This document shows positions 1 to 64,000 of a stretch of DNA of 64,000 bases, one piece after another (within the stretch, counting starts at the first letter, position 1; the number at the start of each line of letters is the position of its first letter). The position numbers and the translations under genes were made by a program. The notes beneath the pieces were generated by a model. The model saw only the letters and a program-made list of their open reading frames with translations, made no database searches and was not told where the DNA came from. Origin of the DNA: Acidobacteriota bacterium. GTDB taxonomy: Bacteria > Acidobacteriota > UBA6911 > RPQK01 > JAJDTT01. The DNA is taken from the NCBI GenBank assembly GCA_965209055.1, contig OZ242374.1:3584001-3648000 (forward strand), in the 5' to 3' direction.

Positions 1-255
1 CTCGGTGGTGAATCCCTGGGCCGTCTTGGACAGGAAGTTCGGGTTCGAGAGCAGCCACGAATCGGAGTGGTTGTGCACGTCCACGAAGCCCGGAGCGACC
101 ACCCGCCCTCCGGCGTCGATCCGGTCCCGGGCCTCCTGGCCGTTCAGGTCTCCGAGCTGTTGAATCCGGTCCCCGCTGATGCCCAGATCCGCCTTGAAGC
201 GAGACCTGCCGGTGCCGTCGATGAGAATTCCGCCCTGAATGATGAGATCCAGCAT
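1..255 (-). CDS. N-acyl-D-amino-acid deacylase / amidohydrolase family, 5' part only (runs off window)
   Basis: Manual translation from ATG at 255: [16 protein letters not shown]...[15 protein letters not shown]...KTAQGFTTE, an amidohydrolase N-terminus with the PGFxDxHxHxD metal motif. Not in the ORF track. Confidence 0.85.
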
Positions 256-283
256 GGCGCAAGATTCTAACATCCCCGGAAGC

Positions 284-413
284 GGCGGTTCCCAAACCGC
301 CGAACAGGAACGGTGGTTTCCCAGCCGCTGAACAGGAACGGCGGTTTCCTAACCGCTGAACAGGAACGGCGGTTTCCTAACCGCTGAGCAGGAACGGCGG
401 TTTCCTAACCGCT
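284..413. repeat. Tandem array of 28-bp REP-like palindromic units (4 full copies plus 1 degenerate upstream copy)
   Basis: Unit GAACAGGAACGGCGGTTTCCTAACCGCT (with small variants) at 302-329, 330-357, 358-385 and 386-413. Each carries a GCGGTT-TCCT-AACCGC type hairpin. Related GGCGGTTCCCAAACCGCC at 284-301. Confidence 0.9.
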
Positions 414-434
414 GAGCTCCTAACCAGACAACAA

Positions 435-490
435 AAGACTGGGCGATTGGAAATCGCCCCTCCAAGACTGGGCGCTTGTAAATCACTCCT
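435..490. repeat. REP-like palindrome (type B, GGGCGATTGGAAATCGCCC) plus a degenerate second copy
   Basis: 435-463 is the exact reverse complement of 7420-7448. A degenerate copy starts at 464. Confidence 0.85.
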
Positions 491-548
491 CGAGGGCCCC
501 TCCACCTGGCGGAGGCGCGGCCGGATTCTGCTAGAATCTGGGGCCCGA

Positions 549-1088
549 ATGACCCCCCGGCAATTGGATCCTCTGGCTGACGCTTATTCCCGGCGGGGAC
601 TCCGTTTGCCCGCCATCGAGCGGGTCGAGGGTTCGGTGATTCCTCAGCCATACCGGGACCTGCTGGTGCACGACCGGGACATGACTCCCACCCTGGAAGC
701 GTTCCACGGGGAGCCGATCCATCTCCGGGTAATGAGCCGCGGCGCCCCTTCCGGCATCCTTTTCCGGGAAGTCGTCCTGATCACCGCGGAAAGCGCCAGG
801 CCGGTGGAATTCGGCGCGATCCGGATCCGGCTCGACGGGTTTGGGAATTCGGCCCGGGAACTGATCCTGGAAGGGCTGATCCCGCTGGGAACCATCTTGA
901 AGCAGATGGAGATCCCCCACCAGAGCGATCCCCGGCGCTACTTCCGGATCGAACCGGACCAGGTCGTCGCGCGGGCCTTGGAAATGGAAGGCCGCGAGCC
1001 GCTGTATGGGCGGCACAATCTGATTTCCGGTCCGGACGGCCGGGTCCTGGCCGAGATGGTGGAGATTCTTCCTCCCTGGTCCGGATAG
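549..1088 (+). CDS. Chorismate pyruvate-lyase-like (UbiC/DUF98-type fold) protein
   Basis: LLVHDRDMTPTLE, REVVL, IPLGTIL, YGRHNLI and EMVEILP follow the chorismate-lyase-like pattern. Start moved to ATG 549 because the upstream part runs through the REP. Confidence 0.65.
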   Translation: MTPRQLDPLADAYSRRGLRLPAIERVEGSVIPQPYRDLLVHDRDMTPTLEAFHGEPIHLRVMSRGAPSGILFREVVLITAESARPVEFGAIRIRLDGFGNSARELILEGLIPLGTILKQMEIPHQSDPRRYFRIEPDQVVARALEMEGREPLYGRHNLISGPDGRVLAEMVEILPPWSG

Positions 1089-1127
1089 CCGCTACAAGAA
1101 GTCTCACGCCCCACGGAAGAGGCAGGA

Positions 1128-2447
1128 TCAATCGCCGGCGACGGCGGACGGGCGGGTCTCGAAGAGGGTGTCCAAAGCGGTCTGAAGGCGTCCGCGGACG
1201 GCAGGCTCCTGATCCGAGGCAACGGCCTGGGTCTCGTCGGGATCATCCGCCATGTGGAAGAAGCGGCCGTCCCGGTACAACTTCCAGTCCCGCGTTCGAA
1301 CCCAACTGCGGCCCCGGTGCTCCGCGAAGACCCAGTCCCGTCCCTCGCCCGGCCCGCCTCTCAAGAGCGGAGCGAAACTGGTCCCGTCCAGGGTCTCCCC
1401 CGGGGGGACCTCGGCGCCCCCCAACTCCGCCAGCGTGGGCAGCAGGTCGCTGAAATCCACCAAGGCTTCGGTCGATTGACCCGGGGGCAACGTCCTGGTC
1501 CAGTTGGCGATCGTAGGCACCCGGGTGCCGGCGTCGGTGAGATCTCCCTTGCCTCCAGGGATTGTCCGATCTCCCATCCTGCTCGATACCGATTCCCGGA
1601 CGAGATTCCCGCCCTGGGCAGTGATGATGGACCTCTTCGGAGTTCCGTTGTCCGTGGTGAAGAGGATCAAGGTCTTTTCCCGCAATCCGAGGCGGTCCAG
1701 AGCTCCGACCAGACTGCCGATCCGCTGGTCCATGGCCTCAACCATCTCGGAATAGCTGTCGTAACGTCCTCGGGGACCGAAGGGGACGGGTGCTTCCAGG
1801 TCGTCGGTGACGTCGTGGCAGAGCGCCATGGAGTAGAACGCGAAGAAGGGACCCGACTGGTGACGTTCCATGAATTCGGTGAGGAACCGGACATAGACGT
1901 CCGGTCCGTACTGGTCGTGGACGTCGCCACGAACCCGGCCGTTCTCCCAAATCAGTGGCTCGTAGTACCGGGGTCCTTCGTGCCACCCGAAGAGGCAGTA
2001 CTGGTCGAAACCCAGCCGGAAGGGGTGTTCGGGGTCTTCCCGGAGCAGCGTGAGCTGCCACTTGCCCGCGATGGCGGTGGCGTATCCGGCGCGCTTCAGC
2101 ATCTGGGGCAGGGTCCTTTCCTCCCATTGTTCGGGAAAGGTTCCCCAGACCGGATGACCCAGCCGGAAGGGGTAGCGCCCGGTCATGAGACAGACCCGGG
2201 AGGGGTGGCAGACGGGCATGCTGTAGGCATGCTCGAAGCGCAGCCCGGTTCGGGCCAACCGGTCCAGGTTGGGAGTCGAGTAGGAACTGCCGCCGTAGCT
2301 GCCCAGCACCTCGCGTCCCACGTCGTCTGCCAGGATCAGGAGGATGTTGGGCTGTTCCGGTTTCCCAGGGACTTCCCGGTGCTGCTCACAGGAGGTATTG
2401 GCCGTCAACAGGAGGACAGCCAGCAGGATCAGAGCGTTCGTTTTCAA
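1128..2447 (-). CDS. Sulfatase (arylsulfatase A-like), probable lipoprotein
   Basis: PNILLILADD, formylglycine motif CHPSR...LMTGRY, GKWQL, FTTDNG. Hydrophobic leader ending in Cys from TTG at 2447. Confidence 0.9.
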   Translation of the reverse strand: MKTNALILLAVLLLTANTSCEQHREVPGKPEQPNILLILADDVGREVLGSYGGSSYSTPNLDRLARTGLRFEHAYSMPVCHPSRVCLMTGRYPFRLGHPVWGTFPEQWEERTLPQMLKRAGYATAIAGKWQLTLLREDPEHPFRLGFDQYCLFGWHEGPRYYEPLIWENGRVRGDVHDQYGPDVYVRFLTEFMERHQSGPFFAFYSMALCHDVTDDLEAPVPFGPRGRYDSYSEMVEAMDQRIGSLVGALDRLGLREKTLILFTTDNGTPKRSIITAQGGNLVRESVSSRMGDRTIPGGKGDLTDAGTRVPTIANWTRTLPPGQSTEALVDFSDLLPTLAELGGAEVPPGETLDGTSFAPLLRGGPGEGRDWVFAEHRGRSWVRTRDWKLYRDGRFFHMADDPDETQAVASDQEPAVRGRLQTALDTLFETRPSAVAGD

Positions 2448-2574
2448 TGAATCGTGAGAATAGTTCAAATTGTGGAAGGGGTCCACGGTCCCGAGTGGTC
2501 TTATTTCTGGTCTTGTTACAGACCACCGTAGTAAGCTGAACTCCACAGGGCACCCGAACGCGGCCCAACCCCAA

Positions 2575-4011
2575 ATGATGTCCACCAGGAGCCGGCCCCG
2601 AACCAAGATCGTCTGCACTTTGGGGCCATCGGTACGATCCCGGACCAGCATTAAGCAGTTGGTCGAGGCGGGAATGAACGTGGCCCGCCTCAACATGGCC
2701 CACGGGACCATGGAGGACCACACGACGGCGTTCGGCCACGTTCGTTCCATCGCCGAGGAACTGAAACGACCCGTTGGGATCATGGTGGACGTGCCCGGCC
2801 CCAAGTACCGGACGGGCGATGTTCCTTCGGGTTCCATCTCCTTCAAAGAAGGCCGACGGGTCACGCTCACCAGCCGCCAGGACGGGGCGGATGGGGAAGA
2901 CTTCGTGGTCCCGGTGAAACCTGCGGGAATCCACCGGGACGCCCGGCCTGGAAACCGGGTTCTTCTGAATGACGGAATGATCACCCTGGAGATCCGGGAG
3001 GTTCAGGGCGAGGACGTTCACTGCGAGGCTCTCACCGCGGGTCGAATCACACCCGGCCGGGGAGTTACGACTCCGGGCGTCGAGCCCTCCCAGCCTTTTC
3101 CCGACGAAAAAGCGACGGCCGCAATGGGATTTGCCGCTCGGCAGCAGGCGGACTTCGTCGCGCTATCCACAGTGACCACATCCGATGACGTGGCGAAAGC
3201 CCGTGAGATCCTGTTGGCAATGGGGTTCGGCGGCGGGATCTATTCGAAGGTTGAACGCTCCCGGGCCGTCACCAATCAGGCGTCCATCATCAATGAAAGC
3301 GACGGCATCATCGTGGCCCGGGGGGACCTGGGAACGGAGATCCGGCTGGCCCGGGTACCCGTGGTTCAGAAGGAGCTCATCGCCCTGTGCAACGAGCTGG
3401 GAAAACCGGTGATCACGGCCACGCAGATGCTCGAGTCCATGATCTCCCTGCCGGTCCCCACGCGAGCCGAGGTGACGGACGTGGCAAACGCCGTGTTCGA
3501 TGGCACGGATGCCGTCATGCTCTCAGGAGAGACTTCCATCGGACGGTATCCCCTGGAAGCGGTCCGGGTCATGGCGGAGGTGTCGATGGAGGCCGAAAAA
3601 GCCCTGCCCTACGACGCCATGCTGGTGGACAAGAGGGACCACCTGGAGCCTCTGACCGACGACGCCATCTCCTACAATGCCTGCCAGACCGCCCATCAAC
3701 TGGGCGCCTCCCTGATCGTGGCGTTCACCGAATCGGGGGGCACCGCGAAACGGGTCTCCAAGTACCGGCCCCGGACGCCTGTCCTGGCTCTGGTCCACAA
3801 CGAGCGGACGCGGCGTTCCCTGACCGTGACCTGGGGAGTCCAGCCGGTGACCACCCGAAGCCTGGAGCAGACCGACGACTTCTTCGACCGGGCACGGGAG
3901 GAAGCCGTGCGCCGGGTCGGTCTGAAGAAGGGTGCGCTGGTGGTGCTGGTGGCCGGCGTCCCCATCGGCCATCCCGGAGGAACCGATCTGCTCCGGGTCC
4001 TGACTATCTGA
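2575..4011 (+). CDS. pyk: Pyruvate kinase
   Basis: TKIVCTLGP, ARLNMAHG, VARGDLG, ITATQMLESM, PTRAEVTDVANAVFDGTDAVMLSGET. Confidence 0.97.
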   Translation: MMSTRSRPRTKIVCTLGPSVRSRTSIKQLVEAGMNVARLNMAHGTMEDHTTAFGHVRSIAEELKRPVGIMVDVPGPKYRTGDVPSGSISFKEGRRVTLTSRQDGADGEDFVVPVKPAGIHRDARPGNRVLLNDGMITLEIREVQGEDVHCEALTAGRITPGRGVTTPGVEPSQPFPDEKATAAMGFAARQQADFVALSTVTTSDDVAKAREILLAMGFGGGIYSKVERSRAVTNQASIINESDGIIVARGDLGTEIRLARVPVVQKELIALCNELGKPVITATQMLESMISLPVPTRAEVTDVANAVFDGTDAVMLSGETSIGRYPLEAVRVMAEVSMEAEKALPYDAMLVDKRDHLEPLTDDAISYNACQTAHQLGASLIVAFTESGGTAKRVSKYRPRTPVLALVHNERTRRSLTVTWGVQPVTTRSLEQTDDFFDRAREEAVRRVGLKKGALVVLVAGVPIGHPGGTDLLRVLTI

Positions 4012-4070
4012 CCATTTTCTGAGAGGATGTCCGCGTCGTTCTTCCCGGGTGTCGAAGGGGAGAGTAGTCC

Positions 4071-6026
4071 ATGATTCTGACTCAAACCGTTTGGCTGGGA
4101 CTTCACTGGGTGGACTGGGTCGTCCTGATCTTCTACCTGCTGGCCGTCTCCTTCATCGGCTTCTGGTCCTACCGGAAGGTGAAGGACCTCACCGACTTCT
4201 TCATGGGGGGACGCCGCTTCGGCAAGGTCTTCATGATGTTCTTCGCCTTCGGAGTCGGAACCAGCAGCGAGCAGGCCCTGAGCGTCGCCGCCGGGTCCTT
4301 CCGCTACGGCCTGGCCGGGATCTGGTACCAGTTTCTGTGGCTCTGGGCCACACCCTTCTACTGGATCATCGCGCCCGTCTTTCGCCGCATGCGGGCCCTG
4401 ACCACCAGCGACTTCTTCCAGGCCCGTTACGATTCTTCCACCGCCACGCTCTATTCGTGCCTGGGGATCATGATGTCGGTGATCTTCATGGCCGGAGCCC
4501 TGTACGGCAGCGGCGAGATGATCGAGGGACTTGCGGGAGGCACCGACCCCGCGACGGGAAAGCCTTATTTCCCCATGGAATACGCCGTCGCCGGGATGAC
4601 GGTGCTCTTCGTCCTCTACGGAATGGCCGGAGGTCTGGGCGCCGCCATCATCACCGACTTCATCCAGGGCGTCCTGACCATCGTCTTCTCCTTCCTGCTG
4701 CTCCCCTTCGCGTTCAACGCCGCGGCCCGGGTGGCCGGGACCTCCAGCGGATTCGAGGCGCTGCACCAGGGCGTGCCAGGCCGGAGCGGCTCCGAGTTGT
4801 TGAGCCTCACGGTCACGGAACAGGTGAGCAGTCTCATGGGTCAGGAACCCATCACCCTCTTCTATGTCGTGATGCTCTCCCTCACCGGGCTCATCGGGAT
4901 CGTGGTCCAGCCCCACATCATGGGGGTCTGCGGCGCCGGACGCACCGAGTTCGAGGGGCGCTTCGGCTTCACCGTCGGCAACTTCATCAAGCGGTTCTGC
5001 ACCATCGCCTGGACCTTCACCGGGCTGGCCTGCATCATCATCTACCTGACGCCCGAGAACGGGTACCTGTCGGCGGCCGAGATCCAGCGGGTCCAGTCCG
5101 ATCCCGGTACCCTGGCCGCCTTCGCCAACCAGGTCTTCGGCCGGGCGGCCCACGACATTCTGCCCACCATATCCGTCGGGCTCGTAGGGCTCCTCATGGC
5201 TTCGCTGCTGGCGGCGGTGATGAGCACCTGCGACGCCCAGATGGTGGTGGGATCCGGGCTCTTCACCGAGAACATCTACAAGCGCTTCATCCATCCCGAC
5301 GGAAGTGAACGCCACTATCTGTGGGTCGGACGCCTGACCGGACTCGGGATCGTCTGCCTGGCGCTGCTGATGCTGACCCAGTTCGACAACGTGATTCAGG
5401 TCCTGACTCGCTATATCCAGCCCATTCCCACCTTCATGGGCCTGGCCTTCTGGTTCGGCATCACCTGGAGAGGCTATACGGCCAAGGCCGTCTGGGCTTC
5501 CACCGTGGCCACCGCTCTGGCCTGGTACCTGACCCAGACCCACAATCCGTTCGAGACCATCGCCGCCCTGGGGAGCTCCCAGTTCTTCCAGCTCAACATC
5601 GACTATCTTCCCGGCCTGGTTCGGGTCTGGCTCCATGAGCAGGTCCCGGGAATCATGCAGGTGGTCCAGGGAGCGGGAGGCGAAGCGGCCTACCGGACCC
5701 GCCTGCCCTATCAGATTCTCATCTATCTCTCCTGCGGCGCGGCGGCCGGCCTGGTCACCAGCTTTCTGACCCGGCCCGTGGCCCGGGCCAAGCTGGACCA
5801 TTTTTTCCGGCTCATCCACACCCCGGTTCGGGAGGGAGAAAAGATCGACGAGCCTTGCACCCTCCCGGAGAACCCCTTGCCCGCCGAAACCGAAAAGCTG
5901 ATCTCGGCGGGTGGACTGGAGATTCCCCGGCCCGGTCTGGTGGGCCTGGTGGGATTCGGTCTGGCTTGGGTCGCCGTGGGAGGACTGATCTGGCTGACCG
6001 TGACGTTGGCCGGGATCGGCGGATAG
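4071..6026 (+). CDS. Sodium:solute symporter family transporter
   Basis: Many TM segments, DFFMGGRRFG, GGLGAAIITDFIQ, LLAAVMST. Confidence 0.92.
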   Translation: MILTQTVWLGLHWVDWVVLIFYLLAVSFIGFWSYRKVKDLTDFFMGGRRFGKVFMMFFAFGVGTSSEQALSVAAGSFRYGLAGIWYQFLWLWATPFYWIIAPVFRRMRALTTSDFFQARYDSSTATLYSCLGIMMSVIFMAGALYGSGEMIEGLAGGTDPATGKPYFPMEYAVAGMTVLFVLYGMAGGLGAAIITDFIQGVLTIVFSFLLLPFAFNAAARVAGTSSGFEALHQGVPGRSGSELLSLTVTEQVSSLMGQEPITLFYVVMLSLTGLIGIVVQPHIMGVCGAGRTEFEGRFGFTVGNFIKRFCTIAWTFTGLACIIIYLTPENGYLSAAEIQRVQSDPGTLAAFANQVFGRAAHDILPTISVGLVGLLMASLLAAVMSTCDAQMVVGSGLFTENIYKRFIHPDGSERHYLWVGRLTGLGIVCLALLMLTQFDNVIQVLTRYIQPIPTFMGLAFWFGITWRGYTAKAVWASTVATALAWYLTQTHNPFETIAALGSSQFFQLNIDYLPGLVRVWLHEQVPGIMQVVQGAGGEAAYRTRLPYQILIYLSCGAAAGLVTSFLTRPVARAKLDHFFRLIHTPVREGEKIDEPCTLPENPLPAETEKLISAGGLEIPRPGLVGLVGFGLAWVAVGGLIWLTVTLAGIGG

Positions 6027-6034
6027 CCCGTTCG

Positions 6035-6056
6035 GAGGGGCGATTTCCAGTCACCC
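6035..6056. repeat. REP-like palindrome (type B) between convergent genes
   Basis: GAGGGGCGATTTCCAGTCACCC, a variant of the element at 435-463 and 7420-7448. Confidence 0.7.
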
Positions 6057-6122
6057 ATTCCTTTTCCGGTGGGCTCATGGGCCCGATTCCGGAATTCGGC
6101 GGTTGGACACCGCCGCTCCGGC

Positions 6123-7391
6123 TCAGGCAGCGAGCTTTCCCGATCGGGAGTCCGATCCGGGACCGGTGTCCGGCTCCCGAAAGACTCGCCAGAAGACGAC
6201 GGCGCACAGGGCCGTGATCACCGCGGGCACGGCAAATACGATGTCGTAGCGGGTCGTTCCGCCCACTGTGGCCACCTCCTTGAGCCAGCCCGAGAACAGG
6301 CTCCCGATGAACAGTCCGATGCCCAGGACCGCCACGTTGATCAGCGACTGGGCCGAAGCGCGGATATCGGCCGGCGCCACCATGTCCGTGTAGATGAACG
6401 CCACCACGAAGAAGAAGACGTAGCAGAAACCGTGCAGCGCCAGTGAGCCCACCACGACCCAGACCAGAGTCGGAGCCGTTTCGTACAGCGGCCAGGCGGC
6501 CGCAAAGATGACGTAGCGGACGGGCCAGGCCAGGATGCCCACCAGCATGGAGACCCTCACGCCCCAGCGGGCCAGGGCGTAGGGGAGGACCAGCGCCATG
6601 GTGAAGATCTCGGCGATCTGACCAATGGTCATCCAGGCGGGCAGATTCTCCGAGGTGATGCCCACCGCGGGACCGATGGTCTGGAGGTAGGGAAAGGTGA
6701 GGATGTAGTAGAGCTGCAACTCGGTGGCCACCACGAAGGCGATGATGAAGAAGCTGAGGTAGTTCCGGTCCTTGAGGAGCCCGAACGACTTCCGGAAGGC
6801 CAGCGGGTCCGGAGCCTCGCGGGCGGGGGGCGTGTGGGGCAGCGCCAGGGAGAAGAGGCCCAGGACCAGGGAGAATGCAGCCGCCAGGACAAACGTGTCG
6901 ATGTAGCCGGCCGCTTCCGTGTCCAGCGCGACCCGCATCCCGGTCAGAGCCCAATTAGCGCCGATCCAACCCAGCGTGCCCCAGACCCGGATGGGCCCGA
7001 AGTCCCGCGGTCCGTCGGCCAGATGCTGAAACGCCAGGGCATTGGTCAGGGCCAGGGTGGGCGCGAAGACCAGGCAGTAGAGGAGCATCAGGATCAACAT
7101 GGCGCCCAGGGTTTCGGTGTACGCCATCCAGAGGAGGAATCCCGCGCCCAGCAGATGAAAGATGGCCAACGCCACCTGGGTCGGAAGCCAGCGGTCGGCG
7201 ACCTGGCCTCCGGTAAACGGAGCCACCAGGTTGGCCAAGGGAAAGGCCGCGTAGATCAGTCCCAGACCCCACCCCGAGAACCCCAATTGCGCTTCCAGGT
7301 ACCCGGCCAGGGCCGGTGCCCAGGCTCCCCAGATGGCGTACTGCAGGAACATCATCAGGCTGAGCCGGGGATGGCTGAACATCCTCTTCAT
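6123..7391 (-). CDS. MFS nucleoside:H+ symporter (NupG/XapB-like)
   Basis: RLSLMMFLQYAIWGAW, GQVADRW, FGPIRVWGTLGWI, IGQIAEI, LHGFCYVFF. AAGGAGAGG RBS before ATG 7391. Confidence 0.9.
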   Translation of the reverse strand: MKRMFSHPRLSLMMFLQYAIWGAWAPALAGYLEAQLGFSGWGLGLIYAAFPLANLVAPFTGGQVADRWLPTQVALAIFHLLGAGFLLWMAYTETLGAMLILMLLYCLVFAPTLALTNALAFQHLADGPRDFGPIRVWGTLGWIGANWALTGMRVALDTEAAGYIDTFVLAAAFSLVLGLFSLALPHTPPAREAPDPLAFRKSFGLLKDRNYLSFFIIAFVVATELQLYYILTFPYLQTIGPAVGITSENLPAWMTIGQIAEIFTMALVLPYALARWGVRVSMLVGILAWPVRYVIFAAAWPLYETAPTLVWVVVGSLALHGFCYVFFFVVAFIYTDMVAPADIRASAQSLINVAVLGIGLFIGSLFSGWLKEVATVGGTTRYDIVFAVPAVITALCAVVFWRVFREPDTGPGSDSRSGKLAA

Positions 7392-7419
7392 CGATTCCTC
7401 TCCTTGCTTCCAAGAAAAC

Positions 7420-7495
7420 GGAGGGGCGATTTCCAATCGCCCAGTCTTCGTCGCCAAATATGCCACACGGGAGTTCGGCGGTTAGGAAACCGCCG
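7420..7495. repeat. Composite inverted REP pair (BIME/REPIN-like)
   Basis: Type B at 7420-7448 and type A CGGCGGTTAGGAAACCGCCG at 7476-7495. Confidence 0.8.
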
Positions 7496-7533
7496 GTCCT
7501 CCTTTCGTTGTCGGTCGGCCAGGCCACGGACGG

Positions 7534-8703
7534 TTACGGCAGGGCCCCCACGTCGACGGTCAAGCTCCTGGGTTGGTCATCGCGGCGCTCCCGGATGCGG
7601 AGTTGGGCGCCATCGTATTCGGCAGACGCCACGCCCCGGAAGTCGTTGGGAATCCGCGCCAGAAACAGGATGTAGCTCCGGGTGTCCGTTTCTCCCGCGT
7701 CCAGGTATTCGTAGACTCCTTTGTCCAACACTTTCCCCAGTTCGAGGAGGGTCGGGAATGGTTGGTGGATTCCCGTGGTCCCGAACTCGAGCCCGCGGGC
7801 ACTCACCTTCCCCTGGTGCCGGTAACGCCACATGTTCAGCCATGGATACTCGGAGATCTTCCAGAGATAACCCATCAGAAGACCGGCCGAAGGCGTCGCG
7901 GCCGTCACCCATCCATACTCGACTTCGGGGTCGAAGATGAACGCGGTGACGTCGTGTCCCGAGGAGCCGTCGTCGGTGCTGTTGAAGAAACGAAGGTTCG
8001 CCGGCGTTCCCCCAATGGAGATCCGGGGCCACCGGTCGGCGTCGTCGGTCGACTGGGGCACCGGTTCCTCCTGGACCAGCCCGTGGGAGGCGTTGCAGTC
8101 CACGATGGTGGTGTCGTCCAGGAAGGGAGGAGCGATGCTGGGGTGCTGCACCAGGTTGTAGACGCGTCCCGCCGCCCGGACGTTGGTGACAGCTTCAGTC
8201 ACCGTGAGGGACGCCTCATTCTCCTGGAGCCGGACGGTTCGCTTCACCTCCATCCCCGCCAGGGGGAGTTCGCATCCCATCCTGAGCTCGCTGTCCGCGG
8301 CTTCGCCGGCGCCCGGGTCGAGCCGTTCCCAGACCACCCGGGGAGCTTCTCCGTGGTAGGGCATCCCCATCTTCTCCTCGGCTGAAGACGGGGCGCCCCA
8401 GCGGTCGAAGCAGATGAAGTGCCCCTGGAGGTTGGGTCCGTCCGGACTCAGCGGTTCGATGTCCTCCGTGGCTCGCCAACTCAGCGGGTTGACGCCGTGG
8501 TCCAGATAGTGGAAATCAATAATGCCCCCTCCCCAGCGGTCGAGCGTGACCTGGGAGAGTCCATTCTTCAGGACCAACGAGCGGGGTGTGGGCGACGGTT
8601 TCTCCTGGGGAGGCGTACAACTGGCCATTCCGGCCACAAACGACAAGGCCAGTCCCAGCCATAGGGGGTCCAAGAATTCCAGAGTCTTCAAGATCATGAT
8701 CAT
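7534..8703 (-). CDS. Exported (lipo)protein, galactose-mutarotase / aldose-1-epimerase-like fold
   Basis: Hydrophobic leader then GMASC. HGEA, VQHPSI and GLEFG resemble mutarotase-like motifs. GGAGAG RBS before ATG 8703. Confidence 0.55.
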   Translation of the reverse strand: MIMILKTLEFLDPLWLGLALSFVAGMASCTPPQEKPSPTPRSLVLKNGLSQVTLDRWGGGIIDFHYLDHGVNPLSWRATEDIEPLSPDGPNLQGHFICFDRWGAPSSAEEKMGMPYHGEAPRVVWERLDPGAGEAADSELRMGCELPLAGMEVKRTVRLQENEASLTVTEAVTNVRAAGRVYNLVQHPSIAPPFLDDTTIVDCNASHGLVQEEPVPQSTDDADRWPRISIGGTPANLRFFNSTDDGSSGHDVTAFIFDPEVEYGWVTAATPSAGLLMGYLWKISEYPWLNMWRYRHQGKVSARGLEFGTTGIHQPFPTLLELGKVLDKGVYEYLDAGETDTRSYILFLARIPNDFRGVASAEYDGAQLRIRERRDDQPRSLTVDVGALP

Positions 8704-8741
8704 GCTCTCCTGGCAGCAGCCTGCGGCCACAAGGGCCGCGA

Positions 8742-9779
8742 TTACAATTCGTTCTGCTCCTTCCAATGCGCCAACCGGCTCACCAGTTGACGCCGCGTCG
8801 CCGTGCCGGTGACGGACAGTTGCCGGATCGTGACGGAAGCCGCCAGATTGCCCACCAGGGCGGCTTCGGGGAGGCTCGCCCGGCTGCACAATGCCAGCAC
8901 CGCGCCGGCGGTGAAGCTGTCGCCGGCGCCCGTCACGTCCAGGGGACCCTCCACCCGGACGGCCGGCACCCGGGTTATCTCAGGATCGGTCACCAGTGCT
9001 CCCGCGTCGCCCATGGTCACACAAACGGGTGCGCCGTTCTGGGACCGGAGCCGAGTCAGGACCTGTCGAATGGAATCGATCGGGACCTTCTCCCCGGGTC
9101 CGGGACTGGAACTCCTCACCACCTCGAACTGGTTCGGCTTCAGAATCATGCGGCGGAAGTGGTGGATTTGAGCCCGGCTGTCCGCCCAGAAGATGACTCG
9201 GGGGTGACGGAGTGCCAGATTCGTCAAGCCGTCGCGAACCTCCGCAGTCACGACGCCCAGGTCCGGTTGTTCCACCTGATCCTCGATGATGACGGCATCG
9301 ACACGATCCAGCAGGCCTTCAAGATCGGCCAACATCTCCTGGAGGAGATCCGGCGGGATGGGGTCGCGGTTGCGGATGTCATACCGCTCGTGTTCGCCGG
9401 ATAGTTCTTTCCGGGACAGGTCTCTCGGTTTCAAGTAGGTGGGCGTCAGCATTGCCTTCCGGCGCCGCAATCCCCGGGTCGTGCAGCCGATGCGGTCCAG
9501 GCACTTCCGCAACTCGAATCCCTGGCCGTCATCCCCGGTGACTCCCAGGGCATGGATCCGGCCGCAGTCCAGCGAGGCCAGGTTGTTCGCCACCGTTCCG
9601 GCGGCGCCGGGACTGGAGCGAACGGCGGCAACCTGGTGGGCACTCTTTCCAGTCTCCAGGCTTCTCTCCTCCAGGTCCGGATCGACCTCCAGGTACTGGT
9701 CCAGAAAGAAATCTCCCAAGACGGCGACCCGGCACGAGGGGAACCGGCCGGTCAGTTCTTCCAGTCGGGATCTTTTCAT
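8742..9779 (-). CDS. PfkB-family sugar kinase, similar to the HldE/RfaE heptose-7-phosphate kinase domain
   Basis: VAVLGDFFLDQY, PGAAGTVANNL, KPNQFE, DVTGAGDSF. ATG 9779 overlaps the upstream stop. Confidence 0.85.
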   Translation of the reverse strand: MKRSRLEELTGRFPSCRVAVLGDFFLDQYLEVDPDLEERSLETGKSAHQVAAVRSSPGAAGTVANNLASLDCGRIHALGVTGDDGQGFELRKCLDRIGCTTRGLRRRKAMLTPTYLKPRDLSRKELSGEHERYDIRNRDPIPPDLLQEMLADLEGLLDRVDAVIIEDQVEQPDLGVVTAEVRDGLTNLALRHPRVIFWADSRAQIHHFRRMILKPNQFEVVRSSSPGPGEKVPIDSIRQVLTRLRSQNGAPVCVTMGDAGALVTDPEITRVPAVRVEGPLDVTGAGDSFTAGAVLALCSRASLPEAALVGNLAASVTIRQLSVTGTATRRQLVSRLAHWKEQNEL

Positions 9780-10780
9780 GATTCCGGTGAAGGATCGTTT
9801 ACTGGGAGCTTCGCTGCCTGAATCCGGCCGAGGACCAGATCGTAGAGGGCCGGGACCGTCGCCGCGTGGTTCCCCTGGACGTAGAAGCTCTCCCCGCCGT
9901 CGGCCACGGTTCGTACCAGGATGGTCTTGAAAGGCCTGAAGTAATACCTGGGGTCCGACTTGCCGGCCTCCCGGGAGGTGTCCCCCAGGGGAACCAGGTC
10001 GAAGACGGCCGTGGTGAAACGGGCGATGCGCCGGCCTTCCGGGTGAGCCACGTTGCGGGCCATGGCCAGGGCCTTCAGGTAGATCTCGGGTCCCATGACG
10101 GCCGATCCGATATTGAGAAAGACTCCACCTTCGAGGCGGGTCACCGACTCGGTGAAGATCAGGAAGTCGGTGTAGGAGGCCGCCCCGGTTGCGGCTCCGT
10201 CGAATCCCGGGTGCTGGTGGATGATGTCCTGGCCGATGGAGACGTGGACCGTAGCCGGGATCTGCAGCCGGTAGGCCGCGGCCAGGACGCTCTCCTGCCG
10301 GTAGGGGAAGGACTCCTCCTGGATCATCCGGCCCACCGCCTCCCCCAGGCCGATCCCGTCCCGAGCCGCGGCTGACGCCGCCTCGTTGATCCGCCCGGTC
10401 TCGCGCCAGAGACCGAACTGCCCTTCGGCCACGTAGCGGGCCACGCTCTCGCAGGTCTCCCCCACCAGCGCCAGTTCGAAATCGTGAATGGCGCCGGCGC
10501 CGTTGAGGGCCAGGTGGCCCAGGATTCCCCGCTCCATGAGATCGATGAGCAGCGGGGCGTTGCCCTCCCGCAGGACATGCGCGCCGCAGGCGAAAATGAC
10601 GGATCGGTCCGTCCGAGAGGCTTCCACGATCCGCTTGGCCAGCAGGGGCAGCGCCGGATGCTCGAAAGGTTCTCGACTTCCCTCCGGCTTCTTCGACACG
10701 TCCGCCGCCTTCAGGTCGTGGGTCCGCCGGCTCAGGGGCAGAAGGCGCAGGCGGCTGCGGTCGAATTGAGGGAAGGGCAT
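9776..10780 (-). CDS. Deoxyhypusine-synthase-like fold protein (GSU2086-like), function unknown
   Basis: GAHVLR, ALNGAGAIHDFE, IPATVHVSIGQDIIHQHP and LNIGSAVMGPEIYLKAL resemble DHS-fold segments. Confidence 0.65.
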   Translation of the reverse strand: MPFPQFDRSRLRLLPLSRRTHDLKAADVSKKPEGSREPFEHPALPLLAKRIVEASRTDRSVIFACGAHVLREGNAPLLIDLMERGILGHLALNGAGAIHDFELALVGETCESVARYVAEGQFGLWRETGRINEAASAAARDGIGLGEAVGRMIQEESFPYRQESVLAAAYRLQIPATVHVSIGQDIIHQHPGFDGAATGAASYTDFLIFTESVTRLEGGVFLNIGSAVMGPEIYLKALAMARNVAHPEGRRIARFTTAVFDLVPLGDTSREAGKSDPRYYFRPFKTILVRTVADGGESFYVQGNHAATVPALYDLVLGRIQAAKLPVNDPSPES

Positions 10781-11638
10781 TCACGTTCGCTGGAACAGGC
10801 AGCGGATGAGGACCTTCCAGTCCCGGAAGTCGGGCACCAACAGGTCGGCGCCCGCCGCGCTCAACCGTGTTCGTTTCCAGGGGTCGGGAGCCCCGCCCGG
10901 ATTGGCTTCGTCAGTGGCCAGCGCAACGGCGACGCCGCCGCACGACTTTACGTTTTCGATCTCCACGTAACCGTCGCCGAAGCCCACCAACGAGGCGCCT
11001 TCGATCCGGTTTTCCCGGAGGATTCGTTGGATGACCATTCGCTTGGAGTGGTTCGCGTAGTCTTCCCGGGCGCCGTAGATGTGGCCATCGAAAAATCCGT
11101 CCAGCTCCAGGAGACGGGCTTCTTCCCGGACGTACTGCTCATCGGTGCCGCTGGCCAGGTAGAGCTGGACTCCATGCTCCCGGAGGGCGCGCAGCATCTG
11201 AACCGATCCCGGAACCAGGTAGTCGGCGGGGTGGGCCTCGCCGGTGCGCAGGCGCCGGCGCCGGTGACGGATCTTCTCCATCAGAAGGTCCAGGTAACGG
11301 CTCTTGTAGTCCTGAGGATCGGCAGGTGCGCCCCCCCTTTTCCCCAGCTCCTCCGCCAGCCGGATCATCTGGTAAATGGTCTGGCGTCCCGTCAGCTCGG
11401 TGACGAAGTCGGTCACCACACTTTCCAGCTCCTCATCGCTTTCGCCGGTGCCGCTCTCCTTCAGGATGTCCACCATCATGGGGATCATGATCTGGGGCCA
11501 ACCTTCGCGGATCAGGCTGAGCGTGCCGTCGAAGTCGAAGAGGGCGCAACGGGGGGGCCGGGTCCGGGACACGTCCCGGAACACCTCGACGGTGGAGGCG
11601 TCCAGAAAACCCGGTGTCGCAGGAGTCGTCAGCGCCAT
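10781..11638 (-). CDS. HAD-family phosphatase/hydrolase
   Basis: Motif I FDFDGTLS, motif II LASGT, motif IV GFGDGYVE. Confidence 0.88.
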   Translation of the reverse strand: MALTTPATPGFLDASTVEVFRDVSRTRPPRCALFDFDGTLSLIREGWPQIMIPMMVDILKESGTGESDEELESVVTDFVTELTGRQTIYQMIRLAEELGKRGGAPADPQDYKSRYLDLLMEKIRHRRRRLRTGEAHPADYLVPGSVQMLRALREHGVQLYLASGTDEQYVREEARLLELDGFFDGHIYGAREDYANHSKRMVIQRILRENRIEGASLVGFGDGYVEIENVKSCGGVAVALATDEANPGGAPDPWKRTRLSAAGADLLVPDFRDWKVLIRCLFQRT

Positions 11639-11787
11639 AATGAAGAAAAGGATACCGTCAAAGACCAGCGGATGCGAACTTGGCAACCGCTGATTTCGAC
11701 CTGGAAGGGGACGAGCGAAACCGCTGTCTGGCAGCGGTTGGCGGAGCCCTTGTGAGGCGCCTCCGACTGGGCTATGGTGATCCGGCG

Positions 11788-12285
11788 ATGGGTCGAAAGA
11801 CGGACGAAGACCGGAGCTGGCGGGGTAAGGTCGGGAAGCTGTCCCCGGAGGAACTGGAGGAGTTCCTGTCCGGAGACCCCATTTGCCGGCTCGGTTGTCT
11901 CGACCGGGAGGGATGGCCTTATGTGGTGCCGTGCTGGTTCGAGTACAGTGACGGCGGCTTCTACATCATTCCACGAGCCCGTTCCGCCTGGGCCAGGCAC
12001 ATTCAACGGGAATCCCGGGTGTTTCTGTGCATCGACGACTCCACCCGCTACAATCGGAGGGTCCTGGTACGGGGCGAGGCCGAGGTCCTGGAAGAGCCCA
12101 ACGTCGGCGGCAGATGGGTCGAGATCGCCCGCAGAATGTCACTGCGCTATCTGGGACACCGGGGACCGGACTATCTGGTTCCGACTCTGAATGAGCCCCG
12201 GTGGCTGTTGTTCGTCCGGCCCCGAAAGCTCATGAGCTGGCAAGGGGTCGATTGGGCCAAGCGATACAAGCACGGCAAATGGTAG
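11788..12285 (+). CDS. Pyridoxamine-5'-phosphate oxidase family (split-barrel flavin/F420-binding) protein
   Basis: RLGCLDREGWPYVVPCWF, RVFLCID, RVLVRGEAEV, LMSW. Confidence 0.85.
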   Translation: MGRKTDEDRSWRGKVGKLSPEELEEFLSGDPICRLGCLDREGWPYVVPCWFEYSDGGFYIIPRARSAWARHIQRESRVFLCIDDSTRYNRRVLVRGEAEVLEEPNVGGRWVEIARRMSLRYLGHRGPDYLVPTLNEPRWLLFVRPRKLMSWQGVDWAKRYKHGKW

Positions 12286-12321
12286 CGGCCGCGGGCCGCC
12301 GCCGGCCGCAACGTTTTTTTT
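12285..12321 (+). terminator. Putative intrinsic terminator
   Basis: GCGGCCG...CGGCCGC stem followed by AACG and T8, directly after the stop codon. Confidence 0.6.
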
Positions 12322-12357
12322 GGTGCTGATGTTGGATTATTTCAGGAGGGCGCTCTG

Positions 12358-12543
12358 ATGGCTGGACCCAAGGTCGAAGCAATTTATCAATTGAATCCGA
12401 ATCACGTGGACTGGCTCAAGCAGATGGCCGACAAGTACGATCTGGGAGATCAGGACAAGGCTCTGCGGGTGGTCATCGACTTCGTGCTGACCGAGGCCGA
12501 CGAATCGACGGTCTTCGAAGACATCCGCTGCCTCTACTGCTGA
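12358..12543 (+). CDS. Small hypothetical protein (ribbon-helix-helix-like) ending in CxxC
   Basis: AGGAGG RBS, 61 aa, DKALRVVIDF helix, C-terminal RCLYC. Confidence 0.7.
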   Translation: MAGPKVEAIYQLNPNHVDWLKQMADKYDLGDQDKALRVVIDFVLTEADESTVFEDIRCLYC

Positions 12544-12559
12544 TCAGTTTTCCGGGCTG

Positions 12560-14311
12560 CTAGCGCCGGCCGCGGCGCCGCTTCCGAGCCACCTTTTTCC
12601 GGGATTTCCGGATCTTGGCCCAAGCGTCCCGCAGGGTCACGGTGCGATTGAAGACCAGCCGCCCGGGAGACGAATCCTCCGAATCCACGCAGAAATACCC
12701 CAGCCGTTCGAACTGCACCCGCCGCCCACCCTGGGCATCGACGAGGCTGGGCTCTAATTTACAGTTCTCGAGCACCTTTAGAGAGTCGGGGTTGAGGTTC
12801 GAGATGAAGTCTGAACCGGCGCCGGCGTCGTAGGGGTTGTCCTTGGTGAACAGGCTGTCGTAAAGGCGAACCTGAGCGTTCACGGCGTGGGCGGCGGAGA
12901 CCCAGTGCAAAGTGGCTTTGACCCGTCGTCCGTCGGGCGCATCTCCTCCCCGCGTTGCCGGGTCGTAGGTGCAGCGCAACTCCACAACTCGTCCCTCGTC
13001 GTCCTTGACGACGCCGACGCAGGTGATGAAGTAGGCGTAACGCAGTCGGACCTCGCGTCCGGGGGCCAGCCGGAAGAACCTGCGGGGCGGGTCCTCCATG
13101 AAGTCCTCCCGCTCCAGGTAGAGGACTCGTGAGAAGGGGACCTTCCGGACGCCCGCCTCGGGACACTCGGGATTATTGATGGCCGTCAACTCCTCCGCCT
13201 GGCCGGGAGGATAGTTTTCGATGACCACCCGGAGCGGACGGAGCACGCCCATGACCCGGGGGGACGTCCGGTTCAGATGTTGACGGAGGCTGTGCTCCAG
13301 CATCTGCGCCTCCACGATACTGTCTTTCTTGGAGACCCCGACCTTGGCGCAGAAGTCCCGGATCGCTTCCGGCGTGTAGCCCCGGCGGCGCATCCCCGAC
13401 AGCGTCGGCATGCGGGGATCGTTCCAGCCGCTCACGTAGCCCTCCTTCACCAGCCGGGAGAGTTTTCGCTTGCTCAAGATGGTCTTGGTGATGTTGAGGC
13501 GAGCGAACTCGATCTGCTGGGAGCGGTAGATTCCCAGGTTCTCCAGAAACCAGTCGTAAAGGGGACGATGGTCTTCGAACTCCAGGGTGCAGATGGAATG
13601 AGTCACCTTCTCGAGGGAGTCGGACTGGCCGTGGGCGAAGTCATAGGTCGGGTAGATGCACCATTTGTCTCCCGTTCGGGGGTGGGAGGCATGGAGGATC
13701 CGGTACATGACCGGGTCTCGAAGGTTCAAGTTGCCTGAAGCCATGTCGATGCGGGCCCGGAGCACGTGCGTGCCGTTGGGAAACTCCCCATTCCTCATCC
13801 GTTCGAAGAGGTCCAGGTTCTCTTCCACCGTCCGATCCCGATAGGGGCTGTTGCGGCCCGGCTCGGTGAGAGTGCCCCGGAATTCCCGGATCTGGGTGGC
13901 GGTGAGGCTGTCCACATACGCCTTGCCGTCCCGAATGAGTTGACAGGCGAATTCGTAGAGCTGCTCGAAATAGTCCGAGGCGTGGTAGAGGCGGTCCCCC
14001 CAGTCGAAGCCGAGCCAGCGCACGTCTTCGAGGATGCTCACCATGTACTCCCGCTCCTCCTTCGTGGGATTGGTGTCGTCGAAGCGCATATTGCAGAGAC
14101 CCCCGTACTCTTCGGCCAATCCGAAGTCGAGGCAGATGGCCTTGGCGTGCCCGATATGGAGGTAGCCGTTGGGCTCGGGAGGAAATCGGGTCTGGACGCG
14201 GCCCTGAAAGCGCCCAGTCTTCAGGTCGTCCTCGAGAATCGCCCGGAGGAAGTCCAATGACCGGGACGGCCGGGAAGCTCCCGCCGCTTTGAGCTCCGTC
14301 TTTTTCGGCAT
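12560..14311 (-). CDS. glnS: Glutamine--tRNA ligase
   Basis: [49 protein letters not shown]. Confidence 0.98.
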
Positions 14312-14494
14312 TCGCCGATTCTAACCCGATTCGGCCAGCCATGGGCAAACGACCGGCGCCGGAGCAATCGACCCGGGGCGGCCGTTCCGGCTCGACATTT
14401 TCGCGTCGCGTTTTGCACCCGCTTGGACGTTATAGCGATTGGAGTTGTTGTCGAAAACCGGCGACTACAGAAACTTCTGGAAGGGAGGCAGACC

Positions 14495-14911
14495 ATGGAC
14501 TACAAGACGGAAGGTTGGGTATACGGCACGATGGTGTCGTGGGGCGTGATCTTCTTCATCGTGGGCGGAATGTACGGTTGCCCGAAATACAAGGTCTGGG
14601 AGCAGGGACTGGCCGGCGAGGCCAAGCTGCGGGAGTCTCAGTCCAGTCGCAAGGTGAGAGTGGAAGAGGCCAAGGCCAGGCTCGAATCGGCAAAGTTCGA
14701 AAGCCAGGCGGAGATCGAACGGGCCAAGGGAGTGGCGGAGGCCAACCGGATCATTGAGGACAGCCTCAAAGGGAACGAAGCCTACCTGAGATATCTCTGG
14801 ATTCAGGGACTCCAGGACGGCTCCAGCGAGACCATCTACATCCCCACCGAGGCGAATCTCCCGATCATGGAGGCGACACGGCGACGGGAATCGAGAAGGC
14901 CGACGGAGTAG
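14495..14911 (+). CDS. Small single-TM coiled-coil protein resembling the C-terminal part of SPFH/prohibitin ('membrane protease subunit') proteins
   Basis: TM segment then AEIERAKGVAEANRIIEDSL...YLRYLWI...YIPTEANLPIMEA. GGAGG RBS. Confidence 0.7.
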   Translation: MDYKTEGWVYGTMVSWGVIFFIVGGMYGCPKYKVWEQGLAGEAKLRESQSSRKVRVEEAKARLESAKFESQAEIERAKGVAEANRIIEDSLKGNEAYLRYLWIQGLQDGSSETIYIPTEANLPIMEATRRRESRRPTE

Positions 14912-15033
14912 AGAGAGGGGACTCTCTTCCCGGCACGTTGTCCATCCATTTCGCCGGCTGCGAGCGTTGCCGGGAATCTGACGGTTGATGGGCAATGGTA
15001 TAAATGCATGAGCAGAGCGGAGGATCAGGTCCG

Positions 15034-15270
15034 ATGTCCCATAGAGTCAACATTGTTGTTCAGGATGAAGCGTGGGACGTGTTGGCAAAGCTGCCTCGCG
15101 GCGAACGCAGTCGAGCCGTCAGTGTCGCGATTCTGGAATGGGTACGGCTGCGCAAACGTTTGGACGCCGCCGCCAAGATGGATGAGTTGCGCGCCACGAT
15201 GCCACCGGTCAGCACCGACGAAGTGGTCCGTTGGCTTCGACAAGACCGGGAGCGACGGCCATCAGCGTAG
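15034..15270 (+). CDS. Putative VapB-type antitoxin (RHH)
   Basis: 78 aa with N-terminal beta strand HRVNIVV and C-terminal EVVRWLRQDRER, directly upstream of a PIN toxin. Confidence 0.7.
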   Translation: MSHRVNIVVQDEAWDVLAKLPRGERSRAVSVAILEWVRLRKRLDAAAKMDELRATMPPVSTDEVVRWLRQDRERRPSA

Positions 15271-15686
15271 TCGTCCCTGACGCCTAGGTGCTGCTCAAGT
15301 GGGTCCTGCCCGGCGACGATGAGCCGGGCACCGCGTCTGCATTGTCGTTGCTTGACGAAGCCCGAGCCGGTGCCATTAAGTTGGCCGTCCCGCAACTCTG
15401 GCTCTATGAAGTGGGGAATACTCTGGTCCGCCGGTTCCCCGATCAGGCCAACGATCTTCTGACTTCGCTGGTCGATTTTCAGTTGACGGAAGTGCGGCCC
15501 GACGAACGTTGGCGGGAGCAAACCGTGGAACTTGCCATTGCCTACGGCGTCACGTTTTACGATGCTGCCTACCACGCGGTTGCATTGCTTCGAGACGGGA
15601 TATTCGTCACTGCAGATGAACGCTATATACGTCGAGCATCCGGTGGCGGCAATGTCGTGCTTCTTGGCCGCTGGAGTTCCGTGTGA
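15261..15686 (+). pseudogene. vapC: VapC PIN-domain toxin with in-frame amber stop and probable start-codon loss
   Basis: Frame reads ISVVVPDA*VLLKW...LWLYEVGN...TFYDAAYHAVA...VTADERY. TAG at 15285-15287 falls at the Ser of the conserved DAS motif, and ATC at 15261 sits where ATG is expected. Confidence 0.8.
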
Positions 15687-15701
15687 CGTCTCGACCAAGG
15701 A

Positions 15702-15969
15702 TCACCACGCTTCCCGCTTGGCCATTCGGCGTAGAGTACTGACGACTGAATCCGGTCGACTCACGTTGATTGCCGCGATATCCAATCGACGGGGGGATCC
15801 GGTCACGCGCCAACGTCTGAGGAATCCCTCCTTTTCCAATTCCTCAAGCCAGGGGTATAGAAGAAGGAGACGTTTGGCGTTGTATGCTTGGGCGCAGGCG
15901 AGTATCTGATAGATGTCGGATTGCCCAACATCAAGGGTCTCTTTGGATGTAAGTTCCTTCCACTTGGCG
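15702..15969 (-). pseudogene. mcrC: C-terminal remnant of McrC-like restriction subunit
   Basis: AKWK...QSDIYQILACAQAY...LLLLYP matches the McrC D(A/T)KWK...DxYQ..AY...LLYP signature. The N-terminal part is absent. Confidence 0.7.
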
Positions 15970-16098
15970 ACGAAGCGGGACATCCTTGAGATCAAGGCCG
16001 AAGTGGCCGAGGAGTTCAAGACTCTCTACCGCTGGCTCTGGGTCATGGCTGCCGGCATCGTGACGCTGGTGCTCACTCTTGGCAAACTCGTTTTCTAG
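15961..16098 (+). pseudogene. C-terminal remnant of DUF1640/CCDC90-like coiled-coil membrane-anchor protein
   Basis: HLATKRDILEIKAE heptads followed by a C-terminal TM (WLWVMAAGIVTLVLTL). No credible own start. Confidence 0.55.
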
Positions 16099-16187
16099 TT
16101 TGTGAAACGAAAGGGGGAGCCCTCTCAAGGGGTGCCCCGACTTCATCCTGGTGAATGGATGTGCCATGCTGAGGGGGGAGGTTCAAC

Positions 16188-17297
16188 ATGAAGGCAGGCG
16201 CCAGCGCGGAATTGACACCAAAACAAGTTCAGACGGCGAGAACTTCGTCCTACCGATGGGACCGGTGGGGGCGGCGCTCCTTCCTGGCGGCTGCGGCGGC
16301 CTCGGTTCCCGTCCTGGGCCGGGAATATGGTCCCTCGGCGCAGCCGGTGCGCTATCCGGATCCCGACATCGTGGTGCTGGACCAACGCTTCGCCCGCTAC
16401 AAGTTGGGGAATACCCCCATCCAGCGTCTTTACACCGGAACCCTTTGGGCGGAGGGGCCCGCCTGGAGCGGGGTGGGGCGCTACCTGGTCTGGAGCGACA
16501 TTCCCAACAACCGCCAACTGCGCTGGCTGGACGAGGACGGACACGTGAGCGTCTTCCGGTCCCCCTCGGGCAACAGCAACGGGAACACGTTCGACTACCA
16601 GGGACGCCAGATCTCCTGCGAGCACGGCACCCGGAGGGTGGTCCGCTACGAGCCGGACGGCACGGCGACGGTGCTGGCCGGCGAGTGGGAAGGGAAGCCG
16701 CTCAACGCACCCAACGACGCGGTGGTGCATCCGGACGACGGCGCCATCTGGTTCACCGATCCGGGATACGGCAGCCTCATGAACTATGAGGGGCACAAGG
16801 GAACGCTCCACGTCAAGGAAGCCGTCTACCGGATCGATGCCGTGAGCGGCCGGATGGACAAGGTGACCGATGAGATCTTCAAGCCCAACGGGATCTGCTT
16901 CTCTCCAGACTACAAGAAACTCTATGTGGCCGACACCGGCGCCTCCCACTACCCGGAGGCCCCCAAGAACATCAAGGTCTGGGACATCGTCGACGGGAAA
17001 CGCCTCTCCGGCGGCCGCGAGTTCACCTCCATGGAGTTGAACGGCAAGGCGGGATTCGCAGACGGGATCCGGGCGGACGTGGACGGCAACATCTGGGCCA
17101 GCGCCGGCTGGGTCGGAGACGGCTACGACGGAGTCCACATCTTCGCGCCGGACGGAGAACGCATCGGGCAGATCCGCCTTCCCGAGATCTGCGGCAACGT
17201 CTGCTTCGGCGGCCGGAAACGGAACCGCCTCTTCATGACCGCCAGCCAATCCCTCTACGCCGTTTACGTGGAGACCCAGGGCGCCCATATCTCCTGA
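16188..17297 (+). CDS. SMP-30/gluconolactonase family, Tat-exported
   Basis: RRSFLAAAAA leader, WAEGPAW, SNGNTFD, LNAPNDAVV, PNGICFSPD, ADGIRAD. Confidence 0.93.
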   Translation: MKAGASAELTPKQVQTARTSSYRWDRWGRRSFLAAAAASVPVLGREYGPSAQPVRYPDPDIVVLDQRFARYKLGNTPIQRLYTGTLWAEGPAWSGVGRYLVWSDIPNNRQLRWLDEDGHVSVFRSPSGNSNGNTFDYQGRQISCEHGTRRVVRYEPDGTATVLAGEWEGKPLNAPNDAVVHPDDGAIWFTDPGYGSLMNYEGHKGTLHVKEAVYRIDAVSGRMDKVTDEIFKPNGICFSPDYKKLYVADTGASHYPEAPKNIKVWDIVDGKRLSGGREFTSMELNGKAGFADGIRADVDGNIWASAGWVGDGYDGVHIFAPDGERIGQIRLPEICGNVCFGGRKRNRLFMTASQSLYAVYVETQGAHIS

Positions 17298-17310
17298 CGG
17301 CCGGGACTCA

Positions 17311-19179
17311 ATGCCCACGGTTCGGGTCGACCGGGAGCCGCCTTTCAAGCTCTCCATGACGGTGGACTTCTTCGGCGACGGGGGCCGGGGCCTCTACACG
17401 CCCCGCACCCTGGACCTGATGATGCGGGAGGCCCGCCGCCTGGGCGTCAGCCGGGTTTACTGGCAGTACCTGGGAGACCTGGAGCAGCACCGGTACGGCG
17501 CCGGGACCAACATGCTTCGCACCCCCTGGGCGAAGTACGGACCCCGCACGTTGGCGGCCGTCGGCGAGCCGCTGGAAGCCGCCGTGGGGGCGGCTCACCG
17601 GCGCGGGCTGGAGATCTTCGGTGTCCTGAAGCCCTACCACACCGGGATGTCGGCCACCTTTCCCGAAGGCTCTCCCGAATCGGATCCCGCCACCCCCATG
17701 AGCCGGATCGGGGGCAGCCTCCAGTGCTTCAACCCCTTCATGGAGCGGTTTCCCCACACCCGGCTTCAACGCCGTCCTCTCAAGGGTCCACCGGACCTTC
17801 AGTCCCTTCCCATCCGACAGATCCGCCTGGTCAAACGGGACGATTCCCCCACCCGGATCGGGGCCCGGCACCTGGAGATCTGGAGCAGTCCGGACAACTA
17901 CCGCTACCGGCGCCGGCGGGTGGGCTTCCGGCTCGAAAAGACGGTGGAGCCCTGCTTCCAGGAAATTCGAGACTATTACGGTCAAACCGTTACCAAAAAA
18001 GGAGATCCTGTCCGGGTTCTCAATCTCACCGGCCTCGATCTTCGAGATCGCTATCTGGTGTTGGCCACAGACTTCAAAGCGGGACCCGCCGACTTCGAGA
18101 ACACGGCTCTGGGAATGATCCAGGTCTTCGGTCCGGATCGCGAACCTCTGCCCATCGTCGTGGCCACCGGCGACGCCACCTGGGTTCGGCCGCGCGACTT
18201 CCGGACTTACGGTCTGGAGTTCGACTCGGGTTACGGCACCCGCCGGTTCCATCTGGATGGCGTTCGCCGACCGGGCGCCGAAGGGACGACGCCGAAGGGA
18301 TCGCAGACCAGTTCCTGGCATGAACACCGCGCCGAGCTGGGCCGGGGGGCCGGAGGCGGTTTCATTGCATTCGCCCGGGGCAAGAACGAGTATCTTCCGG
18401 CCGCGCCGTGCGAGTTCCATCCCGAGGTGCAGCGACTCTGGAACTGGCGGGTCAACCGCATGTTGGAGAAGGGGGTCGACGGCGTGGTGCTCCGGGTCTC
18501 GGCCCATGGAACCCTCACCGACGAGCCCTATGAGTACGGATTCAACCCGCCCGTAGTGGAGGCCTACCGTAAACGCTACGGTGTCGACATCAGGCGCGAA
18601 GACTTCGATCCGGACCTCCTGGGCGCTCTCCGGGGCGAGGCCTACACCCGATTCGTCCGCGACGCTAGCGCCATGACCCGGAGAGCCGGCAAGCTCTTCC
18701 AGGTGCAGGTCCATACCGAAGCCTTCCGCCCCGATCCCGTCTTCGGTCAGCTCATGGGTTTCCCGGCCAACGTCCACTTCGCCTGGCGTCAGTGGCTGGA
18801 AGAAGGGCTCGCCGACGCCGTGACCCTGAGATCCAGTTGGTACGAGGCCGCGGAGGATCCATTGGACGGAACTCCCGCCCGGAGGAGCAAGCTGACAAAC
18901 ATTCTGGCCGACCCGGTGGTCGCCGAGGTCCTGGAGTTGACGGAACGTCTGGCCCTGCCGGTCTACCTGAACCGGTACGTCGCTCGTGCCATCCCCATCG
19001 AGGAGTATGTCGGCGACATGGAGCGGATCTGGCGGGACCGCCGCTTCGCCGGCTTCGATCTCTACGAGTTTTTCCACCTGGCCCGCGCCACGTCCGACGG
19101 TGCGCGGCTGGTCCCGGTCCAGGATCGAATGCGCCGCATCCGGCGGAAGGCCAGGGAGCTGGGTCTGGTGGAGAATTGA
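17311..19179 (+). CDS. Hypothetical protein, glycoside-hydrolase-like TIM barrel with inserted domain
   Basis: LGVSRVYW, AVGAAHRRGLEIFG, GVDGVVLR and YGFNPPVVEAYRKRYGVD resemble GHL10/DUF187-like proteins. Confidence 0.55.
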   Translation: MPTVRVDREPPFKLSMTVDFFGDGGRGLYTPRTLDLMMREARRLGVSRVYWQYLGDLEQHRYGAGTNMLRTPWAKYGPRTLAAVGEPLEAAVGAAHRRGLEIFGVLKPYHTGMSATFPEGSPESDPATPMSRIGGSLQCFNPFMERFPHTRLQRRPLKGPPDLQSLPIRQIRLVKRDDSPTRIGARHLEIWSSPDNYRYRRRRVGFRLEKTVEPCFQEIRDYYGQTVTKKGDPVRVLNLTGLDLRDRYLVLATDFKAGPADFENTALGMIQVFGPDREPLPIVVATGDATWVRPRDFRTYGLEFDSGYGTRRFHLDGVRRPGAEGTTPKGSQTSSWHEHRAELGRGAGGGFIAFARGKNEYLPAAPCEFHPEVQRLWNWRVNRMLEKGVDGVVLRVSAHGTLTDEPYEYGFNPPVVEAYRKRYGVDIRREDFDPDLLGALRGEAYTRFVRDASAMTRRAGKLFQVQVHTEAFRPDPVFGQLMGFPANVHFAWRQWLEEGLADAVTLRSSWYEAAEDPLDGTPARRSKLTNILADPVVAEVLELTERLALPVYLNRYVARAIPIEEYVGDMERIWRDRRFAGFDLYEFFHLARATSDGARLVPVQDRMRRIRRKARELGLVEN

Positions 19180-19204
19180 GGCTGGCGGACCGAAGCGCTC
19201 CGGC

Positions 19205-20083
19205 TCAGAGGGAGCGGACGTCCGCCGAGTCCCTCAGTCCATCGCCGATGAAATTGACGGCCAGCACGGTCAGCGCGATGGCGGCCCCGGGCGCCATCCA
19301 GAGCCAGGGCATGCCGGCCAGGACCGTGGGAGATTGGGCCTCGTTGAGCATCCCGCCCCAACTCGGCGTGGGTGGGGGGACTCCCAGGCCCAGAAAGCTG
19401 AGGGCCGCCTCCAGCAGGATGGCGTTGGCGAACCCGAAAGTGGCGATGACGCTCAGTGGGCCCACGGTGTTGGGCAGGATGTGCCGCAGGATGACGCGGG
19501 CGTGGCCGTTGCCCAGGGAGCGGGCCGCCACGATGAACTCCTTCTCCCGGAGCACCAGGACCTCTCCCCGCACGACCCGGCAGGTGCTGGACCAGCCCAG
19601 CAGCCCGATGACCAGGGTGACCGAGGCGAGACTGGGACCCAGGAGGGACACGAACAGCATCACCATGAGCAGGACCGGGATGCTCATCATGACTTCGGTG
19701 GCCCTCATGACGGCCTGATCGACGGGACCGCCCGAATATCCCGCCAGCGCTCCCAGCAGCGAACCGATCAGCGTGGAGAGGGCGACCGCCAGGATTCCCA
19801 CGGTCAGCGAGGTGCGGCTGCCGTGGATCACGCGGCTCCAGACGTCCCTTCCGATCAGATCCGTTCCCAGCCAATGGACCGAGTCGGGCGCCTGGTTGAG
19901 ATGCTCGAGTTCCGTGTGGAAGGGGTCGTGCCGGCCCACCCAGGGAGCCAGAAGGGCGGCCAGGATGATGACTCCCAGGAATGCCGCACCGCCGCAGGCG
20001 AGCCGGTGGCGGAGGAATCGCGCCCAGGGGCCGGGACCCCGGCGGGTTCTCGCCGGTCTCTGTTCGTCTCGGGTCAGATCCAT
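19205..20083 (-). CDS. Peptide/nickel ABC transporter permease (DppC-like)
   Basis: HWLGTDLIGRD, EFIVAARSLG, HILPN, LSFLGLG..PPTPSWG. Start ATG 20083. Confidence 0.93.
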   Translation of the reverse strand: MDLTRDEQRPARTRRGPGPWARFLRHRLACGGAAFLGVIILAALLAPWVGRHDPFHTELEHLNQAPDSVHWLGTDLIGRDVWSRVIHGSRTSLTVGILAVALSTLIGSLLGALAGYSGGPVDQAVMRATEVMMSIPVLLMVMLFVSLLGPSLASVTLVIGLLGWSSTCRVVRGEVLVLREKEFIVAARSLGNGHARVILRHILPNTVGPLSVIATFGFANAILLEAALSFLGLGVPPPTPSWGGMLNEAQSPTVLAGMPWLWMAPGAAIALTVLAVNFIGDGLRDSADVRSL

Positions 20084-21057
20084 GTCTTCTGCTTCTGAGT
20101 GAGACGGACTCTCGGGTCGGCGACGGCGTAGGCGATGTCGGCCGCGAGAGTGCTGATCAGGACTCCGACCCCCACCACCAGGACCACTCCCATGAGCATG
20201 GAGGGGTCGCGGTCCGCAGCCGCCCGGACGGCCATGAATCCCATCCCCGGCCAGGCGAAGACCTGTTCCGTGATCACCGCTCCCACCACCAACTCCGGCA
20301 GCAGGAATCCCAGGACGCTGATGATGGGGATGAGGGCGTTCCTCAGGACGTGCCGCAGGAAGACGACCCGCCGGGACAAACCCTTGCCGCGGGCCGTGGT
20401 CACGTGGTCCTCGCGCAGAACCTCCAGCAGGCTGCTCCTGGTGTGGCGCATCAGCAATGCCGCGTTCCGCAGTCCCAGGACCGTGGCCGGCAGCACCAGG
20501 TGCCGTAACTGATCGGCCAGGTTGGGGATGGCGCCCAGGGTCGCCATCCCTCCCGTCGGAAGCAGCCGCAGATGGACACCGAACAGGTAGATGGCCAGCA
20601 GGCCCAGAAAAAAGGTCGGGGTCGAGATCAGGAGCATGGTGAAGGAACTGAGGGCGTAGTCCAGCCGCGAGTGTTGCTTGAGCGCGGCCAGCGCGCCGAA
20701 TGGAACACCCAGGACGATACCGAACAGCAGGGCCGCCCCCATGAGTTTCAGGCTGACGGGTAGACGGGTCCGAAGCTCGTCGCCCACCGACCGGCGGGTC
20801 GCCACCGAGTAACCCAGATCCCCTTGGACCAGGCCCGACAGCCACCTGACGTATTGGACGGGGATCGGTTGATCCAGACCCAGCTCGCGGCGGCGCTCCT
20901 CGATCCATTCCGGCGACTGCTGAGCCAGGATGCTGGGATCGATCCGGGCCAGAATCGGGTCTCCGGGAGCGAGGGCCAGGGCCGCGAAGGCGACGAAGGT
21001 GATCCCCAACAGGACCGGGATCGCGATGAGCAGGCGGCGGAGCAGGTAACGGCCCAT
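20074..21057 (-). CDS. Peptide/nickel ABC transporter permease (DppB-like)
   Basis: YLLRRLL, GLDQP, GDLGYS, TARGKGL, HVLRNALIP, ADPRVR. Confidence 0.94.
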   Translation of the reverse strand: MGRYLLRRLLIAIPVLLGITFVAFAALALAPGDPILARIDPSILAQQSPEWIEERRRELGLDQPIPVQYVRWLSGLVQGDLGYSVATRRSVGDELRTRLPVSLKLMGAALLFGIVLGVPFGALAALKQHSRLDYALSSFTMLLISTPTFFLGLLAIYLFGVHLRLLPTGGMATLGAIPNLADQLRHLVLPATVLGLRNAALLMRHTRSSLLEVLREDHVTTARGKGLSRRVVFLRHVLRNALIPIISVLGFLLPELVVGAVITEQVFAWPGMGFMAVRAAADRDPSMLMGVVLVVGVGVLISTLAADIAYAVADPRVRLTQKQKTWI

Positions 21058-21067
21058 GGATGGTCCG

Positions 21068-22687
21068 CTAAGGATTCAGGGTCCAGGTCTCGACGTTGCC
21101 GAATGTCCGGCGTGCGTCACGGTGCAGAGCGAAGCCTCCCCCCAGCCGCCGGTGACGCGCGTGGACCTCGTCGAGCGCCCAGAGAGGCATGATGGGCAGA
21201 TCCCGGTTCAGCAGGCGGGCGGCCTGGAAGTAGATCTCGCGCCGCCGGTCCGGGTCCACGGTGGCCGTCGCTTCCTCGAAGTAACGATCCAGGTCGCAAT
21301 TGGTATAGCCGTACTGCCAATCGTGCCGTTGGCAGTTGAAGTAGGTGGAGGTCACATGAGGCCCAAGGCCGTAGGCGCCGCCGTGGGAGCCGGACATCTC
21401 GTAGGTGTCCCGCTGCTCGTAGCGGCGGGCGATGTACGCCGTCGACTCCATGGCATGCAACTCCAACCTCAGGCCCAGGGCTCTCAACTGCTGCCCGATG
21501 ATGGGATAGATCTGAGCCGCGCTGGGATAGGTCTGGTCGTAGATGAGGCGAAGGGGTGTTGCCGTGTCGAAGCCCGATGCCCTCAGCAATCTCTTTGCCC
21601 TTTCCAGGTCATACTCGTAGGGGTCCAGTCTCGCGTCCGGCTCCATGCCCAGCGGGATCCCATCCATGGGTTTGGCCCGGCCCCGGAAGAGGGTCCGGGC
21701 GACGAGCTTCCGGTCGATGGCGCAGTAGATGGCCTGGCGCAAGCGCCGGTCCTGAACCACGGGGCGGTCCAGGGGAAATCCTACCGAGATCATGCCGATG
21801 CCGGGACGGGTCGTCGTCTCCAGATGGGACAGTTCCGCCAATCGGTCGTAGTCCAGCAACTGAAGCCGCATTCCCAGGTCCAGCTCGCCGCTCTCCAATT
21901 GCGCCACCGTCACCTCGGGCCGGAGACGCTTCATGTAGACCTTGCGGATCGAAGGAGCGCCCCGGAAGTAGTCCGGGTTCGACTCCAACTCCACGTAGAG
22001 ATCGGTCAGGTATTTCACGAAACGAAAGGGGCCGGTGCCCACTGGACGAGTGGTGGTGAAGGAAGCCGACTGCACGGCGTCCGGCTCGATTCCCGCCAGG
22101 AGGTGAGCCGGCATGATCACCATGGACGGTTCGGCGAGCTTCTGCAGGAACGTGACGTCGGGTCCCCGAAGCGTGATTCGGACCGTGAAGTCGTCGAGTG
22201 CCTCCAGACCCTCCAGCCTGTCGGAGTTTCCGTCCTCGTAGGATTCCGCTCCGGCGATCGCCCCGGCGTACTTGACGTACCGGTAGGGCTCCAGGAGTTG
22301 ACGGCTGAAGCTGAACACCACGTCCCGGGCCGTGAAGGGTTCGCCGTCGTGCCAGTGGACGTTTTGCCGCAAGCGGAACGTGAAGATGCGGGCGTCGGGC
22401 GAAACCTCCCAACTCTCGGCCAGGTCGGGAAGTACGGTCGCCAGATTCGGACCGAGCCGCACCAGTTTGTTGAAGACGAGAAAGAAAATGACGGCCTGAC
22501 TGAAGGTTTCGTATCCGGACGGGTGCCACATGGGCGTCAGATCACCCTGCCACGCGAAACGGAGGCTCTCGGAACGGTCGGCGCCGGTGTCGGGAACAAC
22601 GCCCGGGTCGATCCCGGGGGCGCACGACGAGGTCCACGCCAGCAGAACGGCCAGTTTGGCCACCAGGAGGCTGCGGTTACGAATCAT
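21068..22687 (-). CDS. ABC transporter substrate-binding lipoprotein, family 5
   Basis: Lipobox WTSSC, PDLAESWEVS, WHDGEPFTARDV, VGTGPF, LRQAI. Confidence 0.93.
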   Translation of the reverse strand: MIRNRSLLVAKLAVLLAWTSSCAPGIDPGVVPDTGADRSESLRFAWQGDLTPMWHPSGYETFSQAVIFFLVFNKLVRLGPNLATVLPDLAESWEVSPDARIFTFRLRQNVHWHDGEPFTARDVVFSFSRQLLEPYRYVKYAGAIAGAESYEDGNSDRLEGLEALDDFTVRITLRGPDVTFLQKLAEPSMVIMPAHLLAGIEPDAVQSASFTTTRPVGTGPFRFVKYLTDLYVELESNPDYFRGAPSIRKVYMKRLRPEVTVAQLESGELDLGMRLQLLDYDRLAELSHLETTTRPGIGMISVGFPLDRPVVQDRRLRQAIYCAIDRKLVARTLFRGRAKPMDGIPLGMEPDARLDPYEYDLERAKRLLRASGFDTATPLRLIYDQTYPSAAQIYPIIGQQLRALGLRLELHAMESTAYIARRYEQRDTYEMSGSHGGAYGLGPHVTSTYFNCQRHDWQYGYTNCDLDRYFEEATATVDPDRRREIYFQAARLLNRDLPIMPLWALDEVHARHRRLGGGFALHRDARRTFGNVETWTLNP

Positions 22688-23819
22688 CGGCGGGCGGAGA
22701 GCCGTCCTTTGCGGTGGCGCGGTAGAAGGTGGTGCCGTCGGGCTTTTGCCACTGGAACGGCGGGCTCGTCTCGCGATCCTGAAGGGGCAATTGGAGTTTG
22801 ACGTTGCCTCTCCGGGAGGATTCGTGGGTCGCCAGGATCAGCTCCAGGGCATTCCGGGCCGTGATTCCGTTGGAGAGGGGCTCGCGGCCTGTTTCCACCG
22901 CCTCCAGCAGGTCTTCCAGCAGGTAAACCATGGGCGCGGTATGGTGCATCATCTGGGGGAAGGGGTGTTCCAGGAGCTCCCGGAACACGCTCCCGGAGTT
23001 GGTCTTCCGGAGGCGGACTTCGGTGGTCCCGATGCTGAGCACGCCCTTGGTGCCGTTCACCTCCACCCGGTAGCCGGCATGACTGTCCCTGCCGTTGAAG
23101 AACGCCCGAATCCCATTCGGATACACGGCATAGAGGCTGCCGCCCAGATCCCGTCCCCGCTGCGTGGGAATGGCCACCATGGATATTTCGGGATCTTCCG
23201 AGTGTCCCACGACCCACACCGGCGGTTTGTCTCCAGCCAGGCAGTTCACCAGGTCGAACCAGTGGGTTCCCGACAGGAAAAGACGGCCGGGCCAGGTGGC
23301 GACGATGCTGAGGACCTGCCCGATTCCCCCCTCGTCCAGGAGGCGGCGGGAACGGAGGATCAGAGGGTCGCCTCTGCGGGTGTGGTTGACGGCCAGGCTG
23401 GTGCCGCTCTCACGGCAGGACGCGATCATCCGGTCGGCCAGAGCCAGCGTGGTGGTGAAGGGTTTCTCGCAGAAAATGCCCTTCACGCCGTTGCCGGCGC
23501 AGTCGACGACCTGGGAAGCGTGGAAATCCGGAGGGCTGGCGATGGCGACGATCTCGGGACGCTCGGCCTCGAGCATCTCGCGGTGGTCCGAATAGAGGGC
23601 ATCGACCCCCCATCGTTTCCCGAAGTCCTCCAAGCGTTCCCCGTCCGGATCCGCACCCGCCACCAACCGGGTGCGCGGATGGGTCTTCAGGATCTCCGCG
23701 TGTCCGAAAGGAAGCAGGATTCGGCCCGGCGCGTCCTGGAGCTCGTCCATGCAGTAGCTGCCCATGGAGCCGCAACCGATGAGGGCGGCCGAGTAGATCT
23801 TCCCGGGGTCGTGCACCAT
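22677..23819 (-). CDS. Gfo/Idh/MocA family oxidoreductase
   Basis: ALIGCGSMG, FCEKP, VNHTRR, GTHWFD. Confidence 0.9.
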   Translation of the reverse strand: MVHDPGKIYSAALIGCGSMGSYCMDELQDAPGRILLPFGHAEILKTHPRTRLVAGADPDGERLEDFGKRWGVDALYSDHREMLEAERPEIVAIASPPDFHASQVVDCAGNGVKGIFCEKPFTTTLALADRMIASCRESGTSLAVNHTRRGDPLILRSRRLLDEGGIGQVLSIVATWPGRLFLSGTHWFDLVNCLAGDKPPVWVVGHSEDPEISMVAIPTQRGRDLGGSLYAVYPNGIRAFFNGRDSHAGYRVEVNGTKGVLSIGTTEVRLRKTNSGSVFRELLEHPFPQMMHHTAPMVYLLEDLLEAVETGREPLSNGITARNALELILATHESSRRGNVKLQLPLQDRETSPPFQWQKPDGTTFYRATAKDGSPPADDS

Positions 23820-23947
23820 GTTCGTCAGGCTCCCGAATTCAGAGGAGAAGAGTCCGTCTCAGGGCGATTCATCATATTGGATCGAGGACGGCTGCGCGAG
23901 TCCCAATGCCAAGCCTCGAAGCCACGGGGTGTGGTCAACCAGGACTG

Positions 23948-23976
23948 TTGACCGGGCCCCGGTGGTTGGATATCTT
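23948..23976 (+). promoter_or_regulatory. Putative sigma70 promoter
   Basis: TTGACC-17 bp-TATCTT upstream of the class III aminotransferase. Confidence 0.5.
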
Positions 23977-24047
23977 TCGCTTCAATACCGGCGTGAAGTC
24001 TTACTTGAAGTCATTGGAAAAGATCAGGCAACTTAGGAGATAGTAAA

Positions 24048-25409
24048 TTGCAAATAGTTAACAAAAAAGGAAATAAAAGAATCCTGGGTCAGAAGATGTA
24101 CGACCGGGCCCGGGAGCTCATCCCAGGCGCGACGCAGCTTTACGGCAAGCGCCAGGAGATGACCGCTCCGGGGCAATGGCCAGCCTATTTCACTGAGGCC
24201 CGGGGCTGTGAGACGGTGGACCCGGACGGAAATCACTACATCGACATGTCCATGTGCGGCATCGGCGCCACACTCTTGGGCTATGCCGATCCTGATGTCA
24301 CCGAAGCGGTGATCCGGCGGGTCCGCAATGGCTGCATGTCTTCCTTGAATCCTCCCGACGAGGTGGAATTGGCCGAGTTGGTGCTGGAGCTCCACCCTTG
24401 GGCTCAAATGGTCCGGTTCGGGCGCCTCGGTGGAGAAAGCATGACCATCGCGGTGCGGATCGCCCGGGCCTATACCGGACGGGACAAGGTGGCCTTCTGC
24501 GGCTACCACGGTTGGCACGACTGGTATCTGGCCGCCAACATTCCGGTGGACGCCAGCGAGGAGACGGTGGACCGGTTGGGAGGCGGGCACCTGATGCCGG
24601 GATTGGAACCGGCCGGAGTGCCCAGCGGACTCGCCGGCACCGCCATGCCCTTCACCTACAACCGGATCGAGGAACTCAGGGCCATCGTGGACCGGCACGG
24701 CTCGAATCTGGCCGCCATCGTCATGGAGCCGACGCGCAACTTCGATCCCGATCCCGGTTTTCTGGAAGAGATTCGTGAACTGGCCACCCGCTGCGGAGCC
24801 TGTCTGATCATGGACGAGATCACCATCGGCTGGCGGCTGTGGTTGGGAGGCGCCCATCTCAAATATGGGCTGGAGCCTGATATGGCGGTTTTCGCCAAGA
24901 CCACCGGAAACGGGCATCCCCTCTCGGCGGTGGTGGGCCGGCGCGACATCATGCAGGCCGCCCAGAACAGCTTCATCTCCAGCGCGCTCTGGACGGAGGC
25001 GGTGGGTCCGACGGCCGCGCTGGCCACCATCCGCAAGTTCCAGCGGGTGGACGTTCGTTCACACGTGGCCCGGATCGGGGAGGCGGCGCGGCAGGGACTG
25101 AAGGAGCTGGCAGACCGATGCGGCGTTCCCTTCGGCGCCACCGGTCATCCGGCTCTCACCTTCTACCATTTCGACCACCCTGAAGCGGCCGCTCTCCAGA
25201 CCCTTTGGACCGTGCGCATGCTGGATTTGGGTTTCCTCGTGGCGGGCGGCTTCTATCCCACGTTTGCCCACCAGGAGACGCATGTGGAGCAGTTCCTGGA
25301 GGCCTGCGAGCCGGTTTTCCAGGAACTGGCTGAGGCGATTCAGAAGGGGGATATCGAGCCGCGGATCGGCGGTCCGGTGAAACACACCGGGTTCCGGCGG
25401 CTCGTTTAG
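24048..25409 (+). CDS. Class III PLP aminotransferase (glutamate-1-semialdehyde aminomutase-like)
   Basis: YHGWHDW, IMDEITIGWR, AVFAKTTGNGHP. AGGAG RBS before TTG 24048 (alternative ATG 24096). Confidence 0.9.
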   Translation: MQIVNKKGNKRILGQKMYDRARELIPGATQLYGKRQEMTAPGQWPAYFTEARGCETVDPDGNHYIDMSMCGIGATLLGYADPDVTEAVIRRVRNGCMSSLNPPDEVELAELVLELHPWAQMVRFGRLGGESMTIAVRIARAYTGRDKVAFCGYHGWHDWYLAANIPVDASEETVDRLGGGHLMPGLEPAGVPSGLAGTAMPFTYNRIEELRAIVDRHGSNLAAIVMEPTRNFDPDPGFLEEIRELATRCGACLIMDEITIGWRLWLGGAHLKYGLEPDMAVFAKTTGNGHPLSAVVGRRDIMQAAQNSFISSALWTEAVGPTAALATIRKFQRVDVRSHVARIGEAARQGLKELADRCGVPFGATGHPALTFYHFDHPEAAALQTLWTVRMLDLGFLVAGGFYPTFAHQETHVEQFLEACEPVFQELAEAIQKGDIEPRIGGPVKHTGFRRLV

Positions 25410-25414
25410 TCCAG

Positions 25415-25500
25415 AGGGGCGACTTCCAGTCGCCCACGCTTTCTCCGGAGGGAGTCCGGCGGTTAGGAAAGGGAGTCCGGCGGTTAGGAAACCGCCGCTC
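25415..25500. repeat. Composite REP pair with a 21-bp local duplication, between convergent genes
   Basis: Type B GGGCGACTTCCAGTCGCCC at 25417-25435. GGGAGTCCGGCGGTTAGGAAA duplicated at 25450-25470 and 25471-25491, the second copy completing the type A palindrome. Confidence 0.8.
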
Positions 25501-25510
25501 CCGCTCCCGC

Positions 25511-26830
25511 TCAACCCGCCTGGATGGTCCGCTTCACCGGATCGAAGGTCATGCGCCTTCCGGCCCAGTAGGCATCGTTGGACATGATGCAAGCGATGGA
25601 ATGGGCGTAACCGTGGTCGACGTTGCAGTAGAGCCTCTTGGCGTCCCGCTGGCGAACCGCATCGAGCCAATTGGCCATGTGGCTGACTTCGCCCGGAGCA
25701 TCGGGCACCTCGACCATGTCGGCAATCTTCCCGTCGGCTTTGACGCCCTTGCCGGTGAATCGCCAACCGTGAGACGGATCGGCGTTGGGCTCCTCCTTGC
25801 CCTGTTTCCAGTCCATCCCGCCGCCGGGTGAAAAGCTGCCCAGGGTCCCGTGGACCTGCGTCGCCTTCCCGTAGCCGTTGATGAGATTGGTGGAGTAGAC
25901 GGCCAGGAGTTTCTTGCCGTCCTTCTCATATTCCAGGGCCGCTTCCAAGGTGTCGGGATTCTCTCTCCAGTCCTTGTACCGGTAGATGCCGCCGTGGGCC
26001 ACGGCGCTCAACGGCGTCGTCACCCCGGCCAACATGTGGGCCAAGTCGATGCCGTGAGTCATCCACTGGTCGATGATGCCGCTGGAGAAGTCCTTCCAGA
26101 GGCGGAAGCAGCGGAAGATCCTGGCGTCGAAAGGACGATCCGGTCTTCCCATGAGCCAGCTCTTCCAATCCACGTCGCTCTCTTTGACCATGGCGCGCTG
26201 CTCGGCTCGCCCGGCCCAACGGTAGGGGCTGTAGGCGTTCCAGAGGATATCCACCTTGACCACGTCGCCGATGATGCCGTCGGCGATCATCTCGGCCGCC
26301 TGCCGGTACTTGGGCCAGGAGCGCCTCTGGGTCCCGATCTGAACGATGGTTCCGGCCTCCTTGACCGCGTCGAGGGCGTCGTTGGCCTCTGCCAGGACAT
26401 TGGACATGGGTTTTTCGCAGTAGGCGTCCTTGCCGGCCTTGGCGGCCGCCGTCAGGACCTGGGCGTGGGCGTGGTCGGGAGTGGCGATGATGACGGCGTC
26501 CACGTCGGCGTCGGCCAGGATCTCTTCGTGGTGACGGTAAACCTTGGGAGCCTGTCCCTGGTTCTCCGTCACGAACTTGGAGGCCTTGTCCCGATGGTAG
26601 CTCCAGAGATCGGCGATCGCCGTCAGGTGAGCGTTGAAGCGATTGTTGTCGGCAAAAAAGTTCTTGAGGAGGCTTGTGCCGCGGCCGCCCGGACCCACGA
26701 TCCCCACGTTGAGCCGGTTGTTCACGTTGCGGGCGCTGGCGATTCCGGGGAAACCGGCGACGGCCAATCCTGCCCCCGCTCCTGCGGAACGAGACAGAAA
26801 CCGACGGCGGCTGATGGATGACTTGCTCAT
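25511..26830 (-). CDS. Tat-exported Gfo/Idh/MocA oxidoreductase
   Basis: SRRRFL leader, VGIVGPGGRG, IATPDHAH, YCEKPM, QIGTQRRS. Confidence 0.92.
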   Translation of the reverse strand: MSKSSISRRRFLSRSAGAGAGLAVAGFPGIASARNVNNRLNVGIVGPGGRGTSLLKNFFADNNRFNAHLTAIADLWSYHRDKASKFVTENQGQAPKVYRHHEEILADADVDAVIIATPDHAHAQVLTAAAKAGKDAYCEKPMSNVLAEANDALDAVKEAGTIVQIGTQRRSWPKYRQAAEMIADGIIGDVVKVDILWNAYSPYRWAGRAEQRAMVKESDVDWKSWLMGRPDRPFDARIFRCFRLWKDFSSGIIDQWMTHGIDLAHMLAGVTTPLSAVAHGGIYRYKDWRENPDTLEAALEYEKDGKKLLAVYSTNLINGYGKATQVHGTLGSFSPGGGMDWKQGKEEPNADPSHGWRFTGKGVKADGKIADMVEVPDAPGEVSHMANWLDAVRQRDAKRLYCNVDHGYAHSIACIMSNDAYWAGRRMTFDPVKRTIQAG

Positions 26831-26955
26831 GACGACTCCTTTTTTCCGGTGCATGGCTCCCGGTCCGAGGGCGCTCGAAGACGGGATTAAGACGATTATG
26901 GACGCCGGCCCCTGCGGTCGACTGCCGCCATGGTAGCGGAACCGGCGCCGGAGGA

Positions 26956-28194
26956 TCAAGCCTCCGCGGCGAGCCTGGCCACGGTGGCCCAGAGTCCCGA
27001 GGGGAGGTATTTGTCCCATCCCGACCAGCTCTCGATGGAGGTGGACTCCCAGAGGACGACGGCCCGGGCTCCCGCTTCACCAGCCGCCCGAACACCCGCT
27101 TCCAACCGCGCCGAACCCTCCACGAGTCCGAGCTGGTCCATGTTGTAGCAGTAGAGTCCGGCCAGGATGCCGCTTCCGCCGCCGGACGAGCGCCTGGCGT
27201 GGCGGATCTGGCGTTTCACCTCCTCCGTGTCGAGGCGGGCCAGATTCCATTCGGGCAACATGATGTGCGCCTCCCGGCACAGGCCCCCGGCGAGCCACGA
27301 CGTCCAGTCCACCAGCGCGCCCCGCAAGGCGTCGGTCCGGATCCTCCAGAGGCTCGTCTCCTCCAGGAGTCCGTCACGGACGTAGCGGGGCCAGTCGGGA
27401 AGGACCTGGCTGAGCGGGCTCTCCGGCGACACCAGTACGCTCACCGGGTATTCGCCACTGCTGTTCCTCGGCTGCCGGTTGAGCTCCGCCATGAACCGGG
27501 TGACGTACCCGGCCCGGTGCCGGATCCAGGCATCGCTGTGGTTGGGCTGCTCCCTGGGATCGACTCCGTGGGTCCGCCGGTAACTCTCCAGGGCAGGCTC
27601 CTCATAGCCGTAACGGCAGACGCCGTGGAGGTCCAGTTGCGGAGGCAGGTTCTCGTCGATCCGGGGCAACTGGCGGACGAAATCCAGCAGAACGCCCCGG
27701 AAGCCGTAGGACATGAGCTCTTCGACCACGGCCAGCTTGTGGCGGCGCACCTCCGGATAGGCGAAGCTGAGCCGGGAGGATCTGCGATGACCGTCCCGGG
27801 CCACCGCGTGGAACTCCGGATGCTCCCGGGCAAAGCGGGTCAGCGAAACCTGGCCGTGGGACTCTTCGTAGGGGCTGTACCAGGCCCAGGGCTCCAAACC
27901 GGCTCCGAGTGTGCACTCCACGGCCTCTTCCAGCAGGTTCCAGGTCGAGTAGTCGGTTTCGGCCAGGGTGACCTTCCAGTATTCGGGGACCTCGCACGCT
28001 TCCCGGTCCTCACCCCGAAAGGTGTCCTCGAGACGGCTGGGGTAGAAGACCCGGGAGCCGCAGTTGGCTCGCCAGTAGACCCTGCGGATTCCTGCGGCGG
28101 CGCAGGCGTCCGCGATCCTGCGGACTCCGACCCTCCCCCAATTGCCCCAGGCGGCGGCCCAATCGGGGTGCGTGACGACGGTGTCGATGATCAT
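26956..28194 (-). CDS. Glycoside-hydrolase-like (GHL10/DUF187-like) TIM-barrel protein
   Basis: AGIRRVYWR, FAREHPEF, LSFAYPEVR, YGFRGVLLDFVR, DWTSW. Confidence 0.7.
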   Translation of the reverse strand: MIIDTVVTHPDWAAAWGNWGRVGVRRIADACAAAGIRRVYWRANCGSRVFYPSRLEDTFRGEDREACEVPEYWKVTLAETDYSTWNLLEEAVECTLGAGLEPWAWYSPYEESHGQVSLTRFAREHPEFHAVARDGHRRSSRLSFAYPEVRRHKLAVVEELMSYGFRGVLLDFVRQLPRIDENLPPQLDLHGVCRYGYEEPALESYRRTHGVDPREQPNHSDAWIRHRAGYVTRFMAELNRQPRNSSGEYPVSVLVSPESPLSQVLPDWPRYVRDGLLEETSLWRIRTDALRGALVDWTSWLAGGLCREAHIMLPEWNLARLDTEEVKRQIRHARRSSGGGSGILAGLYCYNMDQLGLVEGSARLEAGVRAAGEAGARAVVLWESTSIESWSGWDKYLPSGLWATVARLAAEA

Positions 28195-28198
28195 CGAT

Positions 28199-29260
28199 TC
28201 AAGTGAGCGCCGGGTCGGCTCCCAGCTCCCGGAAATCGCGGATCAGGGCATCCACGTCCTCGTTCCGGGTGTCCCAACTGCACATGAAGCGGGCGGCGCC
28301 GCCGGGCATGATTCCCACCGTCCAGCCCCGATTCCTGAGGGCCGCCGCCAGGGCGGGCCGGAGCCGAACGAACACGCCGTTGGCTTCCCGGGGATAGGCG
28401 ATGGAGATGCCCTCCAGCCGTCTCAGGCCCCGCTCCAGCCGGGCGGCGCAGGCGTTGGCGTGCCGGGCGTTGCGAAGCCAGGCGCCGCTCTTGAGCAGGG
28501 CCGTCCAGGGCGCCGACAGGAAACGCATCTTGGAAGCGACTTGGCCCGATTGCTTCCAACGGTACTCGAAGCCCGAGGCCAGCTCCCGATCGAAGAAGAC
28601 CACGGCCTCCCCCTGGGGCAGTCCGTTCTTGGTGCAGCCGAAGGAGAGGACGTCGACCCCCGCTCTCCAGGTCGTGTCGGCCGGCTCGCAACCCAGGTGG
28701 ACCAGGGCGTTCGCCAGACGGGCCCCGTCCATGTGGACGCGGAGCCCCAGTTCCCGGCAAAGACGCGAGATCTCCCGCAGCCGCTCCAGGCTGTAGACGG
28801 TTCCCGCCTCCGTGGCCTGGGTCAGGCTGACGAGCCGCGGCGCGGGATACTGGAAGTCGCGGGTCCGAGTCTCGACCGCGTTCCGGATGCCGGCGGCGTC
28901 CAGTTTCCCGTGCTCTCCGGGTAGGGGCAGCACTTTGGAGCCGCCGCTGAAGAACTCGGGCCCGCCGCATTCCCCCAGGTCGAGATGGGCTGTCTCATGG
29001 CAGATGGCCAGCTCATAGCTGCGGCAGAGGTGAGCCACGGCCAGCGAATTGGCGGCCGAACCGGTGAAGACGAAGTAGACGAGGCAATCGGTGGCGAAAA
29101 TGTCCTGAATCGCGGCGCGCGCCTCCTGGGTATGGGAGTCGAAGCCGTAGGCGGGAGCGTGTCCCCGATTGGCGCGGTCCAGCGCCTCCCAGGCTTCGGG
29201 GCAGATTCCCGCATTCGTGTCGCTCGCGAAACCGCGAATCCGGCTATTCCGTATCGTCAT
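28199..29260 (-). CDS. ltaE: Low-specificity L-threonine aldolase
   Basis: FASDTNAG, FTGSAAN, TQATEAGTVY, HMDGARLANA, SFGCTKNG, SKMRF. Confidence 0.9.
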   Translation of the reverse strand: MTIRNSRIRGFASDTNAGICPEAWEALDRANRGHAPAYGFDSHTQEARAAIQDIFATDCLVYFVFTGSAANSLAVAHLCRSYELAICHETAHLDLGECGGPEFFSGGSKVLPLPGEHGKLDAAGIRNAVETRTRDFQYPAPRLVSLTQATEAGTVYSLERLREISRLCRELGLRVHMDGARLANALVHLGCEPADTTWRAGVDVLSFGCTKNGLPQGEAVVFFDRELASGFEYRWKQSGQVASKMRFLSAPWTALLKSGAWLRNARHANACAARLERGLRRLEGISIAYPREANGVFVRLRPALAAALRNRGWTVGIMPGGAARFMCSWDTRNEDVDALIRDFRELGADPALT

Positions 29261-29405
29261 GTCGACTCCGTGCGTTTCGCCGTGCGAGAGGATTCAGCAT
29301 GCTTCCCGGGGTTTCTTGACACGACATGGGGCTTGATAGAGCATTTGCGCAATTCGCATTTCCAAGACGGACCGCGAAGGGCTGGTACGCAGGCGCAGAG
29401 GGCTC

Positions 29406-30572
29406 ATGACCACAGGCATCGACTGGAATCCGAGTCTGGCCGAACTCCCGTTCTCTCCCATTCGCAAGTACTTCAACACCGCGGCCGCCATGGAGGACGT
29501 GGTTCATCTCTCCATCGGCCAGCCCGATTTTCCCACTCCCTCCCACATTGTCGAGGCGCACGTCCAAGCGCTCCGGGAGGGCAAGACACGATATGAATTG
29601 GACGCCGGCCTGCCCCGGCTCCGGGAGGCCGTTGCCGGCTGGTACAACCTCCGTTACGGCATCGAGCTCGGACCCGACAACGTCCTCATCACCACCGGCT
29701 GTTGCCAAGCCATGTTCATGGCTCTCACCGCCGCTGTCAAACCGGGCATGGAGGTGATCGTAGTGGAGCCGGTCTTCATCCTGGTCCACATCATTCGCAT
29801 GGCCGGAGCCATCCCCCGGCCCCTGGTCACCACGGCCGGCGAAGGGTACCAGTTGGATCCGCAGGCGGTGATCGACGCCATCAACGAGCGCACCTGCGCC
29901 ATAATGATCAATTCTCCGGGGAACCCGACGGGGGCCATCTATCCGGCGGAGACGATCCGGGCCATCAGCGAGGCTGCGGCCGAGCGGGGGCTGGCCCTGA
30001 TCAGCGACGAGGTCTACGAGTGCCTCATTCTCGATGACGTGGAGTACGCCAGCGCCTTGACCTGCTCCCCGGCGCTGGATCATGTGATCGTGGCCAGCAG
30101 CGTGTCCAAGACCTACTCCATGGCCGGGCTGCGCCTGGGATGGGCCATCTCCAGCGCCCGGAACATCGTAGACCTTCAGCGTTACCACATGTTCATCAGC
30201 ACCACCGAGAACACGGCTTCCCAGTGGGCCGTGGTGGCGGCTCTGGAAGGGGACCAGGGTTGCGTCGACGAAATGGTCCGGCAATACCGGAGGCGCCGGG
30301 ACCGGATCGTGGAACTGGTGGATCAGACGCCGGCGCTCACCGGCTACACGCCGGGAGGCGCGTTCTTCATCATGCCCTTTCTTCCCGACGGGGCCGATGG
30401 CTTCGAAGTGGCCATGCAGATGCTCCGGGAAGCTCGGGTCTGCACCATCCCGGGGGGCGCATTCGGCCAGTCCTGCAACAACGCCCTGCGCATCAGCTTC
30501 GCCACTTCCATGGACCAGATCGAGAAGGCATTCGAAAGGATGATTCCATGGCTCGAGAAACAATCATTCTGA
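29406..30572 (+). CDS. Class I/II PLP aminotransferase
   Basis: IGQPDF, NSPGNPTG, ISDEVY, SVSKTYSMAGLRLG. Confidence 0.93.
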   Translation: MTTGIDWNPSLAELPFSPIRKYFNTAAAMEDVVHLSIGQPDFPTPSHIVEAHVQALREGKTRYELDAGLPRLREAVAGWYNLRYGIELGPDNVLITTGCCQAMFMALTAAVKPGMEVIVVEPVFILVHIIRMAGAIPRPLVTTAGEGYQLDPQAVIDAINERTCAIMINSPGNPTGAIYPAETIRAISEAAAERGLALISDEVYECLILDDVEYASALTCSPALDHVIVASSVSKTYSMAGLRLGWAISSARNIVDLQRYHMFISTTENTASQWAVVAALEGDQGCVDEMVRQYRRRRDRIVELVDQTPALTGYTPGGAFFIMPFLPDGADGFEVAMQMLREARVCTIPGGAFGQSCNNALRISFATSMDQIEKAFERMIPWLEKQSF

Positions 30573-31543
30573 CCCGCAAGGATATCGGTTCCCGAATCGA
30601 CATCAAGGCCGCCATCCCCGCCATCGAGCACGCCATGGGCGAGTTCGAGCGGGGCAATGACTTCCTTCCCCCCAAGGCCATCTATCCGTTGTCGATTCCC
30701 GGCACCAGCGGCGGGATGGCGGCCTGCATCACCGGCTATACCCAGGCCGCCGACCTGCTTTCCATGAAAGTGGGACAGGAGCGCGCCGACAACCTGGAGT
30801 GGGGCCTGCCCACCACCAACAGCTGGATCGCCGCTTTCGAGCCCCGGACGGGCGAGCTCCTGATGATCTGCGACGGCACGCTGCCCACCATGTACCGCAC
30901 CGGCGCGGCCGCGGCGGTGAGCGCGAAGCATTTGAGCCGGCCCGATTCGGCGGCGCTGGCCGTGATCGGCGCCGGCCAGTTGGGACGCCAGTGTCTGCGG
31001 GCGGTGAGCTCGGTTCGGCCCTTCAGCCGGATCTACCTCCACGATCTGCGCCGGGAGGCGGCCGAGCAGGTGAGCCGCGACCTGGCCGGAGAGGCGCCGG
31101 CGCCGATTCAGGTGGCGGAGGCCGAGGAGGCCTGCCGCGAGGCAGACGTCATCGTGACCGCGACCACCAGCCGCCGGCCCATCGTCCGGTCCCATTGGGT
31201 GCGTCCCGGGACCCACCTCTGCTGCATGGGATCGGATCTGGCCGAGAAGATCGAGTGCGAAATGGAATTGATGCCCCGTTGCCGGCTGTTCGCCGACTTC
31301 GTCGAGCATGCCCTGCTTCGGGGAGAGGCAAGTCAGGCGGTGGAGGCCGGAATTCTGGGACAGGACTGTTATGCCGGCTCGCTGGGCCAGGTCATCAACG
31401 GCGACGTCGCGGGCCGGACCGGCCGGGACCAGATCACCCTCTATGACGGAGTGGGCATCGGCATCCAGGACACGACCATCGCCAGGACCATTTTTCAGCA
31501 GGCTCGCGACCAGGACCTGGGCGTCCACGTGGCCTTTTCCTGA
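30548..31543 (+). CDS. Ornithine cyclodeaminase / mu-crystallin family (imine reductase, alanine-dehydrogenase-like)
   Basis: MYRTGAAAAV, VIGAGQLG, DVIVTAT, MGSD, GVGIGIQD. Start ATG 30548 overlaps the upstream gene. Confidence 0.9.
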   Translation: MARETIILTRKDIGSRIDIKAAIPAIEHAMGEFERGNDFLPPKAIYPLSIPGTSGGMAACITGYTQAADLLSMKVGQERADNLEWGLPTTNSWIAAFEPRTGELLMICDGTLPTMYRTGAAAAVSAKHLSRPDSAALAVIGAGQLGRQCLRAVSSVRPFSRIYLHDLRREAAEQVSRDLAGEAPAPIQVAEAEEACREADVIVTATTSRRPIVRSHWVRPGTHLCCMGSDLAEKIECEMELMPRCRLFADFVEHALLRGEASQAVEAGILGQDCYAGSLGQVINGDVAGRTGRDQITLYDGVGIGIQDTTIARTIFQQARDQDLGVHVAFS

Positions 31544-31589
31544 GGCTGTGGACACAGGATCCGCGCGGGGGCACGAACAGGAGGTGCAA

Positions 31590-32969
31590 ATGAAAAGCAG
31601 AAATTGGTCGCGCCGTTTCTTTCTGGGAGCCTTGGCCGCCCTCGCAGGCGCCCGGCTGACGGGCCGGGCGGCCCCGGCGCCGCTGCCGAAAACGACTCGA
31701 GACGATCAGTTGGCTCTACTGGGGGGAACTCCGGTTCGGTCGCAGCCCTTCGCCTCGTGGCCGACCCTCGAGGACGGTGACCGGGAGATCTGGAAGGAGG
31801 TGCTGGAAACGCGGCGTTGGAACCGCCGGCGCGGCAGCTACGTCGACCGTTTCGAGGCGGAATGGAGGAATCGCCTGGGCGCCAGGTACGTGGTGGCCAC
31901 CTCCGGCGGGACCAGCGCCCTCTACACCTCGTTGGTAGCCTTGGGTGTGGGCCCCGGAGACGAGGTCGTCGTGCCCCCCTACACCTTCGTCGCCACCATC
32001 AACGTGGTCTTGCTCTGCCACGCACTCCCCATCTTCGCGGACACGGACCGGGCGACGTCCCAGATGGATGCCTCTCGAATCGAGGCCGCGGTCAGCGGCC
32101 GGACCCGGGCGGTGATCCCGGTGCATCTGGGTGGGAACGTTTGTGACATGGACCGGATCCTGGAGGTCACGCGGCGCCGGGGGCTGAGGGTAGTCGAGGA
32201 CGCCTGCCAGGCCCACCTGGCGGAGTGGAGGGGACGGAAAGTGGGAACCCTGGGGGATCTGGGCTGTTTCAGCTTTCAGGCGTCCAAGAATCTCAATTGC
32301 GGAGAAGGTGGAGCGATTTCCGGTGACGACCCTGATCTGATGGCCACCTGCACCAGCTTCCAGGACGCCGGGCGGGGCTACCAGGCGACCGCCGAAGGAC
32401 GCCTGGAGCGAGCGGCCGCACCGCTGAACCACGTGCGAAGCGGCGACAACCGGCGCATGACCGAATTTCAGGGGGCGCTGCTGCTGGGCCAATTGCAGCG
32501 CCTCGATGCCCAGACCCGGCGCCGAAGAGAAAACGCCGCCTACCTGACTCGGATGTTCGACGAGATTCCCGGAATCGAACCTCCTGGGGAATACGAGGGA
32601 TGCACCGGCAATGCCTATCACTTGTACATGTTCCGCTACCGGCCCGAAGCCTTCGCAGGAGTTTCGCGGGAACGTTTCCTGGAAGCGCTTCAGGCGGAAG
32701 GGGTTCGCTGTTCCCCCGGCTACCGTCCGCTGAACCGGGAGCCGTTCCTGGAGCAGGCGCTCCGATCCCGGCACTATCGAAGAATCTATCCGGAAAAGGT
32801 GCTCAAGGAGTGGCCCGAGCGGAACCATTGTCCCGAGAACGACCGGCTCTGCGAAGAGGCCGTCTGGTTGGGACAATCGGTCTTTCTGGGTTCGCGTTCC
32901 GACATGGAAGAAATCGCGGCGGCGGTCCGCAAGGTCAGCCGGCTGGCGTCGACCCTGGTCGAGTCGTGA
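31590..32969 (+). CDS. DegT/DnrJ/EryC1/StrS aminotransferase with Tat-like leader
   Basis: SRRFFLG leader, SGGTSAL, PYTFVAT, VEDACQAH, SFQASKNLNCGEGG. GGAGG RBS. Confidence 0.92.
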   Translation: MKSRNWSRRFFLGALAALAGARLTGRAAPAPLPKTTRDDQLALLGGTPVRSQPFASWPTLEDGDREIWKEVLETRRWNRRRGSYVDRFEAEWRNRLGARYVVATSGGTSALYTSLVALGVGPGDEVVVPPYTFVATINVVLLCHALPIFADTDRATSQMDASRIEAAVSGRTRAVIPVHLGGNVCDMDRILEVTRRRGLRVVEDACQAHLAEWRGRKVGTLGDLGCFSFQASKNLNCGEGGAISGDDPDLMATCTSFQDAGRGYQATAEGRLERAAAPLNHVRSGDNRRMTEFQGALLLGQLQRLDAQTRRRRENAAYLTRMFDEIPGIEPPGEYEGCTGNAYHLYMFRYRPEAFAGVSRERFLEALQAEGVRCSPGYRPLNREPFLEQALRSRHYRRIYPEKVLKEWPERNHCPENDRLCEEAVWLGQSVFLGSRSDMEEIAAAVRKVSRLASTLVES

Positions 32970-33147
32970 CCTGCACGGGGATCGTGACCGAAACTGCGGC
33001 AACGGTGGGTGGAAGGCTGTACATCCAGGAGAGGCTCAAGTAGACTCTGCGCTTGAACTCCCTGAAAGGTGCCCGCGAGCCCCTGTTGCCTGATTTGCTA
33101 ACGATGGAAATCGGCCGGCTGCCGCGCCCCATGATTAGGAAGCGCTC

Positions 33148-34671
33148 ATGAACATTCTTCTGTACAACCCCGACAACCAGGTGACGAAGAACTACATGCC
33201 GCATTTGTGGATGTTTGTTCTGCAGGCGGTGACGCCGCCGGGGCACCGGGTGTTTCTGATCGACGGAAACGCACAGCCCATGACCCGGGCGGACATCATC
33301 CAGTTCGTCAAGGACAATGACATCCAGTTGGCCGGCATCGGCGCCATGACCCGGATGGCCGCCCGCGCCTACCAGATGGCCGACGCCATCCGTTCGGCCG
33401 GGGCCAAAGTGGTGATGGGAGGACCCCATGTAACGGAGGTTCCCGACGAGCCCATCGGCCGGAGTGGCGAACCCCGGCATGCCGATGCCGTGGCGCTGGG
33501 TGAAGCGGATGATATCTGGCCCAAGATCGTGGCCGATGCGGAAGCGGGTCAGCTCAAGGAGGTCTACGAACCTGTCGACGAGACGGGCAAGGAAGTCAAG
33601 CCCTCTCTGGACAACTACCCCAGAATTCCGTGGGAGACGCTGGACCTGCGCCAGTTTGACCTCATGGCCAAGATCCCCAACTGGGGCCGCTACCTGCTGA
33701 GGAAAGCGGGAAACACCTGGAAGGGCCTCTACATCGTCCCCGTCGAGTCCGGCAGGGGTTGTCCTTACGGATGCGATTTCTGCACCGTCACCGGGTTCTT
33801 CGGCGATTCCATTCGCTTCCGAAGCGATCAGAGCGTCGTTGACGAGATGCTGCGGCTCAAGGCCCGGGCCCGAAAGGAGAACAGCAGAGTCGGCGTTTTC
33901 TTCATCGACGACAACTTCGCCCTCAATAAACGTCGGACCAAATCGCTGCTTCGGGAAATCATTGCCCAGGATGCCGTGATTCCCTGGGTGGCTCAGATCA
34001 GCGTGAACCTGCTGAAAGACGAAGAGCTGGTGGACCTGATCCAGGAGAGCGGCGGCCGGTGGATCTTCATGGGTCTCGAGTCCATCGACACTGAGAACCT
34101 CAAGGACGTGAACAAGGGCTTCAACAAGCCTGCGCAATACGCCGAGGTTCTGGATCGCCTCGCCAAGCGCGGCATCTACTCCATCACCTCCTTCATCTTC
34201 GGAATGGACGGCGATCGCCCGGGGGTTGCCCGGAAGACTCTGGATGTCATCGACAGTTGGCCTCCGGGGCTGCCCGTATTCGGTCTGCTGACGCCCTATC
34301 CTGCGACTCCGTTGTACGATCGCCTGCTGGCGCAGGATCGGCTGACCCGTCCCAAGCACTGGCTGGATTTCAGGCCATTCCGCATGGCCTTCACTCCCAA
34401 CAACATCAGCATCAAGGCGGCCGAAGCCGAGGTTCACGAAGCCTGGACCCGGTCCTACTCACCCCAGACCACGGCCATGGCGCTGAAGAAGATCGAGGGG
34501 CGTCCCTTCCACGAACGAACTTTGATGTTCTTTACGCGGCTGGCGTTCCGGGGCATCTACTTCCCCCAGATGAAGAAGCGGCATTGGATCCTGTTGCTCT
34601 GGCAGAACCGGTCCAGCTTTATGCGCATTCTGTCCGAGGGCATTCAAGAACTTCGCCGTTCGAGAGCCTGA
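33148..34671 (+). CDS. B12-binding-domain radical SAM protein
   Basis: N-terminal cobalamin-type domain (VVMGGPHVT, GEAD), RGCPYGCDFC, FFIDDNF, GLES, TPYPATPLY. Confidence 0.92.
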   Translation: MNILLYNPDNQVTKNYMPHLWMFVLQAVTPPGHRVFLIDGNAQPMTRADIIQFVKDNDIQLAGIGAMTRMAARAYQMADAIRSAGAKVVMGGPHVTEVPDEPIGRSGEPRHADAVALGEADDIWPKIVADAEAGQLKEVYEPVDETGKEVKPSLDNYPRIPWETLDLRQFDLMAKIPNWGRYLLRKAGNTWKGLYIVPVESGRGCPYGCDFCTVTGFFGDSIRFRSDQSVVDEMLRLKARARKENSRVGVFFIDDNFALNKRRTKSLLREIIAQDAVIPWVAQISVNLLKDEELVDLIQESGGRWIFMGLESIDTENLKDVNKGFNKPAQYAEVLDRLAKRGIYSITSFIFGMDGDRPGVARKTLDVIDSWPPGLPVFGLLTPYPATPLYDRLLAQDRLTRPKHWLDFRPFRMAFTPNNISIKAAEAEVHEAWTRSYSPQTTAMALKKIEGRPFHERTLMFFTRLAFRGIYFPQMKKRHWILLLWQNRSSFMRILSEGIQELRRSRA

Positions 34672-34845
34672 CCGCATCGCAGCGCCTCCTCCTGACGGGT
34701 GGCGGCGTTTCCGGGTCCCATGGCGCTCCTCGTTGACGAGCGACTGCCAACACCCATCCCCGGCACAAGGCCGCAGCAAAGGCCGTTCAGAAACGCAGAC
34801 TTGCAGAGGCTGTCTATCATTCCCTCCTTCGGGGTTTTTCCATGT

Positions 34846-34878
34846 GTCGTCGGGAGCGCCGGCCGACGACGTTTTTTT
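34846..34878 (+). terminator. Putative intrinsic terminator
   Basis: GTCGTCGG...CCGACGAC stem followed by GT7. Confidence 0.65.
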
Positions 34879-34999
34879 CGGAGGATAAGGGTACAATAGC
34901 GCCGTCCGAGTGAGAGTTGGCTGATCGACCGCTGTGGCGCCCCTCCAGAAGATCCGGTCGCCGGTACGGGGTAATCATTTTAACTATCGCCTGGGAGTC

Positions 35000-37534
35000 A
35001 TGAGCAACATGAAAACGGGGAATTCCGTCTCCGCACAATCCAATGTCACTATTGTTTCCGTAGATCTGGGCCGCTGGACCAAAACCGAGATTCCGTCCGC
35101 CCTGGTGCAGGCCGTCAGAGCGGAAGTGGACGCCTTGGGCCTCCAGGCGGGACTCCGCGGGTCCTGGGTACGGGGCTTCGGCGGGGACCTTCACATCCAT
35201 CTCTCCAGCCTGAACGGAGATTTCGCCGGCGGGAATGCGGTTGATGTCTCGGCCCGGATCGGACTGCGAGGTGGACTGAAGGGCCTGGAACACGCGTTGG
35301 CGGCCGGTCTGGCCGGACCCGAAGCGACGGAGGTCTTCTCTCTGGCCCCGGACGCCCAGCGGGAGGCTCTGGGCATCCGACTCCTGAATTTTCCCTATAC
35401 CGAGCGGGGTGCCGAACCCATCTTCTTGGCCAAGGCTCTGGACGGCGCATGGGGCTTCTTCAACCGGTCTCTCTTCAACCTCTTCTTCAACCCTGACAAG
35501 GGCTCCGGACGGAGGATCGAAGCCAACGACTATCTCGGAGTGGTCGAGTCCATCGAAGATCTGGCTGCGGGGCGGGACCGGATCCGGACCTACGAGTTCG
35601 GACCCGGTCAACTGAACGAGCTGGTGGCTCTCATCGCCGACGCCGAGCAGTGGCGTCTGAGCCAGGTCTATGCGGTCCGGGGCCGGTTCGCGGAGGGCGC
35701 GCTGCGGGATGAGCCGGCCGCTGTGGTGGGAGGGAGCTTCAATCCCATCCTGATTGGACGTTCCCAGTCGGGGCTGCCTGCCATCGGTGAATTCACGCAG
35801 GCGGCCGGCGAGTTTCATTTCGGTCCGGGTGGACACGGCGGGGAGTACCGGGTCGGGCTGGTGCCGGTGGACTTTCCCGGAAGCCGGGCCCTCCGTTCCG
35901 GGGAGGGAGCGGCCCGGATCGTGGCCTACGCCTACCAGTCGTTCGATCGGGGCCGCATCCCTTCCGACACCGACGTCGTGGACGTTTTCGATCAGAATCG
36001 GCCCGAAACCCGCTGCCTGCAGAGAGACGCGGCCGACCTGATCCGGCACATGGCCGGGCAAGGCCAGTTCGAACCGTATCTGAATCCCCAGGCATCGGAA
36101 TCCAGGGCTGCGGATCTGGCCGCACGACTCTCGGGACGGCTCGAGGACATTCCCGATGAGGATCCACTGATCGCAGGCGCCAACCAGCGGGCGCGTTTCA
36201 CCATCTCCGACATCAAGGCCGACGGCGGAGGCAAAGTGGGCCACACGACGCCGCCGAACCATTTCCGGTTCGTCGCCAAGGCGAGCCTCCAGGAAGCGAC
36301 GGAGCTGGGTCTCATCTCCTCGACCTCCGAGGTCATCGAGGTGGGCGACGACGAACACCTGCTCATGACCCATTCCCGCGGCGCCGACGACAACGCGGTT
36401 CACCTTTTCGCCTATCGAACCTTCTTTCGCCAGGTCTGGGTTGCCGGCACCCTGGGCTACAAGTGGTACGGTCTGGGCCAGGATCTCGTGGGAGACGCCT
36501 CTGCCGGCCGGGCCACGGAGGAGTTGGCTCACCTGACCGACCGGTTTCTGGAGTTGTTGGCCGATCACCTGCCCGATGCCGAGCGGTCTCAACTGGGCGT
36601 TCTCGAGAAGGCGTACGGGGACTGGAAAGCGGGGTTGGTGGAGGCCGGCGAGCCCGAACCGGTCTTTTCCGGCAACGTCTCGGGGCAGGGGCCCGGTTTC
36701 GCGGAACTGCCCCTCAACCGGACGCAGCGGGTGGGTCTCCTTTCCATCGACAAGGCGGGACCGTCGGCCTTCAACCTCCCCGTCTGGTGGGGTCTGAACC
36801 ACGCACGGACCAGCGGATCGCTGCAACGGCATCTCGAGTCCATTGGTGGCTCCGGAGCCGTGCTGGAGGTCTGGGACGTGGAGCACCATCGCCGGATCTT
36901 CCTGGACCTGGAAACCGAGTCGGGGCATTGTCAGACGCTGCTGGGCGCCGTGGAGAAGTTCAACGTCAAGCGCGTCTGGAGCCGGAACGGGGCGTTCGAT
37001 CCGGCGCATCCGCACCAATGCCTGGACGAGGTCCTGCTGTCGGCCTCCACCGAGAAACTGGCCGTCATTTCGGGCGGCGAGTACCTGGGCAAGGACGACC
37101 CGGTGCTGCTGTCGGTGGAGCCGCTGGCGGAGGGGCTCAACCTCTTCATGCGGGATCACTTCTACATGACTCAGGGAGACGGGCGGGGGTCCCACTACAT
37201 GTTTCCGACGCCCCTTTCTTTCCGGGACGCCATCGCCACCATCTCCAGCCGGGGAGTCGCCGTCTCCGCCTGGATCCAATTGGATGAATCGGGTCGCATG
37301 ACCGAGTTCCGGGACATGTTCGCGGATCCCTCCTACGAGGCGGCTCGAGAACGCGCCTATCGGGTGAACAAGGCCATTTGGGACGCGCACGGCGGCAACT
37401 TCATTCCGGTGGGGGTCGGGGCCTCCAAGGTGGAGAGTTCGTATCCCTTGGCGAAGACTCTGGCCCGCATCACGCGGCCCGATTCGGAATTTGCATCCAG
37501 CCGGGGCCAGGACCTCGTCCTGGTTCGGTCCTGA
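35000..37534 (+). CDS. fbp: Tandem-duplicated class V fructose-1,6-bisphosphate aldolase/phosphatase (two FBPase_3-type domains)
   Basis: C-half: ISDIKADGGG..GH, GDD..LLMTH, YGLGQDL, FSGNVSGQGPG, DKAGPSAFNLP, YLGKDDP, RGSH. N-half: degenerate homolog with VDLGRW, GGDLHI, RSQSGLPAIGE, GQFEPY. Confidence 0.85.
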   Translation: MSNMKTGNSVSAQSNVTIVSVDLGRWTKTEIPSALVQAVRAEVDALGLQAGLRGSWVRGFGGDLHIHLSSLNGDFAGGNAVDVSARIGLRGGLKGLEHALAAGLAGPEATEVFSLAPDAQREALGIRLLNFPYTERGAEPIFLAKALDGAWGFFNRSLFNLFFNPDKGSGRRIEANDYLGVVESIEDLAAGRDRIRTYEFGPGQLNELVALIADAEQWRLSQVYAVRGRFAEGALRDEPAAVVGGSFNPILIGRSQSGLPAIGEFTQAAGEFHFGPGGHGGEYRVGLVPVDFPGSRALRSGEGAARIVAYAYQSFDRGRIPSDTDVVDVFDQNRPETRCLQRDAADLIRHMAGQGQFEPYLNPQASESRAADLAARLSGRLEDIPDEDPLIAGANQRARFTISDIKADGGGKVGHTTPPNHFRFVAKASLQEATELGLISSTSEVIEVGDDEHLLMTHSRGADDNAVHLFAYRTFFRQVWVAGTLGYKWYGLGQDLVGDASAGRATEELAHLTDRFLELLADHLPDAERSQLGVLEKAYGDWKAGLVEAGEPEPVFSGNVSGQGPGFAELPLNRTQRVGLLSIDKAGPSAFNLPVWWGLNHARTSGSLQRHLESIGGSGAVLEVWDVEHHRRIFLDLETESGHCQTLLGAVEKFNVKRVWSRNGAFDPAHPHQCLDEVLLSASTEKLAVISGGEYLGKDDPVLLSVEPLAEGLNLFMRDHFYMTQGDGRGSHYMFPTPLSFRDAIATISSRGVAVSAWIQLDESGRMTEFRDMFADPSYEAARERAYRVNKAIWDAHGGNFIPVGVGASKVESSYPLAKTLARITRPDSEFASSRGQDLVLVRS

Positions 37535-37730
37535 ATCCGCGGGACGGGAATCATGGTCCACGGACAAGAGCAGTCGCGAGGATCATTGGGCGCTGAATCG
37601 CGCCCAACGGCGTTATGCTCCGTTCACATTCTGCCGGATGACGACGGGCGGGCACGAGACTGTTCCTCCCTCGTGAGGGCCGGCGCATCATTCCTCCGGC
37701 CGGCACGCCGGACCTGCGGCACGGACTCCC

Positions 37731-38048
37731 ATGTCTCCTGACTTCATCCGGGCGGGAGGCATTTCGGTGAATCTGGAGCAGTGTACGGCCCGGGCCGGAC
37801 GCCGCGTGCTCCGACTGACGCTCACCGAGTACAATCTTCTGGTCTGCCTGTTGCGAAATCCGGGACGGGTCCTGAGCCGCCGTCAGTTGCTGGATGCGGC
37901 ATGGGGAGAAAACTACCAGGGTGGCGAGCGGACCGTGGATACCCACATTGGACGGCTCCGGAAGAAGCTGGGCAAAGCGGGGCAACGGATCCAGACCCTG
38001 CGTGGAATGGGCTACAAGCTGGATGCGGTCCGGCGGCGATCGGTTTGA
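37731..38048 (+). CDS. Stand-alone OmpR/PhoB-type winged-helix DNA-binding domain protein
   Basis: LTLTEYNLL, GRVLSRRQLLDAAWG, RTVDTHIGRLRKKL, IQTLRGMGYKL. In-frame stop upstream at 37674 and no receiver domain. Confidence 0.8.
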   Translation: MSPDFIRAGGISVNLEQCTARAGRRVLRLTLTEYNLLVCLLRNPGRVLSRRQLLDAAWGENYQGGERTVDTHIGRLRKKLGKAGQRIQTLRGMGYKLDAVRRRSV

Positions 38049-38563
38049 TCTGCCTTCCTCGGTTCTTGACGGTTTGCGTGTCGCAAGTTTGTTCGCCACC
38101 GTGTTCTTCGCAGTGGGGTCCTGGTTTCGGATCGTAAAGCGCCTGGGCGTCTCCCATCCGGATGGCGAACCCGTACAAGCCGGACTCTGATGCCGGCCGG
38201 TGCCGGATCGTCCCGGTACTGGCGACTCCGTCTCGTACGGCGGTTTACAGATTCGATTCCAAGGTTCTTCCGATCTGGGAAAATACATTGAATTATTGAA
38301 TAAACATCATTGTGAAAAGTATAAGAACTAGGGGAGAGGAATGGATAAGATACTGAAAATAAAGAACCTGCTAGGTCAGATTCGGCTGAATCGAAGTCAC
38401 TCGCGATTTCGGGTGGATGCCACCGCTCGGAAGTCCCGCTTTGGCCCAGTCCGAATTCGTGGCGGGTCGATTTCGAAAACGGTCCTGGATGATCGGGGCT
38501 GAGGACGGCCGAAGAAGGACCGGCGGCGATGGAGTTGACCTGCGCGCCCACGAGCCAGAGAAT

Positions 38564-39226
38564 ATGCGCGTTGTGAGTTCCTTTGAGATCGAGTCGGACG
38601 CGGTGGAGCCGTTCTTCAAGAACGGCTACATCCTGTCGTGTCCGGCCAGCGGAAACGCCATCTACATCGACCCTGGGGACGAGGCTCCCCGCCTCCTGGC
38701 CCGCGTGCGGGAACGCCGTCTCAGCCTGATCGCCGTGGTGCTGACCCATGCCCACGTGGATCACATTACGGGCGTCGGACAAGTCGTGGAGGAATGGAGA
38801 ACTCCCATCTACCTGCATCCTGAGGATCGTTCCATCTACGACGCTCTGCCCGAGTGGGGCTATTGGTTCGGGCTCAACTGCGATCCTGCGCCGCCGCCGA
38901 CCGACATCCTGGAGGACGGACAGACGCTGAGCCTGGATTGTCTGCGGATCCGGGTGCATCACACCCCCGGCCACTCCCCGGGCAGCGTCTCGCTGGAGGT
39001 GGAGAATCACCTGTTCTGCGGGGACACCGTGTTCCAGGGATCCATCGGCCGGACCGATCTGCCCTTGGCCTCCTACGAAGTCCTGATCGAGACCATTCGA
39101 AACAGGATCCTTCCCCTGGGGGACGACGTCGTCCTCTACCCGGGCCACGGACCCGAGACCACGGTGGGCGAGGAACGCCTCGGCAACCCGTTCCTGACGG
39201 GGGCGGCCCGCCCCGTCGGCTTTTAG
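38564..39226 (+). CDS. MBL-fold metallo-hydrolase (glyoxalase II-like)
   Basis: THAHVDH, HTPGHSPG, GDTVF..SIGRTDL, PGHG. Confidence 0.92.
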   Translation: MRVVSSFEIESDAVEPFFKNGYILSCPASGNAIYIDPGDEAPRLLARVRERRLSLIAVVLTHAHVDHITGVGQVVEEWRTPIYLHPEDRSIYDALPEWGYWFGLNCDPAPPPTDILEDGQTLSLDCLRIRVHHTPGHSPGSVSLEVENHLFCGDTVFQGSIGRTDLPLASYEVLIETIRNRILPLGDDVVLYPGHGPETTVGEERLGNPFLTGAARPVGF

Positions 39227-39272
39227 CCGGGCCAGGCAACGACTCCGAAGGAACGACCGCTCCCGGAAGACA

Positions 39273-39995
39273 ATGATGGGGCCGCCCTGGAAGATACGGT
39301 GGGTCTTCTTCGACGCGGTGGGAACCCTGTTCCGCGTGCGCGGCTCGGTGGGCGAGGTCTACGGCCGGGAGGCGTTCCGTTACGGGTTCGAGGGCGATCC
39401 GGACCGTCCCGCGTACGCCGCCGTCGACCGTGCCTTCAAGCGAGCCTTTCGGAAGGTGCAGGCGGCGTCTCCTCTGGCGGGAAGATCGGGAGAAGCCGCA
39501 CAGAAAGAGTGGTGGAGGGAAGTGGTCCGGGAAACCTTCAAGGGCCTGGGGCCGTTTCCCCGGTTCGAGAGCTTCTTTGAATCGGTCTTCGATCTCTTCG
39601 CCACGGACGCCGCGTGGGTTTTGGAGCCTGGGTGCCGGCGGGTCCTGAATCGTCTCAAGCTCCAGGGGCGAAACCTGGGGATCATCTCCAACTTCGACAG
39701 CCGGATCGATTCGGTCCTGGAGGCATTGGAAATCCGGCAATTCTTCGATCTGATAGCAGTTTCCTCCCGGTCGCCTCACGCCAAGCCGGAGGAAGCGATG
39801 TTCCGGACGGCGGTCCGCCAGGCCGGGGCCGATCCGGGCCGCTGCCTTCATGTGGGAGACCATCCGGAGGAGGACTACGACGCCGGCCGGGCCGCCGGCC
39901 TGCACGCTCTTCTTTACGATCCCGGCCGGCGTTGGACGGGCCGCGCCGAACACCGCGTCGATGATTTGCAAGGCGTCGGTTCGTTTTTGCTATAG
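39273..39995 (+). CDS. HAD-IA hydrolase (REG-2-like)
   Basis: FFDAVGTL, ISNFDSR, AKPE, HVGDHPEEDY. Confidence 0.9.
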   Translation: MMGPPWKIRWVFFDAVGTLFRVRGSVGEVYGREAFRYGFEGDPDRPAYAAVDRAFKRAFRKVQAASPLAGRSGEAAQKEWWREVVRETFKGLGPFPRFESFFESVFDLFATDAAWVLEPGCRRVLNRLKLQGRNLGIISNFDSRIDSVLEALEIRQFFDLIAVSSRSPHAKPEEAMFRTAVRQAGADPGRCLHVGDHPEEDYDAGRAAGLHALLYDPGRRWTGRAEHRVDDLQGVGSFLL

Positions 39996-40052
39996 TGCAG
40001 CCTCTTGACGGCACCGGCCCGGGCCGAACGGCCCACCAACAGGAGAACCCCA

Positions 40053-40892
40053 GTGAAAGACCAGGTGATTCACGTCGCTCATAGTCCCGATAGTGACGAT
40101 GCCTTCATGTTCTACGCCCTGGCCACCGGCGCCATGGACACGGGCGGGCTTGAGTTCGTTCACGAACTCAAGGACATCGAAAGTCTGAATCAAGATGCCA
40201 AGCAAGGCCGCTACGAGGTGACGGCGGTGAGCATCCATGCCTACGCCTATCTCGCCGATCGCTATGCGCTGCTGGACAGCGGGGCCAGCATGGGTGAGGG
40301 ATACGGGCCGGTCCTGGTGGCGCGCGAACCGTGGGGTGTGGAACGGATCTCATCGCTGCTGGTGGCGGTGCCGGGGGAGCGGACCTCCGCACTCCTGGCG
40401 CTCAAGCTGTTGGAGCCCAATCTGCGGTACCGCGTGATCGACTTCGACCAGATCATCCCCGCGGTCCAGGCAGGAGAGGTGGATGCGGGCCTGATCATCC
40501 ACGAGGGCCAGTTGCTGTACGAGAGCCTGGGCCTTCATTGTGTGGTGGACCTGGGCCGCTGGTGGAATCAAGGTACCGGTCTTCCGCTTCCTCTGGGGGG
40601 GAACGTGATCCGGAGGGACCTGGGAACGGAACGGATCCACCAGGTCAGCCGGCTCTTGAAGGAGAGCATCCGCTACGCCCTGGAACATCGGGACGAGGCC
40701 TTGGACTACGCTCTGAGTTATGGCAGGGGACTGGGACGCCGGCAGGGCGACCAGTTCGTCGGGATGTACGTCAACGAACGCACCCTGAGCTATGGCGAGA
40801 AAGGGCGGCGGGCGGTCCGCCTCTTCCTGGAACGCGGATACTCCGCCGGCCTGATTCCCCACAGGCCGGATATCGAATTCGTGACCTGCTGA
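40053..40892 (+). CDS. mqnD: 1,4-dihydroxy-6-naphthoate synthase (futalosine menaquinone pathway)
   Basis: AHSPDSDDAFMFY, DIESLN, SMGEGYGP, IIHEGQL, LPLPLG, MYVNE. Confidence 0.9.
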   Translation: MKDQVIHVAHSPDSDDAFMFYALATGAMDTGGLEFVHELKDIESLNQDAKQGRYEVTAVSIHAYAYLADRYALLDSGASMGEGYGPVLVAREPWGVERISSLLVAVPGERTSALLALKLLEPNLRYRVIDFDQIIPAVQAGEVDAGLIIHEGQLLYESLGLHCVVDLGRWWNQGTGLPLPLGGNVIRRDLGTERIHQVSRLLKESIRYALEHRDEALDYALSYGRGLGRRQGDQFVGMYVNERTLSYGEKGRRAVRLFLERGYSAGLIPHRPDIEFVTC

Positions 40893-40920
40893 CGGGAAGA
40901 TCTCAAACGCCGGGGGGTTC

Positions 40921-40950
40921 TTGACACCACCTCTCGGGCAATCTCATAAT
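40921..40950 (+). promoter_or_regulatory. Sigma70-type promoter of the rrf2-cysM-mec-moeZ operon
   Basis: TTGACA (40921-26), 18 bp spacer, CATAAT (40945-50). Confidence 0.65.
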
Positions 40951-40957
40951 GCCGGCG

Positions 40958-40982
40958 AAAGTTGACTAAAACAGTAGGGATT
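40958..40982. promoter_or_regulatory. Putative Rrf2-family (IscR/CymR-type) operator
   Basis: AAAGTTGACTAAAACAGTAGGGATT resembles the IscR type-1 consensus ATASYYGACTRwwwYAGTCRRSTAT and lies between the promoter and the rrf2 start. Confidence 0.6.
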
Positions 40983-40993
40983 GTGGAGATTCC

Positions 40994-41410
40994 ATGAAGA
41001 TCACCGCGCGAGCCGACTACGCCATCCTGGCCATCTTCGAACTGGCGCTGCATCCTCCGACGACTCGCGTGCAGGCCCGGGAGCTGGCCGAGAGCCAGGA
41101 AATTCCGCTGAGGTTCCTGGAGCAGATTCTGATTCAGCTCAAGAAAGCGGGCATGGTCGAGAGTGTCCGGGGTGCCGCGGGCGGCTACAAACTGGCCTGT
41201 GCGCCCAGAGAGATCAGCCTGGCCCGGATCATGGAAGCGGTGGAGGGGGACGTGACCCTCCTCGATTCCAGAGTGAAGCCGACCTGTGTCTTGTACAAGG
41301 TCTGGCAGGAGATCGATCAGGAGTTCGTGGACAGGCTCGGGTCCATCACCGTCGAGGATCTGGTTCGCCGAAAGATCCGGGACGACCGAGTTCTGGTTTA
41401 CCATATCTGA
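40994..41410 (+). CDS. Rrf2-family regulator, CymR-like
   Basis: ADYAI, FLEQILIQLKKAG.VESVRGAAGGY. Lacks the IscR three-Cys cluster. C-terminus VYHI resembles CymR MFYI. Confidence 0.88.
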   Translation: MKITARADYAILAIFELALHPPTTRVQARELAESQEIPLRFLEQILIQLKKAGMVESVRGAAGGYKLACAPREISLARIMEAVEGDVTLLDSRVKPTCVLYKVWQEIDQEFVDRLGSITVEDLVRRKIRDDRVLVYHI

Positions 41411-41428
41411 GGAGCGCGCAAGAGACTC

Positions 41429-42352
41429 ATGGAAGTCGAACTGGAAGTCGAACCGAAAGAGAGTCTGCTGAGCCGGATCGGCAACACGCCGTTGGTGGAG
41501 ATCCGAAGGATTCTGCCGCCGGGCCGGGTCCGAATCCTGGCAAAGCTGGAGGGATTCAATCCCGGCGGATCGGTCAAGGACCGGGCCGCGTACAACATGA
41601 TCCGGACCGCCGAGGAACAGGGATTGCTGCGGCCGGGGCGCACGCTCATCGACTCCACCAGCGGAAATACGGGAATCGCATACGCCATGATCGGAGCCGC
41701 CCGGGGTTACGATGTCCTGTTGGCCATGCCCGCCAATGCCAGCATCGAACGGAAGAAGATTCTGCGGGCCTATGGCGCCAGGATTCGTCTGACCGATCCG
41801 TTGGAGGGCTCTGACGGAGCCATCCGGGAGATCCGCAGGCTCTACCGGGAGTCGCCGGAAAAATATTTCTACCCGGACCAATACAGCAATGACGCGAACT
41901 GGAAGGCCCACTACGAGACTACGGCGCTGGAAATCTACCGCCAGACCGGGGGCGAAATCACCCACTTCGTGGCGGGCCTGGGAACGAGTGGAACCTTTGT
42001 TGGAGCGACCCGCCGTCTCAAGGAGCTGAACCCTCGGATTCAGGCCGTCTCCTTCATGCCCGATTCCCCCTTCCATGGCCTGGAGGGCCTCAAGCACATG
42101 CCCACGGCGCTGGTTCCCGCCATCTACGATCCCGATCTGGCCGACTTGAATATGGAGATATCCACCGAAGCGGGGCAGCGGATGGTCCTGAGGCTGGCGC
42201 GGGAAGAGGGAATATTTGCGGGGATCTCCGCCGGCGCGGCCCTGGCGGCCGCGCTCGAGGTCGCTCGGAATCTGGATCAGGGCGTCATCGTGGCCATCTT
42301 CCCGGATTCGGGAGACAAGTACCTCTCGGAGGCATTCTGGGAGAGTGATTGA
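41429..42352 (+). CDS. cysM: Cysteine synthase family (CysM-like, PLP)
   Basis: IGNTPL, KLEGFNPGGSVKDR, TSGNTG, GLGTSGT, DSGDKYLS. Confidence 0.93.
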   Translation: MEVELEVEPKESLLSRIGNTPLVEIRRILPPGRVRILAKLEGFNPGGSVKDRAAYNMIRTAEEQGLLRPGRTLIDSTSGNTGIAYAMIGAARGYDVLLAMPANASIERKKILRAYGARIRLTDPLEGSDGAIREIRRLYRESPEKYFYPDQYSNDANWKAHYETTALEIYRQTGGEITHFVAGLGTSGTFVGATRRLKELNPRIQAVSFMPDSPFHGLEGLKHMPTALVPAIYDPDLADLNMEISTEAGQRMVLRLAREEGIFAGISAGAALAAALEVARNLDQGVIVAIFPDSGDKYLSEAFWESD

Positions 42353-42783
42353 TGCTCTATTTGAAACCGGAGGACCTGGAGCGCATCAAGGTTATTGCCG
42401 AAGCGGCCTATCCTCACGAGTGCTGCGGACTCCTGGTCGGTTCGGCGGGAACCGGCTTCAAGCGGGTATCGCGGGTAGTGGAGGCGCAGAACCAGAGGAG
42501 CGACAGCGCGGCCAATCGATACCTGATCGCGCCCGAGTTCCTGTTGGAATGGGAAAAGCGGCTCCGGGGGAGTCAATCGCAGATATTGGGTTTTTTTCAT
42601 AGCCACCCCGACGTGCCGGCCCGTCCGTCCCAGTATGATCGGGACCATGCGTGGCCCTGGTACTCGTACCTGATCGCTTCGGTGCGCCGCGGCAGGACGG
42701 CGGAGATATTGTCCTGGCTCCTGATGGAGGACCGCTCCAGCTTCGAGCCGGAAGAATGGGAATTGGAATCCCAGGGATCTTGA
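42349..42783 (+). CDS. mec: JAB/MPN+ (M67, Mec-like) metallopeptidase
   Basis: YPHECCG...HSHPDVPARPSQYD (E...HxH...S..D). Confidence 0.9.
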   Translation: MMLYLKPEDLERIKVIAEAAYPHECCGLLVGSAGTGFKRVSRVVEAQNQRSDSAANRYLIAPEFLLEWEKRLRGSQSQILGFFHSHPDVPARPSQYDRDHAWPWYSYLIASVRRGRTAEILSWLLMEDRSSFEPEEWELESQGS

Positions 42784-42814
42784 GATCTGTTCGTATCCGA
42801 TTAGGAGGAAAGCC

Positions 42815-44242
42815 ATGGCTGTCAAGGTGTTCATTCCCACTCCCCTGAGGCCCCATGTGGGCAACCGGGAGTCCTTGGAGTTGGAGGGAGCCACCATACG
42901 GGAGGTGCTGCAGAGCCTCACGGAGCAACACGGAACGCTCCGCAAGCACCTTTACACTCCCCAGGGGCGCCTGAGGAATTTCGTCAACGTCTATTTGAAC
43001 GACGAAGACATTCGATACCTGCAGAGGGAGGACACGGCCGTCAGCGACGGCGACACGGTCAGCATCGTTCCCTCCATCGCCGGCGGCAGTGTGGCGGCTG
43101 CCCCGCCAGGCCTCCTCACGCATGAGGAGATCCGGCGGTACAGTCGCCACCTGATCATGCCCGAGGTGGGTTTGGAGGGGCAGCGAAAGCTGAAGCAGGC
43201 CAGCGTCCTGTGCATCGGCGCCGGCGGCCTGGGGTCACCCCTGGCCATGTACCTGGCGGCGGCCGGAGTGGGCCGCCTGGGAATCGTGGATTTCGACGTG
43301 GTGGACGAGAGCAACCTGCAGCGGCAGATCCTTCATGGAACCGGCGACGTGGGGCGGCCCAAGCTGGAGTCGGCGCAGGAAACGTTGTCTCAAATCAATC
43401 CTCACGTCCAGGTGGAGACCCACCAGTTAAGACTCAGCTCCGAGAACGCCCTCGACCTGTTCCGGTACTACGACGTCGTCGCCGACGGAACCGACAACTT
43501 TCCCACCCGATATCTGGTCAACGACGCCTGTGTGTTGAGCGGAAAACCGAACGTCTATGCCAGCATCTTCCGGTTCGAGGGCCAGGCGTCGGTTTTCGCG
43601 CTGCCGGACGGACCCTGCTATCGCTGCCTCTACCCGGAGCCGCCACCCCCGGGTCTGGTGCCCTCGTGTGCCGAAGGGGGAGTCCTGGGGATTCTTCCGG
43701 GGCTGGTGGGGATCATCCAGGCGACCGAAGTCGTGAAGCTGATCCTGGAGCAGGGGGATCCCCTGGAGGGGCGGCTGCTCCTGTTCGACGCCCTGGGCAT
43801 GAAATTCCGGGAGCTGAAGCTGCGCAGAGACCCGGAATGCCCGGTTTGCGGTGATGAACCCACCTTGCACGATCTCATCGACTACGAACAGTTTTGCGGA
43901 ATCGAGCCTGAGTCAGCGACCGCAGTCGAGGAAATCTCGGCCGTGGAGCTGAAGCAGGAATTGGACCGGGGCGACGACGTCTTCATTCTGGACGTGCGCA
44001 ACCCGCCCGAGTACGAGATCTGCCGAATCGACGGGGCCCACCTGATCCCCTTGGGAGATCTGCTCAACCGGATCAACGAGTTGGACACCTCGCGGGAGAT
44101 CGTGGCCCAGTGCCGGTCGGGCGCCCGGAGCGCCCAGGCCGTGCAGCTATTGCGTCAGGCGGGCTTCCGGAAGGTCCGGAATCTGGAGGGCGGAATCCTG
44201 GCCTGGGCCCGGGACGTGGACCCCACCGTCCCAGCATACTGA
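42815..44242 (+). CDS. moeB: Ubiquitin-like (MoaD/CysO) - E1 adenylyltransferase (MoeB) - rhodanese fusion
   Basis: Residues 1-91 form a beta-grasp domain ending PSIAGG. Then RYSRH, GAGGLG, CYRC, PSCAEGG, CPVC, and a rhodanese domain with QCRSGARS. Confidence 0.93.
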   Translation: MAVKVFIPTPLRPHVGNRESLELEGATIREVLQSLTEQHGTLRKHLYTPQGRLRNFVNVYLNDEDIRYLQREDTAVSDGDTVSIVPSIAGGSVAAAPPGLLTHEEIRRYSRHLIMPEVGLEGQRKLKQASVLCIGAGGLGSPLAMYLAAAGVGRLGIVDFDVVDESNLQRQILHGTGDVGRPKLESAQETLSQINPHVQVETHQLRLSSENALDLFRYYDVVADGTDNFPTRYLVNDACVLSGKPNVYASIFRFEGQASVFALPDGPCYRCLYPEPPPPGLVPSCAEGGVLGILPGLVGIIQATEVVKLILEQGDPLEGRLLLFDALGMKFRELKLRRDPECPVCGDEPTLHDLIDYEQFCGIEPESATAVEEISAVELKQELDRGDDVFILDVRNPPEYEICRIDGAHLIPLGDLLNRINELDTSREIVAQCRSGARSAQAVQLLRQAGFRKVRNLEGGILAWARDVDPTVPAY

Positions 44243-44838
44243 CCCACGCCGTGTCCGGTTCGCCGGAGGCGATCCACCTGCTCCGGCAGGTTGATGTTGG
44301 TCACCACGCCCGAGTCCACAACGGACACCAGCAGCTGGGAACTCAACCGGCGCCTCACCACCCAGCGCGCTCCCTGGTTCATCGGGGCTTGCTTCAGCTC
44401 GGCAAAGAACCGTTGCGGGAAGAGCACCGGGTGTCCCTTCTTTCCACGGTGCCGGGGAATCAGGATGCAGGCGGGACACCGGGAATGTTCCCGGAGCAGG
44501 GCGCGGAGAGTGGACTGGGCCACGAGGGGGTGGTCCACGGCGTGCACCAGCGCGGCGTCGTAGCCATCGAGTTCCTTCAGAACCAGAAGGAGGCTGGAGA
44601 GGGGACCGCGGTCCGGATCGGGGTTCACCAGGACCCGGGCTGCCGCCGGTTCGAGCCGGCTCCGGATCTGGCGATGTTGCCGTCCCAGCACCACCCAGGG
44701 GTCAGTGCCGAGAGTCAGGTGGCAGTCGAGAACATGTTGCAGAAAGGTTTTACGCCCCAGTGGGAGCAGGGCCTTGGGGCGCCCCATGCGGCGGGAGTCG
44801 CCTGCGGCCAGAATCACGGAGGCGACCCGGTTCAGCAT
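44155..44838 (-). CDS. MocA/MobA-like nucleotidyltransferase
   Basis: ILAAGDSRRMGRPKALL, GPLSSL, AVDHP, GHPVLF, NINLPE. The 3' end overlaps moeB. Confidence 0.85.
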   Translation of the reverse strand: MLNRVASVILAAGDSRRMGRPKALLPLGRKTFLQHVLDCHLTLGTDPWVVLGRQHRQIRSRLEPAAARVLVNPDPDRGPLSSLLLVLKELDGYDAALVHAVDHPLVAQSTLRALLREHSRCPACILIPRHRGKKGHPVLFPQRFFAELKQAPMNQGARWVVRRRLSSQLLVSVVDSGVVTNINLPEQVDRLRRTGHGVGQYAGTVGSTSRAQARIPPSRFRTFRKPA

Positions 44839-45039
44839 GGGATGGTAGAATATCAGCCCGTGGCAAAAGTCGTCACGGCATTCGACCGTCCCTGCACAGG
44901 CGCGGACTGCGTTGCTATGGGCGCACATACTCCCGGTATGCGCGCCGTAAGCGCCTTGTCCGGCGGGCGCAGGAACGGTTTCGGTGCTCGCGGGACTTTC
45001 ACCACGGACTGATAGACGAAGCAGGAGTACCGGCAGGAA

Positions 45040-45366
45040 ATGTCCATCACGATCACAGAAGCGGCTGCGGACAGGATCAAGCAGGGCCTCCACCAGGAGG
45101 GGCTCAGCCGAGGCGGACTTCGCCTGGGAGTCCGCGGAGGCGGATGTTCCGGACTGAGCTACGTCATGCGGTTCGAGGAGGAGAAGAAGCCGGGTGACCG
45201 GATCTTCGAAGCGTATGGCGTGCAGGTCTTCGTGGATATGAAGAGCTATCTTTTCCTGAAGGGCATGGGCCTGGACTGGCAGGGGTCGATGATGCAGCAG
45301 GGGTTCACCTTCGTGAATCCCAATGCCTCCCGAACCTGCAGTTGCGGGCAGTCCTTCGGAATCTGA
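45040..45366 (+). CDS. A-type Fe-S carrier (IscA/HesB)
   Basis: GGGCSGLSY, NPNASRTCSCGQSF. Confidence 0.95.
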   Translation: MSITITEAAADRIKQGLHQEGLSRGGLRLGVRGGGCSGLSYVMRFEEEKKPGDRIFEAYGVQVFVDMKSYLFLKGMGLDWQGSMMQQGFTFVNPNASRTCSCGQSFGI

Positions 45367-45424
45367 CTGCCGCGGCGCCTCCGAACCCTTGCGTCGTCAC
45401 GGACCGCGGTGACCCGGCGGAGAA

Positions 45425-45781
45425 TCAGGCGGGCCGGGTCAGGGTCACGGCCACCTCACTCAGTTTTTCCTTCAGTTCTGCAGGCCGTTTTCTGACCGTC
45501 ACCTGAACCCGGTCAATAGGGTTTTCCTCCAGCACGCGCTGGCAGAGAGTCCGGGCCAGCGCCTCCACCAGAAGATACTCCCTCTTGGCGGCGATGGCCC
45601 GCACGCGGTCCACAACCTTCACGTAGTCCACCGTCAGGTCGATGGAATCGCTGTTGCCGGCCGCCTCCAGGTCCAGGCCCAGGTCCAGATCGACCCGGAT
45701 CGATTGGGGCCGCGCTCGTTCCTCGCGGGTCACGCCGATGCGGGACCGGCACTCGATGTCCAGCAGACGGAGGCTATCCAT
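45425..45781 (-). CDS. folB: Dihydroneopterin aldolase
   Basis: IGVTREERARPQ, SDSIDLTVDY, LVEALA, VTVRK. Confidence 0.9.
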   Translation of the reverse strand: MDSLRLLDIECRSRIGVTREERARPQSIRVDLDLGLDLEAAGNSDSIDLTVDYVKVVDRVRAIAAKREYLLVEALARTLCQRVLEENPIDRVQVTVRKRPAELKEKLSEVAVTLTRPA

Positions 45782-45986
45782 GTCGGGCTTCGCATGCGAA
45801 CCGCCGGGGCGACCGGGCAGCCGCGGGCGTTCGGATGAGTCGGGCAACCGGCCGGGTTGCGATCGAGTCGCCGCGCCTTGGCCGGAAGCCGCTCCCGGTC
45901 GCGGCGTCACGCGGGATTCTCGCCGGCGGGGCGAGTTTACTCGATTCGCCGGGCCGAGTATATTGTGCCCCCAAGAGGAGGTCGCC

Positions 45987-46697
45987 ATGGGAATCGGTCG
46001 CGGAGTCGGGATCCAGTATCTGGGTCACAGTACGTTTCTGTTCACGTCACCGTCGGGACGGAAGGTGTTGATCGATCCCTGGACCGAAAACAACCCGGCC
46101 TGTCCCAAGGAGGCGGCGCAGATCGACTCGCTGGATGTCATCTTGGTGACCCACGGGCATTTCGATCATATTCAGGATGCCGTGAGTCTGGCCACCCGGC
46201 TGGAGCCGCAGGTCGTCTGCATCTTTGAGATCGCCAACTGGCTGGAAAACAAGGGCGTCTCCAACATCGTGGCCATGAACAAGGGTGGAACCGTGACCGT
46301 GGAGGGTCTCCGCGTCACCATGGTGGACGCCCGGCACAGTTCCGGGATCATGGCTGACGACGGCACCATGATCGAGGGTGGAGAGCCCGCCGGTTACGTG
46401 GTGGAGTTCGAAAACGGTCTCCGCATCTATTTCGCCGGCGATACCTGCGTCTTTGGCGATATGAAGATCATCGCCGAGATCTACCAGCCCGAGTTGATCT
46501 TCCTGCCCATCGGAGACCACTTCACCATGGGACCCGTGGAGGCGGCCTATGCGTGCCGGCTGCTGGACGCCCGCAAGGTGATTCCCATGCACTACGGGAC
46601 CTTTCCCATCCTCACCGGCACTCCGGACGAATTGGCCCGGCTGACCCGCGACCTGGGGACCGAGGTCATCGCCATGAGTCCTGGAGAGACTCTTTAG
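45987..46697 (+). CDS. UPF0173 metal-dependent hydrolase (MBL fold)
   Basis: YLGHSTF, THGHFDH, AMNKGG, YFAGDT, LPIGDHFTMG, IPMHYGTF. Confidence 0.92.
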   Translation: MGIGRGVGIQYLGHSTFLFTSPSGRKVLIDPWTENNPACPKEAAQIDSLDVILVTHGHFDHIQDAVSLATRLEPQVVCIFEIANWLENKGVSNIVAMNKGGTVTVEGLRVTMVDARHSSGIMADDGTMIEGGEPAGYVVEFENGLRIYFAGDTCVFGDMKIIAEIYQPELIFLPIGDHFTMGPVEAAYACRLLDARKVIPMHYGTFPILTGTPDELARLTRDLGTEVIAMSPGETL

Positions 46698-46781
46698 TCG
46701 TCGAATGCGCCGAGGCGGCCGGAGCCCGGAAGGCTCCCGATATGGGTGGAACCCTCGGTGCGCGCATCACTCCGGCTGAAA

Positions 46782-47786
46782 ATGAACCTTGAAAGTCGGA
46801 ACCAGTACCACTCGGTCCATGCCGGTGTCGGCTGGCGGGACCTTTCGGGCCGGGGAAAGCTCCTGGTGACGGGAGCGGACCGTGTCCGCTTTCTCCATTC
46901 CATGATCAGCAACGACGTCGAGGGTCTGGAGGACTACCAGGGCCGGTATGGCACCTTTCTGACCGCCCGCGGCAAGATGGTTGCCGATTTCTACTACTAC
47001 CGCTTGCCTCAAATGGTCCTCATGGACGTGGACCTTTCCCTGGCCGAGCGGACCCGGGAGGCGCTGGAGACCTACGTCATCATGGACGAGGTGGAGCTTT
47101 CGCTCAGCGGCCGCTTCAGCCACTTCTCGCTCCAGGGTCCGCGGACAGGGGATCTGGTTCGGGCGCTGTTTCAAGCCGAGGTCCCGGCCCAACCCCTTCA
47201 GGCCGTAGAGGCGGATTGGACCGGAGACTCCGCCTTGTTGGTCCATAAGGCGGATGTCGGGGTGGCGGGCTGCGAGATCATATTGTCCACCAATGACGCT
47301 TCGTCTTTTTCCCGGGCCCTGTCGGAGTGGAAGGGACCGTTCCCCGTCCGGAGGCTGGATCCCAAGGTGTGGAACCTGCTTCGAATCGAGGCCGCCATAC
47401 CGCAATTCGGCGTGGACATGGACGATGCCAACTACCCCATGGAGGCTCGCCTGGATTCGGCCATCAGTCTGACCAAGGGATGCTATCTGGGACAGGAGGT
47501 CGTGGCCAAGGCCACCCACATCGGCGGCGTCGGGAGATTTCTCATGGGCTTGGTCCTGGAAGGAGAAGAGACTCCAGAGCCGGGAGCCCGTGTGCTGAGT
47601 CCCGAAGGCAAGGCCATCGGTTCGGTCACCAGTGCCGTTGTTTCGAGGCGTCTGAGGGGGCCCATCGCCCTGGGGTACGTGAGGCGGGCCTTCGCCCGTC
47701 CCGGACAGGTTCTCGACGTGGAGCTGGGTCCCGGGAGTCAGGCCAAGGCGCGGGTTGTGGACCGCTTCACGGGTGAGGAAGCGTGA
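46782..47786 (+). CDS. ygfZ: Folate-binding Fe-S repair protein (YgfZ/GcvT family)
   Basis: DLSGRG, DRVRFLH, signature KGCYLGQE. Confidence 0.9.
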   Translation: MNLESRNQYHSVHAGVGWRDLSGRGKLLVTGADRVRFLHSMISNDVEGLEDYQGRYGTFLTARGKMVADFYYYRLPQMVLMDVDLSLAERTREALETYVIMDEVELSLSGRFSHFSLQGPRTGDLVRALFQAEVPAQPLQAVEADWTGDSALLVHKADVGVAGCEIILSTNDASSFSRALSEWKGPFPVRRLDPKVWNLLRIEAAIPQFGVDMDDANYPMEARLDSAISLTKGCYLGQEVVAKATHIGGVGRFLMGLVLEGEETPEPGARVLSPEGKAIGSVTSAVVSRRLRGPIALGYVRRAFARPGQVLDVELGPGSQAKARVVDRFTGEEA

Positions 47787-48634
47787 CTGAGGCGCGCGAT
47801 CCGGACAAACTGACCCGAATCGCACGCATGGACCTGAGGGAGATCGAAGAGGAGTTCGTCTCCCTGGCCGACATGCAGCGCCGCATCATGCCCGATCCGG
47901 GTCGGGTCACGGCGTATGCCGACTACGACATCTACGGCGTCACCCTTCCCACCGCAGTGGTCGGCGGAGATTTCTACGACTTCATCAACCTGGAAGGACG
48001 GTTCGACCTCAAGGACCGTTTCGGCGTCGTCATTGCCGATGCCGCCGGTCACGGCCTGGTGGCGGCGATGCTGATCCGCGATTTCAACACGGCCCTGTAT
48101 ACGGCCATCGCCTTCGAGGCGGCCTACGCCCAGGATACGACCAATCTCCTCTTCTCCAAGATCAACCGCCGCATGTTCCGGTCATCCCGACCCGACCAGT
48201 TTATCTCCGCGTTCTACGCAGAGGTTCACAAAGACGGCATCGTCCGGTACATCAACGCCGGCCACTTCAGCCCCCTGATCCTGAAGCGGGATCGAATCGA
48301 GACCCTGGACCTGGGCGGTCTGGTCCTGGGGGCCTTCTGGACGCCACCCATTGAGTACGAAGTGGGAGAAACGCGGATGGGGATGGGCGATGTGCTCGTC
48401 GGCTATACCGACGGCCTCATCGAGACTCGTAACGGGGAGGGCAGGGAATACGGCGTCGAGGCCCTGCGACGGCTGGCCTGGTCCAACCGGGGCCGTTCCG
48501 CCAAGGAGATGTGCGACACCATCATGGCGGATGTCGCGGCCTTCGGCGGCGCCGGCCGGCAGAACGACGACCGGACCATCATCGCCATCAAGAAAGACCC
48601 CATCAAGGAAGTCGGTCCAGCCAATCTGGATTGA
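47783..48634 (+). CDS. Stand-alone PP2C/SpoIIE (RsbU-like) Ser/Thr phosphatase
   Basis: VGGDFYD, IADAAGHG, NAGH, YTDGLIE, NDDRT. Confidence 0.9.
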   Translation: MTEARDPDKLTRIARMDLREIEEEFVSLADMQRRIMPDPGRVTAYADYDIYGVTLPTAVVGGDFYDFINLEGRFDLKDRFGVVIADAAGHGLVAAMLIRDFNTALYTAIAFEAAYAQDTTNLLFSKINRRMFRSSRPDQFISAFYAEVHKDGIVRYINAGHFSPLILKRDRIETLDLGGLVLGAFWTPPIEYEVGETRMGMGDVLVGYTDGLIETRNGEGREYGVEALRRLAWSNRGRSAKEMCDTIMADVAAFGGAGRQNDDRTIIAIKKDPIKEVGPANLD

Positions 48635-51600
48635 GCGTCGACTGATCCCAACTCGACAGAGGATTGGTGCCGAAGGTCTTGGGAGCCTCGGCGATATCCG
48701 CGAAGGGAACGGCAGCGGCTTTCTTACCTTCCATCCGGCCCTGCTTCTCCCCCGAATCGGAATCTCGTTTGGCCCCGGACGCAGGTGCTGCCGTTGATGG
48801 GTCAAAGTGCCGCCTTCGACAAGTCTGTCAAGAACGGTCTTGAAGCGTGACCGAATACCCGGACCGACCCTTTTGAATCCGAATAGTCGGGCAGCCTCGT
48901 TGATGGCGCCAGTTTCGTCGATTCCGTGGCTCGCCCGAACGGCGTGAAGTAGAGCTGCCCCGAGTTCCTGTGGTGAGATCAGATCGATTTTGCGCATCGC
49001 TGGGGGCAGGCCGTCACGGCGTCGAAGCGGAACCTGTTTGTGGTCGTGACGCCACAGGAAGTTGTCCAGCCGATAGATTTTTCCTTGCCGGACGGCTTCG
49101 TTGGCAGCAGTCCGGATTCGATTTCGAATTCGACTGCCGACCCGCTTCACACCGGCCGCGGTGGCAATTCGGCGCGCGACCTCTTGCAGGTGTACCGGAC
49201 TCTCCACTTGAACTACTTGGAGAATCCAGTTCATCACATGCCCGGACCACACTTCATGGAGTTCCTGACCCAATAGGCGGACCCCTGGTTTTCCCAGGAG
49301 GTATGGATCGGCAACCTGCTGTGCGGCCTCTGGGATCCGAACGCGAGAAATTGGAGCCGGGTGACGTTGGGGTCTCTTGGGAGCACGTTTGCTGAAGGAA
49401 TCGTCCCGCATGGCTCGCTGGATCGCATCTTCGACCTTCTCCATTTCCCGCTCGGGTTGATGGAACCAGTCGGTGCTCCAGATTCGATGAATCGTCCAGC
49501 CCAGGCCCTCGAGTACCTGCTGCCGGAGACGGTCTCGATCCCGAGCCGAGCGGGCGCTGTGGTAAGTGGCGCCGTCGCATTCGATTCCCAGCAGATAACG
49601 TCCCGGACGATCCGGGTCGATGATGCCCAGGTCCACGAAAAAACCGCTGGAGCCGATCTGGTGATCCACGGAGTGGCCGCTCTCTTTCAATCTGGCAGCG
49701 ACAGCCTCTTCGAATGGGGAGTCGGCCTCACCCCCCGATGGTCGCGGGACTTCAAGAATTCCACTCGCCGCGTACTTCAGAAAGGTCTGGAGTGCTTGGA
49801 CGCCGCGGGCGTTGGTTCGCCTCAGGTCCAGATCCTCGGAATTGAAGTTCGAGTAGACGACGCAACGCCGGCGGGCCCGCGTAATCAACACGTTCAGCCG
49901 CCTCTCGCCGCCGTCCTGGTTGAGCGGGCCGAAATTCATCGCCATGCGCCCGTCCTCGGTTTTGCCGTAGCCAATGCTGATCAAGATCACATCCCGTTCG
50001 TCGCCCTGGACGTTCTCAAGGTTCTTGACGAAAAACGGCTCGTCCGGGTGCTTGGCGAAGAATGATTCGCGTGAGGGATCCTGGCGGCGGAGAATCTCCA
50101 ACTCGTCTTCAATCCGTCGGGCCTGGGCAATACTGAAAGCGGCGACTCCCAGTGTCAGATCGGGTTGAGTTTGTGCATGATTCATCACCGCTTTGGCCAC
50201 CGCATGTGCCTCTCCTCGATTGAACCTCCGCCGGGCGCCTCGTTCGTAAAAGGTGTCGGGATCACACCGAAACTGAAGTCCAACCTCCCGCCTCTGCGCG
50301 TCCGGACTCGGAAAGATCACGAGCCGATTCTCATAGAACTCGTGATTCGAAACGGCGATCAGCGATTCATGACGGCTTCGGTAATGCCAACGCAGCATCC
50401 GCTCCGGGGCTCCTTGAGCGGCAAAAAGTCCCAATATGCTTTCGATATCGCTCGTGGCGAATTGATCCTCTTCTTCCTCCCCCTCGACAATCCGTTCGAA
50501 AAAACGAGTGGGAGGAAGCTGTTTGCTGTCACCAACTACAATCGACTGCCGGGCGCGGCGGATGGCGCCCATGGCTTCAACCGGCTTGACCTGACTGGCT
50601 TCGTCGAATATCACGAGGTCGAAGCGGACCGATTCCGGAGGTATGAATTTGGCGACAGAGAGCGGGCTCATCATGAAGATCGGTTTGATCTGTTGAATCG
50701 CGTTTCCGGCCATGGCCATGAGCCGACGCAGGGGAAGATGTCTCCTCTTCTTTTCGAACTCACGCCTCAGGACGGCGAGTTGTCCGCCGCCATGATGACG
50801 TGGTAGCCGCTCCCAATGAGCCTGAGCGACGAGAGCCCGATTGTGCTGGAAGAAATCCATGTCCAGCTTGCAGAATTCTTCGATGAACTTCTGATGCATG
50901 CCTCCTTCGAATTCGGTCAGAACCGGCCGTTCTTGGAAGGCTTTCTCAATCAGGGCAACGAACCAGCTTCGCTCGAAGAGATCGACCAGATGAACGCCGG
51001 CGTGTTTCCAGGAACCGGCCATTGAGATCGTTTCCTGAAGGCCGGCGTCGACCAGCCGTTTTTCGATGCTGTTGTAGCGGACGATTTCGCGAAGCGAGTC
51101 AATCTGGTTCGCGGCGGTATCGAGCCAGATTTCCAATTCGGAGAATGGACGATCCGTCGGTCCGGTTCCTGAGCGTGCGCCCGAAGCGTTGTATTCCAGA
51201 ACCTTGGCCACGGCTTCGAGGGCGCCGGAGAGACTTTCTGAGTCAGTATTGCAGGTCTCGACCAGGGAATCTGAATCCTCGCCGTCCAGATCGCGATCCA
51301 GCAGTTCGTGGATTCGCTCATCAACGGCTTCGCCCGCTATCTCCTGGTGAAGAACGAGTAGCCAATTGATCACCTCGCTCAGGTGACGATTCTTGGCCGG
51401 ATTCCGATCCAGCCTGACTCGGGGGAAGAGGCGTGCCAGGAGCCGGGAGCCCTCGATCCGTTGTCGGAGGCGCTGTTCACGGAGAATCGCCTCGACGATT
51501 CTCAATTGAGCCGATCCTTCGGAAGGGAGATCGCGCCGGCAAAGGCAGTACAATCCAGCGCGGGCAGCGCGGTAATTTCCGGATAGAAACCGCCACCACT

Positions 51601-53488
51601 TGTCGCCGAATTTCATCAGAGGCCGACGGTAGCTCAACACGTTCCGGCCCCAGGCTTCAGAAATCAGGATGGACTCGTACCGGGAATGAAGCTCGGAAAA
51701 CTCGAGAACCTCTCCGGCAATTTCCTTGATCTCGTCGTGCCGGAGCTTCCAATCCGGATGGCGGTGATCGACGTTGATGAGGCCCGGACATTCGATGGTG
51801 CGCGACACTGTGCGGGTCAGTCTGGCCACCTTCTGCAGATCCGGTTCCGGATCCTCCAAGTTTGCGGACCCCTGCAGCTTTGCGACCGATCCACGGAGCT
51901 TGCGGAGCGCATTGGAGGCGTTACGGAGTGCCTTCAAGATCCTCAATCGATCCGTCGGCAGGTACGATGTCCGGGTACTACCCCAGAAAACATGCTTTCT
52001 GGGCTTGCCGATTACACCTATGGTTTCCTGAAGCTCGGAGACCAATTCCCGCAACAGAAGAAAGTCACGCCGTCTGGACGAGGCCACGCCGTTGCCGGAG
52101 AGAAGTGGCCATTCTGTGCCGGGATCCAATTCCTGGAATCTGGCCAGTTTGCCGATGACTTCGTGCGGCGTGAAGCGACTTTCCCCGATGGGTGTATTGA
52201 CGGCGACCGAATAGTCGTCGAGTCGTTTTCGCCGCCTGGCCATCAGCTGCCGGTCTTCAGACACGTCCTCAACTTGGGGCTTTCCCAAATGAAGCGTGCG
52301 TCTCAGTTCATCGACGACAGTCTTTTTGTTGGCGGTATGGCTGTGCAGTTCGAGGCAGGCGTCTCCGATGTGAACGCTGTCGAGTCTCCGCTTGACGACT
52401 TCGAGAGCCGCCATCTTCTCGGCGACGAACAGGACCTTTTTGTCTTGGGCGATCGCTTCGGCGATCAAATTGGTAATGGTTTGTGACTTGCCCGTTCCAG
52501 GAGGGCCCTGAATGACCAGATTGCGGCCCTGCATGGCATCGATGACGGCGAGAGTTTGTGAACTGTCCGAATCGAGGATCTGGTGCGCATCCGGTGCGGT
52601 GAGCCGGGGATCGAGACCGTCTCCTTCAATATCGTCCGGCGCACCATTTCCGAAGCCTTGGTGGCTGAGAAGGGCTTCTATGACGGGATGATCCGAAGGC
52701 GCTGAATCTTCTGGCCACGATTCCGGGTCTAAATCCTTGTAGATCAACAGTTTGCTGAAGGAGAAAAAGCCGAGGAATATGGCGTTGGCGTCAACCGTCC
52801 ACCTCTCCTTTCCGGAAATCGCAACGCGGACCTTATGAAAATAGTCGTTGACGTCCAGGTCTTCCACGTCGGGAAGTTCCGGTAGCCCGATATCGAAGTC
52901 TGCTTTCAGTTTCGCTTCCAGAGAAAGATTGGCCCCGATCTCTTCGCCGGTGTAACCGAGCCGGTAGTGTGCCCGGATACTGGTGCGAGAAAGCTCGACC
53001 GGAACCAGGATAAGAGGAGCCATGCGGAGCAATTCGCTCGATTTGGATTCGTACCAATTGAGGGTGCCCAGAGCGAGAAAGAGAATGTTGACCCCTTGTT
53101 CTTCGATGGAGGTGTGGGCGGCCCTGAAGGTGTTCTTAAGCCGGATTTCCAACTGGGTCGCCGAGTAGGGTGTCTGGAGCTGGTTGTCAACGTGATGCGC
53201 CGCCGGCTCGGCGGATGGATCCTCGAAGTCGGTAATCGAGGACAGCAGTGCCTGGGGAATTTCCGCTTCGAGCGACCCGTCTCCGCCACTCGAACCGGTC
53301 GGCAGAAAATACATCAGACGTTCATTCCGGACGATGATCCTGAAGATCTCCCTTGGGATCTCGCCGGTGATCGTCAGTCCGCGCGTCTTGGACGGGCGAA
53401 AGTTCAGAAGGGGATTGCGCAGGGTGAGATCAAGAAGGTCCCTGCGAGACCTGTCGAGTTGCGTTGCGACAGAGGTAGAAGTACTCAT
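48182..53488 (-). CDS. DUF4011 - SF1 helicase - Vsr-like nuclease - DUF3320 protein (Hhe-type anti-phage candidate)
   Basis: LLDLTLRNPLLN, QGPPGTGKSQT, MSPLSVA, DEASQ, GDSKQLPP, WHYRSRHESL, ENVQGDERD, RRLNVLITRAR, SPFEEAV...GIECDGATYH..ARDRDRLRQ..LE.LGW...IWSTDW. Visibly lower GC. Homology-like sequence appears to end near 48770. Confidence 0.85.
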   Translation of the reverse strand: MSTSTSVATQLDRSRRDLLDLTLRNPLLNFRPSKTRGLTITGEIPREIFRIIVRNERLMYFLPTGSSGGDGSLEAEIPQALLSSITDFEDPSAEPAAHHVDNQLQTPYSATQLEIRLKNTFRAAHTSIEEQGVNILFLALGTLNWYESKSSELLRMAPLILVPVELSRTSIRAHYRLGYTGEEIGANLSLEAKLKADFDIGLPELPDVEDLDVNDYFHKVRVAISGKERWTVDANAIFLGFFSFSKLLIYKDLDPESWPEDSAPSDHPVIEALLSHQGFGNGAPDDIEGDGLDPRLTAPDAHQILDSDSSQTLAVIDAMQGRNLVIQGPPGTGKSQTITNLIAEAIAQDKKVLFVAEKMAALEVVKRRLDSVHIGDACLELHSHTANKKTVVDELRRTLHLGKPQVEDVSEDRQLMARRRKRLDDYSVAVNTPIGESRFTPHEVIGKLARFQELDPGTEWPLLSGNGVASSRRRDFLLLRELVSELQETIGVIGKPRKHVFWGSTRTSYLPTDRLRILKALRNASNALRKLRGSVAKLQGSANLEDPEPDLQKVARLTRTVSRTIECPGLINVDHRHPDWKLRHDEIKEIAGEVLEFSELHSRYESILISEAWGRNVLSYRRPLMKFGDKWWRFLSGNYRAARAGLYCLCRRDLPSEGSAQLRIVEAILREQRLRQRIEGSRLLARLFPRVRLDRNPAKNRHLSEVINWLLVLHQEIAGEAVDERIHELLDRDLDGEDSDSLVETCNTDSESLSGALEAVAKVLEYNASGARSGTGPTDRPFSELEIWLDTAANQIDSLREIVRYNSIEKRLVDAGLQETISMAGSWKHAGVHLVDLFERSWFVALIEKAFQERPVLTEFEGGMHQKFIEEFCKLDMDFFQHNRALVAQAHWERLPRHHGGGQLAVLRREFEKKRRHLPLRRLMAMAGNAIQQIKPIFMMSPLSVAKFIPPESVRFDLVIFDEASQVKPVEAMGAIRRARQSIVVGDSKQLPPTRFFERIVEGEEEEDQFATSDIESILGLFAAQGAPERMLRWHYRSRHESLIAVSNHEFYENRLVIFPSPDAQRREVGLQFRCDPDTFYERGARRRFNRGEAHAVAKAVMNHAQTQPDLTLGVAAFSIAQARRIEDELEILRRQDPSRESFFAKHPDEPFFVKNLENVQGDERDVILISIGYGKTEDGRMAMNFGPLNQDGGERRLNVLITRARRRCVVYSNFNSEDLDLRRTNARGVQALQTFLKYAASGILEVPRPSGGEADSPFEEAVAARLKESGHSVDHQIGSSGFFVDLGIIDPDRPGRYLLGIECDGATYHSARSARDRDRLRQQVLEGLGWTIHRIWSTDWFHQPEREMEKVEDAIQRAMRDDSFSKRAPKRPQRHPAPISRVRIPEAAQQVADPYLLGKPGVRLLGQELHEVWSGHVMNWILQVVQVESPVHLQEVARRIATAAGVKRVGSRIRNRIRTAANEAVRQGKIYRLDNFLWRHDHKQVPLRRRDGLPPAMRKIDLISPQELGAALLHAVRASHGIDETGAINEAARLFGFKRVGPGIRSRFKTVLDRLVEGGTLTHQRQHLRPGPNEIPIRGRSRAGWKVRKPLPFPSRISPRLPRPSAPILCRVGISRRSIQIGWTDFLDGVFLDGDDGPVVVLPAGAAEGRDIRHDGVAHLLGGTAPVGPGQPSQGLDAVFPALPVTSLDEAVGIADEHIAHPHPRFSHFVLNGWRPEGPQDQTAQVQGLDSIPLQDQGAEVAGVDVPDDAVFVNLCVERGDKLVGSG

Positions 53489-53579
53489 CGTCCGGCGGAG
53501 GCACGCACCATCGGTAGGCCTCTACAATAGGCGAACCGCCGCCGGGAAATCCATTACTTCATAGGGTCTCAACGCAAGG

Positions 53580-55460
53580 CTAGGAGACCAGGTCCCGCAC
53601 CGCCTCGACGATGGCGCGGGCTCCGATGCCGTGGCCGTCCATCAGCTCAGCCGAGGGTCCGGACCGGGGCAGGTCGGTCACGGCCAGCTTCCGGTAGCGG
53701 TACTGCCGTCCGGCCAGGGCGTCCACCACGGCGTCTCCCAGACCTCCGTCGGCGTAGTGGTCCTCCACGGTGACGATGGCTCCGGTCTCCCGCGCCGCCT
53801 GCGCCAGAGACTCGCCATCGACCGGCTTGACGGAGTACAGGTCGATGACGCGGATGTCGATGCCCTCGTCCTGCAGTTGCCCATGCGCCTTGAGGGCTTC
53901 GTGAAGGGTGATTCCGGCGCCTACGACCGTGGCTTGGTCGGAGGGGCTGGTTCGAACGGTCTTGGACCCGCCGCGGACGAAGGTCTCCGCCGCATCGTAG
54001 AGGCAGGCGGTCTTGGGACGGGTGGTTCGGATGTAGACGATGCCGGGTGTTTGGGAGGCCACCTCGACCAGGCGCTCCGTGGCGACGGCGTCGCTGGGAT
54101 AGAGGACCGTGGACCCTTGAATGGCCCGCATCATGGCCAGATCCTCCAGACCCATTTGTGAGGGGCCGTCCTCTCCGATGGAGACGCCGGCATGGGAGCC
54201 GCAGAGCTTGAGGTTGCTCTGGGAGATGGCCGCCATCCGAATCAGGTCGTAGGCGCGGGTCATGAAGGCGGCGAAGGTGGAGGCGAATGGGATCTTGCCC
54301 ACGGCGCCCATGCCCACGGCCGCCCCGACCATGGCCTGCTCCGCGATGAAGCACTCGAAGAACCGGTCCGGATGTTGCTCCATGAACCGCAGAGAATAGG
54401 TGGAGTTCTTGGTGTCGCCGTCCAGGGCCACGACCCGGGGATTGGCGTTTCCCAACTTCCGCAGTCCGGTCCCGTACGCGACGCGGGTGGCCACCCGATC
54501 CTGATCGGTGTAGCTGGGAGGCTCCATCTTCGCGTTCCCACCCGAATCGGCGGCGCCGGAATCGCCGTTCCCGGCCGGCAGCGCCACGCTCAAGGAATGA
54601 TCCGCCAACGCCTCCGGACCCAGCTCCTCCAGCGCCCGCTCCAGGTCTGCTCCACGGGGAATCGGTTTTCCGTGCCAGCCGTCCCGGTTCTCCATGAAGG
54701 AGACTCCCTTGCCCTTGAGGGTGCGGGCGACGATGACCGAGGGCTTGCCGGTCTGGTCGCATGCGTCCTGGAGCGCGGCCGCGATCTCCCCTACGTCGTG
54801 GCCGTCCACGGCGGCCGCGTGCCAGCCGAAGGCGCGAAAACGGTCGCAGTAGCCGTCCAGGTCGTGGTCGTACATGGTGTTCTGGCTCTGGCCGTACCCG
54901 TTCACGTCCACCACGCCGATGAGATTGTCCAGACCGTAGAATCCGGCCAGGGCGGCCGCTTCCCAAACCGCGCCCTCGGCCGTTTCTCCGTCCCCCATGA
55001 GGACATAGACCCGGTTTCCCGAAGGACGGTTTCTGAGGGCCAGCGCCATCCCCACGCCGATGGCCAATCCCTGGCCCAGGGACCCGGTGCCGACGTCGAC
55101 CCAGCGGCTTCGGGGTGTGGGATGCCCCTCCAACTCGCTGTCGATCCGCCGCAGAGTGAGCAGCCTTTCCACCGGAAAGGCTCCGCCTTCGGCCAAGGCC
55201 GCGTAAAGGACCGGTGCGGCATGTCCCTTGGAGAGCACGAAGCGGTCATTCGCCGGATGATCCGGCCGGTTGAGGTCGAAGCGCAGGAATTGGAAGAAGA
55301 TGGTGGAGACCAGGTCGGCACAGGAGAAGCAGGAAGTCGGATGTCCCGATCCGGCCTCGGTGGTGGAGACCAGCGAGTGGCGCCGCAAACGGTTGGCCAT
55401 TCCCTGGAGGGATCGGATTCGGTCGGGGGTGACCACGGTAGAATCTGGATTTGATGTCAT
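53580..55460 (-). CDS. tkt: Transketolase
   Basis: GSGHPTS, LSKGHA, LEGHPTP, GSLGQG, GDGE..EG, IAEQAM, GEDGPSQM. Confidence 0.96.
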   Translation of the reverse strand: MTSNPDSTVVTPDRIRSLQGMANRLRRHSLVSTTEAGSGHPTSCFSCADLVSTIFFQFLRFDLNRPDHPANDRFVLSKGHAAPVLYAALAEGGAFPVERLLTLRRIDSELEGHPTPRSRWVDVGTGSLGQGLAIGVGMALALRNRPSGNRVYVLMGDGETAEGAVWEAAALAGFYGLDNLIGVVDVNGYGQSQNTMYDHDLDGYCDRFRAFGWHAAAVDGHDVGEIAAALQDACDQTGKPSVIVARTLKGKGVSFMENRDGWHGKPIPRGADLERALEELGPEALADHSLSVALPAGNGDSGAADSGGNAKMEPPSYTDQDRVATRVAYGTGLRKLGNANPRVVALDGDTKNSTYSLRFMEQHPDRFFECFIAEQAMVGAAVGMGAVGKIPFASTFAAFMTRAYDLIRMAAISQSNLKLCGSHAGVSIGEDGPSQMGLEDLAMMRAIQGSTVLYPSDAVATERLVEVASQTPGIVYIRTTRPKTACLYDAAETFVRGGSKTVRTSPSDQATVVGAGITLHEALKAHGQLQDEGIDIRVIDLYSVKPVDGESLAQAARETGAIVTVEDHYADGGLGDAVVDALAGRQYRYRKLAVTDLPRSGPSAELMDGHGIGARAIVEAVRDLVS

Positions 55461-55622
55461 GGCTGTCCTGTGATGTCTGGTTTTTCGAAACTATGGATTT
55501 GCCGCCCGCCCCGGACGGCAACAGTATCGCCCCGGGGGGTGACGCCAGTTTAACGCCCGCTCTCGGACCGGACCAGAAAACGGAACCAATCTGACCGAAT
55601 CTTCACGACCCGGCACGGACCC

Positions 55623-56645
55623 TTACCCACCGAGGGTGATCATCTCGATCTTCCGATGATCTTTCCGATGGTAGCCGTCGGTGCGAATCTGTTGCCAACG
55701 GCGATCGGAGAACCGGTCCTCCCGGACCGACCAGACCCGCTCCAGGAAGGAACGGATCTCCACGTCGGAACTTCCGCCTCGCAGCAGGCGCTTCAGATCG
55801 TGGCCCCCGGAGGCGAACAGGCAGGTGACCATCTGGCCGTCGGCTGTCAATCGGACCCGGCTGCAGGTGGAACAGAACGGTTCGGTCACCGATCCGATGA
55901 TTCCGATCTGTCCGGCACCGTCCAGGAAGCGGTAGTTGACGGCGGGCGCGCGGCTCTCCTCCCGTCCCACGGCCTCCAGGGGATACCGGGATCGGATCCG
56001 GTCCAGGATCTCCTGTTTGGTGACGGTTCTCTCGAGACTCCAGTCGTTGGCGTTTCCCACGTCCATGTATTCGATGAACCTGGCCTGCAGACCGTGCTCT
56101 CGCGAGTACTCCACCAAGTCCATGATCTCATCGTCGTTGATACCCCTGATCACGACGGTGTTGATCTTGATGGGAGCCATTCCGGTGTCCCGGGCCGCCA
56201 GGATCCCCTCCAGCACGTCTTCCAGGCGTCCCCGTTTGGTGATGGCACTGAACTTGTCCGGATCCAACGTGTCCAGACTGACGTTGATCCGGCGCAGGCC
56301 TGCCCGCCTCAACGCGGGAGCCAATCGGGCCAGGAACGAGCCGTTGGTCGTGAGGCTCAGGTCCTTCAAGCCTCCGATTGTGGAGAGGTCCCCAAGCAGA
56401 CGGTGCAGGTCGCGCCGGACCAGGGGCTCGCCGCCCGTAATTCGGATCCTCCCGACGCCCAGGTCGACGAAGAGTCGGGCCAGGCGGACGATCTCTTCGA
56501 AGGTCAGCAGCTCCCGCTTCTCGATCCAGACGTACTGGTCCAGCGGCATGCAGTACCGGCAACGGTAGTTGCACCGGTCCGTCACCGAGACTCGCAGATC
56601 CTTCATGGGTCTGCGGAATACGTCGGTCGTCTCCATGCCGCTCAT
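55623..56645 (-). CDS. moaA: GTP 3',8-cyclase (Moco biosynthesis)
   Basis: LRVSVTDRCNYRCRYCM, FCSTCSRVR...CLF, C-terminal GG. Confidence 0.96.
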   Translation of the reverse strand: MSGMETTDVFRRPMKDLRVSVTDRCNYRCRYCMPLDQYVWIEKRELLTFEEIVRLARLFVDLGVGRIRITGGEPLVRRDLHRLLGDLSTIGGLKDLSLTTNGSFLARLAPALRRAGLRRINVSLDTLDPDKFSAITKRGRLEDVLEGILAARDTGMAPIKINTVVIRGINDDEIMDLVEYSREHGLQARFIEYMDVGNANDWSLERTVTKQEILDRIRSRYPLEAVGREESRAPAVNYRFLDGAGQIGIIGSVTEPFCSTCSRVRLTADGQMVTCLFASGGHDLKRLLRGGSSDVEIRSFLERVWSVREDRFSDRRWQQIRTDGYHRKDHRKIEMITLGG

Positions 56646-56739
56646 TATCTCGTTCAGGACGGAGGCGCTTCAAGGAAGGGCCGACCCGCCGTTGCCGAAT
56701 TCGGACGGCGGATCGAAAAAGCGTGGAGCGGAAACGGGT

Positions 56740-57063
56740 TCAGACGTGAAATGACTCGCCGCAGCCGCAGGAGCCGGACACGTTGGGATTCTTGAATTGA
56801 AACCCGGCGGCTTGAGTCGTCTCGATGTAGTCGATCTCGGTCCCGTCCAGGTAGAGCATGCTCTGAGGATCCACGAAGACCTTGAAGCCGTCGATCTCCA
56901 AGACGTCATCGCCCTCGCGGCCCTGCCGCTCCAGGTTCATGGCGTACTGGAAGCCGGAGCAGCCCCCACCCACCACCGCCACCCGGACACCGGAAAACCC
57001 CTGGGCCTGTTGCGAGATGACCTTCTGGACCTGGTTCACTGCGTCGTTCGTCAGGGTAATCAT
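56740..57063 (-). CDS. A-type Fe-S carrier (ErpA/IscA)
   Basis: GGGCSGFQY, NPNVSGSCGCGESF. Confidence 0.95.
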   Translation of the reverse strand: MITLTNDAVNQVQKVISQQAQGFSGVRVAVVGGGCSGFQYAMNLERQGREGDDVLEIDGFKVFVDPQSMLYLDGTEIDYIETTQAAGFQFKNPNVSGSCGCGESFHV

Positions 57064-57153
57064 GAGATTTTGTCTCCTGATTTGTGATTTTACGCGGGAG
57101 AGCTTTCGACTTCAAACGAAGGGGGGCGACTATCGACCCCCTGACCCCCCTGT

Positions 57154-57180
57154 CGGCGGTTGGAAACCGCCGCTCCTGTC
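57154..57180. repeat. REP-like palindrome (type A)
   Basis: CGGCGGTTGGAAACCGCCGCTCCTGTC, whose reverse complement closely matches the 28-bp tandem unit at 302-413. Confidence 0.8.
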
Positions 57181-57189
57181 GCCGTTCCT

Positions 57190-59889
57190 CTAGTTCCTGG
57201 ACTGCCGGACCAATTGTTCCAGGACCTGTTTCAAACGCTCCTGTTCCTCTCCGTAGGCGGCCCAGTTTCCCTCTCGCAGGTGTTTCTGACTCTGATTGAA
57301 GTGCCGCAGTGCCCGGACCATCAGGGGGCTGCCGCGTCCCAGTTCAACCTCGGTATCGACGGAAATCCCCGGCGTGGCCGCGGCCCGGAATTTTCCAGGC
57401 GTCTCGTCGGGCCAGATGGCGGCTGCCAAAGCTTCGTCCAGCGTCTCTCCAAGGGCCACGCGGTTATCGAACACAACGATGATCCGGGTCAACTCGGGGA
57501 TCATGCTCTTTTCCGCCTGCAGGTAGAGCGGCTCGACGTAGAGCAGGGTGTCCTCAATGGGGATCACCAGCAGGTTGCCGCGAATCACCTCCGAACCTTG
57601 CTGACTCCAGAGTGTCAGCAGGGGAGAAATGGTCGGGTCCTGATCGATGCGGGCTTCGATCTGAAGCGGTCCGTAACGCAGCTCCTGCTTGGGGAACTGG
57701 TAGAGAACCAGGGTCCCGTAGTGTTCCCCATCCGACCGGGCGGCCAACCAGGAGATCATGTTGTTCTTGTTGCGGGGGGTGTAGGGGACCAGAAGAATGA
57801 ATTCCTCCTCCTGAGACCCGGGCAGGTTCATGATCACGTAGTAGCTCTCCATGACCTGTTCCTGGTCCCGGTAGATCTCGGTGGGGATGTCCCACACGTC
57901 CTCCTTGTTGTAGAAGACGCTGGTGTCCCGCATGTGATAGGTGCGGAACATCTCCCGCTGGACGTTGAAGAGGACTTCCGGATACCGCAGGTGCAGCCGC
58001 AGGCCTTCGGGCATCTCTCCCAAGGGGCGAAACGTGGAGGGGAAGATGGCGGAGTAGACCTGAATCAGGGGGTCGTCGGGATCGGAGACGTAGAAGGTCA
58101 CATCTCCCAGATAGGCGTCGACCACCACCTTCAGTGAATTTCGGATGTAGTTGAACCCGCCGCGGGTCGGCTCCGAATAGGGATAGCGGCTGGTGGAGGT
58201 GTAGCCGTCCTGAATCCAGAAGAGGCGCCCCTCGTGGATCACCAGGTAGGGGTCCGGATCGAAATCCAGTCCCGGCGGAGCGATCTTGGGCACGCGGTCC
58301 TGGATGCGCCGGTGCAGCAGGACGCGGCTCTCGGACGTGAAGTCGTCGGCGAACAGGATCTTGTAGTTTTTCAGTTCCCAGGCGAAGAGCAGCTTTCGTA
58401 CGAAGGAGCCGATGCCGAGACCTTTCTCGGCCTGGTAGGTGGTGAAGGCGTTCCGGTCGCCGATGGGATAGTCGAACTCCTCCTGAGCGGTTTTGACGAA
58501 GACCGGGTTGTCGGTCTTCTCGCCAAAGTAGATCTCGGGACGGGTGATCTCGAAGCTCCCGTTGCTCTGGGGCGGGATGTCCTTGATGAAGAACTCGGGA
58601 AGTCCCTCCGGCGTGACCTCGTTGACGGGGCTCAGGCAGAGTCCGTAGCCGTGGGTGTAGACGAAATACTCGTTGATCCAGGTCTGGGCCTGCTCCGAGA
58701 TCTTGCTGAAGTCCAGTTCCCGGGCCGACAGCATCACCTGCCGGTATTTCCCGTCGATGACGTAGCGGTCCAGGTCAACCCCCTGGAACTCGTAGTAGGA
58801 GCGGATCGATTGAAGCTGGTTGTAGGAGTCCATCAGGGGCCGCCAGCCCCAGAGGCGGATGTTCCCGATGGTGGTCTCGTTGGCGGCCATGTCCTCCCGG
58901 GAGAGGTCGCCGCTCCCGGAGAAGTCGTGCACTTCGATCTTGTCCAGGTTGTACGCCTTGCGGGTGAGGCCGATGTTGTGCGCCAGGTAAGGCGTCTCCA
59001 TCTGCAGCTCGTTGGGTTCCACGATGAAGGTCTGAATCACCATGGGGTAGAGATTCAGGGCCAGGTACGCGATGCCGAAGAAGACTCCCGAATAGACGGC
59101 CGTTCGAAGGTTCTTCCCGAAGATGGAGACGGCGAAGGCGATGGCGGTCAGGACGGAGACGCCGGCCAGGATCATGGTGCAGGGAAGGCGGGCGTAGACA
59201 TCCGTGTACCCGGCGCCGAAGATGACCCCCTCCCGGCTATAGAGAATCTCGTAACAATTGAGCCAGAACCGTCCGGCCAGCAGCAGGAATCCCGCGACGG
59301 CCAGAATCGTCAGGTGCACTCGCGCCTCCTGGCTCAGTTGCAGGCGCTGCAGGTAGGCCAGGTGGCCATGGGTCACGTAGGTGATGGCGGCGGCGAGCAC
59401 GGAAAGGACGACCAGAACCAGTCCCAGATGGACCAGGAAGCTCAGGACCGGCAGGGAGAATATAAAAAACGAGATGTCCTGGGAGAAGACGGGATCCTGT
59501 GATCCCGTCGGCACCTGGTTCCAGAACTGGAGGAAGGTCAGCCACTGGCTCTGGACCACCATTCCCATCAGAACCGACAGGACCAGAATGGCGACCCAGA
59601 AGACGAATTGCGTGCCCTTCCGGGCTGTCGCCTGGAGTTCGGGACTCATCCAGTAGATGCCGTGGTGACGCCGTCCGGCCAGATAGAGGTTGGAGCCCAG
59701 GATCAGAAAACTGACGCCGAACCCGGCCAGCCAGAACAGGAACTTGGAGGCGAGTGTGGTCTGGAAGACTTCCAGGTAGCCGACGGCATCGAACCAGAGA
59801 TAGTCGATGTAGAGGCTGATCCCTCCGGCGAGCGCACCCCAGACCGTCAGAATCAGCAGCAGGGGGATCATCGTGCGTATTCTTCCCAT
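57190..59889 (-). CDS. UPF0182 family membrane protein
   Basis: DPVFSQDISFF, GAGYTDV, NIRLW, YTHGYG, NYIRNSLK, VIRGNLL. Confidence 0.93.
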   Translation of the reverse strand: MGRIRTMIPLLLILTVWGALAGGISLYIDYLWFDAVGYLEVFQTTLASKFLFWLAGFGVSFLILGSNLYLAGRRHHGIYWMSPELQATARKGTQFVFWVAILVLSVLMGMVVQSQWLTFLQFWNQVPTGSQDPVFSQDISFFIFSLPVLSFLVHLGLVLVVLSVLAAAITYVTHGHLAYLQRLQLSQEARVHLTILAVAGFLLLAGRFWLNCYEILYSREGVIFGAGYTDVYARLPCTMILAGVSVLTAIAFAVSIFGKNLRTAVYSGVFFGIAYLALNLYPMVIQTFIVEPNELQMETPYLAHNIGLTRKAYNLDKIEVHDFSGSGDLSREDMAANETTIGNIRLWGWRPLMDSYNQLQSIRSYYEFQGVDLDRYVIDGKYRQVMLSARELDFSKISEQAQTWINEYFVYTHGYGLCLSPVNEVTPEGLPEFFIKDIPPQSNGSFEITRPEIYFGEKTDNPVFVKTAQEEFDYPIGDRNAFTTYQAEKGLGIGSFVRKLLFAWELKNYKILFADDFTSESRVLLHRRIQDRVPKIAPPGLDFDPDPYLVIHEGRLFWIQDGYTSTSRYPYSEPTRGGFNYIRNSLKVVVDAYLGDVTFYVSDPDDPLIQVYSAIFPSTFRPLGEMPEGLRLHLRYPEVLFNVQREMFRTYHMRDTSVFYNKEDVWDIPTEIYRDQEQVMESYYVIMNLPGSQEEEFILLVPYTPRNKNNMISWLAARSDGEHYGTLVLYQFPKQELRYGPLQIEARIDQDPTISPLLTLWSQQGSEVIRGNLLVIPIEDTLLYVEPLYLQAEKSMIPELTRIIVVFDNRVALGETLDEALAAAIWPDETPGKFRAAATPGISVDTEVELGRGSPLMVRALRHFNQSQKHLREGNWAAYGEEQERLKQVLEQLVRQSRN

Positions 59890-60027
59890 GGTGTCGCCAC
59901 TTTACCCCAAAGGGGTGCCGGGCAGAAGGCGTTGGGCTGTCAACGCCGGACGACGCGGTTCCGGCGCGGAGAATCCGGCGTCATCCTGACGGCAACAGGC
60001 CGATTGAGAGGCGCGAGTGGACCGGGG

Positions 60028-60936
60028 CTACCAGGGCTCAATCCGGGTCACCGGTATGTTGCGGTAACCCAACTCCCGGTAGAGGGCCTGGACCTCGGGG
60101 CTCAGAAGGTAGTTCAGATAGCGTTCGGCCCAGGGATTGCTCACCCTCATCAGGGCGACGCCGTACCGGATCGGGACGCCCTTGAGCTCGGCCATGGAAT
60201 CGGGAACCTTGCCGGTGACCCGGAGAGTCGCCTGCGAGTAGGACGCGCCATAAAGGGTTTCACCCAGAGCGATTTGGGGAGGCAGGTCGAGAAAGGCCAG
60301 CCTGTTCTGGAGCGCCGTGGACCGGTAGAGAAAAGCCAGATCCAGGGCATCGGCCCGAAGCAGCGCCGCCAGCTCGCCCGACTCGGGACAGATCCAGCGC
60401 GAATCCAGCCCATTCAGGAGCCTCCGGTAGAGGCCGGGGCGTTCGTAGTGCATCTCCGCCAGCTTCCACACCATGTGGGCGCAGTAACCGGTCGGGTCCC
60501 GGTCGGGATCGGCGATGCCATAGGAGAAGTCCCGCTCCAGGAGAATCTCGTACCAGCGGCGATGGGACCGCCCGGAGAGCCGGGTCGCGCTCAGGAATTC
60601 GGGATCCCGGGTGGCCAGCACCATGTCGTTCCCCAGGAATTCGAAGGCGCGGGTCACGCTGCCGGCATCCAGGAGCCGCTCCAGCAGACGCCGGTCCGAA
60701 ACCGCCAGCAGATCCGGGCCCCGCGTCCGGCCCGGCAACTTGCGGATGAGGTCCAGGCCGGCCCCGGACTCGCGCACCACCACGACACCGGGATGCATGC
60801 TCTCGAACCGCTTGGAGACGGTCTCGACCAGGGGAGACAAACTGCCGGTGTGGAAAAAGGTGACGGTCTCGGTCGAAGTTTGGCACGAGGCCAGGAGTGC
60901 GGTGAGGATGAGCGTCGAAATTCGGCGGACGAACAT
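60028..60936 (-). CDS. Tungstate/molybdate ABC substrate-binding lipoprotein (WtpA/ModA-like)
   Basis: Lipobox LLASC, HTGSLS, DPDRDPTGY, YRSTALQ, PIRYG. Confidence 0.8.
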   Translation of the reverse strand: MFVRRISTLILTALLASCQTSTETVTFFHTGSLSPLVETVSKRFESMHPGVVVVRESGAGLDLIRKLPGRTRGPDLLAVSDRRLLERLLDAGSVTRAFEFLGNDMVLATRDPEFLSATRLSGRSHRRWYEILLERDFSYGIADPDRDPTGYCAHMVWKLAEMHYERPGLYRRLLNGLDSRWICPESGELAALLRADALDLAFLYRSTALQNRLAFLDLPPQIALGETLYGASYSQATLRVTGKVPDSMAELKGVPIRYGVALMRVSNPWAERYLNYLLSPEVQALYRELGYRNIPVTRIEPW

Positions 60937-61098
60937 GAATTGTGGGGGACGTCTCGGCAGCGTCCGGTCGTCGATTTTATCCCAGTGTTGCGGGATCATT
61001 GCAAATCTCCGGAAGCGGCCCGCTTCGGAGGCGCCGGAGCTTCAGCGCGGACTGTTATGCTTTCCGGAACGGGCACAACTCGGGGAATTGGGAATCCG

Positions 61099-61641
61099 AT
61101 GGGGACGGAAGCGGTGGATCGTTGGATGGAGGTCGCCTTGGAGGAGGCCCGGCAGGCCGCCCGTGAAGGAGAGGTGCCGGTAGGAGCCGTGCTGGTGCGC
61201 CATGGGGAGCTTCTGGCGCGGGACCACAACCGGAGCATCCAGAGATCCGATCCCACGGCCCATGCGGAGATCCTGGTCTTGCGAAGAGCGGGCGAGCTTC
61301 TGTCCAACTATCGATTGACCGGCTCGGACCTCTACGTGACGCTGGAGCCCTGCGCCATGTGCGCCGGCGCCCTGGTCTGGGCCCGGGTTGAGCGGCTGTT
61401 TTACGGCGCCCCGGACCTGAAGGCGGGAGCCGTATCCTCCCGGGTCGGCCTGTTGAAGCCGGGTCTGTTCAATCACGCCCCTGAGGTGGTGCCGGGCGTC
61501 CGGGAAGCGGAAGCGCGCCGGTTGCTGCAGGACTTCTTTTCCCGCCTCAGGACGAATCGCCGCGCCGGGGAGGGAGTCTCCCCCAGGAGAGCCGGAAGCC
61601 CCTTTACGGGACGGAAATCGGAGGATGTTCGTGCGGGTTGA
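61099..61641 (+). CDS. tadA: tRNA adenosine(34) deaminase
   Basis: GEVPVGAV, DPTAHAE, TLEPCAMC. Confidence 0.94.
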   Translation: MGTEAVDRWMEVALEEARQAAREGEVPVGAVLVRHGELLARDHNRSIQRSDPTAHAEILVLRRAGELLSNYRLTGSDLYVTLEPCAMCAGALVWARVERLFYGAPDLKAGAVSSRVGLLKPGLFNHAPEVVPGVREAEARRLLQDFFSRLRTNRRAGEGVSPRRAGSPFTGRKSEDVRAG

Positions 61642-62905
61642 GCTGGCGTACGGCAAGAACGGTCTTGAGGTGGAGCTTCCCGCGGAGGGGACGACGGTTC
61701 TGGAGCCCTCGTATCTCCCTGGGGTCCCGTGCGAAGAGGAGGCGCTCCGGCAAGCCTTCCGAAGTCCCATGGGCACACTCCCCCTGAGAGAGTTGGCGCA
61801 ATCCGGCCAGACCGTCGCCATCTCGGTATGCGACATCACACGCCCCATGCCCAGTTCCCGGGTTCTTCCCGTGCTGCTGGCCGAGTTGGAGCACGTGCCC
61901 AGGGATCAGGTCACCATCCTGGTGGCCACCGGCACCCACCGTTCCAACACCGTCGAGGAATTGGAGGGCATGTTGGGAGCGGAAGTGGTCCGCAACTACA
62001 GGGTCGTCAATCACCAGTCCTTCCGTCCCGAAACGCTCAGCTACCGGGGCGCCCTTCCCTCCGGGATTCCGGTTTGGCTCAACTCGATCTGGCTCGAGTC
62101 CGACGTGCGGATCACCACCGGCTTCGTAGAGCCCCATTTCTTCGCCGGGTTCAGCGGCGGACCGAAACTGGTGGCTCCGGGCCTGGCCGGGTTCGACACC
62201 ATCATGAAGCTCCACAGCGCTCCCCTGATCGCCCATCCGAGAGCCACCTGGGGGATCACCCGCGGCAATCCCATTCACGACGCCATCCGCGAAGCTGCCG
62301 CGCTCTCCGGCGTGGACTTCAGTCTGGACGTCACCTTGAATCGGGATCATGAGATCACCAGCGTGCATGCCGGCGAGATCTTCCGGGCCCACGGGTCCGC
62401 ATGCCGCTTTGCCAGGCAAACGGCCATGCAGCCGGTGGCCCGGCCCTTCGACGTGGTCGTCACCACCAACAGCGGTTATCCCCTGGACCTGAATCTCTAT
62501 CAATCGGTGAAGGGGATGTCGGCGGCGTCGCGAATCGTCCGCCGGGGAGGCGCCATCGTCTGTGCCGCGGAGTGCTCCGACGGGATCCCGGAACATGGCG
62601 AGTACCGCAGGCTTCTGGCCTCGACCACGGATCCCGCAAGTTTTCTGGATCGGATCCGCTGCGAAGACGTCACCACGCACGACCAGTGGCAGGTCCAGAT
62701 CCAGAGCCAGATCCAGCTCAAGGCCCGCGTCCTGCTGAAATCGGACGGGTTGACCCCCCACCAGGTTCGGAGCGCGCACCTGGAACCGGTTCGGGATCTG
62801 GAGGCCACCGTGCTGGGGTTGCTGGACGAAGCCGGTCCGGATGCCCGCCTCGGAGTCCTGCCCCAGGGCCCGCAGACCATTCCCTACCTGAGCACGCCAG
62901 GCTGA
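61625..62905 (+). CDS. larA: Nickel-pincer-dependent lactate racemase family
   Basis: DITRP, ATGTHR, EPHFFAGFSGGPK..PG, GYPLDLNLYQSVKG. Confidence 0.92.
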   Translation: MFVRVELAYGKNGLEVELPAEGTTVLEPSYLPGVPCEEEALRQAFRSPMGTLPLRELAQSGQTVAISVCDITRPMPSSRVLPVLLAELEHVPRDQVTILVATGTHRSNTVEELEGMLGAEVVRNYRVVNHQSFRPETLSYRGALPSGIPVWLNSIWLESDVRITTGFVEPHFFAGFSGGPKLVAPGLAGFDTIMKLHSAPLIAHPRATWGITRGNPIHDAIREAAALSGVDFSLDVTLNRDHEITSVHAGEIFRAHGSACRFARQTAMQPVARPFDVVVTTNSGYPLDLNLYQSVKGMSAASRIVRRGGAIVCAAECSDGIPEHGEYRRLLASTTDPASFLDRIRCEDVTTHDQWQVQIQSQIQLKARVLLKSDGLTPHQVRSAHLEPVRDLEATVLGLLDEAGPDARLGVLPQGPQTIPYLSTPG

Positions 62906-62932
62906 TTCGGGTGGAATCGGCCGGATGCCCGA

Positions 62933-64000
62933 TCAGCGGACGAACTGGAGGGCAAAGAGCTTCGTGTCCCTCATCACCAGGCGCAGGCGCACCGGCTGCC
63001 CGGCCAGGGAGGAAACGTCGGGGGAGCCTTTCCAGGAGGCCAGGTGGCGGACGCTGTTGCCGTTGACGCGGTGCGATTCGGCCAAGGTGAAGCCGGGGAT
63101 CGGAGCGCCGGCGGGATCCAGGATCTCGGTGCGGATGAAACCGCCGCCGCCGGTCTTGGCGTTGTACTGGAGCCTGGAACCGGTGAAGGTGAGGAGCGGC
63201 GTCGTAAGCTCTCCTCCCTCGTAGGCCGCGTCGGCCGAGACGAAACCGTCGAGGCGGAAGATGGCCCGGGCGGTCACGCAGGTCCAGTCGGCAGACTTGT
63301 CCATGGTCATATGCTCGCTGGGTAGACCGTTGTAGTAGAAGAAGAGCTGATCGCCGCTCTCGACCAGTCCGGCCCCATAGATCTGATGCTCCCAGGCCGA
63401 CCCTGGCGAACCCAGGGAGATCAGGGGCTGCCGGAAGGGCCGCTGCCAAACGATCCCGTCCCTCGAAAAGGTGAATTGGATCTCCAGGGTGTCAGTGGCT
63501 CCCGGGTCGACGCGATCGAAGTCGTCCGGGCGCCTGGAATACCACATGCTGGGAAACGCCACGTAGGCGTTCTGAGCCGGATAGTTGTAAGCGTAGATGG
63601 TGTAGACCTGCATGCCGTCGGGGTCCTGGAGATCCGGCTTGAGCACCACCGGAAGTTCGTCCAGCAGGCCGGTGACCGGAGATCCGGTCTGTCGCCCGAG
63701 CCGGCGGCGGGCCGGCGACATGAGGTCCAGGTCGAAGGCTTCACCGAGCCCGTGTTTGCCGGCGGTGGTCCGGCTGAAGACCCGCACCCGGTTGCGGGGA
63801 AGGTAGGCCCGGGGGTAGATGGCCCAGACGCCGGTGTCTTCGTCCCAGAAGACCGAGGTGGGCGCGCCCACGTAAAAGGGCATCACCGGCTCCGGGTCTC
63901 GCTGCCAGTAGACGCCATCGCCCGAGTACAGCAGGTAGACGCTCTGGGGATCGGCGTCCCGGGCCGGGGGCCAGGAGAACGAACTCGTATCGGGGGAGTC
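62933..64000 (-). CDS. Beta-propeller glycoside-hydrolase-like protein, 3' part (start outside window)
   Basis: Frame is open to the window edge. Asp-box-like YSGDGVYW and FSRDGIVW, RLDGFVS, and C-terminal GQPVRLRLVM...LFALQF. Confidence 0.7.
   Translation of the reverse strand, partial: DSPDTSSFSWPPARDADPQSVYLLYSGDGVYWQRDPEPVMPFYVGAPTSVFWDEDTGVWAIYPRAYLPRNRVRVFSRTTAGKHGLGEAFDLDLMSPARRRLGRQTGSPVTGLLDELPVVLKPDLQDPDGMQVYTIYAYNYPAQNAYVAFPSMWYSRRPDDFDRVDPGATDTLEIQFTFSRDGIVWQRPFRQPLISLGSPGSAWEHQIYGAGLVESGDQLFFYYNGLPSEHMTMDKSADWTCVTARAIFRLDGFVSADAAYEGGELTTPLLTFTGSRLQYNAKTGGGGFIRTEILDPAGAPIPGFTLAESHRVNGNSVRHLASWKGSPDVSSLAGQPVRLRLVMRDTKLFALQFVR

Follow-up and report, generated by a model that had tools for sequence, protein, structure and literature searches.

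Results

The locus encodes a double-length FBPA/P-type protein

The window analyzed was a stretch of 64,000 nucleotides from an Acidobacteriota bacterium (contig OZ242374.1), and all features described below lie on its forward (+) strand. Positions 34934..37534 formed one uninterrupted frame of 866 aa, counted from the first GTG. The start codon is likely ATG 35009 or ATG 35000, since close homologs of 841 aa begin with MKTGN. Read from 35009, the ORF of the tandem FBPA/P (35009..37534) encodes 841 aa plus the stop codon; the alternative starts are ATG 35000 (844 aa), with GGGAG just upstream of it, and the upstream-most GTG 34934. Searching the genome located the three FBPase_3 profile pieces within a single stop-free reading frame, and an independent 18.6 kb contig obtained in a different study covered the ORF with 58 substitutions and zero indels inside it. 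The double-length protein of about 845 aa described in the first-pass annotation thus corresponds to 841 aa (844 from ATG 35000) and contains two complete FBPase_3 domains. The possibility, raised there, that two separate genes are present was contradicted by the single frame in the independent contig and in 120 database relatives. Proteins of 516-563 aa encoded on long contigs (P0132, P0151, P0153, P0156, and P0159) were considered as a shorter intermediate form and rejected, as they start inside the end of the N-repeat and are truncated calls or fragments.

Both halves match the FBPase_3 profile and the FBPA/P fold

The whole protein scored 236.5 bits against Pfam PF01950 (FBPase_3), far above the gathering score of 25 bits, which assigns it to the family. 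When the halves were searched separately, the N-half scored 53.2 bits (E 3.5e-14, profile positions 114-338) and the C-half 188.3 bits (E 3e-55, profile positions 2-103 plus 99-338), so that each gave one of the two matches anticipated in the first-pass annotation. An HMM of our own, built from 24 canonical enzymes, recognized the N-halves of 121/121 sequences with 63-106 bits and the C-halves of 121/121 with 142-180 bits; the N-repeat of the protein studied here obtained 64 bits. In a phmmer search of the PDB, the C-repeat matched 3r1m with an E value of 7e-27. Against the NCBIfam equivalog NF041126 (FBP_aldo_phos), the whole protein scored 230 bits, below the curated cut-off of 520.

Structure prediction gave a full-length model with a pLDDT of 82.4 and a pTM of 0.82. 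The C-half model aligned with 1umg over 352 residues (VIA Z 36.0, rmsd 3.0 Å, 30% identity). The N-half, folded alone (pLDDT 81.1, pTM 0.83), aligned with 1umg_A over 329 residues (VIA Z 31.0, rmsd 3.4 Å, 22% identity), the next chain reaching a Z of 8.4, and its top 7 matches in Foldseek were the 7 FBPA/P entries. As modeled, the N-half adopts the FBPA/P fold in full, which bears out the proposed fusion of two such domains and contradicts the objection that the N-half might not be homologous to FBPase_3. From the profile and fold evidence, the N-repeat was assigned to 35036..36145 (residues 35-404 in the 866-aa numbering) as an FBPase_3 domain that is complete yet catalytically degenerate, and the C-repeat to 36194..37504 (residues 421-857) as an FBPase_3 domain that is catalytically intact as judged by its residues. 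A short linker (36146..36193) separates the model ranges aligned for the N-repeat (10..379) and the C-repeat (396..832).

Direct comparison of the halves showed no such relationship: BLASTP found no significant match between N and C, blastn returned chance words only, and hhalign reported a 23.5% probability for a mere 19-column overlap at the boundary. The duplication is therefore visible only via the canonical enzymes and the structure.

When the halves were submitted as separate chains for complex prediction, they scored 0.59 (runs of 0.60, 0.59, and 0.47) against 0.00 for the best of 3 controls, which counts as weak support and is a pass that may reflect memory of the solved homo-oligomer, which is alike. 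The runs, made with alignments of our own, shared at least 10% of contacts and had a partner pLDDT of at least 52. The mark applied is reached by 58/80 solved complexes and by 2/110 mismatched pairs, and scores of 0.60 or less comprise just 7/80 solved complexes plus both of the passing mismatches.

The C-repeat keeps the catalytic residues

Every motif named in the first-pass annotation was found at the place given for it, namely KADGGGKVGH, VGDDEH, GQDL, IDKAG, YLGKDDP, and RGSH in the C-repeat and RSQSGLPAIGE in the N-repeat. KADGGGKVGH (36215..36244) contains the equivalents of K9, D11, and H18 and was present in 100% of 121 C-repeats; VGDDEH (36341..36358) contains those of D52 and D53, GQDL (36476..36487) those of Q94 and D95, and IDKAG (36746..36760) those of D131 and K132. 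The Schiff-base loop YLGKDDP (37082..37102), which has low pLDDT in the model, supplies the equivalents of Y228, K231, D232, and D233; its Y, G, K, D, D, and P were conserved in 100% of 121 C-repeats, and the N-repeat has no such loop. RGSH (37184..37195) provides the equivalents of R265, S267, and H268. The equivalents of D11, H18, D52, D53, Q94, D95, D131, K132, D232, and D233, which we take to be the metal-binding and phosphatase residues of the canonical enzyme, were found in 100% of 121 C-repeats. In SYPLAK (37439..37456), S811, Y812, P813, L814, and A815 were invariant. The invariant Tyr of this C-terminal loop, which hmmalign set two columns off the canonical Tyr, is the probable equivalent of Tyr347 of ST0318, a residue required for both activities according to the published report (PMC8740755).

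Three further features set the C-repeat apart. At the site of the canonical R.QSG.PA.GE motif lies LLSVEPLAEGL (37106..37138) with a 5-residue deletion in the HMMER alignment, in agreement with the loss noticed earlier. The long insert reported after GQDL comprises 54 aa (residues 523-576, 36500..36661), interrupts the HMMER alignment ahead of the lid loop, and is predicted to form short helices; it is conserved within the family (mean column conservation 0.66; dN/dS 0.07-0.13). It is followed by the lid-loop equivalent, FSGNVSGQGPGFAE (36665..36706), again with low pLDDT in the model. As to RFDGPP, thought at first to be missing from both repeats, the C-repeat alignment placed SSRGVAV (37244..37264) in its stead, whereas in the N-repeat the motif was reduced to GEGAAR, in which Gly alone is invariant.

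The N-repeat keeps a different set of residues

RSQSGLPAIGE (35759..35791), the counterpart of canonical R.Q(S/H)G.PA.GE, occurs in the N-repeat only, and its R, Q, P, G, and E were each found in 100% of 121 N-repeats. TERGAEP (35399..35419) holds E157-R158, corresponding to the canonical invariant E119-R120, a pair kept in 121/121 N-repeats and lost in C-repeats. The N-repeat also carries motifs of its own: DLHIH (35186..35200) occupies the position of the metal-ligand strand that reads GDD..H in canonical enzymes, and its D60, H62, and H64 (841-aa numbering) were invariant in 70 sequences; the invariant FNPDKGSG (35486..35509) replaces the canonical DP..T.G segment. Invariant non-canonical polar residues across the same 70 N-domain sequences lie in DLHxH, GFFNR, and FNPDKGSG, at R169, E171, and N173, and at other positions. 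The first-pass annotation had the N-repeat losing its metal ligands and the entire YxGKDD loop; the loop and all other ligands were indeed gone, but an Asp equivalent to D53 was kept in 89% of 121 N-repeats.

Retention is complementary in particular motif clusters

From the canonical enzymes, 123 near-invariant positions were defined, R.Q(S/H)G.PA.GE and E-R being invariant in 24/24 canonical sequences. The tandem protein kept 15 of the 123 in both repeats, 14 in the N-repeat only (E119, R120, P124, A130, P149, G154, I157, P183, R239, Q241, P245, G248, E249, and G287), 50 in the C-repeat only (among them K9, D11, H18, D52, Q94, D95, D131, K132, Y228, K231, D232, D233, R265, S267, and H268), and 44 in neither. 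Over the whole set, retention in N showed no global anticorrelation with retention in C (Fisher odds ratio 0.94, p = 1.0). The claim of complementary motif loss holds for specific motifs, in 121/121 close relatives and 49 distant tandems, but not for canonical positions at large, where the repeats behave independently; complementarity belongs to particular motif clusters rather than to all positions. Because the 44 canonical invariants lost from both repeats include RFDGPP, the active site cannot equal the canonical one, and the substrate or the balance between aldolase and phosphatase might differ, as the first-pass annotation suggested. In canonical enzymes, one single-domain chain holds the catalytic residues together with E-R and R-x-Q-(S/H)-G-x-P-A-x-G-E; here the C-repeat is without them and the N-repeat has them. 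Both halves are under purifying selection, the dead N-repeat included, with dN/dS in 8 pairs of close relatives of 0.104-0.150 for N and 0.059-0.078 for C.

Relatives and distribution of the tandem form

In 121 close relatives and 49 distant tandem proteins alike, the dead domain precedes the live one. In 41 distant N-then-C proteins, domain 1 retained on average 1.8/16 catalytic and 6.5/9 partner residues, and domain 2 7.3/16 and 0.5/9, the 7.3/16 being an underestimate rather than a measured loss, since hmmalign failed across large inserts and aligned catalytic positions as gaps. The corresponding averages in 8 canonical-like tandems were 1.8/16 and 8.6/9 for domain 1, and 12.0/16 and 1.6/9 for domain 2. 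In FastTree phylogenies computed from MAFFT (fast mode) alignments, 48/48 domain-1 sequences, the N-repeat of this protein included, formed one clade with a support of 0.985, and the first domains of the tandem architecture have a single origin. The N and C clades each had a support of 1.0 and were alike in their internal branching.

The longer tandem FBPase_3 proteins of uncultured bacteria (e.g., P0239, labeled Candidatus Omnitrophota) resemble the protein described here in the dead-then-live order and in the residues retained, and differ from it in length (850-6393 aa), in large inserts, and in extra regions without a Pfam match; eight of them retain RFDGPP in domain 2, where the protein studied here does not. 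Seven representatives among the distant tandems also carry a fused TIM domain, N-terminal to the tandem unit in 5 and C-terminal to it in 2. DNA of the bacteria that have the double-length protein was present in runs labeled sponge metagenome, and records labeled as at least 6 other phyla carry the tandem form, which is widespread in uncultured bacteria. In one metatranscriptome run, three contigs were 90-95% similar to parts of the gene; they represent the sequence of a relative and do not show transcription.

Genome context

The closed 6.08 Mb genome (98.4% complete) gave no match to PF00316, PF03320, PF06874, PF01116, or PF00365, the profiles for class I, II, and III FBPase, class II aldolase, and PFK. 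Its sole DeoC-family match was an LsrF-type thiolase, which scored 477 bits where the cut-off is 297. The class I aldolase profile PF00274 likewise matched nothing in the genome, but neither did it match any genome in the control. TIM and a PGI/PMI-type domain were present. Five other genomes with the long form (labeled Acidobacteriota, Poribacteria, Gemmataceae, and Latescibacterota) were 0/5 for PF01116, PF03320, and PF00316, and PFK was found in 4/5, one match carrying stops. As far as the profiles for class I, II, and III FBPase, class II aldolase, and the DeoC family reach, the tandem protein appears to be the only FBP aldolase and the only FBPase of the organism, and for this reason it would carry gluconeogenesis. 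The neighboring genes encode a B12-binding radical SAM enzyme, a Trans_reg_C protein, a metallo-beta-lactamase fold protein, a HAD protein, a menaquinone-synthesis protein, and others, and no link to sugar metabolism was seen among them at the locus.

Discussion

The protein is a new double-length form of a known enzyme family. We consider it probable that it works as a covalent pseudo-heterodimer whose single composite active site serves gluconeogenesis, the contact between the domains, the composite site, and the activities being proposed from conserved residues and homology. Two FBPase_3 domains would have been joined by an ancient tandem duplication or by fusing two paralogs. The second domain would then have kept the residues for catalysis and metal binding, namely the Asp, His, and Gln ligands, RGSH, the C-terminal Tyr, and the Schiff-base Lys with its Tyr, all of them lost from the first; the first would have kept E-R, which follows the lid loop, and R-x-Q-S-G-x-P-A-x-G-E, which follows the Schiff-base loop, and precisely these would have gone from the second. 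In archaeal FBPA/P structures, the Gln-Ser/His of the R.QSG.PA.GE motif presumably binds substrate in the active site of the neighboring subunit, and in ordinary FBPA/P oligomers each active site may be completed or buttressed by residues of this sort from the neighbor. One of two reciprocal sites would thus survive in the fused protein, formed jointly by C-domain catalytic residues and N-domain partner residues, and the enzyme would condense DHAP and GAP and then hydrolyze the resulting FBP to F6P.

The N-domain might instead act as a scaffold or regulatory module, holding the oligomer together or binding an effector in its vestigial pocket, with the C-domain a self-sufficient enzyme. The many non-canonical invariant polar residues of the N-domain exceed what the donation of a few partner residues would need, regulation would be useful in the 4/5 long-form genomes that have PFK, and duplicated eukaryotic PFK-1 and mammalian hexokinase I, with one half regulatory, presumably offer a precedent. 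What this account leaves unexplained is why the C-domain, under strong constraint, lost E119/R120 and R239/Q241/E249, invariant in 24/24 canonical enzymes, and why the same residues were kept in domain 1 of 49 distant tandems; we regard it as unlikely.

A new function appears less likely still. The protein would then not form F6P from triose phosphates and would act on another substrate, either a sugar bisphosphate such as SBP or, as in CinF, a protein. The score under the NCBIfam equivalog cut-off, the loss of RFDGPP and 43 other canonical invariants from both repeats, and the 54-aa insert adjoining the lid loop could all be read in this way, and CinF indicates that the family can switch function (PMC8740755). 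Against it stand the metal ligands, the Schiff-base Lys and Tyr, and RGSH, all invariant in 121 C-repeats, the failure to find another FBPase or class II aldolase in 6 genomes, and the recurrence of TIM fusions in relatives. That an assembly or sequencing error merged two adjacent genes is hardly credible: a related locus (L041) does have 4 in-frame stops within its C-half, but 9 close relatives of the same length as the present protein show the uninterrupted frame, the architecture is shared by 120 database proteins (805-875 aa), the frame recurs in 40 loci of other genomes, closed chromosomes included (retrieved with the N-repeat motif FNPDKGSG as the search pattern), and the independent 18.6 kb contig has no indel in the ORF.

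Within the pseudo-heterodimer that we favor, the N-domain pocket, lined by residues that are invariant in this family alone (those of DLHxH, GFFNR, and FNPDKGSG and an Arg/Glu/Asn cluster), might conceivably have been turned into an allosteric effector site, beyond donating partner residues, although we hold this to be doubtful. If it were true, mesophilic bacteria would gain a regulated form of an otherwise one-way, unregulated valve, paralleling eukaryotic PFK-1; the coexistence of the enzyme with PFK in some genomes would be explained, and the TIM fusions would be a further step toward a channeled machine leading from triose phosphate to F6P.

FBPA/P has been discussed as an ancestral, heat-adapted gluconeogenic enzyme found chiefly in archaea and thermophiles. 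Here uncultured bacteria with large genomes seem to have a double-length derivative as their only recognizable FBP aldolase and FBPase. It would offer a natural case of a homo-oligomeric enzyme resolved into two fused partners that divide the work between them, and the pattern of retained residues marks those canonical residues that probably act from the partner subunit. There are also consequences for annotation: tandem proteins score under the equivalog cut-off and carry just the name fructose 1,6-bisphosphatase, and pathway reconstructions may for that reason overlook the aldolase step or count gluconeogenesis as incomplete. The first-pass annotation knew of no description of a tandem dead/live FBPA/P architecture, and none was found in the literature searched.

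Comparison with known systems

The closest known systems are the canonical class V FBPA/P enzymes, ST0318 of Sulfurisphaera tokodaii (PDB 1umg, 3r1m) and the enzyme of Thermoproteus neutrophilus (PDB 3t2b-3t2g), whose fold is shared by both halves of the protein described here. Their metal ligands, Schiff-base Lys and Tyr, and RGSH are the same as in the C-half, and the reaction and gluconeogenic role are presumed from these residues to be the same. The canonical enzyme is a homo-oligomer, assembling as an octamer, of single-domain chains of ~360-400 aa, whereas the protein here, at 841 aa and with two domains, is twice as long; it differs further in the dead first domain that holds R.QSG.PA.GE and E-R, in the loss of RFDGPP, and in the 54-aa insert after GQDL.

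CinF (Cbu0513) belongs to the same family but has a single domain. In the report on it (PMC8740755), this protein, similar in sequence to ST0318, is described as a protein phosphatase with no detectable FBPase activity, and because so close a homolog lacks the activity on that account, homology alone does not prove that a family member is an FBPase.

In its architecture, the protein resembles enzymes of unrelated fold in which a tandem fusion has left one half repurposed. Eukaryotic phosphofructokinase-1 and mammalian hexokinase I each arose by tandem duplication and fusion of an enzyme of bacterial size, one half remaining catalytic and the second becoming a regulatory, ligand-binding half. 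The other half is regulatory in those enzymes, whereas the dead half here seems to retain residues that the live half needs.

Gene boundaries and integrity of the reading frame

The tandem FBPA/P is encoded by a single plus-strand open frame (34934-37534) that yields 866 aa when counted from the first GTG. Close relatives share an MKTGN start and a length of 841 aa, which puts the likely start at the ATG at 35009; the ATG at 35000 given in the first-pass annotation, with GGGAG immediately 5' of it, is also possible. In two congeneric genomes the upstream-GTG reading runs into a TAA and the MKTGN frame is open, which favors the downstream starts. An 18.6 kb contig from a different study crossed the whole ORF with 58 substitutions and zero indels inside it. 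A related locus (L041:4111-5493) contained four in-frame stops in its C-half, so that either a frameshift or an error disrupts it or it is a pseudogene. Directly upstream lies a B12-binding radical SAM enzyme (33148-34671, +) with no visible link to the tandem FBPA/P, and just downstream a 105-aa ORF (37731-38045, +) consists of a Trans_reg_C DNA-binding domain alone, without a receiver domain.

Profile and structural comparison of the two domains

The whole protein matched Pfam FBPase_3 (PF01950) with 236.5 bits. Two matches had been expected, and each half indeed matched alone, the N-half with an E-value of 3.5e-14 (profile 114-338) and the C-half with 3e-55 (profile 2-103 and 99-338); the motifs listed in the first-pass annotation were all found in place. 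An HMM built from 24 single-domain canonical enzymes matched 121/121 N-halves (63-106 bits) and 121/121 C-halves (142-180 bits) of the long-form relatives, the N-half match spanning nearly the full profile in some members.

The full-length AlphaFold model was confident (pLDDT 82.4, pTM 0.82), and its low-confidence stretches lay where the C-half has its lid loop, Schiff-base loop, and C-terminal loop, the mobile loops of FBPA/P. Its C-half aligned with 1umg, the structure of the canonical enzyme ST0318 from Sulfurisphaera tokodaii, over 352 residues (Z 36.0, rmsd 3.0 Å). When the N-half was folded alone (pLDDT 81.1, pTM 0.83), its seven best Foldseek matches were the seven solved FBPA/P entries (E 3e-21 to 1.5e-19), and it aligned with 1umg_A over 329 residues (Z 31.0, rmsd 3.4 Å), the next of 48,161 representative chains reaching Z 8.4. 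Together with the Pfam match, this confirmed the proposed homology of the N-half to FBPase_3. Direct comparison of the two halves gave nothing in BLASTP and a probability of 23.5% in hhalign, with overlap at the boundary; the duplication is old and detectable only via canonical enzymes and structure.

Retention of canonical residues in each half

Residue retention was scored at 123 positions near-invariant in the 24 canonical sequences, numbered on the canonical domain of P0194 (ST0318 minus one), a position counting as kept when at least 80% of 121 sequences carried the same residue. In P0194 (638 aa), this domain shares the chain with a sugar-binding regulator domain of the SorC type (PF04198). 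The C-repeat kept 65 of the 123 positions and the N-repeat 29: 15 were kept in both, 50 in C only, 14 in N only, and 44 in neither. The C-only set includes K9, D11, H18, D52, Q94, D95, D131, K132, Y228, K231, D232, D233, R265, S267, and H268, presumably the metal ligands, Schiff-base lysine, catalytic tyrosine, and phosphate binders. Those kept in N only are E119, R120, P124, A130, P149, G154, I157, P183, R239, Q241, P245, G248, E249, and G287, most of which occur in 100% of the N-repeats.

Over all 123 positions, retention in the two repeats was independent (odds ratio 0.94, p = 1.0), so complementarity is no global statistical effect. The complementary loss holds for particular motifs, E-R and R-x-Q-S-G...G-E against the catalytic residues. 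These charged and polar canonical invariants are dispensable in the catalytic domain and indispensable in the domain without catalytic residues. RFDGPP is gone from both halves, in agreement with the first reading. Near the C-terminus, SYPLAK holds an invariant Tyr, the probable counterpart of ST0318 Tyr347, although the profile alignment set it two columns from the canonical position. According to PMC8740755, Tyr347 is required for both activities.

The degenerate N-half is under purifying selection. Across the 121 proteins, column conservation averaged 0.72 in the N-half against 0.79 in the C-half, and dN/dS in eight pairs of close relatives was 0.104-0.150 in the N-half, 0.059-0.078 in the C-half, and 0.067-0.131 in the insert. 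The N-half also carries invariant motifs of its own (DLHxH, GFFNR, and FNPDKGSG), and such numerous N-specific residues leave room for a possible additional regulatory role.

Proposed composite active site

The residue pattern is as expected if the partner residues complete or support a neighboring subunit's active site. A residue serving the site of its own chain could not be lost by the catalytic C-domain, and nothing would preserve it in a dead N-domain. The ancestral pair would have had two reciprocal sites, of which one would remain, formed by the C-domain catalytic residues and the N-domain partner residues, while the other would have decayed on both sides. Prediction of a complex between the halves as separate chains scored 0.59 (best control 0.00), giving weak support; the output contained no interface. 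We consider the tandem FBPA/P most likely to be a covalent pseudo-heterodimer that has a single composite site. Architecture and residue pattern are nearly certain, the full explanation taken as a whole appears probable, and its least certain element is the trans mechanism.

The wider tandem family and its origin

Searching 1.84 billion representative proteins with the N-half profile gave 140 matches at E <= 0.001, including 138 further sequences, 52 of them at least 850 aa long. Among these 52, 41 had an N-type followed by a C-type domain, and in eight both domains scored best on the canonical HMM. The sole N-C-N-C case was P0221 (3495 aa), with the tandem unit present twice; tandem units sit inside proteins as long as 6393 aa. 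In 49/49 two-domain cases, domain 1 carried the partner set (nine residues) and not the catalytic set (16 residues), and domain 2 the reverse. In the 41 N-then-C proteins, domain 1 averaged 6.5/9 partner and 1.8/16 catalytic residues, and domain 2 0.5/9 and 7.3/16; in the eight canonical-like tandems, the means were 8.6/9 and 1.8/16 for domain 1, and 1.6/9 and 12.0/16 for domain 2. The domain-2 catalytic counts are underestimates because hmmalign failed across large inserts, leaving many positions gapped.

In a FastTree phylogeny of 115 rows (39/154 removed for >45% gaps), all 48 first domains formed one clade (support 0.985), and second domains were placed among bacterial canonical enzymes. 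A smaller tree gave N and C clades with support of 1.0 each, long stems, and similar internal branching. We read this as a dead-first/live-second order that arose once, anciently; the trees fit tandem duplication and fusion of two paralogues alike.

Several single-domain relatives were also found. P0335, P0336, P0357, and P0358 have lost most catalytic residues and kept much of E-R/R.Q.G.P.GE, and may be dead partners to a separately encoded catalytic paralogue. P0305 and P0314 retain metal ligands without the Tyr and Schiff-base Lys, and may be phosphatase-only forms. Long relatives including P0227, P0229, P0248, and P0226 share several families of conserved N- and C-terminal extensions of 250-450 aa, for which Pfam gave no match.

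Metabolic setting

In seven representatives (P0239, P0241, P0245, P0265, P0289, P0294, and P0295), the tandem unit was fused to triosephosphate isomerase (TIM), N-terminally in five and C-terminally in two; Pfam confirmed the fusion in P0239 (labeled Candidatus Omnitrophota), P0241, and P0294. This suggests repeated joining of two consecutive gluconeogenic steps.

The window's genome (G000; one contig, 6.08 Mb, 98.4% complete) has a single FBPase_3 locus. Searches of this genome for FBPases of class I and class III, GlpX, class II aldolase, and PFK were negative, and each of these searches gave matches in control genomes; the aldolase result covers class II, the class I search having lacked a working control. 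The only member of the DeoC family there is an LsrF-type thiolase. The genome has TIM and a domain of PGI/PMI type, and PF00342 gave no match. In five other long-form genomes (G112 and G201-G204, labeled Acidobacteriota (two), Poribacteria, Gemmataceae, and Latescibacterota), class II aldolase, GlpX, and class I FBPase were each matched in 0/5. PFK was found in 4/5 of them, one match containing stops, and class II aldolase was unmatched there. Together, these data support a predicted role of the tandem FBPA/P as a working triose-phosphate-to-F6P enzyme. A caveat is CinF (Cbu0513), a related single-domain protein that lacks FBPase activity according to PMC8740755.

Taxonomic distribution and habitat

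A word-index search gave 254 relatives, of which the best 120 were all 805-875 aa long with 59-96% identity, the named ones being called fructose 1,6-bisphosphatase or FBP aldolase/phosphatase. Relatives of the C-half showed an identity gap between the long-form family (at least 47%) and canonical enzymes (at most 31%). The long form occurred in 6/201 sampled genomes of the phylum, made up of 5/5 from the genus plus one from elsewhere in the order, and 20 others had single-length genes.

The suggested taxonomic survey extended the long form beyond Acidobacteriota. Among species-representative genomes there were 40 loci, all in MAGs, labeled Acidobacteriota or Aminicenantes (27), Poribacteria (four), Gemmataceae (three), Latescibacterota (two), and Nitrospinota, Anaerolineae, Dehalococcoidia, and unclassified (one each). 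The gene or part of it was present in runs from 10 studies, several labeled sponge metagenome; DNA near-identical to 35009-37534 occurred in runs with that label. Of the other phyla with the long form, Poribacteria, Latescibacterota, Nitrospinota, and Chloroflexota are typically associated with sponges, a hint of exchange within the sponge habitat.

Relation to known enzymes

The first-pass annotation knew of no description of this architecture. Literature searches pairing the enzyme with Acidobacteria, sponge symbionts, the Pfam and KEGG identifiers, or the structure paper did not turn up a duplicated or fused FBPA/P, nor did passages of a 2025 review on the phylogeny of glycolytic enzymes (PMC12525153). 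Absence from print is thus limited to the literature searched. The two-domain derivative is real, conserved, and widespread, and its dead first domain is kept for a reason. It belongs to the PF01950 superfamily but departs from the canonical bifunctional FBPA/P in several features, and is therefore set apart as a variant.
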